DNA of 64,000 bases, from positions 6,448,001 through 6,512,000 of the forward strand of contig JAYWIR010000004.1 of assembly GCA_036172245.1 (NCBI GenBank), written 5' to 3'. The notes under the pieces were generated by a model. That model did not search any database, was not told the DNA's origin, and saw only the letters and a list, made by a program, of their open reading frames with translations. Of the stretch, positions 1 through 64,000 are shown piece after piece. The stretch is from Raillietiella orientalis (Eukaryota). Numbering within the stretch: the first letter of the stretch is position 1; each line of letters starts with the position of its first letter. Both the position numbers and the translations under genes were made by a program.

Positions 1-496
1 TTCGAAACTTCCGAGTTTGCATCTTGGGGAGAAAAGCACGGCACAAACCTGGTGAGTAGAGCGTGAACCTTGCAAGTTCTCCAGGCGTTTCCATGAACAC
101 TTCCCAGTGTTTCCCACAACAGCAGCTGCTGGAAATATGCCCGTGTGTACCAGCGTTCTCAACGAGGATTCTTGGATACGAAATCTCCATAGTTTTGACT
201 CTGAGACAAAAAAGCTCACCTTGGTAAGTCCGATTCGAATGACTGAGATGAAAAATACGCGAAAACAAACACTTCATCGAATGGTGTCTCCAAACAGATC
301 CTCATTTCGCCAGGGAATCTCGAAAAAATGCTCCGCGTTTTTTGCATCCATCTTTCTTAAAGTCACTCGCAGAATCTGCGAAAAATTTGAAATTTTCCTT
401 TTGAGCAAGAAAACAACTTGTCACGAAAACATCTCGGAAACATCAACATCCATCGTGCAAAGTTAGCCGCGAGAGCTCAACATTTGCAGAGAAAAA

Positions 497-513
497 ACAC
501 ACACACACACACA
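497..513. repeat. (AC)n microsatellite
   Basis: acacacacacacacaca seen directly. Confidence 0.9.
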
Positions 514-3500
514 TAGTGCTACAAAGACGAATGTCAAATAAACGATTTGTCTAGAATTCTCAGGAATACCTCTCGCAAAACTCAAACGATTCGTAGTAGT
601 AAATCACAATCCCCCGTGATTTGACAGTAAATATTCGTCGGGAACAATGATTAGAACCCGCTTTTTTCTGCACAACTGTTAAAGTGTGGTGAATGCAGAT
701 GAAAAAAAAAAGTATCACGCAAAACAGCAATCCGCCTCAATACGATGATCAGCCGTCAAATTAATAAAGGCCAAGCCATGGCTTCGATTGATGATTACTT
801 CTCTGTGCGACAGTTTATTACTACTTCGATTTCCAAGGATGTGATGCCAAAATACACAGAAGGAATCCTGGGCAAAGCAGTTTCTCATCATCCACCGATT
901 TCCTGAATATTCTTGCGGCTAACTAACGTAGATGTCAGTCAAACCATTCGAATAACACAGTCTACAGTGCCTCAGCTGGAAACACACGCATGGGACCCAC
1001 GTATACCTATTTAATGAGGTCATTTGTCACCTCCTCCTTCTTTGAAATACTTATATCAGTAATAGTTTTGTAATTCTGATTGGAAAAAAAAAAAAGTGCT
1101 CAGAAAGGTTTTTTGCTTTGAATGAAGTTTTCATCGACTAATCCCTTTGGATAGGATCAGATACTGGAGATTTCCTGGACACAGTGCTATTCCAAACATT
1201 TCCCTCCGTTGCTTTTGTGTTCAACGAATCTTTCTGAAGTGTTACATATCCAATACAATAGATTTTCTTTTTTATTTTTCTCTCCTCCCTTTGTTTCCTA
1301 TTCAGTTTAAACTTCGCATTCCAGATCTTTTCTGATCTCAGATGAGAATGGAACTTCGAACTCGAAAGAAGAAAAAATCTCCATTTGATGTAACGTCACA
1401 AAAGCTTGGGAGTGAAATGAAACACAATAGAATCAAATGAAGAAAAAAAAAAAAACGAATATGAAAGTAAAAACATCAATTTATGAAAGATGTGTGCTCT
1501 CGTGTCTTGAAGCAACTACGTTTGAGTTCATTTGTCTTCAGTGCAATGCTGCGTCCGGTTTCGGGTCCAAGACTTATTCGCTTTCTGCGGCAGTAAGGAG
1601 GAGGATATTTTGTTCCAGTATTTCGCGGAGCGAGATGAATCTTACTGGAACCACACATTGAGCAAAAGTACCGGAGCATCATAAAGAAAGGAATCCTGCA
1701 GAATTCAAAATTACACACGTCTGAGTCCCTGAAGCAACGAATTTGGGGGGGAATTTTGTTTGTTTTTTTTTAGCAATTATGAAGGTTCTAAGATAAAGTT
1801 TCCGTTTCTTCAGGAAATAAATTATTTTTGCAATCATCATTAGTTCCGAATGCCTACTCAACTTGCTAACCCATTATCCCCCATTAATAACATCCTTCAT
1901 TTTACGATGAAGTGAGCATCATGTCCTCTGCAGCAGTTTTATATGTGTCGATTTCATGTCCCGCTTATCAACTGAAGTTCATTTCTTCCTTGGCGAGCCC
2001 CAAGAGATTTTCCGTATGTCTACATTCTCGAGTGCTGACACGTTTGATCTTATAAAGATGTGAGATGTGAAACGCGGACATTGAGGGCGATTCTCGGAAA
2101 TGTGCTTCCTTTCTGAATCGCCTGGATTTGATTCAACTCCAAATAAGAATAAATACATTTATACTTCGAAGCCACGTCGAAGGAGGGTGAAAGAAATCTG
2201 TAGAAGTGAATTTCTTTCTTCAACAAAAATTTAAGGCACGCATTCTCCTCACTGATTGACTCTTGGAACGGAAAACGGGTGTGAATTCCGTCGTAACGAA
2301 GAGGAATTGAAATGGAGAACTAAAACATAAGATCACTAGAATACTTGATCAGAATGGTTTCTAAGAAAAACGAAAAAGTGTATTTGAATTCTCCTTTGAT
2401 GCTTTAGCAGAAGTAAAATCCCTAAGCAGTGCCTTATAATACTGCAGCATTACCGAAGATGAAACAAGATCAAGGGATACTTTGGAAGGATCCTTAAAAG
2501 CATTCACCTCTAATTCGGTTGAATTAGGTACTCGAAAAAATTGAAGTAATTAAGGATAAGTTTCATTCATTTTAACAGACTGCTTATAAGAACGAGAATC
2601 TTCACCTACAGAGAGTGGGGAGGAAAAATGTTTATGAGGTAACCACAATAGTAACCACTCTTGAAATAACAGCAATAGAATGTGTTTTCTTGTTAAAAGG
2701 GAGCTCAAGAGTTCTGGGCCTGCAAACTGTGTTAGAATGTATTAAAAACCTGCAGCTTCCATTGTGCTCATTGCCTGCATTTTAAAGCGCAACACTCGGT
2801 ACAGAAACATTTTCCTCCATCTGTACCAAAATGTTTGAAGAATTGAACTTTCACTTTCGGCATGCTCACAGAGATATCAATTTATTCTATCTCCATCAAC
2901 CCATCAAGAAAAAGAGTAGAATCCGCGGAAATGCTTATTAGATTAGTAGGAGGCTTCCTTTCCTTACCATTTGTTTTAATTAGGCATGAAATCCTCAGTT
3001 GCGTCTTCTTCTTGACGTCGGTTATCACCCAAAAGGACTGACAGTTTCCCTGTCCTCTTGTATCTACTTTCTCTTCATATCTTTTAGGACTCTGAATCAA
3101 GCAATGCTCTCTCAAATGATGATTTATCTTGATTATTCGCGAACTAAGTGCAAGAGCAGCAGTATTGCATTAGATCTCGGAGAATGAAAATATCGCCGAA
3201 ACTCCAGGTAGTGAGAAAAATTGCGTTTTCATTGGACAATATATGGAAACACCATGAAAGCTTCCTGTTGGTCGCAAATTTCCGTGTCCAAATGACAGAC
3301 ATAACAGATGCCAGAATTGAAAAGTTTCAAAGTAACAAAACAAGTGTACATGCGAACGGAAATGCTGCACGAAAGGAAAAAAAAAAAATTCTTGCTGCAT
3401 TAAAGCAGTTCAGATGAGCATGAAACTTCCATCCAAATATCAGCTTGAATTCACTGCTATCCACCCAGAGCAGGTAATCACTAATAGGGCATCGGTCTTT

Positions 3501-5399
3501 TCTGTTGAAAGAAGACGCAGATGAGACAACGCAGCCAAATAGTATGCGAGCTGTAGATAGGGAAATGAATTCCGAAGACCAAAAAGGAAAGTCTTCAACT
3601 AAAAAAAAAAAGAAGACAAAAACAAAAAATCACTTATACGAGACAGCAACAAGTACACCAGGGAAGGGCATGCCGCTAACAGGTTAACACTAAGGTTGCA
3701 CAAAAGATGGGATTTGTCGTTCGGCATTGCGAGAAGCAAAACATCATGAGCTTGCAGACCATTCTTTCATAAGGATTATATCCAAATGGAAACGAACATT
3801 GCACTTCCGATCACATAAGAAGAAGGAATGTGCGTAGCTGCTTCCGAATTCCTGTGATCGGCGGAGAAAGGTTTCAGAAACCCTATTCTCTCTATTATAA
3901 AGAAGAACCGGTCATTTCGTCATCCGGAGAAAATAATGCATCATAAATTTTTGACTCTGACATTTCAACTTGAAGCAAATCATTTGCACTTCACTGAGAA
4001 GCGGAGGCAATCGAACAGAGAAAAAACAAAATCCCTAGATATCTTTTATCTTCTTTCTTCTAATTTTATAATAGTCCTCGGTGCAAATTTCATCTTGCCA
4101 CTGTCACAAAACGATCAGAATTTCAAAACAGCAGAAAGGATCATTCTACCAGTCCAAGTCCATGTTGCATATACATCCCCATTTTGAGCCATGGAATAGT
4201 ACGAAAAAGATTACAAGAGATGGATTAGGGAAATAGACTCGTGATCACAAAACGTCAAATCCTTCAGAACAGAGAAGATTTGGGAAATTAGAAAATAATC
4301 AAGAGAAAAAAGCAGTGACAAGGGGAACAAGATTTTGAAGCTAGATCAAATAAGGAGAGAGGAAAATGTTTTTGATTGAGCATAACAGCTGCAGCTCAAC
4401 TGGCAAGGAAGTGGAAATAAAAATCATGAATTCTGCGATACTTTCCTTGCTTTTGAGGCATCGAACACTTGCATCTCATGTCAGGACAAAGCAAAGCACG
4501 ACAAACACGACAAAGTATGGCAGGCTGTCATTTTTATGGGAAAAATTCGTTCTAAGGATACAGTCCTAAGAAGATTTGGCTTTGCACTCTTAGAAAAACT
4601 TCCAAGATTCCTCTGAATTATTACTGAAATAAATTCAAGAATTACTCTAAGGGGAACGCATGAAACTCAAGTTTGTTCTATTTTTCAATTGAAGGTTGAT
4701 GAGGAGATGAATTGTTTCGATTTTCGGTACAGATGAACCACAGAATTCAAGTAAAGCACAAGTACAAGGACATTTGAAGGCGCAAGTGCATTGGAAATTC
4801 AGAGAAAAAATCGAAAATAACATACAATGCTGCAGGGACACAAAGAAAACACACAGCAATTAAGCAAACATAATAGAACAGTTGTCTCCGATAAAGCAGA
4901 AGTGATAAAGTGAGAAGAAAGCAGCTGTATACTTGCATACAATTTTTTTTAGTCAGTCTAAAGAGACGAACATAAATCACTAAGGTATTTAATTCGAGTA
5001 ATCTGAAGTATGATTATTTTTTCGATTAATGATCTGCAATACGTAATTCTGCAGGTTGCTTTTCAGCGTGTTTGTTGATGAACTGCAGACTGCGAAATAA
5101 TCAGAAAAATTGTCTTTCAGATGCAGGGATGGTAAATATGATGAATATCCATCATCCCTGCATATTTTGAGGTAAATAGTCATCTGCACGGAATGTAAAA
5201 CCGAAGATAGCACAAGTATGCCAGAAGAAATAGAAAATGTAGTGGAACTCGAGAAACGGAAGAAAAATGAAAGGTCCAATGAACGAATAACCCAAAACTT
5301 CTAATTGGTAAGACAACATGGAAAAAAACAAAAAGAAACATGCTGATCTTTCCCTTCCGACTCAACCCTTGACGAGATCCTGAATCTGCGTTCCGGTAC

Positions 5400-6200
5400 C
5401 CGTCACCAGGGAATGGAGCAGCGGTACAATCCTTCCCATCGAGTAATCAAGAGCGACCAATGCGATCAGAAGAATAAGCGGACAGGATTGAGAATCTGCG
5501 AGTTTCTCCGCTCAGCGGTCATCACGGTTTCTTGCCGAAAATCATGAACCAACGTGAGCATCTGAGGGTGTCTCGCAAAGTTAGTTCTGCACAAGCAGCT
5601 TGACAAATGACACACAGGGGTAAATGACTGTTTTCGGAGAGGGCCGTCTCAGCCCAAAGATTTCCTCTTCACCAGTAGAGCTTGTCACCAAGTCCTCTAG
5701 CCCAATTCGGCTTCGCTCGGAAATACAAATTCTAGACGACTGCGAGAACTTAGCATGAACATCCGATATGGATCTCGCAGGCTGAGGATCCAAGTGAAGA
5801 AACCAGGATGTGAAGAGATTGTTTTTAACAGAACTGCTTGTTTGCTAAGAGTATTACCACAAAGGACCATTTGGAGACATGAGAACACATCAGAGGCTTG
5901 GGGAAAATGCTGGATCTGAGCGTGCTCCTATAGCAACGTATTAAAAGAAAATTTGCTGAAGCATAGAATGGGACATCTCAGAATTGATGCGGCTACTATG
6001 TGAGCAAAAGTCGCATCTATCTAGGGAACAGGACAGATCGTGAGACTCATCTGTAGTTCATCCTTTGAGATGGTCTCAAGGAATGAACTGCAGATACAGC
6101 GACACGTTGCCTGGCCGATTCCAGCATACAGCTAGAGATACTTTCGGAGTCTCTGGGATGGATTATGACTTCTTGCTGACCAGCGACTCGAGGTTTCCGT
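5400..6200 (-). pseudogene. Degenerate BTB-BACK remnant
   Basis: Minus-strand fragments across frameshifts, in canonical order: RVAGQQEVIIH (BTB start), ASANFLLI, SCLQMVLCGNTLSKQAVLLKTISSHPGFF (BACK start), EDLVTSSTGEEEIFG (E-x-x-VF), VHDFRQ...QILNPVRLFF (BACK end). Confidence 0.6.
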
Positions 6201-7049
6201 TATGCTGGTCCATGTTCTTTGTCTTTATTTTGCCACTTCATTTCCAACTCTTACTCTCGTTTCAGATTTGCCTTTTTAAAAACAGCTGACTGTAGTTCTT
6301 TAGAAACTCAAGAAATGCTCTGAAATGCCTTCTTACTATGAATTTTGCTATCTTCACAACAATAATTTGTCAGCAGAATATGAAGATTAGGAAATCTAAA
6401 GAACGTGGATCCGGGAGCTGTTTGTGCTTGTTGTTGTTGTAGAAACCCTTCCATTCTATTCGTTTTCCAAGTATTGTTTTGTAGAAGCGCATTGACCTGC
6501 CCGTTCGAAGATCGCCATTTTCAAAATAGTCATTCTTCTCCCTAATTGGTACAGTTCTGTATAATGATTCCCGAATTAAGTGATTAAACCAGTCATCTAT
6601 TCAGTTTCCAAAACAATCTGGACTCTGCTTGCTAAATAGCAAGTAGAGAGAGGTCTTCGATTGTCTTTACAAAGAACGATTAATAAAGCATGTTGAAGGT
6701 CTTCTTTCATTTATCTTCATGCTTGCAGATGTATATCAGAGTGCCAGAAATGCACAGACGACATGGAAAAAGTCAGGAAGGATACATACGAACTGAAAAT
6801 GGAAGTTTGAACAGCATTTTATCTATGGGAGTTATTTCCAGAAGAAAAACAAGATACGTTTTTAAAAAAAAAACAAAAACAAAAGTCCGATTCCTCTGAT
6901 AAATTGTGAATTACACGATGAAAAGTAAAGAGGCGATCGGCCAGCCGTGAGAATGAGTAGCACGATCGTTTAGTACTGATAAGAGAATTCTGATGGTAGT
7001 GTGAACCAACAGAAATTCAACCTTCCCTTAGATTTGATAGCGCTTTATT

Positions 7050-7383
7050 GGTTCTTTCTTAACCACGGTTCTGGAGGTTAACCAGAATTTCCCCCGACCT
7101 CTTGGGAAACGTTTTGCGACGGCCCCAAGGATCCCGGTGGGCTGCCCCACAAGCACTTCGTACATGCTGCACTTCCTCCAGCTGCGTCCTTGTTGTCTGC
7201 TGTCTTCATGGGGCAGTGGCAGCCAGGAACGCTTCAAGAATGGGCCAGAACGGAAGGGACGCCATCCACTGGGAGAAGCTCTCCAAGAAGATCGCGACGA
7301 GACGGCCTCAATTTGAGAATATTCGGATGGAACTTGCTGGCATTTTTGAAAAGTTGCAGATGAAGCCAAACAACGGGCTGTGA
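7050..7383 (+). mobile_element. L1/Tx1-like ORF2 C-terminal fragment (copy A)
   Basis: ORF 7102-7383 (SSCVLVVCCLHGAVAA...DAIHW) aligns with the ORF2 C-terminus at 29262-29711 (AALAALCCTRGIVATW...DVIPH). Confidence 0.75.
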
Positions 7384-7564
7384 TACTTCCCGAACCCCTC
7401 CAAGAAATTTCGGGTATTCATTTCTATTTTTTGTTTTGTTTGTCTCCTCTCTTTCTTTGCCGAGGCCGACCTCGCAGGTACCGTCATCCCGGCAGGTTTC
7501 GTGTTCTTTGAACATGGTAGGACCGATAGTCCTACCGCTGCCTCTTGTATTTTTACAAGAAACC
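7381..7564 (+). repeat. Conserved ORF2/ORF3 spacer (copy A)
   Basis: TGATACTTCCC, U-rich tract, stem TGCCG/CGGCA around ACC-TCGCA-GGT, GCAGGTT, perfect 8-bp hairpin GGTAGGAC/GTCCTACC (7516-7536), then AAGAA|ACC. Confidence 0.8.
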
Positions 7565-7932
7565 CCCCGTCTTGACCGGGTGATAAACTAGGATGTCAAA
7601 ATCAAGCGTCCGCTCTGCTACACAAATACTGCTGCTGAAACCTTCAGCTTCTCTGGAGTCCTTGACTCTATGGGACAGCTCTGGGAACTTAACGAGGAAA
7701 GCTAAGATTACTTCCTGAAAGTTTTCAAAAATTGGCATGGGTGGTTGGAATGAAGTTTGCTTTTCAAACGCGAACGGTCTTTTTTTTGTTTGATATTCAT
7801 CTTTCACTCCATTTTTTTTTTCTTTTTCCTTCTTTTGATTCTTGAAAACTCTTTTAGAAAGGGTTCTGGCTTTCCTTGGCACTTGCGTAACTCCAAATAG
7901 GGCAAAACCCGCAGATTTTTCGAGGAGGTTGT

Positions 7933-7957
7933 AAAAAAAAAAAAAAAAAAAAAAAAA
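7933..7957 (+). repeat. A25 homopolymer
   Basis: 25 consecutive A. Confidence 0.9.
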
Positions 7958-10900
7958 CTTTCACTCAGCCAGTCTGCGTTTGCGAAGGGGAACAGCCATT
8001 TCGTGTCGGGCAGACTTCGGCTGCGATGTCCCCTTTGAGACTTCGGAACAACACATCCACGAGGAAAGAGAAATTCCGAAGTGGCGGAATGTTCTTCAAG
8101 TGGGGTGGTTGTGAGCAGGGATGCTGAAGCGAGACAGATCCAATGGCCACCTCATTGGATTTTGCGACGCAGGGTTTGCAGCAGTCGTCAACCCCTCAGC
8201 AACAGCACGGTGCCTCGGATATACCAATTAAGGTGCACTGGCAAAAGGCTGCTCCGCGTTGGCATATAAGGTAGCGTACGCTGACTTATCTATTTCATCC
8301 ACTGTTTGATTTTTAGATGTTCGCGTTCTTTCCAGCCAACTTTTTTCTAGAATGTTTGCTTACGGCGAATTCAAATTCCCAGCTGTTGCTGTTTTTCATT
8401 CCAGCGAATTCTTTGGTTCCTTTGCGATTCACTCAAAGTTTGCATGACGAAGCGCGTCGGGCGAAAGAAATCCTTCGACCTTCTGCGAAATCACGCCAGC
8501 AGCTTGGTTTCGAAATGGCCTAGCCCGCAGTGATCTGGCGATGGCTTCCCACGCAATCCGCAAGATCCTCTCTCCCCGCTCTTAGTAGCACCTAACCCGG
8601 CTTCGCCCGCGGGAGTGAGGACCGCGGGCCGCTCCAAGCGCGTGGTAAACGAAAAGTCATCGTCCAGCTACAAACCGCGTATGTGACCGTGATCTCGCGC
8701 TGGAAGGACTCCAACTTCTCTCTGGAACTGTGATCAGAGTTTTCTGGATTCAATCAAACAGAGCACGTAAAATGATCCGTTTGCATCATCGCGTAGTGGT
8801 TCCAACGATGGCTAGGAAAAAAAGATTTTGAGCGATTTAAATAGCGCTTCTCTCCCTCCTTCCCTCATATGGAAAATTTATGACTCTTAGGAGACTGCCA
8901 AAAGTAGAAGCGGCTCGCATCCGGTGAATTTTCCATTGGAAGTAAATTGTTTGATCCCAAAGTTCAGAAAATAGGTTTGGGCTCATTTAACTGGAGCCCG
9001 TGTCGGAGGCCCATGCGTATTAAGTTGGGGTTGGACTCCTATGCAGATTACCGCACGGCTTCCGCGCCTCTCTTTAAGGCGCAGGATTTTTCAGGAAGCT
9101 TCGTTAATTGATACGACTGATGGATGTATTCGTGGCCGTGGGTCACTGTGCAAGGCACGGCAAGCTGCAAACAAACCGCCAGCTAAAGAAGCCGAAGGAA
9201 GCCGATTTTAAGATGCGCTCCTTGATTCGGTTCTTGCGCCTCCGGAGCGTTCCGTTAAAATAGGTTTCCAGGGAAACGTCCTGAGATGAACATCGTTTGG
9301 GAAGGGTGCGAAGAAATGAGCAGCTCCATAATGAGATTTTCAGGCCAAGAACCATCGAAAGTTCGAAAGCTCAGTAGCTCTTTTTCCCTGTTGCGCACAC
9401 ATTCGTTTTTTAGTACTGGCATTATCGAAACCAATGGCAATGGCCGCATGCAGAGGCTGACAGATTGTAGCAGGTGATCAACAGTTTGTGTTTTCAGAAG
9501 GAGAAAAGAAAGAAAAACAAAAACAAAAAACGAATGCTATGAGCCTCGATTTTGACCACAAGAGCAACTTATACGCTTGCAGTGAGAATCTCGAATGTAT
9601 TGATGAAGAATGACTTGCTCATGCTTCCCTCCCATTAATCGTGACCTACTAATTAGCATGCCATTAAATAACACCTCACATGTCGGTCAATAATTGAACA
9701 GCAATGTTTTAAAGATTAGAGGGGCAGTGGAGTAGCTTCAAGATGATTGATGGTAATTTCGAGGGTCTGATAACAGGCACACGGAGTTTTTGTCCCTTTG
9801 ATGATGATCGCAATGGGTTCACAACGGAGGCAGCCTGTTTCTTGTAGTGACACTCGATCTGCGTTGACGTGCGCCTCTACGGTCATAATAAATCAAGCAT
9901 TTCCTCTTGAGAAAGCTTGCGTCGGGAAAAGTCAGCGAGATGCTCAAACTCAGAATTCGGATTTTACTCGGCCTAGGTCCGGCAGGAAGTACGGAAACTG
10001 GTAACAAAGGGTTCCGTAAGAGAAGTGACCAGCACTGTGCATCCTTTCTAAAATTTAGCCAGAGCAATCAAATATTGAATCGAATGGCAGCTCTGTCAGC
10101 TGCCCTGAGGATGACTTTTTACTGTTGATGATACCATCCGTCGCACAATCCGTTTCTTTTTCCTCTTTTTCTTTCTTGTGCCACAGCACAGAAAACAGCT
10201 CTCGATGCTCATTAATATTTGTGTGCATCTCTTCCTCTTTATTATTGCTGTTGTTGTCGTGACTGTTTCACTGTGGAGTCACCCATGGACTATTCTAGAG
10301 CTTTAATTCTTGCCAATGTACTAAAGCAGGATACAACAAGTGGAAACTGGAACTCACCATTTTAGGTGGAACCACCTGAAGTTTCGTCCTGGATAAAAAG
10401 AACAAGCCATGTACCCTTTCCTCCAGCTGGACAGAAAGGAATGAGGCTGCCTTATTACTTCTGCGAGAACCCTGACCCTATTTCTTTGCATTTCATTCCC
10501 AGTCACTCCCGAAAAACCACAGTTGTTCGAGTCTCCTTCTTCACTATAAAGGAACATCTCAGAGTGTTCTGTGTTCTCAGTGAAAATAAGGAAAGCCTCT
10601 GAGTTCTTCCAGTTAATTTTTCAACCCTCAATCCTGCTCTTAGCTGAAGAGGTGAAGAGCGACTGGAATTTTTTCCGTCGCAATCTAGCGGAACGCTGAT
10701 TACTGACGAATGCTGCACTTCGGTGCATTTAAGGAAGAAAGCCTTCAACATAAAAGGGCACTGATCAGTCCGCTTAAAGTATAATTTATGGAGTCCTGTA
10801 TCTGAAAGTATCTAACACGATCATAAATCATCTGCGTTAGAAGAACTAGACCACCACGAACAGGAACTTTTCGATTAATAAAATTTCCAATCTTCCGAGA

Positions 10901-11749
10901 AAATGAAGACAATTCAGAAACCGAACTCGAAATCACGATTCCACCGTGGCGTTAGGTGGGCATTCTATGACCTGAGACGCGTTATTTTTTCACCCGCTTG
11001 CAGGATTTCCTTGCCCAAACGCTTGTGAAGCCTTTTAATTCCCGATTCGGCCAACTTTCCTGTCCCGACCCGTTCCAGCGCGTCACGAATTGTTTTCTCA
11101 TTCCAAACATCGAGACGTGTGTTGCAAAGGAATGGAGCAAATCGATAGGTGAGCGGAAAGCGGAATGGCTGCGATTTATTACACATGTGAACCCGTTTGC
11201 ACATCTCGACTTCTGGATGAGAAATCGCAAGGTCTCCATCATGGGGCTATGGGGTGAGACGAAAGTCAACTCAGTGACTTTGATGCCTTTCAGAAGAATG
11301 CGCGAAGCAGCTGGAGTTCTTCCCTGTGATCCATCTGGCCCACAGAAGGAATTTTCCGCATGTCTTTCAGCTCAAAATCCTCATGCACCTTCGACCTGTT
11401 CAAGGTTCAAGTCGGAAGAGTTTCGTAAACTCTCGGAGACGCAGCGCGCTCAGGACAGCTGATACCAAAACACGGAATTCCATTATTACCCTAGATGTTG
11501 TGGCTACTGTCAGGTCTCAAAGGACGGTAGGAGACCGCGGGCCAGCTGGCATTCCCTGATGCTGAAGTCGTCAGGATTCCAATCCAATTACCCCAGTTCC
11601 GGAGAGACTGATCTTCCGCTTTTGTTTCTCCAATGGCTTTCTCCAATTCTACTTCCTCACTTGCATCGTATGATCTCTCATGTGAGGGCCTCTAGAAGTT
11701 TCCGTTGCTGTGCAGGCAGCCATCTCTTTCAAATACGTGGGCGAAGAAT

Positions 11750-12910
11750 ATTGGAAGAATTATGATCTTTTCGATTACTTGTCCGTATTTCTGTACGGGC
11801 AAGAAATGGGATGCCGGCTGATCATCAAGGAGACAGCAGAAGAATTCGGTTTTTGATTAACAAAAGGTACAGCCGTTTTCAGAAGCATGCATCTTCAATC
11901 TTCAAAACATTTTTCACTTCCCTTTCCGAGAACTTCTTTCCGAACCACCGAGATGGGCAGTTTGAACTTCGCAGCTGCTTCTCTTGCTGACAACACACGG
12001 ACACGTCGATCGTTGAGGAGGAAAAAGTGTTTGGAATTTCAGAGATGCACTCACCCAATCCCTCCTTTCCTTGCCATGACTACATGCAGTAACTGAATTT
12101 CGACGTGATCTTAAGGAGCCTCTTTGTGTAATGATTTGTTTCTTCTGCTGACACTTTCCTTACGAAATCCTTGATACATTCTTCACGTGAAGTATTCTTC
12201 GTCAACCGTTTAGAAAAATCCCAAGTGCCTATGGATTTCAGAGTGTTCCTAGCAAGAACATGCAAGCCAATTCCGTGAATTCATGAGTGGATTTTTTTTT
12301 TTTTTCAGAGTGAATGGAAAAAGTTGCGATCATGAGCGAAAGAAAAATTTTGCCTTGCTTCAGGGTGGATTTCCTCGGTCTGATTAACAGTCCACTAACA
12401 GAAAGAGGGTACGTACTGATGAAGCGATGAATGGACGTTTGCTTGAAGATTATCTGGTTCCCCGCGTCCAAACGTGGACCTTCTCTTTGTTTATTCAGAG
12501 CACATCCACAATGCCTTTATCCGTTTGCATTTCCAACTAGCTCGAAGCTGCTCCGTGTAACGATGTGAATCTTTCTGCAGTTCTTTTACAAACACTTCCC
12601 TGCACTGTTTTTTGACCGATTCTGCATTGGACTTGGTCAAGGAAACCGAACGGTAGCAGCATCTCTGGCCTTCCATCCATACGATCAGCTGCGGTGTAAA
12701 AATCAACTTAAGGAAGAATGTGCAGTGCGCAAACGCTTAGTTCTGTCATATCCCTCTCGGTCGAATATTCCGTTGCTGCTGAGAGCGACAAGGATGAAGT
12801 GAACGGAGAAGATGTGGCAAGAATTCTACGAAAAGATTTGTGTTTTGTTTTTTTCTTTCTTTTAAACAAGGTGATGGCGCTTCATATCGAATCACAGAGC
12901 ATTGGCTGAG
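11750..12910 (-). pseudogene. Degenerate BTB-BACK remnant (possible Kelch-like continuation to ~10350)
   Basis: In frame MLCDSI*...HKSFRRILATSSPF...LHILP*VDFYTA...FLDQVQ, then ESVKKQCREVFVKEL and BACK-like GKIFLSLM. Confidence 0.7.
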
Positions 12911-13363
12911 TTGTAAAAGAAGCGGTTGGAGAAACTCATCGTTTGGAAAATCAATAATTTGACCACCGATACATGGATGCATACACATGTGTCGTTAAAG
13001 GCACCTGGTAGTATGTTTATCTTGCATCCATTTCTTCTCAGTGCTCGAATATTTTCTTTCTTATTTTCCCGATTCTCTTCCGTTTCCTCCGTTTCGTTCC
13101 CTCTCATCGAGAACCGTCTTTTAGTGCGGTTGTTTTGTAGGCGAGAAAAACACACGCCCTTTCCTCATCGAATTCCCCATCGGCGTGCACAGCAGGTTCG
13201 CGATTGGGCGTATCGTCTTGGATCCAAATAAATTGGAAAGTCTACTTCCAAATATACGCTTCCAGCATACATGGAAGGATAGGAAGGACGCCATCACGGG
13301 AAATGGGAGCTGCTGGCATAGACCGTTTCTAAGATCCCCCCCCCCCCGTTCGTGATTGGAATA

Positions 13364-14350
13364 AATCGATTATCCAGGTGTGATGAAGTGGCTGCTAGCT
13401 CATCTCCAAGGTAAATCAAAGATATTTTTTCCGACAGGATTTGCCGGTTTGTCGTTAAAGCAACCAGCATCTTTCGCAAGGAGCTCACGCGTAACTGGCA
13501 AAAATTCACGACTCTACGAACGGGTATTTTGTCAGAATGATCGAAGCTACCGTTCCATTTGATGAGCGAGGCACCTACCGTCGCTCTTTTCCCAATGTTT
13601 GTTTTCCACGGACGCATATTCCCTCTAGGGAAACGTGCTCCTCCTAACACCAACGCTGTCTACGCCAGCCTCTCAACTCACGCAGAACTCCTTGCAGGTT
13701 CCCATGAATTTCTGGGATGCCATCTTGCCGTCGGGCGCAGCCTCTCTGGTCCTTGGCCAAATCGTGTATCCGTGCGTGTTCAGGAGGCAGTGTCGGCACG
13801 AAATGCAACCTCATGGAGTGAGAGACCGGAAGGGTGAGTGCGGTCCAGATGTAGTAGGCACGGGCACCTTCTTTTGTGTTCGTGCGCATCTTCCTCCGTT
13901 CCTTACGGTTGCGAAAACACAAATGCTTCGGCGTGTGTGCCAGGAAAAGGTCAAGAGACACGCGATTCAGTCGGCGAGAAATTTTCTAAAACATCCGCCT
14001 TACTAAGTGATCACAGAGACCATTCGGATAACAGTCACTCTTCCGGAGGAATCAGGCATTTGTCGCGGCGGGCAGCACGCTTTCGGGAGTCAGCAGGGCG
14101 AGGCTGCTAATTCCTTACCTCCTCGCCCATCAGTGGTGTTCTCGGTTTGCTTGCTGCTGAGACCTGAGACCCCTTCCTTCGTCGAAAGACGCAAGGGATA
14201 GTGTAATCCCGGCAAGGTGAAAAGTGACTTGCTGCCTAGCAGCAAAAACAAAAAGGGCTTGGACAACTCGGGAAGTGACGGATGCTGCGATCCCGAGTGT
14301 CCCACCCCACGGACTTGCACTCTGGAGACTACTAACACAAATTCCTCTGG
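13364..14350 (+). pseudogene. ORF3 remnant: leader + BTB-BACK
   Basis: Starts at AATAA|ATC; FVFHGRIFPLG..VLL, NFWDAILPSGAASLVLGQIVY, FLTVAKTQMLRRVCQEKV. Confidence 0.6.
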
Positions 14351-14399
14351 AGGAGGTGAGGTGGTCCCCAGAGTTCTGCAACAGTTAAACCCTCCCACT

Positions 14400-14852
14400 A
14401 AAGTGGCAGGAGTCGGCGTTGCTGGTTCTGCATGGTGGAATCCCATGCAAAGCGCGTCGTCACCACTGGACACGGAGGAGTGTTGACGCTAAGCGACAGT
14501 TGCGGCAGGAAAAAGACCCTCCCATACCTACTGTTGGAATGTGCTACCTTCCGATCCCTTTGGAATTGCTTCGCGACGATCCTAGGAACTCCGGCGGGCG
14601 ACCCCAGGGACATTTTTAAACGCCTCTTCGCGCGTGCTTCTCTACCGCCAGCCGCGTCCCTAGCAGTTCTCTGTTGCGTCTGCGGAATCTTGGCAACCTG
14701 GAACGCGAAGAGGCCAGAATGTCAAAGACTCCATCCACTGGGCGCGAATCTTCCTGAGGACTGCCTCGAAATGGCCTCACTTGGGCATTATTTAAACGGA
14801 ACTTGCCAGCATCCTGAACAGGATGCAAAGGACGTCTAACAGCATACCGTGA
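14400..14852 (+). mobile_element. L1/Tx1-like ORF2 C-terminal fragment with decayed CCHC finger (copy B)
   Basis: SCGRKKTLPYLLLECATFRSLWNCF...PAASLAVLCCVCGILATW; homologous to 29262-29711. Confidence 0.8.
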
Positions 14853-15029
14853 TCCCTTCCTCGATTCCCTCCTTCCCCGTGTATAATTCCTCTCCCCCGT
14901 TTTGTTTGTTTATTTTTTGCTTGTGTTTTCCCTTCCCCCACGCTGCCGAAGCGGACCTCGCTGGTTCTGCGTACCACTCTTCGACAGGTTCATTACAACA
15001 TATATTTTTATTACTTTAAGTAATAAATG
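14850..15029 (+). repeat. Conserved ORF2/ORF3 spacer (copy B), ending at AATAA|ATG
   Basis: TGATCCCTTCC, U-rich tract, stem CTGCCGAAG/CTTCGACAG with inner ACC-TCGCT-GGT, CAGGTTCA, AATAAATG at 15022-15029. Confidence 0.8.
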
Positions 15030-15549
15030 CCCCAGCATAACCGGAGGATAATCATCGAAAGACGGGATTGCAAAAAAATTGCGCTTCTCCTCGCAAAATG
15101 AAGAGTGGATGGCACTGCAGAAGGGTAAAGGGTTTTCGCGTTTCGTCTTTTTCTGAGACCTACTTGTACGGAGATGACCAGCGATGCTTCATATATATCA
15201 AGCCATCAAGGCGCTCCACGCACATCAACTGCTGCACCCCTGCTTTTGTCGTATCATGGAATTTTTTACATCTATTAATATTCCAAGCTTTTATGGTATT
15301 CATAAATCAAGGCATATCCTCAATTCTCTTTCAGATATTATTATGGATGCTTTGTTTAGTGTCGAATATAATAAAAGTACATGTGTAATTAACTAATAGT
15401 GAAGGAATTAAAGCATTTTATAACTTCGTGATTCTTTTTAATTGAATTAAATCGAATATTTACATAACTTGAACTATAGAAATAAAATAATAAGAAATTA
15501 TTAAAAAAAAAAAAATGATGCTCCTATTAGTACACATGCCTAATAAAGT

Positions 15550-17072
15550 GCTACCCTGAGACCAAATGGCACCTCCGTTTGACCTCGCAAACGTACTGCA
15601 CCTGCACCCCGGTGGTGCATCATTGTGGCATCATGAATTGGGAGCTTCTGCATCAAATAGTCCTCAAAGCGAATTTCTCCGACATCATCTTGATGAACAT
15701 GTCTTGCACTGCCAGGAGCATAAGAGTTCTCACTGAATCGGTGTGCTTCTTTCGAAAAGCCTGCATCTTTGCACGCATGCTGGCAATGTTCTCGGGGAAT
15801 TGGCTGAATCCACCAGCAAGCCGGGAAGGCACATGAATGAGCGCAGGTCATCTCGGAAGTCTGGAAACGCACCGCCGCATAAGGTGAGTTCCAGGACTTG
15901 TGAATCACTCCTACTGTTGAACAACTTCACTGCAGGCTACCAGGGTGCTTCGGTTATTCTGACGGTGTAAGAAAGGTAAACTCATTTAGTTCAGAATTTA
16001 TTGGTTACCAGGACTCTAGAACAAAGTATGCAAGCCATTTCGTTTGGATGGTCCATTTGGGATTCGGAATAAGAATCCATTTGGTTTTTTTTTTTCTTCC
16101 CAATCAGTGCTTTGTGGTCTGGAAGACAAGATGACGGAAGTTTTGTATTTTGTACGTTGATGTCGTGGTAGGTTAACCAAAGAGCCCTCTAAATGTTGGG
16201 ATCCGGTGACGTTGGCGGCATCCACCTTTCCATCCTGGCTAACAAACACGAAAAATGGAGAACCTGATGGAAAAGCTTTCAACCCCATAATAGTTTGAAG
16301 AGGTACAAAAAAGTGATGGCCCATTAGAAGCGGAAGTTTGGCGTACTGGAACATCTTTCATGAAAGCTGCAACTAATGGTTTATTCTCCACGATTAATGG
16401 ACAAACAAGGAGGAGGAGAATTGCGATTAATCTTAACCTTGTATCTGGAGTCTTCCTTCTAAAAAGCCTCTTCATGAATCCCGACTTCGCAGCAAACAAA
16501 AAGCACGTCATTCATTTGTTGAAATTCAAACTCGCAAATCAAAATGCATTCTTTGAGGACAAATGATGTGATGTTGTATCAATGGGCTACCATCAAGAGC
16601 TGCTTTGCGCTATTTTCAGGTTTAGGCGGAATTTGCATTTCATCTCAACTGCTCAGTAATCGGAAGAAAGCCTAGAGATGTTCATTACATCCAAAACTAA
16701 TCTCCATTTATTGTCATTGATTCCTTCGAACCACAGAACGTTCTTAGGGTTTCGAGGATCATATTCATTCACTCTACTCTGCATCCCCTTATTTATGGCT
16801 ACCCATGAGCATCTAACGGAATATCTGTAACCAAATGGGCAGGCAACGTGTATGGTTTCCAAATTCTTGTCTTCCAGTATGCCGGTTCTTAACTCCAATT
16901 CTAGTGATTCTCGAGTTCCTTGAAGAGTGGCAGCTGAGAAGGCTGCTTGACAACATTTGGTCAACGGCATAAAAAGACTTTGAACGTTTTTTTGAGAAAG
17001 CTGATTTGGTAAGCTCTCAGTATGCAAGTGACGAACAAAAATCCTAATGAGGTCCTTGGTGATATCAGCCAT
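15550..17072 (-). pseudogene. Degenerate BTB-BACK-Kelch gene
   Basis: CAAAATG start at 17072; TIHVACPFGYRYSVRCSWVAINKGM...VLWFEGINDNKWRLVLDVM; AKQLLMVAH*YNITSFVLKEC; MFQYAKLPLLMGHHF (VRLPLL-like); Kelch-like SLVNLPRHQR. Confidence 0.65.
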
Positions 17073-17149
17073 TTTGTTTATCACCCTTAGAAAAAAAAAA
17101 CACCTCAAGAATTTTTTTTCCTGACTTTTCTTGCTCCCAGAAACTTGTG

Positions 17150-18508
17150 CACGAACACTGGTACGCAGATTAGCGTGGGCAAGTTGTATTGCAACGCGGA
17201 AACTTGTCTGCAATAGATGGGCTTCGAAGCCCACAACGGTTTACTTTGCGTTTCGATTGCATCTTACATTGGAGAAGAATCTCTTGCAGTTTTTCTTTGC
17301 CTTCATGTAACCCGCTCTCGATCTCAGTCTCATACTGAAGAACTTTGCCCTCTACAAGGATACTCCGGGTAGTGCTAAAGAGTAAAAAGATGGGCTGGTG
17401 TAATAACATTCATGACTTCCTGGTGACACCTACCACAACTTGTTCAGGAGTTCCTTAACGGGTAAGGGTAGTTTATTATTTTGGACAAAGGTATCATCAT
17501 GCTACGGTGATGCTGAGAACCGCTTGACGATGTTCCTCGACCTTCAAGAAGGGAGGCCAAATACTCGGCATGAACGAAGGCTTAATTTTTATCATTTCGA
17601 GTCTCAAGAAAGGCATTCAATTGAGAGCACTAAGAACAATTGAAGACAGGAAAGACGTTCAAGACGTTGAGAAGTTCATTCAATTCATGATTTTTTGTCT
17701 TCATACTTTTTATCATTTCCTCGAACTGCCCGACCACGTCGTTGTGGGAGAAGGAATAATCTGAAACGGGTGTTACAAGAATGGAGGAGGGGTATTCCTT
17801 GTTGAAGTGAGGACTTGATCTGGAGAGTTCTCCTCCCATGCCTCGAACCTCCGACCTTCGGCTTCTAGCTCAGGGTTTTCGACGCTGGGTCAAGCCTACT
17901 TGCTTAAGTCTCGGCTCTGCGAGGACCTCAAGATCGAAACATCTGTATACTCGAGCTTCTGCCTGGGCTCGACTGTGTAGGTTTATGCTCGGTCGTTTGG
18001 AAGATGTTCTAGCGGATTGGTTCTGTGGATGTCGGCTGCGTTGGATGTTGGGCGGTAGCATCGGCTTGCCAAGCTGGTTAGCGGAATTGCGTTGCTTTTC
18101 TGCCTCTTTCATCAGTCATCAAACTGCTTAGACTACCGTAGCTCTCGTGGACTTCTTGGCCCCTTCCAGCCTCGTCCCGTAGTTGTTTTGTGCGAGTCCA
18201 GCTTGCACGGAGAACTGCAAGCGAGCTTCCATCCTTGAGCTGCATCCGCTTCACTCCTGCATCCAGTCAAAGCTTTCCCGCATTTTTAAACACCAGTACG
18301 GAGAAGAATGTGGCGAAAAGTTGCTGGCGAAAAGTCTGCATCCGGTTGCACGCAGCGTTAGCAAACGAGAGCATCGGACAGCAGGAAGGAAGGGTTGCCG
18401 ATAGATGTTCTGAGTTTCGCATATTGGATACTCCCTTAAGCGGAACGGAGGCTTGGAGAAGCTGCCAGCTTCCGAAAACTGGATCGTCACCCGGGTGCTC
18501 CGGGACGT
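17150..18508 (-). pseudogene. ORF3 remnant: leader + BTB-BACK directly downstream of LINE copy C
   Basis: Frame opens at AATAA|ACG (18508) and reads SRSTRV...LREYP...CLKMRESFDWMQE; then LMKEAEKQ (BTB) and GQFEEMIKSMKTKNHELNELLNVLNV (BACK). Confidence 0.65.
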
Positions 18509-18713
18509 TTATTTGGTATAAAAATAAACATTTACAAAGACTGTAGTTGGATCGGTGGTCCAACCACAGGCATTTCAAAGGAGCCTTCCGTGTTACCAGT
18601 GCGCAGACCGGTGAGGTTGGCCACGACAGCAGGGGGGAAGGGACAAACAAAACGAAAAAGAAACAAGAATAAAAAATAAATAAATAAACTTGGTAGGGTG
18701 CGGGAAGGAATCA
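18506..18713 (-). repeat. Conserved ORF2/ORF3 spacer (copy C)
   Basis: Minus strand: TGATTCCTTCCCGCA, U-rich tract, ACC-TCACC-GGT, 11-bp hairpin CTGTGGTTGGA/TCCAACTACAG with a G-U pair (18541-18569), AATAAACG. Confidence 0.8.
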
Positions 18714-19340
18714 CGTCCTGCTGAGGGTGGTCCTCTGCATCCTTTCGAGGATGCCGGCAAGCTCTTGCTGGATGTTGTTTTTCAGGTGGGGTCATCTTGT
18801 TACCATCCTTATGAGTCTGACGGCAAAGTGGATGGCATCTTTTTCTCTCGGCCCTCCTCTTGCGTCGCTCCAGACCACTGCAATCCCGTGTAGATAGCAG
18901 AGAGCTGCAAGCGAGGCTACCGGTTCAAGAATTGGAGGGTCGTAAATAAAGGTTCCCGTCCTCCGACTGCAAGCTGGCACTGGAGACCAAACAGCTCCCC
19001 GAATCCGGTCCTCACGGTGGCAGGAGCGCTCCTGTGGCAGTGTAGAATTCCGAGGCACCTTATCTATGCACTGTCGTTCTAACATGACAAGTGACCGCCA
19101 ACAGCCTGACGTGATCACCTGTTCCGATATTCTGAGACTTCTGCAAAACGCTAGCATGTGCTGAAACTGCTCCTGGAACCGATTGCTTCCCTTCCTCACC
19201 GCTTCTAACAGCTTCTTGGAGCGTCTCGAAAGTTGGGGCTCAAGAAAACGAGAGTGACGCTTGCCATCTGGACTGCCACAGTAATGCAGCAGTCATCACA
19301 TCACTACTCCAGAAACACGGGATGCGATGGAAAATCCTAT
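18711..19340 (-). mobile_element. L1/Tx1-like ORF2 C-terminal fragment (copy C)
   Basis: ORF 18792-19199 contains EPVASLAALCYLHGIAVVW...KDAIHFAVRLIR. Confidence 0.8.
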
Positions 19341-19374
19341 GGCACTAACCCTCTCTGGGTAATCCTTTAGATGT

Positions 19375-19990
19375 CAAGACCGCCCTATGCACCATGGGTG
19401 CTCCACGTGGCCGGAATGCTACCTTCAGTCCTCACCAGCCTTGAACGGCGCTCTCTGTGGGCGCTTGGAGTATCCATGGAAATGGCTCCTCGAGAGACTC
19501 GAGAATTCTGCGGCCAGGAGGAAGGCCTCTATTGTATGGGACCCAGTTGGCGTTCTCTCCCCTTTGACACACCCTAGCGTGCCTTTTGGAGTCTACGAAT
19601 GGGGACCGGATAGCCAAGGAGTGACTTGAGCGGATATTTGAAAGCATTCAGGCAGCAATGCCTAAGACCTATCTCTCGAAGATCTTGAACAACCCAGGAA
19701 TGCACATGCAGGATGGACTGCACAAGATGGGGAACCAGAATTCCGTGAGCCTTCATGGCTGCTCGTAAGCGTGCTCCCTAGGCAACCTAGGAAAGAACGG
19801 GCTTGGTTTCTTCTCCTGAATGACGCGAACTCAGGCATTGCCAACCCTATCGTGACACTAAACATGGAGGCGGAGGCTTTTGGTTTCGTGGCAACAAGAG
19901 GCCCTCTGGAGGTAGCTTGCCTTCCTCTCGCTTGCAACGATGAGGGAGAAAAAGACTCCATCGCTCCGCCTCCACCCTCTATGCTCTCAA
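19375..19990 (+). pseudogene. ORF3 remnant: leader + BTB N-half
   Basis: Leader CGRLEYPWKWLLERLENSAARRKASIVWDP, then AQDGEPEFREPSWLLVS...IVTLNMEAEAFGFV. Confidence 0.5.
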
Positions 19991-20450
19991 ACTGACTCTC
20001 CCTCTCGTGCCTTGAGAGTGCCACACTCGACCCAGCCGTTCCCTACGGAGAATGAGGTGATAGTTATGAACTGCACAAACCTAAAGAGTTCACTTTCCAC
20101 CAAGAAGGAAAGACGATCAGCATCTCTGGAAGCCACCCCTTGCAGAAAACGCTTTTGCTGCTCGAGAATGAGAAATGGATGCAGCGATTCATTGTATGCT
20201 GCGCAGCATCCTCGTGTGCCGTTCCCATGGGTGGAGAGGGAACACGAGGATGTGAGAAAGGGAAGGGAATGTCCAATGGATCCACACAGTCGAGGTTTTC
20301 CTCCTATCCGCAGAATTCTCGAGGCGGCTGGGAGCCATGTCCATGGATACTCCACACGTCCACAGTGAGCGCCGACCAAGGCTGGTGGAGACGGTGTCTT
20401 TGTACAGGTTCCTCAGCGACTCTTTGCGGCAGAACTAGCTTCCATGGTGC
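19990..20450 (-). pseudogene. ORF3 remnant: leader + BTB start (inverted paralog of 19375-19990)
   Basis: CGRVEYPWTWL...LENSADRRKTSTVW, then DADRLSFLVESELFRF; nucleotide similarity to 19430-19600. Confidence 0.55.
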
Positions 20451-20539
20451 ATCAATTAAGGCTCCTCGTCCGGGAGACAGATCAAAATATCCTTCAGGTC
20501 AGCTAGGGTCCATCTCCTACCCAAGAAGGGAGACCGGAG

Positions 20540-21300
20540 GTGCCTGAGCAACTGGCATTCCATCACGATCGTGAACAAGGAAGCGGATATTTGGTGCTCT
20601 CCAGGGTGTGAATTCTGCCAATAGAGCTGGAGGAATCCATAATTAACCTGGAGAGGACCTACACGGTCCCAGTTCAAAGCATGGATGACAATCTGCTCCA
20701 CGAACACACCTGGTTCGAGCTGCAGGAAGGAGAAACCATGGCCGCTATGAGGAAAAAAAAAAATTGGGGAGCTGCTACACACAGGTTTTCACCCGAGAGA
20801 GGAGCTTTGGTCGCCGCAGCGGATCTTTAAAGGGCTTTCGACTGCGTCGATCAGGAGTTGCTTCTGAAGTTGCCAGCAAGCTTCCTCAGCTGCTTACGCT
20901 TGCTAAGGCGCCAGGCGAAGGTTTCGATCTCTTCATGCCCACAGAGGGCTTCAAGGTCGCTCGAAGAGTCAGATAGGAAGAAGGTTTCTTTGATGCCGAT
21001 ACTCATCATCCCGCTCTTCGAACTGAGGCTGAGAGCGTGCCGGCGCACTCCAGCCCGTCGCCCGTCCAACTCCGATGACACGTCTGGTGCAGCCGACTAT
21101 GCAGGCGACTCTCCCCTATTAACAGAGACAAATCCCAGACGTTCTTCCCTCCATGGGTGTCGCTGGCCTTCAGGCGATCAGGCAAAAGTCGAAAAGCGTG
21201 GCGTTTGGCACAGAGGCGGACGCGCACTGGTCCTCCTTGTAATTCCTGTGGGAGAAATGCTCGATGGTGTCTCCCCTCGCGCGTTCTCCTGAAGAATGTA
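20540..21300 (-). pseudogene. Degenerate BTB-BACK remnant
   Basis: LCGHEEIETFAWRLSKRKQLRKLAGNF (BACK start) and FLQLEPGVFVEQIVIHALNW...FLQLYWQNSH...LFTIV (BACK core). Confidence 0.7.
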
Positions 21301-21699
21301 GGAAACAGAGAAGGATTAGCATTTATCTTCTCACGCAGCCGCAGGCGAGGGCAAGGGGGAGGTCATCCACTTCGCCAGATCGCGTTGCTGACGGAAGAAA
21401 ACGAGTGGATTTCCTGACGTCCACCGAACAGGAATGCCTAGCAGCAGGATTCACGGGGAATGTGACTGCGCGTGGGTAGTCCAACCCTCGTGAACAGCAA
21501 CGCCATCAGTCGTCTGGAAAAAAACCTCCTTGAAGGGATGCGAGACGACATTGGCCCAAGTCCCAGATCCCGGAGCGCGACTATTGAGGACTCATGGAGT
21601 CCACTGCTTCAACGTTGGGTGGATCAGGAGGAATAGGATGCGTCTGCAGCGTGGGAGGTGACCTACCTTCATCTCCCAAAGGCCGTGCGAGGACATCAA

Positions 21700-22400
21700 A
21701 TCCACTGGTCATTGGGAATTCTTTCTCCTAGGCAACGAGGCCACTCCAAAAGTTCCAGCTCAGGGTATCCAAAGATGGCTGAAGTCTCCGGGGATTCCCC
21801 GGAAGGAATTTCCAGATCTCGTGCTTTCTGGTGGATGCCTCCATCCTCCCACTCCCATACCACTCCCAAACCACCGTCTTGCTGTTGCACTGCGCCCTCC
21901 CCCGAAACGAGGGACCGCCACCACTCCTTAGTGGGAAAGCGCCCAAGGGACGCTCCAATGCGGGACAGTGGGGGAAAACTCCCGCACGTGCTTCGGGAAT
22001 GTGGAAGGCTGCATCAGGGGTGAAAGAGCATCGCTGAAGCACTTCGGTTCCACGGTGCCGCCCCAGAAAACCTCTTCAGAGGTATGTTCACTTCTCCGGG
22101 CTTGCTGGTCGTCTCGACGGCAGCGATGCTCCGCCCCATACGAGCAACGGCGGGAACCGCGAAAATGGGAAGAGGGGGAGGAATGAAGCCGATATTCCGG
22201 AGATCCTCTTGCAATCGCCTTCTCCTTCATGTGAAGAGCAGAGAGATGGCCCACTCCGGGATCCGAACTACCAGGGCAGGGAAGCATGGTATTCTTGTTG
22301 GCAGACTGACTCCAAACCCGTGAGACTCCCCCCTCCCTCCATTCCGACCCTTCTCTGACCGATGTAACTCCTCGGGAATCAAAGTCAAATACCTCAAGTC
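21700..22400 (+). pseudogene. ORF3-like remnant: leader + BTB (tandem unit 1)
   Basis: Leader GYPK...RAFWW; FGNVEGCIRGERASLKH and LFRGMFTSPGL (typical BTB F-R-x-M-F-T). Confidence 0.6.
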
Positions 22401-22419
22401 CGATGCACCCCATTCCCTA

Positions 22420-22572
22420 TCTGTCTTTATCTATTGTGCAGATTCCTGTCTCGAGACTTCTCCCCAGTTCTGTCCCTACGAGAGCGGCCCTTTTGGGTTC
22501 GGCCCGATACACATATAGGTCCTTCTCCGTCTGTGACTGTGATTTGATCGATTGATTTATTTTAAATAAATG
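22420..22572 (+). repeat. Type-2 spacer ending at AATAA|ATG
   Basis: CTTCTCCCCAGTTCTGTCCCTACG...GCCC...GATTTATTTTAAATAAATG; similar to 23200-23352 and 26200-26360. Confidence 0.7.
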
Positions 22573-23170
22573 GCCCAGTCATTTGGGATGAGAGGTCCCT
22601 AAGAGAGGCCTGAGGAACGAAGCCTCACCCAGAGGCCTCGCTCGGCTCGCGCAAGGATGCACCGAGTCCTGAGGGATCCTCCGCGGAAGTGTCGAGATCC
22701 TTGCTTACCGGAAGACACCTTTGTGCTCCCTCCTCTTTACCAGCAGGCTGCAACCGGCAAGGTCGCAACCTTGCCGGTGCAATGCAGTCTACCAGGGGAG
22801 AGTGCCCGAGGGGCGCATCCACTGCGGGATAGTGACAACCCTGACTCACGTGCTGCTGGAATGCGGAAGGCTAGTGCCGGGGTGGGGGGCGCTTCCCAGC
22901 CATTGGCCGAAGCGCTCCCCGATGCCTCCCTCCAGGTCTGCTTGAAAAAAAAAAGACTCGCTTCTTCGGGCTGATTGGCTGCTTTCTCTCTGGCGATGCT
23001 CTGCCGCGTTGGGTGGCTGCCCGGAGGGAGCGGCCGTCGTCCCGGGAAACTGCTCACAGCCGCCATCCATCCCTTGAGCTTCCTTGCGTGCGGTGCGACG
23101 AGATGGGTGGCCGCTGCTGGGATGTGAAGTTGAAGGCCTCAGGGCGATCATGGCTAGGCTAGATCGAAAC
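22570..23170 (+). pseudogene. ORF3-like remnant: leader + BTB (tandem unit 2)
   Basis: ATG at 22570 (MAQSFGM); GVGGASQPLAEAL..SLQV ~300 nt later; AAFSLAML; LRAVRRDGWPLLGC. Confidence 0.45.
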
Positions 23171-23199
23171 CCATGGCAGCTTCCCGTTTCCCCATTTGG

Positions 23200-23352
23200 G
23201 GCTAATCCAACCCAGCCTCTATTTGCTTACCGACCTTCTTTCCCTTCCTTCCTTGCCCTTCCTGGTTGTGCCCCTAGCCTTATTCGGGCCCTTCCACCTC
23301 CGGCCGGCACACGTTTTCCCTTTCCTTCCTATTCATTTATTGTAAATAAATG
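23200..23352 (+). repeat. Type-2 spacer ending at AATAA|ATG
   Basis: CTTCCTGGTTGTGCCCCTAGC...GCCC...ATTTATTGTAAATAAATG. Confidence 0.65.
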
Positions 23353-23778
23353 GCCGAGAAATCCAAAATGAGAAGGAGACCTCTCGGAGTGGAACCCCAT
23401 CCACCCCGGAGGTTATCGGAGCACTCTCACCCCACCGCTGTCCCGGAATGCCGGACGTTCTGGAGTAGTGCTCCCACGGATTCTGCGCGCGTTAGCCCTC
23501 CCTTACGGTGCCTCCGAGGAGGAACGACCCTGCCTTCGAGCCACGCCCCCTTCTCCTCACTTTCCGTTGCCGAGCAGTCGCCGGACCTCGGACTGAATCA
23601 GGAGTGGAAGATGCAGAGCCGCGTGTTCCGCTATCCTCCACACACGGAAAGAACTCCTCCTGCCTCCTCCCACCAAGCCTTCCTGGTCTTAGGAACGCTC
23701 CCGGAGAGGCAATTCGTGCTTGCCGAAAGGGATGGCTGGCTCTCCGCCGTGACCTCCAGCGGGGAATGCCGTCGGTGA
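23350..23778 (+). pseudogene. ORF3-like remnant: leader reading in frame into BTB (tandem unit 3)
   Basis: 142-aa ORF from the ATG overlapping AATAAA: MAEKSKM...CRTFWS...HQAFLVLGTLPERQFVLAERDGWLSAVTSSG. Confidence 0.6.
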
Positions 23779-24599
23779 GCCTTCCATGCGGCGGCCGCCA
23801 GAGGGAAGCTGGGAAGACCCAGCGGAGGGGGTGCATCGGGTCCTCCAGGACGGAGAAGGCAGGAGCCAACTGCCAGGAAGGATGGGAAAGAGGGGGAAAG
23901 GGAGAGAGGGAGGGGGCTGCTTCCTGATTCATCCTCACGCCCGCATTTCGCCTCGCAAGTGCCCGGCTGCCTTCGGCGCCAGCAGGAGGAGAGGACGACG
24001 CCAGGGGAGCAGCATCCTTCGGAATCTTCCCACCCCCCACCGTTACCTTTCCCGTTCGGCAGTGCCCCTTCCCCTCCCTCCTCCTCTGAGGCGCGCGCCG
24101 TGGATAAGCGGCAGAGCAATCTCGCCCCGCGCCGCCACCCGCGGAGGAGCTCGCAGGGGAAGAGGGAGAACTCAGCGAGAAGCCGCGGGACGTCTCCCCA
24201 GGTCATTGGAAAGGTCGCGGGAGAGTCGGCATGCGCTGCACCTGGAAGCGGGAAGCTCATCCGCCGCCGCTGCCGCCGCCGCAGGAGCCGCTCCTTCTCT
24301 TCCTCCCCCCTTTCCCGGAGATTGCGGAGCAGGAGTCAAAGGGGAGGAGGCGGACGTCCTTCTTCCGGAGGATGTCGCCGCTCTCGAATGTTCACGGCAC
24401 CATCTCCGCCGCGTGCCCGTGGCGGCGCGGCGTAGGAGAACGTGCCTTCTTCGGAGGCGTCTCCAGGGATTCGGGAGAGGGTAACTCCGGCAGGAGGTGG
24501 AGGAAGACGAAACGCAGCCTCTCTCGTCCGCCATCCTCTTCCCAGTCTCCCACCCCTCTCTTGTTTCCGTGCCTGGAAGGGAGCGGTCGCAGCCTCTCC

Positions 24600-25950
24600 G
24601 CCTCCTCAAGGATAAAAGCAGACCCCGAGGGCATTCCTCTAGGCAACTCTTTGTGGGATCACCGGCCCCAGTTCCCTATCCTCTCACTGCCCCTTTCCCA
24701 CTCTCGTTCTCCATCTTTCAGAGATCCCGATCTCAGCACTCCGGAATCCAGGAGAGGACCTGGAGGAATGGGGAACCTCAGGAATCCTCAATGTCGCACC
24801 AGGACAGCGCACCAGCAGTAACCCGTCCTGTAGCGATGACCTTCCCCTTCTTCTCCCAGGGAGACTAGTGAGACTGGCTTTGTGCATCCCGCGATTTTCC
24901 AAACAGTGTTCTCTAAGAGCTCCAAGGACTTTTGCGGCCAATGCCTTTGCATTCACGTCCGGGGAGAAGGGGAAGAAACCCGTGTCCTTCCCACCCAGGG
25001 GGTCCTGGCGTTCCTTTCTGTGATCTCTCTGAGCTGTTCCTCCAGGGGACTTCCGAGAAAGCTGGCACGGCAGCCTCCTCCCTTCTCTGACTGTGCCGGC
25101 GCGTGAGAACTCCAACCGCCAGCCAAGAGACCCCCGGAGGCCTTCGGGGAAGCGGGAAGCTTCCCTTCTCTCCTGCAACCCTCTCGCTGGAGTGGATCAA
25201 CCTGACCCAGTCTCTCTGGAAGGAATTCACAGCTCTACCAAGTGGTACCTCTGGTCTCTTCTAGGCCCCTATTCGACTCGGAGGCGCGGGAGTTTAGGGA
25301 GGAGTTGGGAAGAGGGGCTTATGGCTGCTGGAAGGCATATTCCGCGACCTCCTTGGTCCTACTGGACTACTGTCGAAGGTCTTCGTACTGCCCTAGCAAC
25401 GCTTGCGCAGTCATTCCCAGCTTCCGCGTGAGTCGATCTGGAGGAACCCGAGCTTTCCTCGAATAGGGCGCTGTCTTATGTCTTCCACCTTCATGAATGC
25501 TCCCAAGATGGTCCTCAGCCGGATTTCCGGCATGAGCGGGAGATCATCTCCGTTTCTGTAGTCCGAATGCAGTGCTGGAGAGAAGGCACTTGCGTGAAAG
25601 AGCGGCTGCCGGACGAAGGGGCCGCGCTGGAAAGCACAGATTCTCGGAAGGAGAAGGAGGAAGGGAAGAAACACGGGTGCATCCCAGCTTGTTACCTTCT
25701 CGATCGCTCGAGGAGATGCACCAGTGTCACCGTCATCAGCGGAGGTCTAGGTCCATCATCTTCCTTAGTGGGAAGAGCTTGTTTCGTATTTGTGCCATCC
25801 TCTTCCAATGGGAATACTGTCTTCACCGCGACTCAGGGGAAGGAGGATTCAGGAGGAATATCCTTACGCCCCCAAGAATAGCGGGAACTCTTCTGCACTT
25901 GCATCGAACCTGGAAGGATTCGATGACTGCGGCAGCTGCTAGGTTACCAG
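24600..25950 (+). pseudogene. Degenerate leader + BTB-BACK
   Basis: KDFC..CIHVRGE...GVLAFLS; VSLEGIHSSTKWYLWSLLGPYS; LLDYCRRSSYCPSNACAV; LFRICAILFQWEYCLHRD...NILTPPRI. Confidence 0.7.
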
Positions 25951-25999
25951 TTGTCTCGCCGCTGACTACTCTCTACCACGTACGAGCAAGGATCACAAC

Positions 26000-26360
26000 C
26001 GAGAGCAACGGGAGCAGTTCACACTCGCTCTCGCTCGGGTTCCTCCGAGTGGCCCAGTCTGGGATATGAAGTACAAGGGCGTCCTGGGATCAATGTGAAC
26101 AGACGAGCTCGTGTCGCCAAGTAAACGCATCCCCATGCCGTGTCTGTCGCACGCAAACCTTCAGGGACCAACCTCGCCACCAGGAGGATGGCTCGGCCCA
26201 TTTCCTATTCATCTATTTATTCATCGGTCCTCTCTCCTCTGACTTCACTTCTCCCTAGTTTTGTCCCCAGCAAAGTCTAAGCCCTTCCTCTTGGATACGG
26301 ATCGCATCGTAGGGTACGCCTTGTTGTAAACTCCTGTTTCTGATTTATTTGGAATGAACG
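26000..26360 (+). mobile_element. Short ORF2 C-terminal remnant plus type-2 spacer ending at AATGA|ACG
   Basis: aacgcatccccatgccgtg resembles gacgtcatcccgcatgctgtt of copy E; spacer CTTCTCCCTAGTTTTGTCCCCAGC matches 22448-22480. Confidence 0.5.
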
Positions 26361-27300
26361 TCCCGGAAAATTCGTATGAGGAGGTCACTCAGGGGGAGGA
26401 TAAATTTTTTGAAACAAACAGAGCTCCCGAGATCCACAGTGTTCTCGCAGCACCGCGGATCTCTCCCGCTCCCCCGCCTAGGGAAGACAGCAGCTCCGCG
26501 CTCCAGGACAGGAAGGTCACCTCCAGGAAACATGGCGTGGATTCACGAGAAGTCACATCCCGGGAACAGCTTCTCAGGCAGAGGTGCTCGTTTCGCCGTT
26601 CACCCCCAGGAGAGCGCTCTTAATCCTCCTGCGCTCTCTTGCGAGGGGAGGAGAGTTCTCTCCGGAGCTTAGGTCTTCTTCAGAGGTCCCGGTTCTCCTC
26701 ACATTGTTCCTTGGGATTGAGTTATGACGAACAAGGAGGAAGAGGAGTAGGAGTAGGGGGGACAAGGGCTTCCAAACACCGAGATCACTCCGAAAGAGGG
26801 AGTCAGGATCACTCCACGCAGGAGCGCTAGGGGCCTCGCAGCCGTTGATGACTTCGAAAGATCGGCTGCGGTTCAGTCTCATTCGCTTGCTCTCCTGCTT
26901 GGTCCATCCGGTCTTCTAGGAGGTCATGCGGCGGCTCGCCTCCTCCGCAACACCTTCTAGCTTGAGGGCTTGCGCTTTGCGCTGTCCGGTCCCAGTGCTC
27001 TCCTTGCGGTCGAGGAATCAAGGAACTGAGAGGAGTGGTCCCAAACTGTCTAAAGAGATCCCGGAGAGCAACCTTGCGGTGGACAAGTTCGAGACCTCTC
27101 AGATCCCCTGCCATCCTCGCTCGGCTGGTCGGGTCATCGAAGACCTTCCCTGGTCTTCGATGAGACTTCCATGTCCCGGTCGCAGCTTCCAGAATGACGG
27201 ACGGGTTCTCCAGGGCGCTGGAGATCTACCCAAACAAGGACAACCTCCGGCGTGCCCAGATCTTGCCTGCCGCTCCCACCCCATCCGTTCCCTCCTTCCA
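26358..27300 (+). pseudogene. ORF3 remnant: leader + BTB-BACK
   Basis: Frame from ACG 26358 (SRKIRM...) stays open to LSCEGRRV; GGEFSPELRSSSEVPVLLTLFLG; LIRLLSCL; KLSKEIPESNLAVDKFE. Confidence 0.5.
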
Positions 27301-27899
27301 TTGGTCAGGTCCCGGTAGAGCTGCTGAAAGAACAGCGAAAGAAAAGGACCGATATAGGACCACCTTCTCCTCGCGGGATGCTCAATTCGCAGGGGCCGCA
27401 ATTGGCTCCCTCTTCTTACTCCTTCCCTCATCGGAGGTCGCGTCCGGGGCTTCGGGGACGATGCTTCTAGGAGAGCCGTAAATCTTCCCGTCGCGCCGTC
27501 GTGAACGAGCGGGCAAAAGCCGCCCTTCGCGGAAAGCAGCCGGAGAGCGGGACGAGGGGGAGAGCAGGCAGGAGAAACGTCCAGAGATGAAGACGTATCA
27601 GCCGCACCAGCAGGAGCTCTCAAAGACGACGATGAAGGAAGGAAAAGAAAGAAAGAAGCTCTCGGAGCGCTCTGGAGGACGCGAGACGAACCCTCCGGGG
27701 GAGCGAGCCCCGCCGCTCGCCTGCTCTTCCGACGTCGCGGACGTTCCCGTGGACAAAGCTGCCAACTTCAAGAGAACGCCGACAGAGGGAGAAGAAAAGG
27801 AAAGAGGAGGAGGAGGAGGAGGGGGAGATGAGATGGCTGCTGTTGCCTGGAAACCTGCGATCGACGCGCCGTCGATGGAGAGAGCGCTCGAGAAAGGAG

Positions 27900-29711
27900 G
27901 GATGCTACGCCATAGGACAATGCCCTTGAATCCTACTGCTCCCGCAACCTACCACGAGTCCCTGACCCTCCCTCACTTCACCATCCCTCTTCCAGTTACG
28001 CATACACCGAGGAGCTTGGACCCCTCCTCTCTACCTTCGTCGTACTTCTTCCGGGAGAGAGGAGCATTCCCGTAGCCGAAGCGTCTTCTTGCCGACCCCA
28101 CACGGGGATCTCCCCCTTGCTGGGCCGCACGCTCTCACTGTCACGTCTCTTTCAGCAGTGGAAAAGTGTACGGCATGCCGGTTCGACGGGGCATACGGCA
28201 GGGCGACAGCCCGAGTCCCCTGCTCTTTAGCACCTACTTTGAGTTGGTGCTGAGAGCATACAGGGTGACATTGGCTGCCTTGCCGAGCTTGTGCCCCGGC
28301 ATGCCTGCTGTAGCAGCATACGCCGACGATCTTCTGCTCTTGCTGCCCATGTCCGCCCCGGCAGCGGCAGTCGAGGATTTCTTCGATCTGCTAGGCCGCG
28401 GGAAGGAACTGTGGGTGAACAAGGCGAAGTCGTCGGTGGTACCGGTGGGTGCTACGTGGGCTGGACGGCCTGACTGGATTCGCTTGGGGATCCCCACGAC
28501 CAGGTACTTGAAGTACCTGGGCGTCCCGTTGGGGGACTTCTGCCCGTCAGAAGCCTGGTCAGGTTGTCTCCAGAAGGTAGAGTTGGCGATCGGCCCGTTC
28601 CTGAGAGGCAAGTTCCTCCTGCCGGAACGGGCCGTGGTGTGGAACGCGTTCGCGGCTCCCATCCTCTGCCCCCTGCTTTTTGTTTGCCCCGTACCCCCCT
28701 CTCCCCAGTTGAAAAAGAGAAGAACCTATTTCGTATCGCCCTGTGGGGCAGCGGGAGGCCCCGTGTGCCTTTGAAGGCTCCACGTCGAGACTGCGGTCTC
28801 GGTCCCCTGACGCTGGAACGCTTGGAAATCCAGCTGCAATGGCGCACCATGGCCATCGCAGCGAAGTTGTGGAGCACCCCTTGGTGCGTTCCGGACCGCC
28901 TCCTAGCCAGCCGTGTATCCAGGATGCAAGGACTTGCGTCTCATTTTCTGTGCCCCGGCCGGAAGATCAGAAGATGCGGCCTTCTCCTTGGACACATGGC
29001 CACACTGGTCAAGGAGAACGGCTGGATGGTATGCCGCCCCGCCAACTCCTCTGCATGGCTGGAGGAATCTGTTGGAACGTGGGCGAAGATGAATGCCCCG
29101 AGATGTAATAGCTGGAACTGCCTGCGATTCGGCCCCTACGCCCGCTGCACCCTGCGGACCATGCTGGAGGGTCCCGCCAGGAGTACGTGGGAGGAGACCA
29201 CCCCTCTAGCTACGGCTCTGCCCTTCCTAAGGAGGGCCCTCGTTAGCGTCCGGACGCCGAAGTGGCAAGTCTTCTGTCGGATCGCAGGCAGGGAGAAGAA
29301 GGGAGGGGGAGGCCCAGGGACGAGGGGAGAGTAAACCCTGAGTGTGCCAGGTGTGGGGAGCGGGAGTCCCTCCCTCACCTGATAGCTGACTGCCCTGCCC
29401 TCCGGTCCCTTTGGGAACGTTTCTGGACGACCCTTGAGATACCGGTTAGCGGCAAGCCCAGAGACGATTATCGCCTCCTCTTCGTGCGGGACGCCCTGCA
29501 GCCAGCCGCAGCCCTGGCAGCACTTTGCTGCACCCGTGGGATTGTGGCGACCTGGAGCGAAGCCGAAGATGAAGACGCCAACGAGAGGGACGTCATCCCG
29601 CATGCTGTTCGATTCCTGCAGAGAGCTACCGGATGGTCCCAGTTGAGTGGAATGAAGAAGGACCTCGAGGGCATCCTGCAAAGCATGGACCCCCCTCTTA
29701 GTGGTCAGTGA
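27900..29711 (+). mobile_element. L1/Tx1-like non-LTR retrotransposon ORF2 (RT core, thumb, CCHC finger), frameshifted and 5'-truncated (copy E)
   Basis: RRGIRQGDSPSPLLF (~28184-28228), YADD (28319-28330), VNKAKS, KYLGV (28511-28525), ERAVVWN, and C-x2-C-x7-H-x4-C CARCGERESLPHLIADC (29343-29393) over ORFs 28166-28774, 28564-29334 and 29262-29711. Confidence 0.92.
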
Positions 29712-29911
29712 TTCCTTCCCAGCCCTCCAAACTCTTTTTTTTTATTTGTTTGTTTTATTTTTCTGTTTGTTTTTTCCCCATCTCCTTCCACTGCCGAGGA
29801 GAGTCACGCTGGTCTGCATCCCGGCATCCCAGCAGGTCCTTCTAAATGTTAGTCGTTAGTGGGGCCTTGTATCACGTGTTGTAATGACAACATGAAGAAT
29901 TTGAATAAACG
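29709..29911 (+). repeat. Conserved ORF2/ORF3 spacer (copy E)
   Basis: TGATTCCTTCCC, U-rich tract, CTGCCG..ACGCTGGT..CGGCA, GCAGGTC, stem TGTT(A)GTCGTTA/TAATGACAACA, AATAAACG at 29904-29911. Confidence 0.8.
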
Positions 29912-30740
29912 TCCCAGAGTATCCAGGTGGCAACGTCCAAGAAGATGGCCGCAAGCAGGGCGCCAGCGTCCCGCGCTCCAGGAACTGTGGTCGCAGGTAG
30001 GGAGCCCACGCCAACTGCATAGAGTTTCAGAGGATCGTCCATACTTCTCAGGATGGCGTCGGGAAGGAAAGCGCCGTCGCCGACGCCTCCTCGTGGTCCA
30101 CACCCTCCTGAAACTAAGAGCTTGGAAACCGGGACGAAACCCAGAGCGCGGTCTCTTCCCAGGTGCTGCCAGAGGGGCGCCAACTCCCCGGTCTGGGCTG
30201 CTGAGGACAGCCAGAGCGCCGGAGGACTGCTTGTCGACGCCTCTGTTTCCGAGTAGACTCCAGCGGAGGTCCTGGGGAGACAAGGAGCACCCGGAGGAGC
30301 CACTCCCGGAAGCCAGAAGGTTCCTTGTCAGTTCGAGAGAAGACCCCGCACCGCTGCCCCCGCCTTCTTGCAAGAAGGCTCCGGGAGCACCGGATTCTGG
30401 TGTTTGGGATGCGGTTTTACCCCTCCCCTTTTGAGGGAGGGCGCAGCTCCGCCCGGGCACCCGTCGAGAGCTGCGGCTTCGGCCGCTCCGGAATTCGACG
30501 GGAGGGGACGGAGAGTGAACCTCCCGCGGGCGCTGGCGGGGACGAGCGGAGAGCAGCGCCGAAGACGACCCAGCGGGCATCCGCGCGTTTCCTCCACGCT
30601 CCTCCTCTCTGTCTGTGTGACAGCGCTTTGTGCCTGCAAGCCAGGATCCCGATGCTATCAACCTGGATCCTATCTCTCCTACAATTAATTTTAGGGCCAT
30701 CAAGACAGCAGGTCATGAACGCCTCTGTCTCCCGGGTCAT
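29909..30740 (+). pseudogene. ORF3 remnant: leader + BTB downstream of the RT-bearing copy E
   Basis: (ACG)SQSIQV...; RAPEDCLSTPLFPSRLQRRSWGDKEHPEEPLPEA; ALCLQARIPMLSTWILSLLQLILGPS. Confidence 0.55.
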
Positions 30741-31199
30741 TTAATCTTCGCTGCTCCGCCGCTCCTACCGCCCTCCGTCCTTTGTTTGGTTTGCTTGTCC
30801 GCTGAGCTGCTTTCCTTCGCGACGCTTTCGACCTTCTTCCGTCCTCCGGCGGATGGATCCGCCGCTCCGAATTTGCGGATCTCTCCGGGGGGCGTCAGGC
30901 GATCTCCTTGAGGGATTAATGGTTTAGAGGGTTCCTGACACTGTTGCCAGGTGAAGGTGCGGAGGGCTGGTCCCCCACGCGGCTGGCTCGCCAACCCGTT
31001 CGCCTGGACCGTCCCCTGAGTCCGCCGCTTCCGATCGGAAGAAGAAACGGATAAGAGAGAGGAAAGGGGCTGGGGTGGAGGGCGGCAGCAGTCTTGTTCT
31101 TCCCCTTTCGAGAGCCCTCCAGTGGCGTCGGCTCCAGCGGACCTTCGACGGAGGTCAGCCAGATACGGAACGTGACCGGCTCAGAGGAATGCCGTGGAG

Positions 31200-31550
31200 A
31201 GAAAGCTACGTGGGATCACCAAGGGGCGAGCACCCTGGAGGAAGTGGGAAAGAGGCGGACAGGAAGGGGAGAGGGATGTGGGCCGAAGGTCATGGGAAAC
31301 GTCAGTAGCTGCCAAGGGAGTTTCCCGCTCCTTTTCGACGATGCGGATGACGGTCCGTGTGACGGCCCTCTGCGCATTCACGGCTGCTCCCAGCCCCTAC
31401 CCCGCTCTGCTTCGAATGGGGAGAGGACAGATTTTCCTGAGGGTGTTGAAAGTCGAGGATTCTATTGCAAGGAAAGCACCTTCCTCTCTTGGGCGGAAGG
31501 AACAAGTCTGCGGGAAGAAGGTTCTGGTAAAAAGCTTGCCTCCCTCTCCG
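31200..31550 (+). mobile_element. Possible decayed ORF2 C-terminus
   Basis: RVTALCAFTAA...QIFLRVLK weakly resembles SLAALCYLHG...IHFAVRLIR. Confidence 0.3.
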
Positions 31551-31699
31551 GCCGACCCGTAAAGAACGCTTCCTTCTTCCAGGGAACCGGCTGACGTGCT
31601 CCCTGGAAGAAAGGAGTCTTCGCGGTGTTGACTTTGCTGCCCTCTGGCTTTAGCTCCTGGTAGTTCCTCCTGTCCCTGCCGATGATGTATCTTTGTGGG

Positions 31700-33250
31700 G
31701 GCATCCATTGCACTGGAGACTCCCATTGACCCAAATGGACTGAGTAACAGAAGTACCTGGTCGTGTATCTCAAGGACGGGACTTCGCTCCAAGTCGACTC
31801 CTTTTCCTCCTCTTGCTCGTCGCAGTCCTTTGCCGCGCGTTTTCTATCTTTGCGATCACTCTCAGGACCCCGGGGGAACTCCATGGGGAAGAGACTGTCG
31901 AGCTAAGAGGTGAGAAGAACAAGAGATGTGCTCCGGGCAGTGCTCTTGCAGATGAGACTCCACGCAGAAGCGACAGGAGGAAGAGAGAAGAAAAAGAGGA
32001 AACGGAGCTCCTCTTGGCTGCTGAAGTACAGCTGCTTCTTTGGGGCAGCTGAAGAAAATAACTTCATCCCATTCGAAAAACAGAAGGCGCCCATCCTCGG
32101 CCTTCTCCTCTACACAACTGAATGCTTCAGCTACCTTGTTGCTTTCTACTAGAATCTCCCGCTTGGAGCAGCGTCTTCGGAAGAAGAGCAAGGAAAGAAA
32201 AAAAAAAGGGGAAAAAAGAACAACCAGGAAGCTTGGGGAGCTGCATGATTTCTGGAACAGGAGCGCAGCTTCTCGGCGCCGGTGCGAAGAAAATAGCAGA
32301 ACGAACACAAGAGCAGGATGCTGTAATTCCCAACGAGCTACGAGGAGCAGAAGACGAGCAGAGCTCTCGCGAGTCGCGGCGGAGAGAGCTCGAATTTCAA
32401 AGCCCCCAGCACGGTCCGCGTGCCCGGAGGGCTTGTGGTTCTTTTCTTCCCTCCTCTTCATGGATGAGGAAAAAGAGAGAGAGAGCTTTCTGGTAGAGAC
32501 TGCTCTTCCTGAATTGCGTTCCATTGCTTCCCCCATTGTTCCTTCCCGCAACATTTCTGAGGAGATTACCGAGGGAACCGCTGCCCTCGCGAGAGCGATG
32601 GATGACGGCGGCCTTTTGAACGACACCGTGGAGGCAAGAAGCGTCCTCTCTGGGACGCCGAGCTTCTCAGGAAGCTTTGATCTCCTCCTTGGGGATGTAG
32701 AAGGATTTCGAGTCTCTGGAAGAAAAGGAATGGAAGCAGGCAAGCTGCAGGACAAGCGTTCGGTTTCCTCTTACCTCGATGTTTGCCGCGGGAGTCGGAA
32801 GAGGGCCGCATCGGATTTCTGAGAAGGTCGAGCCTGGGAGCAGTGCTCGCTGCTCTTCTCCAGCCGCTCCCGCTGCAGTGGCCTTGAACTGAAGGGTTCT
32901 CGGGTTTGCTGGAATGCAGGAGGAGTAAGCGGGTCAGGGTACCTCATGGCCGGGGGAGTGGGCTCGTGCATCCCTGAGCACCAGCACCCGGGAGAACGGA
33001 TGCAGAATTTAGAACAGAACGGTTCTCTCCACGGTCATCCGTGGCGGTCGAGACAGCCATCGTCTAGGATGCTCCAGAAAGAAGCTGCATGCTTTTTTCT
33101 CTGCATCCAAAGATGCTCTCGTGTTCCAGAGAGATTGGCGCAACTAACCTCGACGCTCTCCCCAGACGTGGTAGCCCTTCGGGATTCCTCTGTGATCTTT
33201 TGTCCCCGGTGCAGTTCGGAAGGGAAATAGCGAAGGACCCGGGACTCGAC
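31700..33250 (+). pseudogene. Degenerate leader + BTB-BACK-Kelch
   Basis: WLLKYSCFFGAAEENNFIPFEKQKAPILGLLLYTT; SLGSCMISGTGAQL; EGLWFFSSLLFMDEEKERESFLVETALPELR; Kelch-like AAVALN*RVLGFAG and YLMAGG. Confidence 0.65.
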
Positions 33251-33299
33251 TGCGACTCGGATAATCCCAAAGAGACGCTTGCAGCGGACGCAGCCGCGA

Positions 33300-33617
33300 A
33301 GAACAGAGGATGGATCCTTCGAGATTGCAATAGACGAGATCGGTCGCCCGTCCTGAAACCTCCGATTGCCAGCGGCTGAGGGCACGACCACCCAGCCGGT
33401 TGCGAAGGAGGCTCTGATCGCTGAAAAAATGCACAGACTCTGTATCTGCAAGCATGCAGGAGTGCAAGAATCGATTGGAAGAGAGCAACCAACCCTTGCG
33501 CCTCTTCGCATCTTGGTTCTTCGCGGCCACTGCTGTTGCTTTCCGCAGCATCACCGAACTACGCTGAGCATCTCCCAAATGATTCATTTCGCGCTCGGAC
33601 TCCTCGGGGAAAGGTAG
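33300..33617 (+). mobile_element. Decayed ORF2 C-terminus
   Basis: EKMHRLCIC...PTLAPLRILVLRG...MIHFALGLL. Confidence 0.45.
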
Positions 33618-33699
33618 GTATTTACCCTAGTGTTTGCTCTTTTTCGTTGCTTCTAAACACGCCGTCCCCCGAGTCCCGCTGCGGCTGTCGGATGCCTCC

Positions 33700-34200
33700 G
33701 AGGAAAATTCCATTCCTCCCTCAGAGATGCTGATCATCTCGCGAGAGATCTGGGGATGTCCTCAGCTACCCAATTCAAACTCACCGACTGCGTCCTTTTC
33801 TCGATTACTTGCACTGAGGGGAAGCAAACGGGAACTTCCTCCCGTTTTCTTTACCGGGAACCATGAGGCCTTCCTCGAAGAATCACAAGGGTTACGGAGT
33901 TCCGTCTACCTCGTGTCGCTTTCGTGAGAACTCCTGGAGGCCTTTCCGGATTGTCGATTCGCGTCCCCTTTCTCGCCAGCTTCTCTCTTCCTCGAGGGCT
34001 CCCTTGGGAACTTCCAGAGAGCTTCCATCTCTTCGTTTCCTTATTTTCTCCTGCTTTTTCTCTCGGAAAGCACCGCCGCAACCTTAGTAGTTTTCCTCCG
34101 GAGGACAATTGTACTCCCTCTTGCACTCCCTGACGGAGGCGGCGCGGCTCTCGTAGAAAATCCTCGGGGGTGAGATCCAGGAATGATGGCAGTGGCTGAG
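33700..34200 (+). pseudogene. BTB remnant
   Basis: cagagatgctgatc shared with the BTB start at ~20120(-); ASFSRLLALRGSKRELPPVFFTGNHEAF. Confidence 0.4.
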
Positions 34201-34699
34201 GAGGGATTCGCGCGGAGACGGCAGCAGCAGACTCAAGCTCGCAAGGCGCTCCTCGTTTCCCTCTTCCACTCTCATTCTTGAGGCACGAGGGCATGACTTC
34301 TCACGAGCCACGGTGAGTTGCCGATAGCCCGGGAGCAGCAGGGAGGAGGAAGTTGGGTATGGGCTTCGCAGTGGCATCGGCAGTGGCGAATGGAAGGGTG
34401 CGCGCCATTCACACGGATTCCTCTCGAGTCAGGATTGATGGCTCCCTCGGACGCAATTGCGTCCACATCCAAGACGCGACGCCCTCCAGGTTCTGTCCCT
34501 TCGGGGGACTGTGCGGGGTGGCAAGGAGCCATCCGCCTTTCCAGCAAAAGAAAAAGACGAAGAACCAGTCAGCGCCTCGCCCCCGTTAGAGCAAGCGAGA
34601 GGGCAGCTGGCCTCGGGACCGACAAAGCCAGCCTCCCACTCTGCAGCGAGCGGAGTGATCTGTCCTCCCACAGCCGCTCTTAAGTGCACGAGCGCCCGA

Positions 34700-35250
34700 A
34701 GGTGTTGCATCCTCCTTGGGGTCTCTCTGCAGCAGCCACTTCCGCCTTCCTGGAAGAGGACGACCGGAGGCTTTCGAATTCTTCGGAGAGAATGGTTTCA
34801 CCTGAGGACGGCAGCTGCAGGAGGCAGATCTTCCCACTGGCAGGAGCCGAGTGCACCATGGCAACTGTAGAAGCAAAATACTGCCCACATTCGCCTCTCC
34901 TGGCGCCATTCAACCAGTGTGGGTTCCTCCCTTCCCATCCCGCGCGCAACCGCAGTTGGCGTTTCTCGGAGACTTCCCCGAACGGGTGCAGCGTCGAAAG
35001 AGTCTGTGCGAGGAAAGCGGCTCAAGGGAAATAGGGCGCCATCGGAGGAGAGGACGAGAGAAGAGGTGAATCAGGGGAGGCCGCTCAGGGGTCGCGTCCT
35101 CGGTTGCCGTCGCGTCCGATACAGTTTGTCGGGACGGTCGGGGCGGCAGGCAGGCTGAACGAAAGGATCCGACACGCTGTTAGCGGCAGCGCTAGCTGGG
35201 CAGCTGCGGGACGCAGCTTCCCAGCAAGTTCCCCTTCCTTACACCTGCTT
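34700..35250 (+). pseudogene. BTB remnant
   Basis: TVEAKYCPHSPLLAPF...FSETSPNGCSVERV; FVGTVGAAGRLNERIRHAV. Confidence 0.5.
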
Positions 35251-37339
35251 TCCGCCCACGGAAACACTGCTACCGCCGCCCACCTTCCCCCTCTCTTCGC
35301 TCCACGACCCGCCTTTCCCTCCTCCTGCTCTGACGGCCGCGCGATCGCTCACCTCGGAGTCCGTGCCGCCGGCACAGACTCCGCGGGACCGCGCGGCAGT
35401 CTGGAAGGCGTTTCCGGTCGCACCCACCTGGGGAGAAAGACGCACGTCGGGAATGAGAGGGGAGAAGGAGAGGATGCAGTGCAAGAGAAAGAGCGAAGGA
35501 AGAAAGAGGAGGGAAACAGGGAGGACGATGAGCTTCCGTCTCCTTGCGTTCGAGCTCGGAGCCATCCGAGGATGACCGCTAGAGAGACGGGCAGTGTGCT
35601 CTCTAGAGCACAGCTGGGAAGGTTTGGGAGAGCAATGAACGGAAGCGTGCCTGAGAGGCTGCTTCTTCGAGGTTCTGCCATCTCTGCTGTCCTTTTCCGT
35701 TCCTCCGTCTCCTTTCCTTCCTCGTCCTCCTTTTCCCGCTCCTCGCACTCATCTTCCTATCTTTCCTGTTCCCTTCCTTCTCATCCTCTTCTTGACGAGG
35801 AGATTGTCGTTGAGGCCGACGTTTCCCGCTGCATCCCCGCGGGATGCTGCTTTCTCAGCTGGCGGAGGAGCAGGCGGCGGACCGTCCCCGACCGAGACCG
35901 AACTCGAGCTCGCAAGAAGAGGCTCCCGCAGGAACGTCAGGCCCCTTTCCGATCCGTCGGAGGTCCTCAGACGCCAGGAGCTCTCATCGTTCCTTGAAGC
36001 TGCCGGAGAGGCTCGGATGCGGAGTGAGGACCTGACACCGGCCACTGTCACCGAGCCAGCTGCGGACTCCGGACAGCGGAGCGCTCCGTGGAGCGGCTCC
36101 GCGGACGCTGGAAATCATCTTCCTGCCTCGCATCCCTAGCCCGGACCCGAAGCTGGAGACTTGCGAAGCAAGAGGCAAGAACCGGAGTGCTTCTAGAAGA
36201 CTCTCGATTGGAGGAGAGAAGAGAGAGAATCCGAGGGAACGGCAGCGGCACCGAGAGAAGGTGGCTGAGAGGAAGAGGAAGAGAGAGTGGATACGGAAGA
36301 CTAGGTCGTCACAGAGAAGGATCTCCTTCTCTGGACGCTGCCGAGCCACCCCACACCTCTTCGAGAGTCTCTTTCCCTAGCAACGCAGGGGAGGAAGCGC
36401 GCGGATCCTAGGATCATCGGAAGTAGGAAAGTATGACTCTTGGTTGGAGCGTCGAGGGAAAGGAATAACGGTAGCTCAGCCATCTGTGAGGGGAAGTTCC
36501 AGGAACCTTTCTTTCTTCCGGAATTTTTTGGTCATCCTGCTGCCGCTGACCTGACGGCGTGTTTCCTCCCACGGAACCAGCAAGGGAGGAAGCAGACATC
36601 TCCTCCTCCTTTCCTTCTTCCTACCTCTAACGAAAGAACCTTCCAAGGAGACTAAGGGGTACGTCCTGGGAATCCTATGTGCCGCCTTGCGGGTTCCGCA
36701 TTGGCCGACTGCTGCCACTGCTGCCCACGAGGCTGGGGTGCTGCTGCGAGGCCTCCCTGGCGCATCTTCTCTGGCAGCTGGGACGCCACCGAGGGCTCTC
36801 TCGCCTCACTACCTCTGAATTGGGGAATCGAAAGGAAGGAGAGCAGCCGGGAGGCCATCCCGGAAACCCCTCTTCAAGCCTGTCCAGATAGACAGGAGGC
36901 AGTCCCATCCTGGCAAGCTGTGCCGAAGGAGAGGGTTCCGAGGTTCCTTCGGGAGTGCTCCCGTCTCCGAGGAGTTGGGAGAGAGGAAGAAAGGCAGGTC
37001 GCCACGGGAGACGGCGTTGACAGAGAAATCTCTGGAGGACATCGCAGGTCTTGCCGGAGGTCGAGGAACCAGAGAAGGAGGGGAGGAACGGACGTCTCTG
37101 GGGTCTCGCACGAGAATAGAGACCGCAAGTGGCCGGATGGTGTGTCATCCTGCCAAAAGGTGGAAGGTGACCGTGAGCGCGGTGAGGTGCTGCTCCCCTC
37201 CATCGCCTCGAGGTAGCGACATGGTTCTCCAGAGGACTCCCCCGAGCTCAGACGTCGGAGTTGAGGGGACTTTTTCGAGACTCGGGAGCGCCGAAAGCTG
37301 GTGGCTAAGGGGGAGGAGATTACCATCGAAGGACTCCTA

Positions 37340-37900
37340 TCCCAACGCCGATGTCAGAAGTCACCCGTTCATGCAGAGGGGGCAGATCTCCCTCCCCGCG
37401 TTTCTCGCTGCCACAGGGATCCCATCAGCCCTTCCCGGAGCGGAGTCCGAAACGGAATACTGGGAGCTAGCACCCCGCTGCTGGTTGTCGCGCCTCCCGG
37501 GAATTAGCCATACGCGGAGTCCTCGGAGACCCGGTCACGTGTCCCCGAGGCCACGAATTTGAGGCGCCGGTGACCACAATGGGAGCCGGAAGAATTCCGC
37601 GTTCTTGAGGGCGGTCGCTGTTTATGGCCGCTTGGTCACGAGGAGAAGGGGTGGGTGGCGCGCAGCCGGCGGGTCTGCTTCGAGTGGGACTGCCGGGACG
37701 GCCTCCTGGCTCACCCGACCACTCCCTTCCTCTGACTTTCGGTTCCCGGGGGTTCTTGAGGGAGCAGCGCGGGAAAACCTTCTCAAACTCTTTTCCAAGC
37801 CCTGGATGTCTCGGCCGCCTAGGAAGATGCCACAGCTTCCGGGAAGACCAAACCCTTTCCCTGCTTGCGGTTTCTCCCTGGAGGCGCTTTCGTAACCGAG
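37340..37900 (+). pseudogene. BTB-BACK remnant
   Basis: NADVRSHPFMQRGQISLPAFLAATG...GAESETEYWEL; FLRAVAVYG; FRFPGVLEGAARENLLKLFS. Confidence 0.5.
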
Positions 37901-39899
37901 GGAGACCCCGAGCTCCGATGGAGAGCCCTCCGCCAGAGCGTTTCCAAGGCTTCTCTCGGGATTCTGAGTCTCCTCTGAGCCAAGAGTTTCCAGAAGGTTC
38001 GTTACGACGATGTTATCCGGCGTTTCTCATCGGGACTGCAGCTTCCCTCGCTTCCCGTCACGCTGTTCAGGAGAGAATCTCCCCCTCCTCTCCTCCTCCT
38101 CCTCCTTATGCGTGCTTCAACGGTTGCATGCATCGAGGGGGAAGGGGGAGGGGGTTGGGAAGGGTTTCCCTCGTCGTGCCATCGCCTAGGAGATGCTGTT
38201 CGCTTGTAAGCGTGGAACTCGTCTCCGTTTCCCCTGTTAGGCGGAGTTCCCCCCCCCCCTTTTTTTCCTCTTCCAACCCTGCTCCTCTGCTGCCCCTGAA
38301 GATCTGCAGCATCCTTTGCGGGCTCCCTTATGATGGCGGTTTTCTCTCGATGATTGCCGAAGAGCGGACAGCTGGTCCGTTGTCGCGCGCGCACGCGGCA
38401 CCCCAATCCGCCCGGTCATCCCGAGGCGGCGGCGGCGGCGCTCGAAGAAAGCCTGGAATGCTTTCTCCTACCCTACCCTTCTCCTCCGCTCTTCCGGCAG
38501 CGCGGGACGAGGTTTCTGCGGAAGAATCTCCACGACGCTATCGCGAGGGGGCGCATCATCGCCCCTCAGCCGCCGCGGTCTTTACGACCCTCTCGTTAGG
38601 ACGATTGCTTTACGGCTCCAGAACGAAGCTGATGCTGATTTAATCGATGCGCGCGAGGCAACACGTCCGCGGAGGAGAGGGAGGGAGGGGGAGCGCGCGC
38701 GTCCGCGCGGGAGCGAACGCCGGGAGGGGCGTCACCCGTCCGCAGCGGACTCGGAGACGCGCTCGGTTCCCGCACCCGGGACTGCCGGCTTACCGCGTCC
38801 GCTTCGACTCGGGGGATCACACGCGAGGACGAGACCTCGGCCGCCTCCGCTCCCACCGAAGAGGAAGAGACTCCTTTCCCGGCGAGCCGTCCCCTCCCCC
38901 CGAGGGGATGAAACCTGGACGTCAAGCGGGAGGCTGCAGGACTCCGGAAGGGGAGCCCGCAAGCGCCCGAGGGAGTCACCCTCGAACTCACGAGCTCCCG
39001 AACCGGACGGCTGCCCTCTCCCCGCACTCCCTCCTTTCCTTTCCCCCCATCCGAAGGGCAGTCTCATGGGCAGATGGGCGCGTAGAGCAGCGCGGTACCA
39101 GAAGGCCAGCACGGTGACCCTCACCGGAGAGCCGCTTCCAAATCCGCCATCACGCTCCAGGGGCCGTGTATCTTCCCATCGGGTCCGGAATTTCTCATTC
39201 GCGTCACCCAAAGAGCAAATCGTCTCTGGGATGTCAACTGAGGGGGGCGCAGCTTGGGAAAGCTGAAGGCTTTCTCCAGCCCACCCACTCCCGAGGGACA
39301 GGACCAGTCACTCCGTGCTTCTCACCGGCCTTCGCTTTTCCCGTCCCATCAGCAGCTCCGAAGGTCCTGCCGAGCGTTGCAGAGGAAGCGACAGCTCACC
39401 CGTTCCTCAGCAACGGGAGGGAGCGGGGATAGAAGAGGGAGAGTCTGCCGCTGCTCCCGAGAAGCGCACGGCTAGACTTCCCGCCCTCAACAGTCTTTCC
39501 GTTCCCCGTGGGCTCCTCGACCCAAAAGCTCTTCCCCCCCCCTTCCCCCCACTCCCCGTTCTCTCGTGGGATTTCAAGCCAGGGAAGCTTTGGCCACGGT
39601 GCACCACCTCCGTCCCTCCTCCTAAGGGATTCCCCCAAACTGCCCTCGGTTCGGCCCCCGCTCTCCCGAGACTCGACGAACGACCTCCGCGGACCTCCCT
39701 GTTGGGATGGTGCGCGCTCAGGGAGGTCCGCAGCGAGCGCGTCCCGGAAGGTCGCCACGGCGCCGAGTGCCGCTTCTGCCTCATCGGCGGCTCTCCGATT
39801 TCGTCCCCGGCGGCACGCCCGCCGGCGCACCCCGGCGGCGACGACGCGGCGGCTCCTTTCCTTTGGAAACTGCGAGTCGCAGGCGAGTCCTCCCCGTTT

Positions 39900-40460
39900 C
39901 TTCTCCCCCTCCCCGCTCGCGATCGTGACCCCCCTTCCGTTCCTTCTTCCTCCCCGCGCTCCTCCTTGCTGAAGCCGCCTCCAAAGGGGGAGGGAGCCGC
40001 CGATGCGACTCCGCTCCTCCTCCAGACGGGCGGAGTAGCAGTCCGGCGCCACTCTGGGAGGTGCCAAACCGCCGGGAAGTATCCCTCCCGTTCGCTCCCA
40101 GAACTCCGGAGCAAAAGGTTCCACGACCTCGGGTGCTCCCTCTCGTTCGCTCACAGCACTCCCTCTGCAGATCCCGCGCCTCTCGAGGGCTTCTTCCAGA
40201 GGGAAGAGACCCTTGAACCTCCTCCATCGCCCCTGTGAAGCCGCGCTGGCTATCCCGTTTAACGAACCCTGATGGGGAACGCTCCCGCCCTCTCCTCCAC
40301 GGCTGTGCGCCGCGCCTCGGTCCCACAGAGCAGGCCGGAAAAACTCCCTACTCTCGAAATGGTCCACAACGCCAAGACGGCGGTGCTCAATCCTCGGGTA
40401 TCCCGCGACGATGCGAGCTGGGGTCTCGGAGAATGGCGAAAGGGTCACGCCTTGAGGCAC
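39900..40460 (-). pseudogene. Weak ORF3 leader/BTB remnant
   Basis: GYPRIEHRR...RPALWDRG leader motif, then LERRGIC. Confidence 0.3.
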
Positions 40461-40499
40461 GTTGGGATGAATTATCCTTCCTTCCCCGAAGCCTCACGC

Positions 40500-43400
40500 G
40501 TTGGGAGGGTAAGAAAAGGGCGCACAGCCCCCGTACGAGATGACCAGGAAAAGAAGGAACAGATGGGCTCCTGTGTCCCGCTTTTCGGGGCCGCGACTCC
40601 CTCCCTCTTGACCCCTGAAAGTGGTCAAGAGGTCACGCGCGGAGGCTCTGAGCGGAGTGGTGTTTGGGGGATTCAGCGCTCGTGTCCTCGGCAACGTGCC
40701 CCCTCCCACCGCGGGGAGGGCAACAGCTCCCCAGGAAGAGGAGACCCCGCTTTCCGGCTTTGCTCCTCCGATGCCCTTGCGCCCAAGGGGGGTTCCAGGG
40801 GATGTCGGAGACTTCCCTTTCCGCCGTTCCGGAACTGTGCCCTCCAGGGCGTCCCTCCCGCCCCTGTGTGGCGGCTGCAAGGGGTCCGGATGCGCGCGCG
40901 CGCGCGCGATCGGTGTAGCTCCCACGGACGGGGGAGGGGGGGAATTCCCTCAGGACGCCGGAGTCGGGGACGCGCGGGGCCCCTCGCTCAGTGGCCCGCG
41001 GCGGCGATTTGGGGAAGGGGAAAAGACGAGTCCGCCTCAGGGGCACAGAGCGGGAGCGATGGAGGGAAGGGCGGAGGGAGTGGAAGGGCGTAACAGGGTG
41101 GGGGCGGGGAGGGACGGATCCCCCTCCCTCCTTCTCCCCAGCCGCCCCTCTTCCGCGAAAGGGGGAAGGCGGGTCAGCTCGCCGCCGGAGAGAGCGGTGA
41201 GAGAAGGGGAAAGAGATCGTCTTGCGGACATCCCCAGGTATACTCCTTCTTCCCGAGGGGGCTTCCCCTGATCACTCTCCCTCCCCTCCCCCCGAATGCG
41301 GAAGGAGAGGCGGAGAGGGTGGCTGCGCGCCCACCCCTTAATCAGTGGGTTCGGTCGGCTGCCGGCAGACGAGGGGCGGACGGGACGGATCGATCGATCA
41401 CGCGCGCGAGCCGGTGAGAGCGCGTTCGCGCACGCGTGCGCGCGTTCCGCCGGGTCTGCCTTCTTCTCTCCCCCCCCCCCCCTTTCCCTCACTCCGGGAT
41501 CCTTGTGGGAAGGGAGCATGGTCTGCGGCCCGAGACCCTCCCCTGCACTCCTCCGCCACCGCCACCGCGGGAGATGCACGCACGAGCTCCGTTCCTCCCG
41601 GTGGCAGAGCAAAGGGGTGGGGGTGGGGAGAAGAGGAAAGGAGCGAAAAAAGGGTGGCACGGGGGGTGCGAGGAGGCAGGGGCGCGGTCCCTTGGCGAGA
41701 TTCGGCTGCGGCGGCGGCTGACGGGCGTTTGCGCGTGCGCGAACCGGGTCAGCGGCTCGGAGAGACGCGGCTATTCGCGGCGGCGGCGGCGCCCGAGGCG
41801 GCGAGCGCGGGGAGGCGGGGAAGGAGAGGCGCGTCCTTCCTCGGGAGGAGAGGAGCGACGACGACACACGCTGTGCCTGCTATGCGCCGCGCGCACGCCG
41901 TTCGCCGCGCAAAGTCGGTTCGCATGCTGCGCTCGTAGGGGCCACGCCGAGCCACTCCTCCTCCTCCCGCTCTCCCCGAACCCAGAGGACGACCGAGGCC
42001 CCTCCCCTTCCCCCCTTCTCCTCCTCTTCCTCCTCACTCTCACCCGCGAAGGAAGAAGACCCTTCCCTTACCCTCCCCCGCTCGGATTCCTGAGCTGTCG
42101 CGCCACACAAGAGGACGATCTCCGAAGAAGACCCGGGGAAATCGTGTGCCTGCGGTGACGGAGGCGGCAGTTGCCATGGTGAGTCCCGGGGCCCTCCCCT
42201 GCTTTTTTTTTTCTTTTCTTTCTTTCTCTCTTGCAAAGGGGAAACAGGCAAGCGAGCGGAGGGGGCGAGAATTCTTGGACCGCCGTGCGACGTCGCTTCT
42301 GTCCCCTCCGGGGAAAGCAGGGAACGGTGCGAAATCCTTGCTCGGCCAGCCTCTACCTACCACTAACCCCTCCTCCCTTTTTTTCTTTTTTCCTTTCCGC
42401 CACTTTTTGCGCCCGCTGTCGCTCTCGGAGACCCCCGTGCGGCACGTGTGCCTCCTTCCTCGCCAGAGTTCCCGGGAGGGCCACGAGAGTCTTCGGGGAG
42501 TTGTCACGGGTTCTTTCGGGAGGGATAGCCTCCCTTCGGAAGACACCCCCACCCCGCTCTCCCCGCGCCCGGAGCCTCTCTTCCTGGATCGCCTTTCCTC
42601 GCGGGGGAAGGCGGCAGGAGCCGACGAAGGGGCAAGGGGAGGGAGGACCGGCTCCGTTCCTCCCGCGCCCTTCACGGATCGGTCGCCGGATCGCCGTGCC
42701 CCGTTTCGGGCCGACTCCTCCGGCATGACGCGATAGCGGCTTCGAGGAACCAGCTCAACCGCCACGGTGGCGGCGGCGGCAACCGATGCTGGCGACTGCG
42801 AGGGGGGAGGAGGCGATGACCCCGGAGATCGACGGATGGGTGGCCCTCTGGCACCTCAGGACGGAGGAAGCGAGCGAGGCAAACCCAGGAGGAGAGACTC
42901 GCGGGTTCCCTTCCCACGGCGAAACGCGTCGTCGTCGTCCGCCCACCCCGGTAGTCATGGAGACATACGTTGTTCCCCCCCCCCCTCCTCTTCGGGTTTC
43001 GCTCCTGCAGCTCTCCTCCTCCCCTGCCCTCTCGCGGCAAAGAGAGCGATCCATCACGGGTCCTCCCAGCGGGACGGCCCGCTCCTTGCCCCCGGGGAAT
43101 TCGCACGCGTCCATAAATAAAACCCGGACGTCCGCGAGCGCCTGCCCGATGGGACCGCGGCTCTCCTGCTTCCGCCGGCCCCCACCCCTGGAGAGCTGCG
43201 TGAGGACCGGTGGGCAGAAATCCCTCCGCCTCGAGCCGACTAGGACTGTTTCCTCGGATGCTCCCGATAAATTACCCGTCCGCGCGCGCGCCCGAGGGAT
43301 GCTGTGGGATGGAAAGCGGCCGCCACCCCCTCACGCGCCCGGCCGCCTGCAGCAAGCGGCCAGGCGCATCTCACCGGCGCTTTCTCACCGCCCCTCTTTG

Positions 43401-45450
43401 CCCCCGGCTCTCGCCGCCTACGGGTGCAAGGCTGCGTTTTCCCTCCCCGCTCGGGGCTGCGACGCCCCCCTCCTCCCCCTCCTCTCCCCTCCTTCCGTCG
43501 AACGTCCCCGAGACCCGCTCCGGTCTTCCGGGTCGTCGCCGCGTGGGAGGCGGACGGCAGTGGCGGAGGGAGCTGCGCGCGAGTCCTCCGGCAGCGATCC
43601 CCCCACCCGAGCAGGACGCCGGTCTCGAAAGGCGCAGCGCGGAGGGCGAATCCCCGGGGGCGGTGAATCCGTGGTGCCCTGCACGAACGAGAGAGGCCTC
43701 GGGAGGGGGCTCTCCCCGTCCTCCGTCGCCTCCCGGACGTGAGGCTGCGCTTTTCCTCCCCTCTCAGGGCTGCGCCGCCCTGCGCGCCTTCGGGCTCTTA
43801 GCCGGGGGGCAGGTCACGTTCCTTCCCTTTGTTTGCCTCCGAGCGCCCCCTTTCTTTCCAGGACCGCCCGCGCCTCCCTGATGCGGAGCGGGGGCTACCG
43901 GCCCGCTCCGCGCGGAAGAGGGCGGGTGGCGCGGTGAGCGGAGGGAGGCGGCGCGGCCCTCCTCCCATGCGGAAGCTGCCCTGGGGCCTGCAGTGTGGAG
44001 TAGGCGGTCAGCTCTCCTCGACGGGAAAGGAAGGGAAATCCCCTTGGAAGGGGAGGGAACCCGTCCCCCTCCAAGCGGGAACTCTGGGCCCGGAACCGCA
44101 CGCGTTCCGTCGGGGAGGGAAGGGGAGACGCTCCCTTCCTCTTCGCGCACACCCTCTCCGCCGCCTCGCCGGGGCGCAGCTGCTGTTGCCCAATCCGGGA
44201 GCAGCTGGGTCTGCGGGAGCGCGCGCGTCGCCCGGGGCGCAGTCGCCGCGCGGAACGGTCGCCTTCTTTCCCGCTCCCCTCGCGGCCTGCTCGGGCGGCC
44301 GCGCGGAGGGGAAGCAGAACGACGTCTCTCCCTCGCGGGCCTTCCGGCGGATCGGCTCCCTCGGGCACGCAGCAGGAGGAGGAGGAACACTCTGTCGGTC
44401 CCGCTCCTTCCTCTTTTCTCTCTTTTTTCCCTCCTCCCGAGCCCATTCTTCCTACGTGCGCTTTCCTGCCTTCCGTTTCCATAGTTCCTCCGGGGCGATC
44501 TGCGCCTCGCAGCACGAGGCCTGCGGATCCTCCAGATAAGAATGACATTCTTTCTCCCTTTGTCAACAGCCCCTGGAAGGGGAAAGGGTAGCAGCAGCAG
44601 CAGTGGCGGCGGCGGGCCTTTCGCGCCCGTCGCCGCGCCGTCCCAGGTGTTGCCGTCGGGAAGACAAAAAAAAAGAAAAGAAAAGAAAAGGAAGAGGTGG
44701 GGAAAGGAGGGAGAGGTCAGTTTCCGGATGCTCCCGGGATAACGGGACCAAGGAGAAGGGTCAGAGGTGCCCCCGGAGGCGTGGGGAGGGGGGGCAACTT
44801 TCGGACCGAAAGCGCCTCAGGCGTCCGTGCTGAACGCTTCCGTTCGTCGGACGCCTCGCCAACGTTCCGGGAGCAGAGGGTGTCCCTCCTTCGGTTCCTC
44901 GCGGGACCCCTGGAAGATATCGGCGCCCATCGTCCTCATCTGGAGCTCCTCCGTGACCCACCCCCCGCAGGGGGCAGTGGCAAAAGGAGGAGATCCAGCG
45001 AGAGAAGGCCCCTCGTGCTCAGTCGTCGGCAGGATCCGCTTGGACTTTCGCAAGAGAGGAACGGCGATTCTCGGTCTCGAGAAAATTTCCCTCCTCGTCC
45101 CTTCCCGACCGGCACGGTACCCCTCTCTGAGCCCCGGAGTCCCTGAACCCGCGCAAGCATGTGCGGGCGTCCCCTGACTGCGGATGACTGCAGAGGGAGA
45201 GGGAAGAGGGAGAGACGCGCGCGACCCCCCGCTCAGAGATTGCAGGACTTCCGGGATGAGGGGAAAAGGGGTCTTTTGGCACGAGCTCCCGCGACTCTTC
45301 CAAAAGCGTAAATTCGACCTTGGCCTCCGAGGCGCGAAAGCACGCAGGTCGGAAGTCCGCTGGAATCACTTTCCGTCCCTCCCACCACCCTGATCAGGCT
45401 CCTCTTTTGCGGGGGAGCAGGGAAGAGGGGTAAGAAGACGCGCGTAGATC
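40500..45450. promoter_or_regulatory. Very GC/CpG-rich low-complexity block upstream of four-jointed (CpG-island-like)
   Basis: Dense CG, GCG and GGA/CCT runs; long ORFs on all frames are only Arg/Pro/Gly/Ser composition; (GC)n run at 40892-40908. Confidence 0.5.
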
Positions 45451-48303
45451 ACTCCCGGAGCAGAGAAGCGCTAATCTGCATCCGGCTACTTTCGGAGGCC
45501 GCTAAGTGATCCGGGGGTTGCCATTCACGCTGACTGCATGAAGCCCACAACCGTCTGGCATTTTTCGCCCAAAGTAGACATCGATTTATCACCCTCTTCT
45601 GCTACACGACACCGTGATCTTATCTCCGGAAGATTTATGCGATGTTGATGTAACCAAGATGCATCGCATCCTGTTGTTACTCATTCGGATTGAATACGGA
45701 ATAAGCTTTGCGACTTCTGACGTCACCTCTAAAACGGCGCTCTGTTGTTGTTTCCGTTTTTTCCTCTCTCGCGTTCCTTTTCTCTTCTCCTTTTTGCTTG
45801 CTTTCTTTTTCTTTTCTTTTCTTTTTTTTTTGGAAAAGGGGGGAGGAGCCCCCAAAATCCGGATTCTTCGTCCGCTTTTTTCTTTTTTTGCTCTCCGTGA
45901 TCTGCGGGGACCGGGAATGGACCGCCTCATAATTCATTCACCCAAGTAACACTCCTTGATTTAATTACCGTTAAGGAAAGTTCTTTTGAGATCACACTAA
46001 TCATTGTTAGATGATGCATCCCCTGGATATTATTTTTTTTTTTTTCGTACAATTTATCATCTCGCAGACCCTGACAGAGAAGAAACCCGCGCGCGAGCAC
46101 ACACGGTTTGTTTTCAGGCCCTCTATGAATAACTTTCATCCCAAGAGCTGCGCTCATCAACATCGAATTGGAGCTTCCGACATATCACGCAACGTCGTCA
46201 AGGCACGAAGAACGTTGCGAGAACCGGGATCGGGAAAGACCGAAAGAGAACGGAAGGAGTGCGTGCGTTCTGAGCGACCGGTGTCGTCCAGATTCTGCTT
46301 CCGTCTTTGTTGTTGTCGGTGCCGTTTTTTGGATGCCTCCCTCGGAAGTCGCGGGAAAGTTGATGAGGCCCACGCACAGTAGCATCCCGGTGCGGGGGGA
46401 ACCACTTTCGATCCTCGTGATACTTTTCATTACTTCCGTTGCCCCGGTGACTCCCAGCACTCACTCCTCGTCCAGATTGCTTGCGACTTGGGAGGGAGAG
46501 CACGTGCCCGCTGCCACATCCGCCTTCGCAAGGGAGGAACGACTTTCAGTGTCGCGGCTCACACGCAGTCCGGTCTCTACCTGCTTCTCACGTGGTACCG
46601 CACGCCTTCGGACGAGTGTTGTTGCGAAAGACGTGGAACCTCGGATTTGAGGTTCGCGCGCAATCGCCATCGAGCCTCCCTCCTCCTCCGGATCCCCTCC
46701 CCCGCGCAGGTTATTGGGAGGTGACCGAGCGGTACACTCGTACGGCCGTGATCCGGCCGTTTCCCGCAGCGCGTGAGCAGCTCGCACGAAGACTCGTGAA
46801 ATCGCACGGACGCGAAAGCCCAAAGCAAAGCGTTCGGGCCAGCCCTATATCTCTTTCTCTTCCAGTGCAGCTTCAGATGCGGTCTCGTCGCAGAGACATG
46901 GATCGGGAAACCCGTTGGAATCCAAATTAAAGATATCGAAAAAAAATACAGAATAAAAATAAGAAACTCTTTGCATTTCTTATTTTTTTTTAAGCATTCC
47001 GATCTTACGATGGCAAACTACCATGTGGAACGAAAAAATTTCCAACAATGGGTGCGCGTGGGGGCTCCGATTGTTGGAGGCAAAACGACAGTAGGGATAA
47101 AATGTTTCAAACTTCCAACAATTAATGCACAGTATGGATGCACGACAATCGATTGTTGAAAGTGAAAAATCGTACACGGTGGGGAATTCGCTTGATTTCT
47201 TCGAAAGTGAAGGAAACGTGCAGATGCGTGAGGACTTTTTTTTCCTATTGTTTTTGCTCTTTTCCAACCGAATCTTTCGGCTGTCGGAAGTTTTATCTTT
47301 AATTTTTGAGGGGTGGAGGAGACTAAATGCTGTTACCGCCTCGCCTTCCCATGTCCCTTCCGGAAAGCTCTTTCCCTGCTGAGTTTAATCGTTTTAAAGA
47401 TTTGGACAAATTAAATGGCGGGCAAGAACATGGACGCGTGGGCTTGATTTTCGGGAGTTCCCTTCTTTTACCCCGGAATTTCCTGATGATATGACGTGTG
47501 GTGAGGTACGTTGAGCTGAAACCACGATGTGAGGAAAGGATACGGCACGTTGCTGCCTTGTATGCAAGTAGAAGGAAAAGCTGAGGTTCCCGTGTTCGCT
47601 TGTAAAAGAGGAAGGACTTGGACGTTGCAAGGCAGGTCTGACTGTTTTTGAGACGGGAGGAGAAGGGGGCACGCGTTTGTTCATTCCACGGATTCCAGCA
47701 CTGGTTCTCGGATCTCGCTAATGTACTTAAAAAAGGAGCAAGTGATTGAAAGCAGCTTCCCTCTTAATTTGAAGCTCCTTCACTCCTTCCGGTGTCCTCG
47801 GTGGCGGTAACTTAGTGACAAAGAGTAGCCTTCCTTGGAAGCAACGAAATGCCAGTTCATTCCTGAAGGATCTTCGAGAGAAAACGCGGAGTCAGGGAGG
47901 ACGGGAAAGCCACCTCCTGCTCCTCTAATTCATTTCCTGAGCGCGAAGTCCGCGTGTGGTCGTTTCTTCTTTTGTGGGCCGTTCCATTTGTCCGCAGCGT
48001 GACGTCACGGAGGTTTAGGGGGGAGCACGCTAAACCTCTGCTCACTCGAAAGCCTTTTCACTAGTTTTTTCCTTCTCTTTCTCTCTCCCTCTCTTCTTCT
48101 TCTTTTTGTGTTTTTCAGGTCCTTCCGAGAGCTTCCCAAAGAAATACGTATATCATGTCGGAGGCGAACTGGAGGGAATCCTGAAAACGTCGCGAATGAA
48201 TTCAAAAGAGCGGGCACGTTTCCCGGTACTTCGGCGAATAGAATGGACGCATCCTCCCTCCTGCTGACACGATAAAAGACGAGTGGGTGTGGCGTTCAAG
48301 TGA

Positions 48304-48336
48304 CATTTAAATGATGCGGCCGGAGCTCGGTTAGTG
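48304..48336 (+). promoter_or_regulatory. Candidate core promoter of four-jointed (TATA-like + Inr-like)
   Basis: CATTTAAAT at 48304-48312 and TTAGTG at 48331-48336, ~27 bp apart and ~100 nt before the ATG. Confidence 0.4.
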
Positions 48337-48432
48337 CGGGTCTGACAGCGGTGCCGGCGAAACATGGAAGTTCGCATCCTGCGGATGCGCAGTTTTCGTG
48401 GCAACAGCTGAAGTGAGAACGGACGGTCCCCC

Positions 48433-49839
48433 ATGGGAAGCTGCAAGTCGCATCCTTTTCCTTCGTCCGTCACTGCCTGCCGGACTCATAGGCACTCCAG
48501 GGCGTCCGACCTGCTGGCCGCGTGCGTGTTGTGTGCTTTCGTGTTTGGTGTGACCATCGGCCTGCTCATCCCTTTTCACGTCATATCCTCCCCGGTCTCC
48601 GCCCCTTTGAACCGCTCGTGTGGCGTGGCCATCGTTGCGGACTACCCCTCCGAAGTAAGGCGGGATCCGGAAGACATGATCTCTCCCAGCTCCCTTTTCC
48701 CGCCTGCTCGTCTCGGAGCGAACTTGCAGGTAGAGGTGGAAAGTACCTCGCGTTTCCCAGCGGAAAGCCGCCTTCCTCCGGGAACGGTCCAAGAGAACAG
48801 GACGTGGGCGCAACTCACCGAACCGTCCTGGAAGCGCCTTCTCTTTCCCTCCCCTCCCAAGAGAGGACTGGCACCTTCCGGCAGGATCGTCACAGGAGTG
48901 TACTGGAGCGACGAGATGGAGAGAGAACTTCCCGAGGGATTCGGTTCCCGGGAGGACGAAGAGTGGAGGAAGGTGTGTCGCCAGTCGGTGGTGGTGAAGA
49001 TGGAAGAGAGCTGCGGTAGGAAGCACAACCGCATGCTGACCTTCGAGAGTGGCCTTCGATCTTGCTGCCGCTACCGGCAGAACCAGGATCAGATCCAAGG
49101 AGAAATCCTGAGTTTCCATCTGGGGCGCATCCTGGGGATAAGGAACGTGATCCCGTCGACGCTGTCTGTGGTCGACTCCAGGTCCTGGCGGTGGAACTCT
49201 GTGAGGTCCCACCTGAACCTGGCCCAGTGGGAGGAAGGGCGCCCCATAGTGCTGAGCAAGTTCCTGGACAGACTCTCTCCCGCCCACATCCCCGAACCCT
49301 TCCGTTCCCCGAGTAGGCGCCTCCACCCCACTGACATACCGCTGCTCAACCTGACGATGGAGCGTGACCGAGACAGGCTGGTCGAGCTCGTGCAGTGGTC
49401 CGACCTTATCGTCTTTGACTACCTCACCGCCAATCTGGATCGGGTGGTGAACAACATGTACAACCTCCAGTGGAACCCCACCATGATGGAGGCGCCCGCC
49501 CATAACCTCGGCAAGCTGGGAGACACGGGGCTGCTGGTATTCTTCGACAACGAGAGCGGTCTGCTTCATGGGTACAGGCTCCTGGGCAAGTACGAGCCCT
49601 ACCACCGGGCCTTGTTGGACTCTCTGTGCATCTTCCGGAAGAAGACGGCTGACGCAGTTAAGAAGCTTCACGCGAGCGGCATCATCGGCGACCTGATGGA
49701 GAAAGCCTCTGCCCACGGAGAAGGAGCAACCCTTCAGGGCTTCGCCCGCCTTCCTCACAAGAACGTGAAGATTCTGAATTCTCGCCTGGAAACTATTTAC
49801 AAGAGGATTAAGTACTGCGAGTCCTTGTACTCTTCGTGA
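48433..49839 (+). CDS. fj: Four-jointed, Golgi/extracellular Ser/Thr kinase (FJX1 family), 468 aa, single coding exon
   Basis: N-terminal type II TM (LLAACVLCAFVFGVTIGLLIPF); CGRKHNRMLTF; QIQGEILSFHLGRILGI; QWSDLIVFDYLTANLDRVVNN; catalytic FFDNESGLLHGYRLL; intact ORF. Confidence 0.97.
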   Translation: MGSCKSHPFPSSVTACRTHRHSRASDLLAACVLCAFVFGVTIGLLIPFHVISSPVSAPLNRSCGVAIVADYPSEVRRDPEDMISPSSLFPPARLGANLQVEVESTSRFPAESRLPPGTVQENRTWAQLTEPSWKRLLFPSPPKRGLAPSGRIVTGVYWSDEMERELPEGFGSREDEEWRKVCRQSVVVKMEESCGRKHNRMLTFESGLRSCCRYRQNQDQIQGEILSFHLGRILGIRNVIPSTLSVVDSRSWRWNSVRSHLNLAQWEEGRPIVLSKFLDRLSPAHIPEPFRSPSRRLHPTDIPLLNLTMERDRDRLVELVQWSDLIVFDYLTANLDRVVNNMYNLQWNPTMMEAPAHNLGKLGDTGLLVFFDNESGLLHGYRLLGKYEPYHRALLDSLCIFRKKTADAVKKLHASGIIGDLMEKASAHGEGATLQGFARLPHKNVKILNSRLETIYKRIKYCESLYSS

Positions 49840-51049
49840 ATCTCACTGGTTCCCGGAAGGCAGCGTGATACCTATTATTGTGATATTTCCCTCGTAGCAA
49901 GAGGAGGAGGCAGGGAAAAAGGAACAAAAAAAAAGGAAGTGGTTTTTTTTATCCCTTCTTTTTCTCTCGCAACCCCGCAGCTGTATCCTTGGAGACGGAG
50001 TTTCCTGTTCTTCTCGGGAAGAGAACGTGGCGCGCTGGAGTGGTCGGTTTCCATGGCAGAAACGAAGCACGCTTTGGTGCACCTCCCACCCTTCTGCGGT
50101 GCGTGCACTCCGAAGCCCTGGATGCCTTCTTCCTGCGATGACGGTTTCTTCCGAGTTCCCTCTACGAAGCCCTCTGAGCTACTTGAGTCACTTCGTCTCC
50201 CCACCAGTTGGAATTCTCAACCAGCGTCTCCATCTGGAAAAATTCCTCGAAAGGCTCCTGAGGAATGTCTGTTCTGGACAAGTACCAGATGAGCATCTTC
50301 TCTTTTCTTGCGTTCGTGGCCTCTCAGTTATGTTCGAGCAGAAGCTGACGACGAGAGTGGCTTGTGGGGAGGGCCCTTGAAGTCCTATAAAAGTCCAAAA
50401 CACTGAGAAAATCGACGTTTTGTTTTCTCTCCCTCCTTTTTTTCCTTTTGTTCCTTTGATTCTGTTTTGCGAGAGGGCTGGCTGCTTTCACGGGAGACCG
50501 GTGGCCATCACGGAAGCGGCGTCCGTTCTTTTCGTGCAGAGGCGCCTGCTCCCTCTCTCCTGGGCCCAGCAGTCAGAGGAATGACTCTCCTTCCTAACGT
50601 CGCTGAGAGAGAACGTGCACCACTTTGCTTTTTTTTCCCTGTTTTTCCAAATTGAGCGCGCAGCTTTCAGAACACCAGCGGCCGAAAGGCGAATGCCTGC
50701 TAGGAGCGGACGCTCACCGGACAGGACGTGCGCACTGCCTTCCTGCTGCTTCCGAGCGAGCTTGCTGGTCATCGGGCACCTTGAAGACCCTGAGATTCGA
50801 ACCCCAGGAGCAGGGTCATGGAGTCCGGAATGAGCTCCTGCTCCATGGATTCGGAATGTTCTTTATCCTTCCAGGTCAAGTCTGTTCGTTCTTTCGGGCG
50901 TGCCGAGGCGTTCAGAGAAGGAAGGGACTCGAAGTTTGGGGAGAAGCAAGAAAAGGACAAGTCCAAACTTCCGAGAACACAAGAAAACAAGAAAAAGAAG
51001 AAAAAAAGAAGAGAAGCGCTAAGGGGAGAGGGAAGAAGGGACAAGCGCT

Positions 51050-51700
51050 TCTCTTCGACCACTTGTGCCGATGAGGAGGATGGAGTCAGACAAGAAGATC
51101 GCGTCCAAAAGCAGCTGCGGAGCTTCCGAGAACCGAGAAAGCCTTTTGAAAAAGAAGGAACGAGAGCTCCTGCTTCTTCCTTGCTTCTTCACAACTTGCT
51201 TCAGGTGCATCTCCAGGCGATTCGGGAGGACGCCTGCTCTGCCGAAACAAGGAGGGAATGAGATTGGATGGCTGTGCAGGAAAGCACATCTGCTTGCCTC
51301 CCCCAGGGCTTCCTGAATTATCTGCTTCCTTCCCCTTCCAGATAATCCAGGGATTCGCTTTCAGGAAGTCGGGTAGCAAGCTCTCCTTGATTCCCGAAGA
51401 CACGATAGAAGCAGTCAGCTCGAGAAATGCTTCAGCAGTCCGTAACCTCCCCTTTCAGGAACCCTTCCCGTTAGCGAATTCTGGTCCTGACCTCTTGGCA
51501 CTATCTTCTTCCCATCCAACTTACCCATTGTCGCAGGCAAGATGACAAGCAGCTTCTCGAGCAGGGCTCAGGAATCCGGTGCTCAGGATAGAAGAAAGTG
51601 CAGCACTTCCCTCCCGTGAACGACAATGTCTTCCTTGTCTGGAACCCTCACCTGCATCTCAGGGTACGCGCGTGCGAGCTAGCTGGAGCCCCTCCCGCTG
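51050..51700 (+). pseudogene. BTB-BACK remnant
   Basis: PFEKEGTRAPASSLLLH resembles PFEKQKAPILGLLLY at ~32070; FQIIQGFAFRKSGSKLSLIPEDTI; PDLLALSSS. Confidence 0.5.
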
Positions 51701-52129
51701 AGTCCTCCCGTCACTCAGCTTGCAAGGCGGGAGGAGGGAAAGGAGAGGGCGGCAACCCGAGGCACGAGGGCATCTCCAGAGGTGAGAGGCAATCTGGCAA
51801 GAGGAAAGCAGACCGGGCAGATCAAGGGGATGCGTAACGCTTCCGACCCACCACCACGGGCCAGGTCAGACCGCGCCAGCAGAGCATCCAGCTTTTAGGC
51901 GAGCGCTTGACATCCCTGCGGGCGGGTGCGAGCGGCTGCACCATACTGCCGTGAATTGCTTCGTCATGGTAACGTCGACGGAGCCGCCCCGCTCGCAGAC
52001 CTTCCTCGTCGCCCTTCGCCGGCTGTCCCCGACGCCCGAGGACATCAGGCTTGATGCAGGCAGGCGGGCGGCGCTCTATCCTGGGATACTGCCGTCTTGA
52101 GGAATCCCCACGTCCGGCTTCCAAGTGAT

Positions 52130-52680
52130 GACTCATGCTAAGTCCCTCGGCGACGTGAAAAACCCCACGACGTCAGGTGGGGTCTTTCCCCTCCGCACTT
52201 TTTGGGAGCCGCCGCGCCCGCCTTCCTCGCTGCGATCAACGGGCTCGAGAGTCGACCATCTTGGGAATTTCCGCCCGTGGGCATCGTCGAGGGAGACTCC
52301 GCCGCTAAAGAGCGAACCCCGGGGATCGCGGAGGGCATCGGCTGGAGCGTTCATTTTTCAGTAACCCCCGGTTCCCGGAACTCTCCCTGGAGAAGTTTCC
52401 GCAAGAGCGGAGCGGACAGCGCCGTCCCTCTGCAGTCCGGAAGCGCTCCTCCTTTCCACTTTCCAGCGGGATGTTCCATGAGAGTCCCCGCTCGTGACCT
52501 TTGACCTTGCTTCTTGCCTTCTCCGGAAGTCGCATGCGATTTCCGGAAGCGAGTTTTCGGAAACTCGCATTTTCGGGAATATCCCTGCAGTTTTCTCTGC
52601 TCTCTCCCGTCTCGTCCGATTTCTAGCGCCAACTGGCTGTCTCCCAGGGAGACTTCGTTCAGTTGTTTCCGGAGACACGC
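52130..52680 (+). pseudogene. Leader + BTB remnant
   Basis: RTFWE leader; VHFSV; DLASCLLRKSHAISGSEFSET...ALSRLVRFL. Confidence 0.5.
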
Positions 52681-54699
52681 AAGAAGCAAGAAAAAAAAAG
52701 AGAGAAACAGTGTCGTCGTCTGGGAGGCGCCGTTCGTCACCAGCCAAGCCCTCCTTGCTCCCGCGTCAAGGGGACGAAAACCTTTCCGTACGGAGCATAG
52801 CTACGCTGGAAAGGAGGGGAAGCGGGCCGAGGGACTTCAGTGGAACGAGAAGAGTGGAGGCAGGCAGCAGAGGATTCTGATGGCACTTCCTGTTCCTTGA
52901 CGGCCGCGCCGGGATTGGGTTGAATTCTCGACCGCCGCATGCGGCGTGTCCCAGAGCTGCCGGCAAGAGGGAGGGGCGCTGGGCAGGACCACTTTGCGGA
53001 GCGAAGCCGGGCGCCAACAAAGGAGAAGGCTCTCTCTGCCGCCACACGGCAGCCTCGCTCGTGATTTCGCTCTCCTTTAATGCCCCTCCTCCTCCTCCTC
53101 TTCTCCTCCCCCCCTCCCTTTGCATTCAGACCTGAGGCCGGCACTCCTTCTCTCCCTCGCTCTTCCACCCAGGGAGCGCGGGTTGCGAGCGACTAGAGCG
53201 CTGCTCCTGAGCTCGCCTCCCGACGTCTCCGTGGTCATTAACTCTGGCAGATCATCTCTTATCAGCATCTGGCTCCTCGCCATCGCTTCTCAGCAGCGCC
53301 ACTCAAACGCCAAAAAAAAAAGGAAAGGAAAGGGAAAAAACCCAGCGGACGAAACAGCAGCGTTACGCCGGTGATTGGAGCGACCCACGGTTGCTTCTCC
53401 TACGCAGCAGATCATTCTGGAACCCGCGGCGGACAAATCGTTGGTCGGCTCCTCCCAGCGCACGTGGAGGCTTTTTAATTTCCGTGCTCCGATCCGCGTG
53501 CGCAGAGCGAACAGTTCCAGCGCCTCCAGATCTCTCTCTGCTTTCCTTCTTCCTCTCGCAGCTCTCGTTCTGAACCCTCCGGCCACCTCCGTCCCGGGTG
53601 GCAGGGACGAGTCGCGTCGGGAGGCGGAGGCGAGAATCGTCTAGGTAGGAGCGGGAAGAGTGGCGCGCGTGCCCGCGACGCGGCGGCAAGCTCCCGTCCC
53701 CTTCGCGAATTCCATTTAGAAGCGGCGCCGGGCGGCAGCGCCGGAGCGGCGACACCAACTGCCCGGCTGTCCGCAGCGAGCTCCCTTTCCAAGTCGGGGG
53801 GAGGGGGGAGAAGGAAAGCGGCAGTGGAGGCAGCAGACGCGTCCTCTTCTTCTCTCGACAAACATTCGGGGAAGTGCGTGCGCGCTCGCCCTCGGGTCCG
53901 CGTCTCGGTGGACGACGTGCGCGCCACCGCGCTTTCCTCACGTGCCAGCCGCCGCCGTGCAGCATGTGGAGGAGAATCTTTTGCCTGCTTCTTCGACCCG
54001 GACGAAGGCGGTACTCGGAAACGTCGTCGCCGCCGTTTCGCGCTCCCGCCATTCCCGCTGAGAACCCCTGGCCGACTTCCCCAATTTGCCAGAAACGAGT
54101 TCTCGATCAGTCTACCCCCTCTTCCCCTCCCCACTTCTCCCCTCCTCCCCGCCGAAAATGAATGGCCTCTCAGTCTCTCCGTACCTGCAGATTCCCAGCG
54201 AAAGAGCAGCAGCACGTTCGGACGGAAGAGCGCAGTGTTTGTTCTCCCCAAGCGGAGAAAGTCAGAGTAGTCACTGGGTCACAAAAGGCTTCTTCCGTTT
54301 TCACGGGTCCGGATGAAATGGCCGAATTGGAAGGAATAGAAAAGAAGGAGAGAGAGAAACCACCAGGGCGTGGAGAAAGACGTCGGTCTCTGAGTTGCCC
54401 CGCTGCCGCTCGTGGTCACGCGCACCCGCGGGCATTGTTGCCCTTCCCAGGAGGTGGCTGCATTCCCCCGGGATCCCAGGTAGTCTCTCCGGACAGTCGT
54501 AGTCGAGCCCAGGGCTCCGTGCACACCTGAAGGCCTCGGAGGCGCGTGCAGTTCCTGCCACGAAGGGAGAGGGAGGTGATAGTGCTCTCCGGATGGTGCG
54601 TGGTGGCACTGAAAAGGGAGACTGTGCCAAAACAAGAGCGCACGTCTCCCGACCCCCTCTGATCAGGATCGGGAGGAAGAGGAACGCCTTCACGGAATT

Positions 54700-55100
54700 A
54701 CCAACAGCGAGGGACGACGAGGGTTCGGAGGCGGGGTAAAGGCCTGAGATGCTGCTTCCCGCCTTGTTTCGCCAAGTCCAGGACGAACTGGCGTCTGCGT
54801 TGCGAAGGAGCTCCCGGTTGCCGAGAGGCGGGTGCGATCCGCCAGTGACAGCAGCTCCGGACAGAAGCACGGGAGAGGACTGGGGGGGGGGGACATCATG
54901 CGGAGTCGTCCGCAAAGACCAAACACCGCCTTCCTTGTACCGGCCGACGATAATGCACCATTGTTCAGGAAAGGTAAACACGCTCGCTTGATGGTGCACC
55001 AGCACCGGAGTCGCTGGATCGGAGGATCGCTCGTGCTCCCAAAAGCTCTCCGCGAGGCGGCGCCTCAAAGTAGGGAAGGGGACTCTCCTCCGCACGGGGT
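54700..55100 (-). pseudogene. Weak leader/BTB remnant
   Basis: LAESFWEH leader-like motif, then AVTGGSHPPLGNRELL. Confidence 0.25.
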
Positions 55101-56149
55101 AGAGGAACTAGAGTCACCGGAGGAGAACGAGAAGGGGGTGCCCCTCACTCTCGTCTCTGTCTCGTTTCTCGAGGCGTTCTGAGAGGTAGGAGGCCTGCAG
55201 AGAGATCACTGATGGCTGCGACGAGCGTGTTCCTCCTGAAATCCCACCTCGCCTCCCTGGCCGATCCCCAAGGGGAGGAAGAGGAAGAGGAGAGAGAGAA
55301 AGAAAGAGAGGAAGCAGAAGGGAGGAGGAGGAAGGTTCCGAAAGCGTCAGCACTCTGTCCGATCCGCTTTTCGCAGGGTGCGGTTCCGCAGGAAGATTCC
55401 TTGCTCGAGATCACGCTTGCCGGTGGGAACGCTTCGCTCGCTTCATCGACGGTTTCTCCTTTCCACGAAGGGAAATTATAGGAGTGTAATGAAATCACGA
55501 TTCATCAGCGGCCGCTGCATTTTTCCTTATTTCTTTTTTCTAGTGATGGAGAAAACAGGTGAAGCTTCGAAGGAGATATCTCTGCCACTTTCTTCTCCTT
55601 ACCCATCTTTTGCGGTCTTTCAGAGGAATCCAAGACACGGCGTGCATGGCGAACGGTCACAGCTCTCTCCTAAAGGAACGATGGGGCGACGAGGCGCGCA
55701 GCACATGCTAGGGAGTGTGTTCGAGGAACCCCGGCGAAGGAGCAGCTCTGGTAGGGCTTCGCACTCCCCGGGTTGCAGCTCGCGGCGGCACCAACCTGCC
55801 GCCGAAAGATCATCCAAGCCCCCGCACCAAAGGATGCCTGTCTGCCGCTGCCCGTCTCCTGCTCGCGTGCGGGAGGAGCGCATAAGAACCTCCGTGGCCT
55901 TGGTGATCTGCTCGAGTTTTCCGTGCACCGTTCCTCCTTCCAGGATTCATTTTCCTTCCTACATTTGCCTGCACAATGTTTCTTCTGCATGCATCAGATG
56001 GCTCCCTCAGCTCATGACCAGAGGTGCATGGTTCGCAGGCTGAATGGCAACGCGTGCTTACGTGATTAAACTTCGAATCACTACTTTGAAAATCCCGATG
56101 ACCGTTGGATAGTGCGAAAACCGGCGGTTTTCCTAGTTGTGTCCTGGGC

Positions 56150-57000
56150 TTTTTTATGGTTTATGTACTGCTAATGAAATTTGCCTTTCGGAACATAAAT
56201 GGTCGCAGAGGAAAACATGTTTGGTGTCCACAGCGATTCGATGCACCGAAACAAACAGCATGCTCCGTTCTGTTTGTTTTCCACTGTTTGTCTCCGGACC
56301 ATTTGTCTGAGCTGCGTTTGCAAAAGTCTTTGTTTCTATTTGCTTATAAAAACAAAAACAAAAAAAGAGACAGAGAAGAAAGTCCTGAAGGATGATCGAA
56401 GTTTCGGAAGACAGAACAGTCGCGTGCATTGGAGGAGAATGCCTCGCCCCTCCCTCCCATGTTCCCCTATTGCGGACGGGCTTGTCTAACCTTGGTATGC
56501 TCCAAGGCGTCCGAAAACTAGACTTCGGAGTCTGGCGCACGTGTTCGGCGGGACCGAGCATCTTCCTAAACACTCCTGCACTTCCAATGGATGTCTCGCT
56601 CTCTTCGAGGGCGCAGCTGAAGCGACGAAAAACGAAGGGATGGAATCGAGTGGAAGAGGTTCGTCCCAGACGTCTAATCAAGGCGGTTCGGACTGGTGAT
56701 CTGAGGGCCGTTGCCCGTCCGCCCCCATCTCTCCCGTGAAGCAATCCGGAGGGAGCGGCGGCATAGTGCCCTGGCTCCTTGAGCGGCTTCCGAGAGCAGA
56801 ACTACATCTCGTCGCCAAATACACCCCCGGATGTTCGATTGGCTTTCCGTGACAATGCGCCACCTGGTGTATCCAAATCATACATTCGAGTGAATGACCA
56901 TCTTGAAGAGTACGCGTGAAATTTCCTCTGTGCCTGAGGTCTTGCGGACACTTGTTCAACAGGGAGGAAAGACCTCACAGGGAGAAAGACGGCACATTCA
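56150..57000 (+). pseudogene. Leader + BTB-BACK remnant
   Basis: NGRRGKHVWCP leader; DRTVACIGGECLAP ~180 nt later; TWCIQII; REISSVPEVLRTLV. Confidence 0.45.
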
Positions 57001-58899
57001 AATTGCATCTTTTTTTTGTTGTTGTTGCCTTCCCCCCCTCCCCCCCAGAGAGTGAGGTCCATGGAAGCGACCGAGGGAATCGTGGAGGGGGCATGTTCCA
57101 CATCGTACGCGCACCCATGAAAAGTTCTCTCTTCGTACGGCATTCCGAAACAGCGCAAATCTTCGCAGTCAGGGGCTGTACAAATTCATACTACAGTAAC
57201 AAAGGAGCTCGGTGAACGGGACGCATGTGCCTAATCCCAACTTTTGGCAACCACTGGAGCATTCAGTCAAGCACTACACCTGTCATTCATTTTGCTGTTT
57301 CCATTCGATGTACCGAGTTCATCTGTTCATTTTTCAAATAATTTCGTTTTTTTTTTTTTTTTTAGAAAAAGAAAGAAACCAATCCTGTGTTTTCATTTTC
57401 ATCTCGTCCTTGAGCAGTCACTATTGTGCTTCAGCAGCGACAAAACTTGGTTCTTCTTGGTTTTAACCATCTTCACGGACGAAGCTCGATAATTGCCACT
57501 TTTTTTTTTGGGGGGGGGGGACGACATCACATTGAAATTCACATCCCTGTAGCGATCATTGAAACCGAAGAGGCTGCTCAGTTATTCTTGGTTTGAAAGC
57601 TCCAGATTTGAGCTCCACGGAACGAGTGTCTTTGTTCCCATCCTCCAACTTCTTACGCTGGAACGAGAGCAGCCATTCTTCAGCAGCCTGATTGATGAGT
57701 TTTTGAAGCGCTCCTCAACACATTCGCACAATACCAAGGCAACCGGGCAGCATTTTTCGTGCTCTGCATTTCATTTCCGGCGTGTGAATCACGATGTGGA
57801 CAATGGCAAATAGGTACGTACACGTGTACACATGCAAACGGGGATTCATCAATTGAGGACTGAAAAAAAAAGAAAGGAAGGAAGGAAGCTGCTGCGGTTG
57901 ATGTGTTGACCGTTGCTACCAGCAAACCCATCTCAAGTCCGACATCGGGCCTTGTTTACAGGAGTGCGAGACTGGCGCTTTTTTTTAATTCCACCACCAC
58001 CAGTACCACCACCCCTCCTGTTTTTGTTTTTGTTTTTCGATTCTTCGAGGGGGCTCGCAAGAGTCCAGGGATGGAAAAGAGCGAATTCAGGCTTTCGGAA
58101 CCATGAAAAATTCAGCCGATGCCTTCGATTGCGCGCACGCAGCGTTTTTGCAAGAGAACGATTAAGGCTCAGCGAAACCGCGTGATTCGATTCTCCTGAA
58201 CGAACAAAAAATAAACTGTCGTAGCATTTTTTTTTTCTTTCCGATTTTTTTTTTTGCTCTTTCTCTCCCTTCATTTCAACACTTGCATTTTTTGAAGGTC
58301 ATCTTATATTCGAAGTCATCCTAAATGCACATAAATAAGGTAATATTAAACTAATTATTAGCCGGTGTTTCAAGGTTGCATAATGGGAGGCAGTTCTTAG
58401 TGGAAACCATTTGATTTGTATACTCTCTCTTACGCTCAAATGTTTCAAAGTTTTTTATTTATTTATTTTTCTGGAGTCGACCGTTACTTTTTTTTTTTTT
58501 ATTCTTCTTCTTCTCGATCGACATACGCGCTCTCTGATCAGACGGCACTTCACCATAATCCACCTCTTGGGGCCATCCTTTCAGACATTCCGAAGAGCAA
58601 ATCCCCAAGGCATTTTCCGATGCAGGAAGAACGGGCGAAGTTTGATGAACTTCGTTCTTCACTCGGAGTAGGTGAACCAATTAATGAGAAAATGCCAGTA
58701 GCAACCCGAAACGTGGGCTGTGGGGATCATACTGAATCCCCTTTGGGTCCCCGAAAATAAAGCAGAAGGCTGTGTGCTCCTATTTGGTGCAGCAGCATCC
58801 TCTCAGATGAGCTGCAACATCCCTCGGACATGATTATGAGAAATTTAATCAGCTGCAGTTGGTACGAACGGTTCGCTCAAAGCAGGGCTGCATCTGGTT

Positions 58900-60490
58900 G
58901 ATAGTTTCTTGCACGAAGGATTTATTGTACCAGAGAAACAAACAGCCAAGGGTTCGAGGGATCATTCCAGAGTTTTCTTTGAATCTTGTCCCAGAATTAA
59001 CTGCGGCTTGCTGTGCGCTTTCCGCATCTGGCATCTTCCGACTTAGCACTCGCCCTTTGCATACGAATCAAATATCAGCTTCTGCAAATCCTCCCTAAAG
59101 AGAATCACCCCGAGTGGTAGAGCGGATGGAGACGGATCACCAAGGAGTATCCTGGGCCATCTTGTTTAGAGAAGAGGAGAATATGAAGAAGGGAATCAGA
59201 TGATGGCTCTCAATTTCCTGAATTTATGGATGCTAGACACCGCTGTTAAACGGATAAAGAAACCCGGAGCTTCTGGAACAGTCGCATCAAAGCTCTTATT
59301 TGCCAGACACTGGCATCATGAAGAACCATGACCCAGTTTGCGAATCCGGCAAACAAGGAAGCACCAGTTTCGCTGAATTCCATCCAGGAGGAACATTTCA
59401 TTTCCCTAACATCCCCTCTCCACTAACCTGAGCATCGCAGTCTCCTTGATTTTAAAAAAGAAATCTCCAGATTTCGACCTTCTCTCTGCGAACCAAACGT
59501 TGCTGGAAGATATTATTTCTATTGCTGTGAAGAGACGAACTTTGTACCATCGAATAGCACCACTGGCTAAGGGTCTCTCGGTCCCAAAGATACATGCAAA
59601 AGGTTCCATTTTTGTGAGTGCCCATCGCGACGACGAGGTGATCATCTGCTGCGCCAATGATGGGCTTCAATTTATGGGGAAGAACGGATGACTCGGAGCA
59701 AGGAGGGTAAGAAAGAGAGCATTCATTAAGCAGCTCTCGGGAGCAGAAAGTGACGTGTGCATTGAAAGTTCATGGGTCCACTGAGAATTGAATTCCTGTC
59801 TTCATTGTGTGTCCTGCCGATTCAGGTCAAGCAAAGCTCCTGTGCCAAAGCTCTAAGCGTGTTCGCTCTTGAAGGCACACGTTTCCAGGTCCCGACTCGT
59901 CGCACTGGGAAGATGCATACTGCAAAAGGACAAAGCAAAAAGGCCACAAGAAGTGATTTTCTTTGAATGCTGGATTTTGTTGCTTGTCTGGAGATTCTGC
60001 GTTTTGACCGTCAAGACTGGATTCTCACGAATGATTCCAAAGAGATCATAACTCGAACTGCAAGAGACGTTTCTCTTAAGGTCCAGGATTCCTGGCTGCT
60101 ACATTAGCTCCTGTTGCTTACAGTCCCGTGAATTGCCTTCCGTTCTGAAGAGGCGCCTGCAAGCTTCCTCTATGAGAACTGCGTTGATGGGGCAGCTCGC
60201 CGTCGGCTTCCAGAAGGGAAAAGATCCGTTCTTCATAGAGGAACGCTGAAATCTGGAGGTGCGATGTGTACGTTTCAAGTCGAGAGTAGGCGAGATGTAA
60301 GAAGAAGCGGGTGCCTCGACAGTTATCTGACAGCTGCCAGCTGACCTCTAAAAGTGAAATTGCGTTTATTCAGAAGCGTTCAAGAAGACGCGCGGAAAGG
60401 GAACAAAAAGAGGGGAACAAACTGGGGGGCAGCACGCTTTTCCATTTCACCCTCGGGAATCCAGGTCAGCACGATTGTCATCAAGTTATT
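58900..60490 (-). pseudogene. Degenerate BTB-BACK-Kelch
   Basis: VCSPLF..F..ASE; LHLAYSRL...EERIFSLLEADGEL / INAVLIEEACRRLF...RDC; Kelch-like GAADDHLVVAMGTHKNGTFCMYLWDRETLSQW. Confidence 0.7.
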
Positions 60491-60599
60491 AGGAACCTGG
60501 GATTTCGAAAATGACGGCTCTTGGAAAAAGAGCTGATAATTCCGAAAACGCTGGAAGAGCTGCTGCAGATTCCTCCAGAGGAGGTAAAGCAGCTCTCAA

Positions 60600-61080
60600 C
60601 GTGCTGGAACAGTGCAACCCTCCCCTTAACATGACAGGAGTCGGCGATCCTGCTGGTACGTTCCCGAGTCTCCCGTGCAACGGCCGCCGACACCATTGGA
60701 CCCGGAGGAGCGCAAGCCCGAACTGCAGCAGTTGAGGAGAAAGAGAATTCCTCCTACACAGGCTCATGGATTGCGTTGCTCTCCTTCCCCTTTTCCACGT
60801 TCCTGTGGATCCCCGAGTGCAACCTCAGAAATGTTTCGAAGCACCTCTTCTCGCGCGGCACCCTTAAGCCGACTACATCCCTAGCGGCATTTTGCTGCCT
60901 ACGTGGCGGAACCGTGGCTGCATGGATCAACTCCAGAGGAGGTCAGGACGATAGAGACGCCATCTATTTTGCGGTCCTCTTTTCGAGAGCAGCGTCAAGA
61001 TGACTTTATTTGGGAATCTTGAAACAAGAACTTGTTGGCATCCTTACAAGGATGCAGACGACGCCCTCCAGCAACTAGCA
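60600..61080 (+). mobile_element. L1/Tx1-like ORF2 C-terminal fragment (copy G)
   Basis: LPCNGRRHHWTRRSASPNCSS*G..., KPTTSLAAFCCLRGGTVAAW...RDAIYFAVLF. Confidence 0.8.
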
Positions 61081-61278
61081 ATCCCTTCCCGAATCCCCCC
61101 CCCCCATCTTTTTTTGTATATATTTTCTGTTTATTTTTCTTTTTGTTTATCCCCCTCCCCTCTGCTTCGAGACGAACCTCTCCGGCCTGCGCGCCGGTTC
61201 TCGGCAGGTTCCATGTGTAACGTGGCAGGACTAAGCGTCCTACCACTGACTTGTATGCTTATTTTATATAAATAAACC
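61078..61278 (+). repeat. Conserved ORF2/ORF3 spacer (copy G)
   Basis: ATCCCTTCCCG, U-rich tract, stem CTGC..CGAGA/TCTCGGCAG, GCAGGTTC, hairpin GTGGCAGGAC/GTCCTACCAC (61222-61246), AATAA|ACC. Confidence 0.8.
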
Positions 61279-62150
61279 CCCGGTGCAACCGGGTGTCCAT
61301 CCATGTCACCCCACACTGGTTGGATCTTAATAAACCTCCATGTGCGCTTCGCGGTGAGGATTCAAATGCCCGGGGATCTCGGAATCACAGAGAGCTCATG
61401 CGCGTGCTTAAGGCACACCGGTGTACGGCGCGCACCGAGAGGGCCGTCGTGTGACGAGCACTCCGAAATGAAAGGCAGGAGCGAAGGATTCGTAGAAAAG
61501 TTTTTGTGAAGGAAGAATAGATGTGATATGGAGATGATTGACGCACCTCCGATGAACTGATCGAGCTGCTTTCAACAGCTACAGAGCCCGAGTCCTGGTT
61601 GGCAGGCGATCATTCCTTGCGGCTGCTGGGTCGCAGCGCCGGTTCCGAGACGCGCTCAGCACGCGGCTCGGCCGCTGCGGAGCCGCCCGTCCAGGCATCT
61701 GGCTTCCAGGGTGTCCCCAAGAGGGCGGACGGCCGAACCGAAAGTTCTCGAATTCGTGAGAGTCAGTGCCGCGTGGCTTCCCACTGCCCGACGTCGGAGG
61801 ACGGGCCCGATAGTAGGCAGCAGGCAGGGGGGAGGGGAGCGCAACCTTACGCGCTGACGCGCCAGCAATGATCGCCACCAGCGCCAGATCCCGTTCCCCC
61901 TGCCTTGGAAATCCTCTTGAAGTTCTTGTAGCCTTGCGGGAAGATTTCCGAGACTGCACCTCCATTGGGAAACCGGGGGTCGAGGCGGGAGCTTCAGAGT
62001 CCGCCCGCCTTCAGCTAGGAAATCCAGGCATCCAGGAAAGAATCCCGAAACTCAAAGAAATCTCCGAAAGGAAGGGATCGTCGTCGTCCATCCACAGGGG
62101 TAGAGATGATTCCGGAGCTCAAAGAACACGTGGTCTCGAGTGATGCAAGG
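61276..62150 (+). pseudogene. ORF3 remnant: leader + BTB-BACK downstream of copy G
   Basis: Frame from 61276 reads to ...FVEKFL*RKNRCDMEM; VLVGRRSFLAAAGSQRRFRDALS...IWLPG; CLGNPLEVLVAL. Confidence 0.6.
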
Positions 62151-64000
62151 GCTACTCTCGCCTACTCCCCCCCACATGACGTTCACTCCCTGAGGGGGAA
62201 GCTCGGATAGCGTCGGGACCGATTTGCTCCGCTTCCTCCTGCCTTCCCGTCCGGTTCCCTCCACCTCCTCCACCGGAGAGAAGGAAATCCGTCCGCCAGG
62301 CGAGCGACGGCTGGCAGCTTCCCCCTCCCCTCCTCCCCTAGAATCAGGGAGACCCCCCCGCACACCCTGAGCGAAACCGCGGCGGAACTGCCCTTCGGAG
62401 GTCATCTTCGCTAGAGAGCGCGGCAGAGAGGCCGTGCTAAGGGTGATCTTCGAAAGGAGTGCTCCGTCATCACCGCTGGCGAAGTGGCTGCGGGCGTCCC
62501 TGGAAACCCGCGGACTTGCCGAGTCACACTTTGGAGCCTAAAGTGGTGGTGGGGATCCCTCTGTCACGAGGGAGACCGCCACACGCCCGTCTCGGGGGCG
62601 GGCCGAGCGTGGACCGCGGGTTTCGCCCGCGGCCAGCGCCGCCGATGCCTCAACCATCCCAGGGATTTCCCCTTCTTTTTGTCTTCCACGCCGCAAGGAT
62701 GACCTCCGATTCCACCAGTCCAGCTGCTGGACGAGGCGGCAGGTTGGCTCTAGAAAGGATCACAGTCACTCCTGGTCCACCTCAGCTTCGAAATTTCCCG
62801 AGATCTGTAGGAGGATGAAAAAGGGGGACACTTCCAGTCGCGGTCATTTCCCCCTGTCCTTGCTTGCAGTGACTCCCGCGCCCATGCTGGCTTCCTCTGC
62901 AGCCCGACCACCGGAGGACCTCCCCATTCTCTGGAAAGCAGCCTGGCGTGAGGATGGCGGTGCAGACTGTCGCCGTGACAGCGCCCTCCGCTCAAGCCCT
63001 GAGTGCGTCCCTTCCTGAGCTGGCAGCAATCCCTGAAGAGCCAAGAAAGGAAAAAGTGCCGGGCGCTCCTCGCTTTCCCAGACCGCCGGTTGCTTCCAGT
63101 TTCGGAGCAACCAGGAATGGAAGGCGGGAAGCTAGGTGCACGAGGCGCGCGGGCTGGATCCGTCCCTCTCTCCTTTCGGACAAGAGACCTCCGGACCGGA
63201 CTCCCCGGGCGAAGGGGCGTTTCCCGGCCGCCGGCGGGGAGCGCGCGCGTCGATCCTACCAGGAGGTCAGGGAGTCGGGGTAAAGGTCCGTCTGGTCGGG
63301 GGCCACCGTGCGGACAGGAGTGAGGGAAAGGGGGCCTTGGACTGAAGTGACCCTACTCGGATGGTTTGTCCCAAGGACACCTGCCGTCCCGTCTCGGTAC
63401 GGACGCCAATCGCCCCCGGCTGTTTCTGGGCCAGCCCGGCTCCGAGGGAGCGATTCCGGTGAGAAGGACTATCCGAGATCTCCAGAGGCAACTCGCTGCT
63501 CTCCGAGAACGGAGACATTTCGGGACCAAGGGCAGGCTCAGGACACGAGATGGGACTCCCTGAGGAGAAGCTGGGCTACCCTGGGGCTACGTTGCCAATT
63601 CCCCCCTTCCCCACCCGGAGTGTGCCGGCGCTCGCCAGTCGACCTTTTCGGTGCTTGGCAAGGGGGAGGAGCTGCGGGAGCTAATAGGGACTCTGCCCTT
63701 CCCTCCCCAGACCCTTGCACGCCCCTCTCGAAGTCACCATCGAGCAGCAGAACGTGCCCCCTCCGGAGGAGTGGAAGGGCGCCCTTTCTTCGTCGCAACC
63801 GAGAGGGTCCCTGGAAGGTCCCTTGGAAGAGAGGCGGCTCCTGGAAGTGGGGCGCACCCCCTTCCTTCCAGGAAAGCAAAGTTGGCGAGGAAAGAGTAGG
63901 GAGAGTATGATTTCCTGGAGGAAGATCGACGGTGGGGCGTCTTCTCGAGGAACAGGCTATCACTGGAGTGGAAGGTCTCCCCTCCCTTATGCCTGGGTAG

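Follow-up and report, generated by a model that had tools for sequence, protein, structure and literature searches.

Conserved candidate hairpins in the 3′ UTR of a LINE family with an apparently L1-like ORF2

The 64,000-nt stretch of DNA analyzed here (the window) belongs to an animal genome and includes a four-jointed-like gene. Seven dead, 5′-truncated copies of a LINE also lie in the window; these are independent insertions from several diverged lineages. Five of them (A–E) correspond to stretches that an initial annotation had listed as spacers, and two more diverged copies (F and G) were absent from that list. In order of position, with copy E itemized further below, the copies are:

7094..7593, forward strand: copy A, with the end of ORF2, its TGA at 7381-7383 and the 3′ UTR; hexamer mutated to AAGAAA (7557-7562), terminal hairpin at 7566-7580
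14192..15054, forward strand: copy B, with the end of ORF2, its TGA at 14850-14852 and a 3′ UTR that lacks stem 2
18477..18985, reverse strand: copy C, with the end of ORF2, its TGA at 18713-18711 and a 3′ UTR with all four stems
20369..22600, forward strand: copy F, with an RT remnant (20369-21453) and a diverged 3′ UTR (~22311-22600); AATAAA at 22565-22570, terminal hairpin at 22574-22587
26197..26392, forward strand: copy G, a ~200-nt 3′ fragment and kin of F; hexamer mutated to AATGAA (26353-26358)
28076..29936, forward strand: copy D, whose remnant of the RT domain is spread over three frames, with a TGA at 29709-29711 and a 3′ UTR in which stems 2 and 4 are degraded

The spans drawn initially open at the stop codon of a decayed, RT-encoding ORF2 and close at an AATAAA hexamer. 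The ORF2 stops lie at 7381-7383, 14850-14852, 18713-18711 (reverse strand), 29709-29711 and 61076-61078, with the UTR directly 3′ of each; the stop is TGA in copies A–D and, one codon earlier, TAG in copy E. RT sequence lies upstream of the UTR in copies D and F, and the upstream ORF of copy D matches Pfam RVT_1 (E = 2.8e-7) and, weakly, zf-RVT (E = 0.018). All copies have the 3′ end in common, with 5′ truncation points that differ and lengths from ~0.2 to 2.2 kb (~0.2 kb for G, 0.5 kb for A and C, 0.7-0.9 kb for B and E, 1.9 kb for D, and 2.2 kb for F). Because the repeated stretch directly follows the ORF2 stop and combines a shared 3′ end with varying 5′ truncation, we identify it as the 3′ UTR of a non-LTR retrotransposon (LINE), an identity that is practically certain. 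For annotation, such stretches call for masking as LINE 3′ ends, not for treatment as gene spacers or host-gene regulatory RNAs.

A search with the RT piece returned a single protein (P0001), a 619-aa RT protein 63% identical to part of the copy D ORF2; tblastn with P0001 also detected the RT remnant of copy F (E = 7e-24). Among solved structures, in which only L1 and R2 represent LINEs, the best match of P0001 is human L1 ORF2p (E = 7e-40, against 7e-17 for R2). Exo_endo_phos and RVT_1 occur together in seven of the eight HMMER matches that were scanned, and zf-RVT in six; six of the eight are 1242-1299 aa long and carry both Exo_endo_phos and RVT_1, five of these with zf-RVT as well. The window copies keep only the RT and the weak zf-RVT match. 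Judged by these sequence matches rather than by phylogeny, ORF2 of the family appears L1-like. Vertebrate L1 elements are described as ending in poly(A) in the relevant passages of Boissinot and Sookdeo (2016, PMC5381506), and the L1-clade assignment is provisional because the window copies have no such ending.

In public protein data the family has few representatives: a single full relative exceeded 50% identity in searches of about 5.8 billion and 1.8 billion sequences. The C-terminal piece of copy D had no match among longer proteins. Scanning metagenomes with an alignment of P0001 and copy D gave four loci, all distant RTs at 22-27% identity, and viral contigs gave no copy of the element. 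In genome contigs, a motif for the ORF2 end matched at least 120 stretches, of which the 80 loci listed were all prokaryotic chance matches, and a UTR motif gave no match. The covariance model applied to these 80 genome-contig loci and the four metagenome loci (84 in total) also returned none.

As initially claimed, the five listed stretches are homologous, follow one order and are of similar length. They are recovered by nhmmer (E = 9e-60 to 1.2e-83) and by the covariance model (98-138 bits), and their alignment (A1) has a mean column identity of 66%. The CCTTCC-like motif, C/T-rich tract, ACCTC..GG and CAGG motifs, and AU-rich stretch that had been reported are all there. The covariance model also matches copy F at 22470-22596 (9.8 bits) and copy G (8 bits), which are 61% identical to each other over 208 nt by blastn. 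Homology of copy B to the other copies is detectable from 14338 onward only. Upstream of this position copy B has no translated similarity to the copy D ORF2, so its 5′ end is placed solely by a candidate 10-nt target-site duplication (14182-14191 and 15055-15064). Copy B is the only one of the seven with such a candidate, the 5′ ends of the others being imprecise, and the chance 10-mer matches expected are ~0.015 for copy B and ~0.1 over the seven copies tested. The duplication places the end of copy B 8 nt past the terminal hairpin, without an A-tail.

After the ORF2 stop comes a 70-90-nt tract of poly-C and poly-T. It is followed in the 3′ direction by a branched stem 1, whose conserved ACCUC and CAGGU motifs are unpaired, and then by stem 2, the AU hairpin and a terminal GC hairpin (stem 4). 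Stem 2 is variable: three of the seven copies have it clearly, D has it in degraded form, and B, F and G lack it. The AU hairpin, which includes AAUAAA, forms in the MFE fold of five of seven copies (A, B, C, E and F); D has none, and for G the only candidate is a 6-bp pairing drawn by eye. In copy E these parts are:

60566..61075, forward strand: decayed ORF2 C-terminal remnant, with in-frame stops and frame changes in its translations; blastn homology to copy B begins at 60566, and tblastn with the C-terminal piece of copy D matches 60712-61057
61076..61078, forward strand: ORF2 stop, TAG, one codon 5′ of the aligned TGA in A–D
61083..61152, forward strand: pyrimidine tract, comprising CCCTTCCC (61083-61090), poly-C (61095-61105) and a T-rich run (61106-61152)
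61168..61209, forward strand: stem 1 domain, from the RNAalifold consensus, per-copy folds and pair counts
61168-61172 with 61199-61203, forward strand: stem 1 outer helix
61182-61186 with 61193-61197, forward strand: stem 1 inner hairpin
61176-61180 and 61205-61209, forward strand: conserved motifs ACCTC and CAGGT, respectively
61222..61246, forward strand: stem 2 hairpin, 4 + 5 bp with one C-A mismatch; homologues at 7516-7536 in copy A (forward strand) and 18541-18569 in copy C (reverse strand)
61251..61277, forward strand: AU hairpin, whose 3′ arm reaches the AATAAA hexamer (61271-61276)
61279..61306, forward strand: terminal hairpin (61279-61293) followed by the last ~12 nt of homology; 3′ end of the element

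The boundaries and conservation of the 3′ UTR, like its LINE identity, are direct observations of the present analysis. Homology is unbroken from the end of ORF2 through the UTR. With an identity of 0.53-0.64, the UTR is conserved on a par with the coding end (0.45-0.65), the baseline in the flanks being 0.26-0.32. Even the T-rich part, at a mean pairwise identity of 0.63-0.64, matches the coding end. The span limits drawn initially were arbitrary cuts at the ORF2 stop and at AATAAA, as homology continues ~30 nt beyond the hexamer, through the terminal hairpin and for 8-12 nt past it. Immediately past this hairpin, column identity drops to the flank baseline of 0.26-0.32. The 160-nt flanks beyond it are no more similar than shuffles (21 pairs, z = -0.79 to 2.34), and 900-nt flanks have no collinear translated similarity, the best match (E = 0.005) lying on opposite strands. 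Two downstream candidates were dropped, as local-alignment scores against shuffles were not significant: a CGCTYC-like motif ~60 nt past the hairpin in a MAFFT alignment, and a BLAST match between C and E extending ~60 nt downstream. No A-tail follows the element end in any of the seven copies, where short tails may have decayed, nor is a tandem-repeat tail evident after the terminal hairpin. A tRNA scan of the window found none.

These boundaries bear on the initial proposal that the stretch is an intercistronic spacer, with an IRES-like or re-initiation signal for translation of a downstream ORF. It does come after a stop codon, some copies have an ATG within ~20 nt past the terminal hairpin (A +12, D +17, E +9), and the L1 ORF1–ORF2 intergenic regions are discussed with proposed IRES activity in part of PMC5381506. 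The upstream ORF, however, is the RT-encoding ORF2, with which the genes of a LINE end, and the supposed start comes only after the AATAAA signal. Neither nucleotide nor translated comparison relates the downstream DNA of one copy to that of another, and nothing conserved lies there. The shared downstream start that had been reported dissolves on inspection: an ATG lies at the span end only in copy B, where it overlaps AATAAATG. Past the terminal hairpin, the first ATG lies between +2 and +155, depending on the copy, and the ORFs that begin there are unrelated and 4-96 aa long. We consider this explanation scarcely credible.

Another idea is that the conserved 3′ part does not belong to the LINE, being instead either a conserved target into which a site-specific, Tx1-like LINE inserts or a separate, adjoining small repeat or SINE. 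Its starting points are a Tx1-named cluster in a protein-atlas search (score 0.88, a lead only) and the site-specific insertion of Tx1-group LINEs noted in PMC3747384 within its account of such elements. Against this, homology runs continuously from the ORF2 end into the UTR and stops within ~12 nt of the terminal hairpin, and the sequences beyond the element end are unrelated. With the covariance model, neither a SINE nor a free-standing tail copy without an ORF2 remnant was found in the 64-kb window, except the truncated G. Nor could the element be assigned to an Rfam family: the window gave no match at gathering thresholds and 11 matches at E up to 5, none overlapping a copy. A foreign origin of the 3′ part is therefore very improbable.

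Conserved hairpins in a LINE 3′ end are a known kind of signal, and we examined their pairing across the copies. In the five-copy alignment, 83% of cells pair, against 33-46% with slid partners; in the seven-copy alignment, 74% pair, against 34-46%. These pairing figures are inflated, as the structure was derived from the same sequences as were tested. Both sides have changed in 6 of 28 pairs among five copies (shuffled mean 2.4, with 4 of 500 shuffles reaching 6; slid controls 0-3) and in 10 of 28 among seven (shuffled mean 4.8, with none of 500 reaching 10; slid controls 4-8), in a sample of five to seven copies that are all decayed and with the caveat that kin sequences may beat all shuffles without any structure. 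The compensatory changes reported initially therefore exist, but they are few, and the seven-copy excess stands close to the slid controls. Overall, covariation in the hairpins of this LINE 3′ UTR is suggestive and indecisive.

Individual stems differ in what they contribute. Copies B, C, D, E and F differ in the sequence of the stem 1 inner hairpin, yet each retains 4-6 bp of it, as judged from folds and from reading of the alignment. Copies A, C and E form stem 2 as first drawn, and B has it deleted, as reported; the pairing drawn for D is non-homologous, being a different long-range pairing that competes with a local hairpin preferred by the MFE fold. In the terminal hairpin, 74-80% of cells pair, with zero double changes. 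CpG decay behind the stem 4 changes in D and F was considered and is not relied on, since the window has a CpG observed/expected ratio of 0.75-1.0, that is, no depletion. The two conserved motifs could also pair with each other (ACCU/AGGU). This alternative helix is paired in 88.6% of cells, without covariation (the observed values are reached by 163-256 of 500 shuffles); it is a possibility, and would form a pseudoknot if combined with the outer helix of stem 1.

Fold energies add a further comparison. Only A (z = -3.2) and C (z = -2.9) fold clearly lower than shuffles, the z-scores of B, D, E, F and G ranging from -1.24 to +1.91. Antisense folds are about equal in stability, such that fold energy gave no strand discrimination. 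G-U pairs had been taken to favor the sense-strand RNA; we counted 14 G-U against 11 A-C among 132 cells, with pairing of 83.3% for sense and 81.1% for antisense, and the claim does not stand.

The hairpins may have no function, in which case they would reflect common descent, with compensatory pairs arising by chance among a few related sequences. Such an explanation draws on the small number of sequences, the ability of related ones to exceed all shuffles without structure, slid controls with up to 8 double-changed pairs against 10 observed, the missing strand preference, the five of seven copies that fold no better than shuffles, and the dispensability of stem 2 in B, F and G. It does not sit well with 74-83% of cells being paired against 33-46% in all slid controls, with a 4-6-bp inner hairpin of stem 1 built from different sequences in five copies, or with a UTR conserved like the ORF end between lineages just 60-65% identical overall. 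On balance, we regard the absence of function as rather unlikely.

A second alternative gives the hairpins a role in 3′-end formation or RNA handling instead of RT recognition, for example by masking or presenting AAUAAA, setting the cleavage site past the terminal hairpin, or affecting RNA stability or export. The hexamer is intact in five of seven copies and one base off in the other two. In the MFE folds of five of seven, AAUAAA lies in the 3′ arm of the AU hairpin, and the terminal hairpin is situated between the hexamer and the end of homology ~30 nt downstream. This is the usual distance from an AAUAAA signal to cleavage. Yet the AU hairpins, at -1.0 to -7.1 kcal/mol, are weak, AT-rich sequence beside a fixed hexamer could produce them, the conserved stem 1 domain 100 nt upstream is left unexplained, and poly(A) tails are not seen in the copies. 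We judge this alternative unlikely.

The most likely role of the structured 3′ UTR, by analogy, would be 3′-end template recognition by the element's own RT, as in stringent-type LINEs. The element RNA would be cut just beyond the terminal hairpin, ~30 nt past AAUAAA; the ORF2 protein would recognize the structured 3′ domain in cis; and target-primed reverse transcription would begin at that defined end, as stringent-type LINEs do. Recognition of a structured 3′ domain would explain why the 3′ end is kept in every copy and why no poly(A) tail is copied. The conserved hairpins probably guide the RT to its own RNA; which of them function, and that the RT binds them, is inferred. The initial annotation had offered an RT-recognition signal as its other option, and this fits the LINE 3′ UTR context, with the function itself argued from known LINEs. 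Taken as a whole, the reading of the stretch as the 3′ UTR of an L1-like (APE-type) LINE, with hairpins that would serve RT recognition, has in our estimate a probability of about 0.5.

Among the closest known parallels are the zebrafish L2 LINEs ZfL2-1 and ZfL2-2 and eel UnaL2, whose 3′ stem-loops are bound by the ORF2 protein according to the account in Hayashi et al. (2014, PMC4176376). As in that account, the window family has a conserved stem-loop near the 3′ end of the LINE RNA with stem sequences varying between lineages, and own-RNA recognition for target-primed reverse transcription is the proposed role, here by analogy. UnaL2 and ZfL2 differ in belonging to the L2 clade and in their short tandem-repeat ends (TGTAA in UnaL2, as cited in PMC3747384), unlike the window family with its L1-like ORF2. 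The latter instead has several hairpins, a pyrimidine tract and AATAAA, with no tail repeat evident.

Comparison with L1 elements yields a mixed picture. The ORF2 relatives of the window family have the L1-like layout of EN, RT and zf-RVT. The passages of PMC5381506 on lizard and frog L1 describe 3′ UTRs with poly-C/poly-T tracts and AATAAA, and those on lizard, frog and zebrafish describe many diverged lineages in one genome, as in the window. Unlike these non-mammalian vertebrate L1 elements, the window copies have no visible poly(A) tail, and those passages do not describe conserved 3′ UTR hairpins. In human L1 and Alu, a position-specific 3′ stem-loop has been proposed as an RT recognition element in the relevant part of Grechishnikova and Poptsova (2016, PMC5135761). 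It is likened to the window family by description, as a stem-loop in an L1-type 3′ UTR proposed for RT recognition, but that proposal is computational and concerns an element of the relaxed type that depends on poly(A).

A monocot L1 lineage offers a further precedent, having a conserved 3′-end hairpin with compensatory changes that is shared with maize and sorghum SINEs in the portion of Ohshima (2013, PMC3747384) concerned with it. Both families have last tens of nucleotides that are conserved beyond expectation and form a hairpin, with variable stems beside conserved loop and flank nucleotides; the compensatory changes described for the monocot lineage have a suggestive, indecisive parallel in the window family. 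The monocot lineage is from plants, poly(A)-ended and has known SINE partners, whereas the window family is in an animal genome, with no poly(A) seen and no SINE partner in the 64-kb window. We tentatively propose, as a possibility with the odds somewhat against it, that this is an animal L1-clade LINE family with stringent recognition of a multi-hairpin 3′ UTR, RT start at a defined end and no poly(A) copied. If true, the stringent plant L1 lineage would have a counterpart among animals, which would support sequence-specific 3′ recognition as ancestral in the L1 clade, relaxed later in mammals. The family joins an apparently L1-like ORF2 to a structured, apparently tail-less 3′ end; should this combination hold genome-wide, it would be relevant to template choice by L1-clade enzymes, stringent versus relaxed, and to the question of SINE or mRNA mobilization by such elements.

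We identified the five recurrent stretches, initially annotated as a structured intercistronic spacer or an RT-recognition signal, as the 3′ untranslated region (UTR) of an L1-like LINE. They are homologous (66% mean column identity in a MAFFT alignment with 50-nt margins) and keep the motif order first described. A profile from this alignment recovered all five at E values of 9e-60 to 1.2e-83 with no further convincing match in the 64-kb window, and R1, a covariance model of the 3′ domain built from the stem-to-end part of the alignment, scored them at 98–138 bits when all 64 kb were searched with filters off. While the annotated spans are homologous, their limits had to be moved: homology continues ~300–500 nt upstream and ~30 nt downstream. 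The annotated starts are exactly the stop codons of ORF2, the reverse-transcriptase ORF of the LINE (TGA in A–D; in E, TAG one codon earlier), and the ends are the AATAAA hexamer, which is AAGAAA in A and intact in the other four. The repeat is thus real and, as a LINE 3′ UTR, ordinary in meaning and of a kind already known. With two diverged copies added here, the set comprises:

7381–7564, copy A, UTR
14850–15029, copy B, UTR
18506–18713 (−), copy C, UTR
29709–29911, copy D, UTR
61078–61278, copy E, UTR
22470–22596, copy F, diverged, weak R1 match (9.8 bits)
26197–26392, copy G, diverged, ~200-nt 3′ fragment

The DNA upstream of each copy translates to the decayed C-terminus of a single protein family, with a Cys-x2-Cys...His...Cys motif ~100 residues ahead of the ORF2 stop codon and with stops or frame changes in every copy. 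In copy D, 28076–28771 matches Pfam RVT_1 above the curated cut-off (E 2.8e-7), and the last 154 codons match zf-RVT weakly, below cut-off (E 0.018). A word-indexed protein search returned one protein for the RT piece of copy D, P0001 (619 aa, 63% identity), and none for its C-terminal piece. Among the ten sequences matched in solved structures, where L1 and R2 are the only LINE types, P0001 best matched human LINE-1 ORF2p (E 7e-40 to 5e-39), with R2 proteins weaker (E 7e-17 and above). An exhaustive HMMER search yielded 40,601 proteins at E ≤0.001 and 328 at ≤1e-30; among the best 150 matches listed, none exceeded 38% identity, save a 132-aa fragment at 70%. Eight top matches from these 150 were scanned: seven carry Exo_endo_phos and RVT_1, six carry zf-RVT, and six are 1242–1299 aa long, which is the layout of an L1-like ORF2. 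Layout and structure matches suggest an L1-like element, whose clade may be L1 proper, Tx1-like, or another; a protein-atlas search gave a weak Tx1-named lead (score 0.88).

Past the hexamer lie one more GC hairpin and ~8–12 nt of common sequence, after which similarity stops, mean pairwise identity falling from 0.61 to a flank baseline of 0.26–0.36 beyond the terminal hairpin. Local alignments of the 160-nt 3′ flanks stayed within the shuffle range for 21/21 pairs (z −0.79 to 2.34), and tblastx of the 900-nt 3′ flanks gave short, non-collinear matches only (best E 0.005). First ATGs do occur at +2 to +155 beyond the terminal hairpin, but they open unrelated ORFs of 4–96 aa. Because neither the flanks nor these ORFs are related, a downstream cistron is absent and the intercistronic reading gives way to that of a 3′ UTR. 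Site-specific insertion likewise conflicts with the unrelated 3′ flanks, and we regard the spacer and target-site readings, even jointly, as very improbable. No poly(A) or repeat tail is visible in the seven copies. Copy B sits between two identical 10-nt direct repeats (14182–14191 and 15055–15064; chance expectation ~0.015 for one copy, ~0.1 over the seven tested), a candidate target-site duplication that would place the element's end 8 nt past the hairpin, without an A-tail.

Using P0001 in tblastn, we located a second RT remnant at 20369–21453 (+), with 34–36% identity to P0001. Copy F lies where the UTR of this element is expected and follows the order of A–E (C-rich tract, stem 1-like domain, AU hairpin with AATAAA, terminal hairpin); copy G is 61% identical to F. 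The remnant belongs to the diverged F/G lineage, which puts at least two deep lineages of the LINE family within 10 kb. Between copies C and F lies an inverted repeat (19428–19583/20239–20392; 156 nt, 77% identity). Since its second arm sits at the 5′ edge of the copy F ORF2 remnant, the first arm may be another piece of the LINE in inverted orientation. Target-primed reverse transcription of LINEs begins at the 3′ end. The 3′ end is kept in 7/7 copies while the 5′ extent varies from ~0.2 to 2.2 kb, a combination that is the signature of this process.

The lineages are only 60–65% identical over the part they share, and between them conservation of the UTR equals that of the coding end.

Mean pairwise identity by region
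T-rich tract: 0.63–0.64
Stem 1 domain: 0.53–0.58
AATAAA plus terminal hairpin: 0.61
Last 250 nt of ORF2: 0.45–0.65
Stem 2 region: 0.28–0.30
Flanks (baseline): 0.26–0.32

ACCTC..GG and CAGG are the most conserved unpaired letters. Conserved unpaired motifs beside variable stems resemble the plant L1 lineage (Ohshima), for which PMC3747384 describes conserved loop and flank nucleotides and variable stems. For L1s of lizard and frog, 3′ UTRs with a poly-C/poly-T tract and AATAAA are likewise described (PMC5381506); the missing poly(A) sets the copies here apart from them. The Rfam search proposed with the initial annotation placed no family on any copy at gathering thresholds or E ≤5. Elsewhere, InvR, a bacterial sRNA family, matched 6868–6957 (−) at 30.7 bits (E 0.029), short of its gathering threshold of 60 and probably by chance in AT-rich DNA.

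The RNAalifold consensus of the five copies predicts four elements.

Predicted elements (RNAalifold, five copies)
Outer stem 1: 9 pairs
Inner hairpin of stem 1: 6 pairs
Stem 2: 8 pairs
Terminal hairpin: 5 pairs

In these copies, 83.3% of 132 cells pair, compared with 33–46% when partners are slid 1–3 columns. The compensatory changes claimed initially are present but few: 6/28 pairs are double-changed, against a shuffled mean of 2.4 (reached in 4/500 shuffles; slid controls 0–3). With all seven copies, in a plain MAFFT alignment that misaligns F at the inner hairpin, 74.1% of cells pair (34–46% slid), 10 pairs are double-changed (shuffled mean 4.8, 0/500 reaching 10; slid controls 4–8), and the covariation score is 0.206 (0.073–0.158 slid). 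We rate this support for the stems, drawn from 5–7 decayed copies in the window, as suggestive only, because sequences that are related can outscore every shuffle even when unstructured, and scoring a structure on the sequences it was inferred from is biased in its favour. The best case is the inner hairpin of stem 1, with 4–6 bp kept in B–F and three double-changed positions, figures taken partly from reading an alignment by eye. Stem 2 was correctly described as deleted in B and formed in A, C, and E, where it is strong (its zone folds at −13.5 to −17.5 kcal/mol); it has one double change. In D it is degraded, and the pairing first drawn there is another helix, of long range and in competition with a local hairpin; F and G lack stem 2. 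Only breaks, with 0 double changes, occur in the terminal hairpin. G-U pairs do not mark the sense strand as first supposed (14 G-U versus 11 A-C cells, barely more), and folding is equally good on the antisense strand, so that ORF2 and AATAAA, rather than the pairs, define the sense strand. The two most conserved unpaired motifs, ACCU and AGGU (61176–61180 with 61205–61209 in E), are mutually complementary in each of the seven copies, with 88.6% of cells pairing. A helix between them would make a pseudoknot with the outer helix of stem 1; covariation across the seven copies lends this helix no support.

We consider it plausible but unproven, with a probability of about 0.5, that the 3′ domain would act as a cis signal through which the ORF2 protein picks its own RNA, reverse transcription then beginning at the nicked target from the structured 3′ end. 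Lying ~30 nt before the end, AAUAAA would set where the RNA stops, immediately beyond the terminal hairpin. RNA recognition through a structured 3′ tail is demonstrated for stringent-type LINEs (PMC4176376), and the near-end hairpins here may be likened to such tails (UnaL2/ZfL2; the plant L1 lineage). That none of the seven copies has an A-tail, and that copy B has a candidate duplication, fits a start at a defined end, not within poly(A). That the hairpins instead act in 3′-end processing or RNA handling appears unlikely; the minimum-free-energy fold of 5/7 copies does hold an AU hairpin, its 3′ arm overlapping AAUAAA, but this hairpin is weak. Hairpins without function are about equally doubtful. 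In favour of that reading, whole-domain fold energy clearly beats mononucleotide shuffles only in A (z −3.2) and C (−2.9), with −1.24 to +1.91 for B, D, E, F, and G; against it, the paired cells exceed the slid controls.

Across 1–64000, GC climbs from ~39% over the initial 6 kb to a level of 68% at 40–44 kb and is then lower again, with no CpG depletion (observed/expected 0.75–1.0). A 468-aa single-exon ORF at 48433–49836 (+) resembles four-jointed box protein 1 and the FAM20 family, which points to an animal host; Pfam Fam20C and FAM198 match it weakly, below cut-offs, and its first protein-atlas match (0.97) is a mostly chordate cluster.
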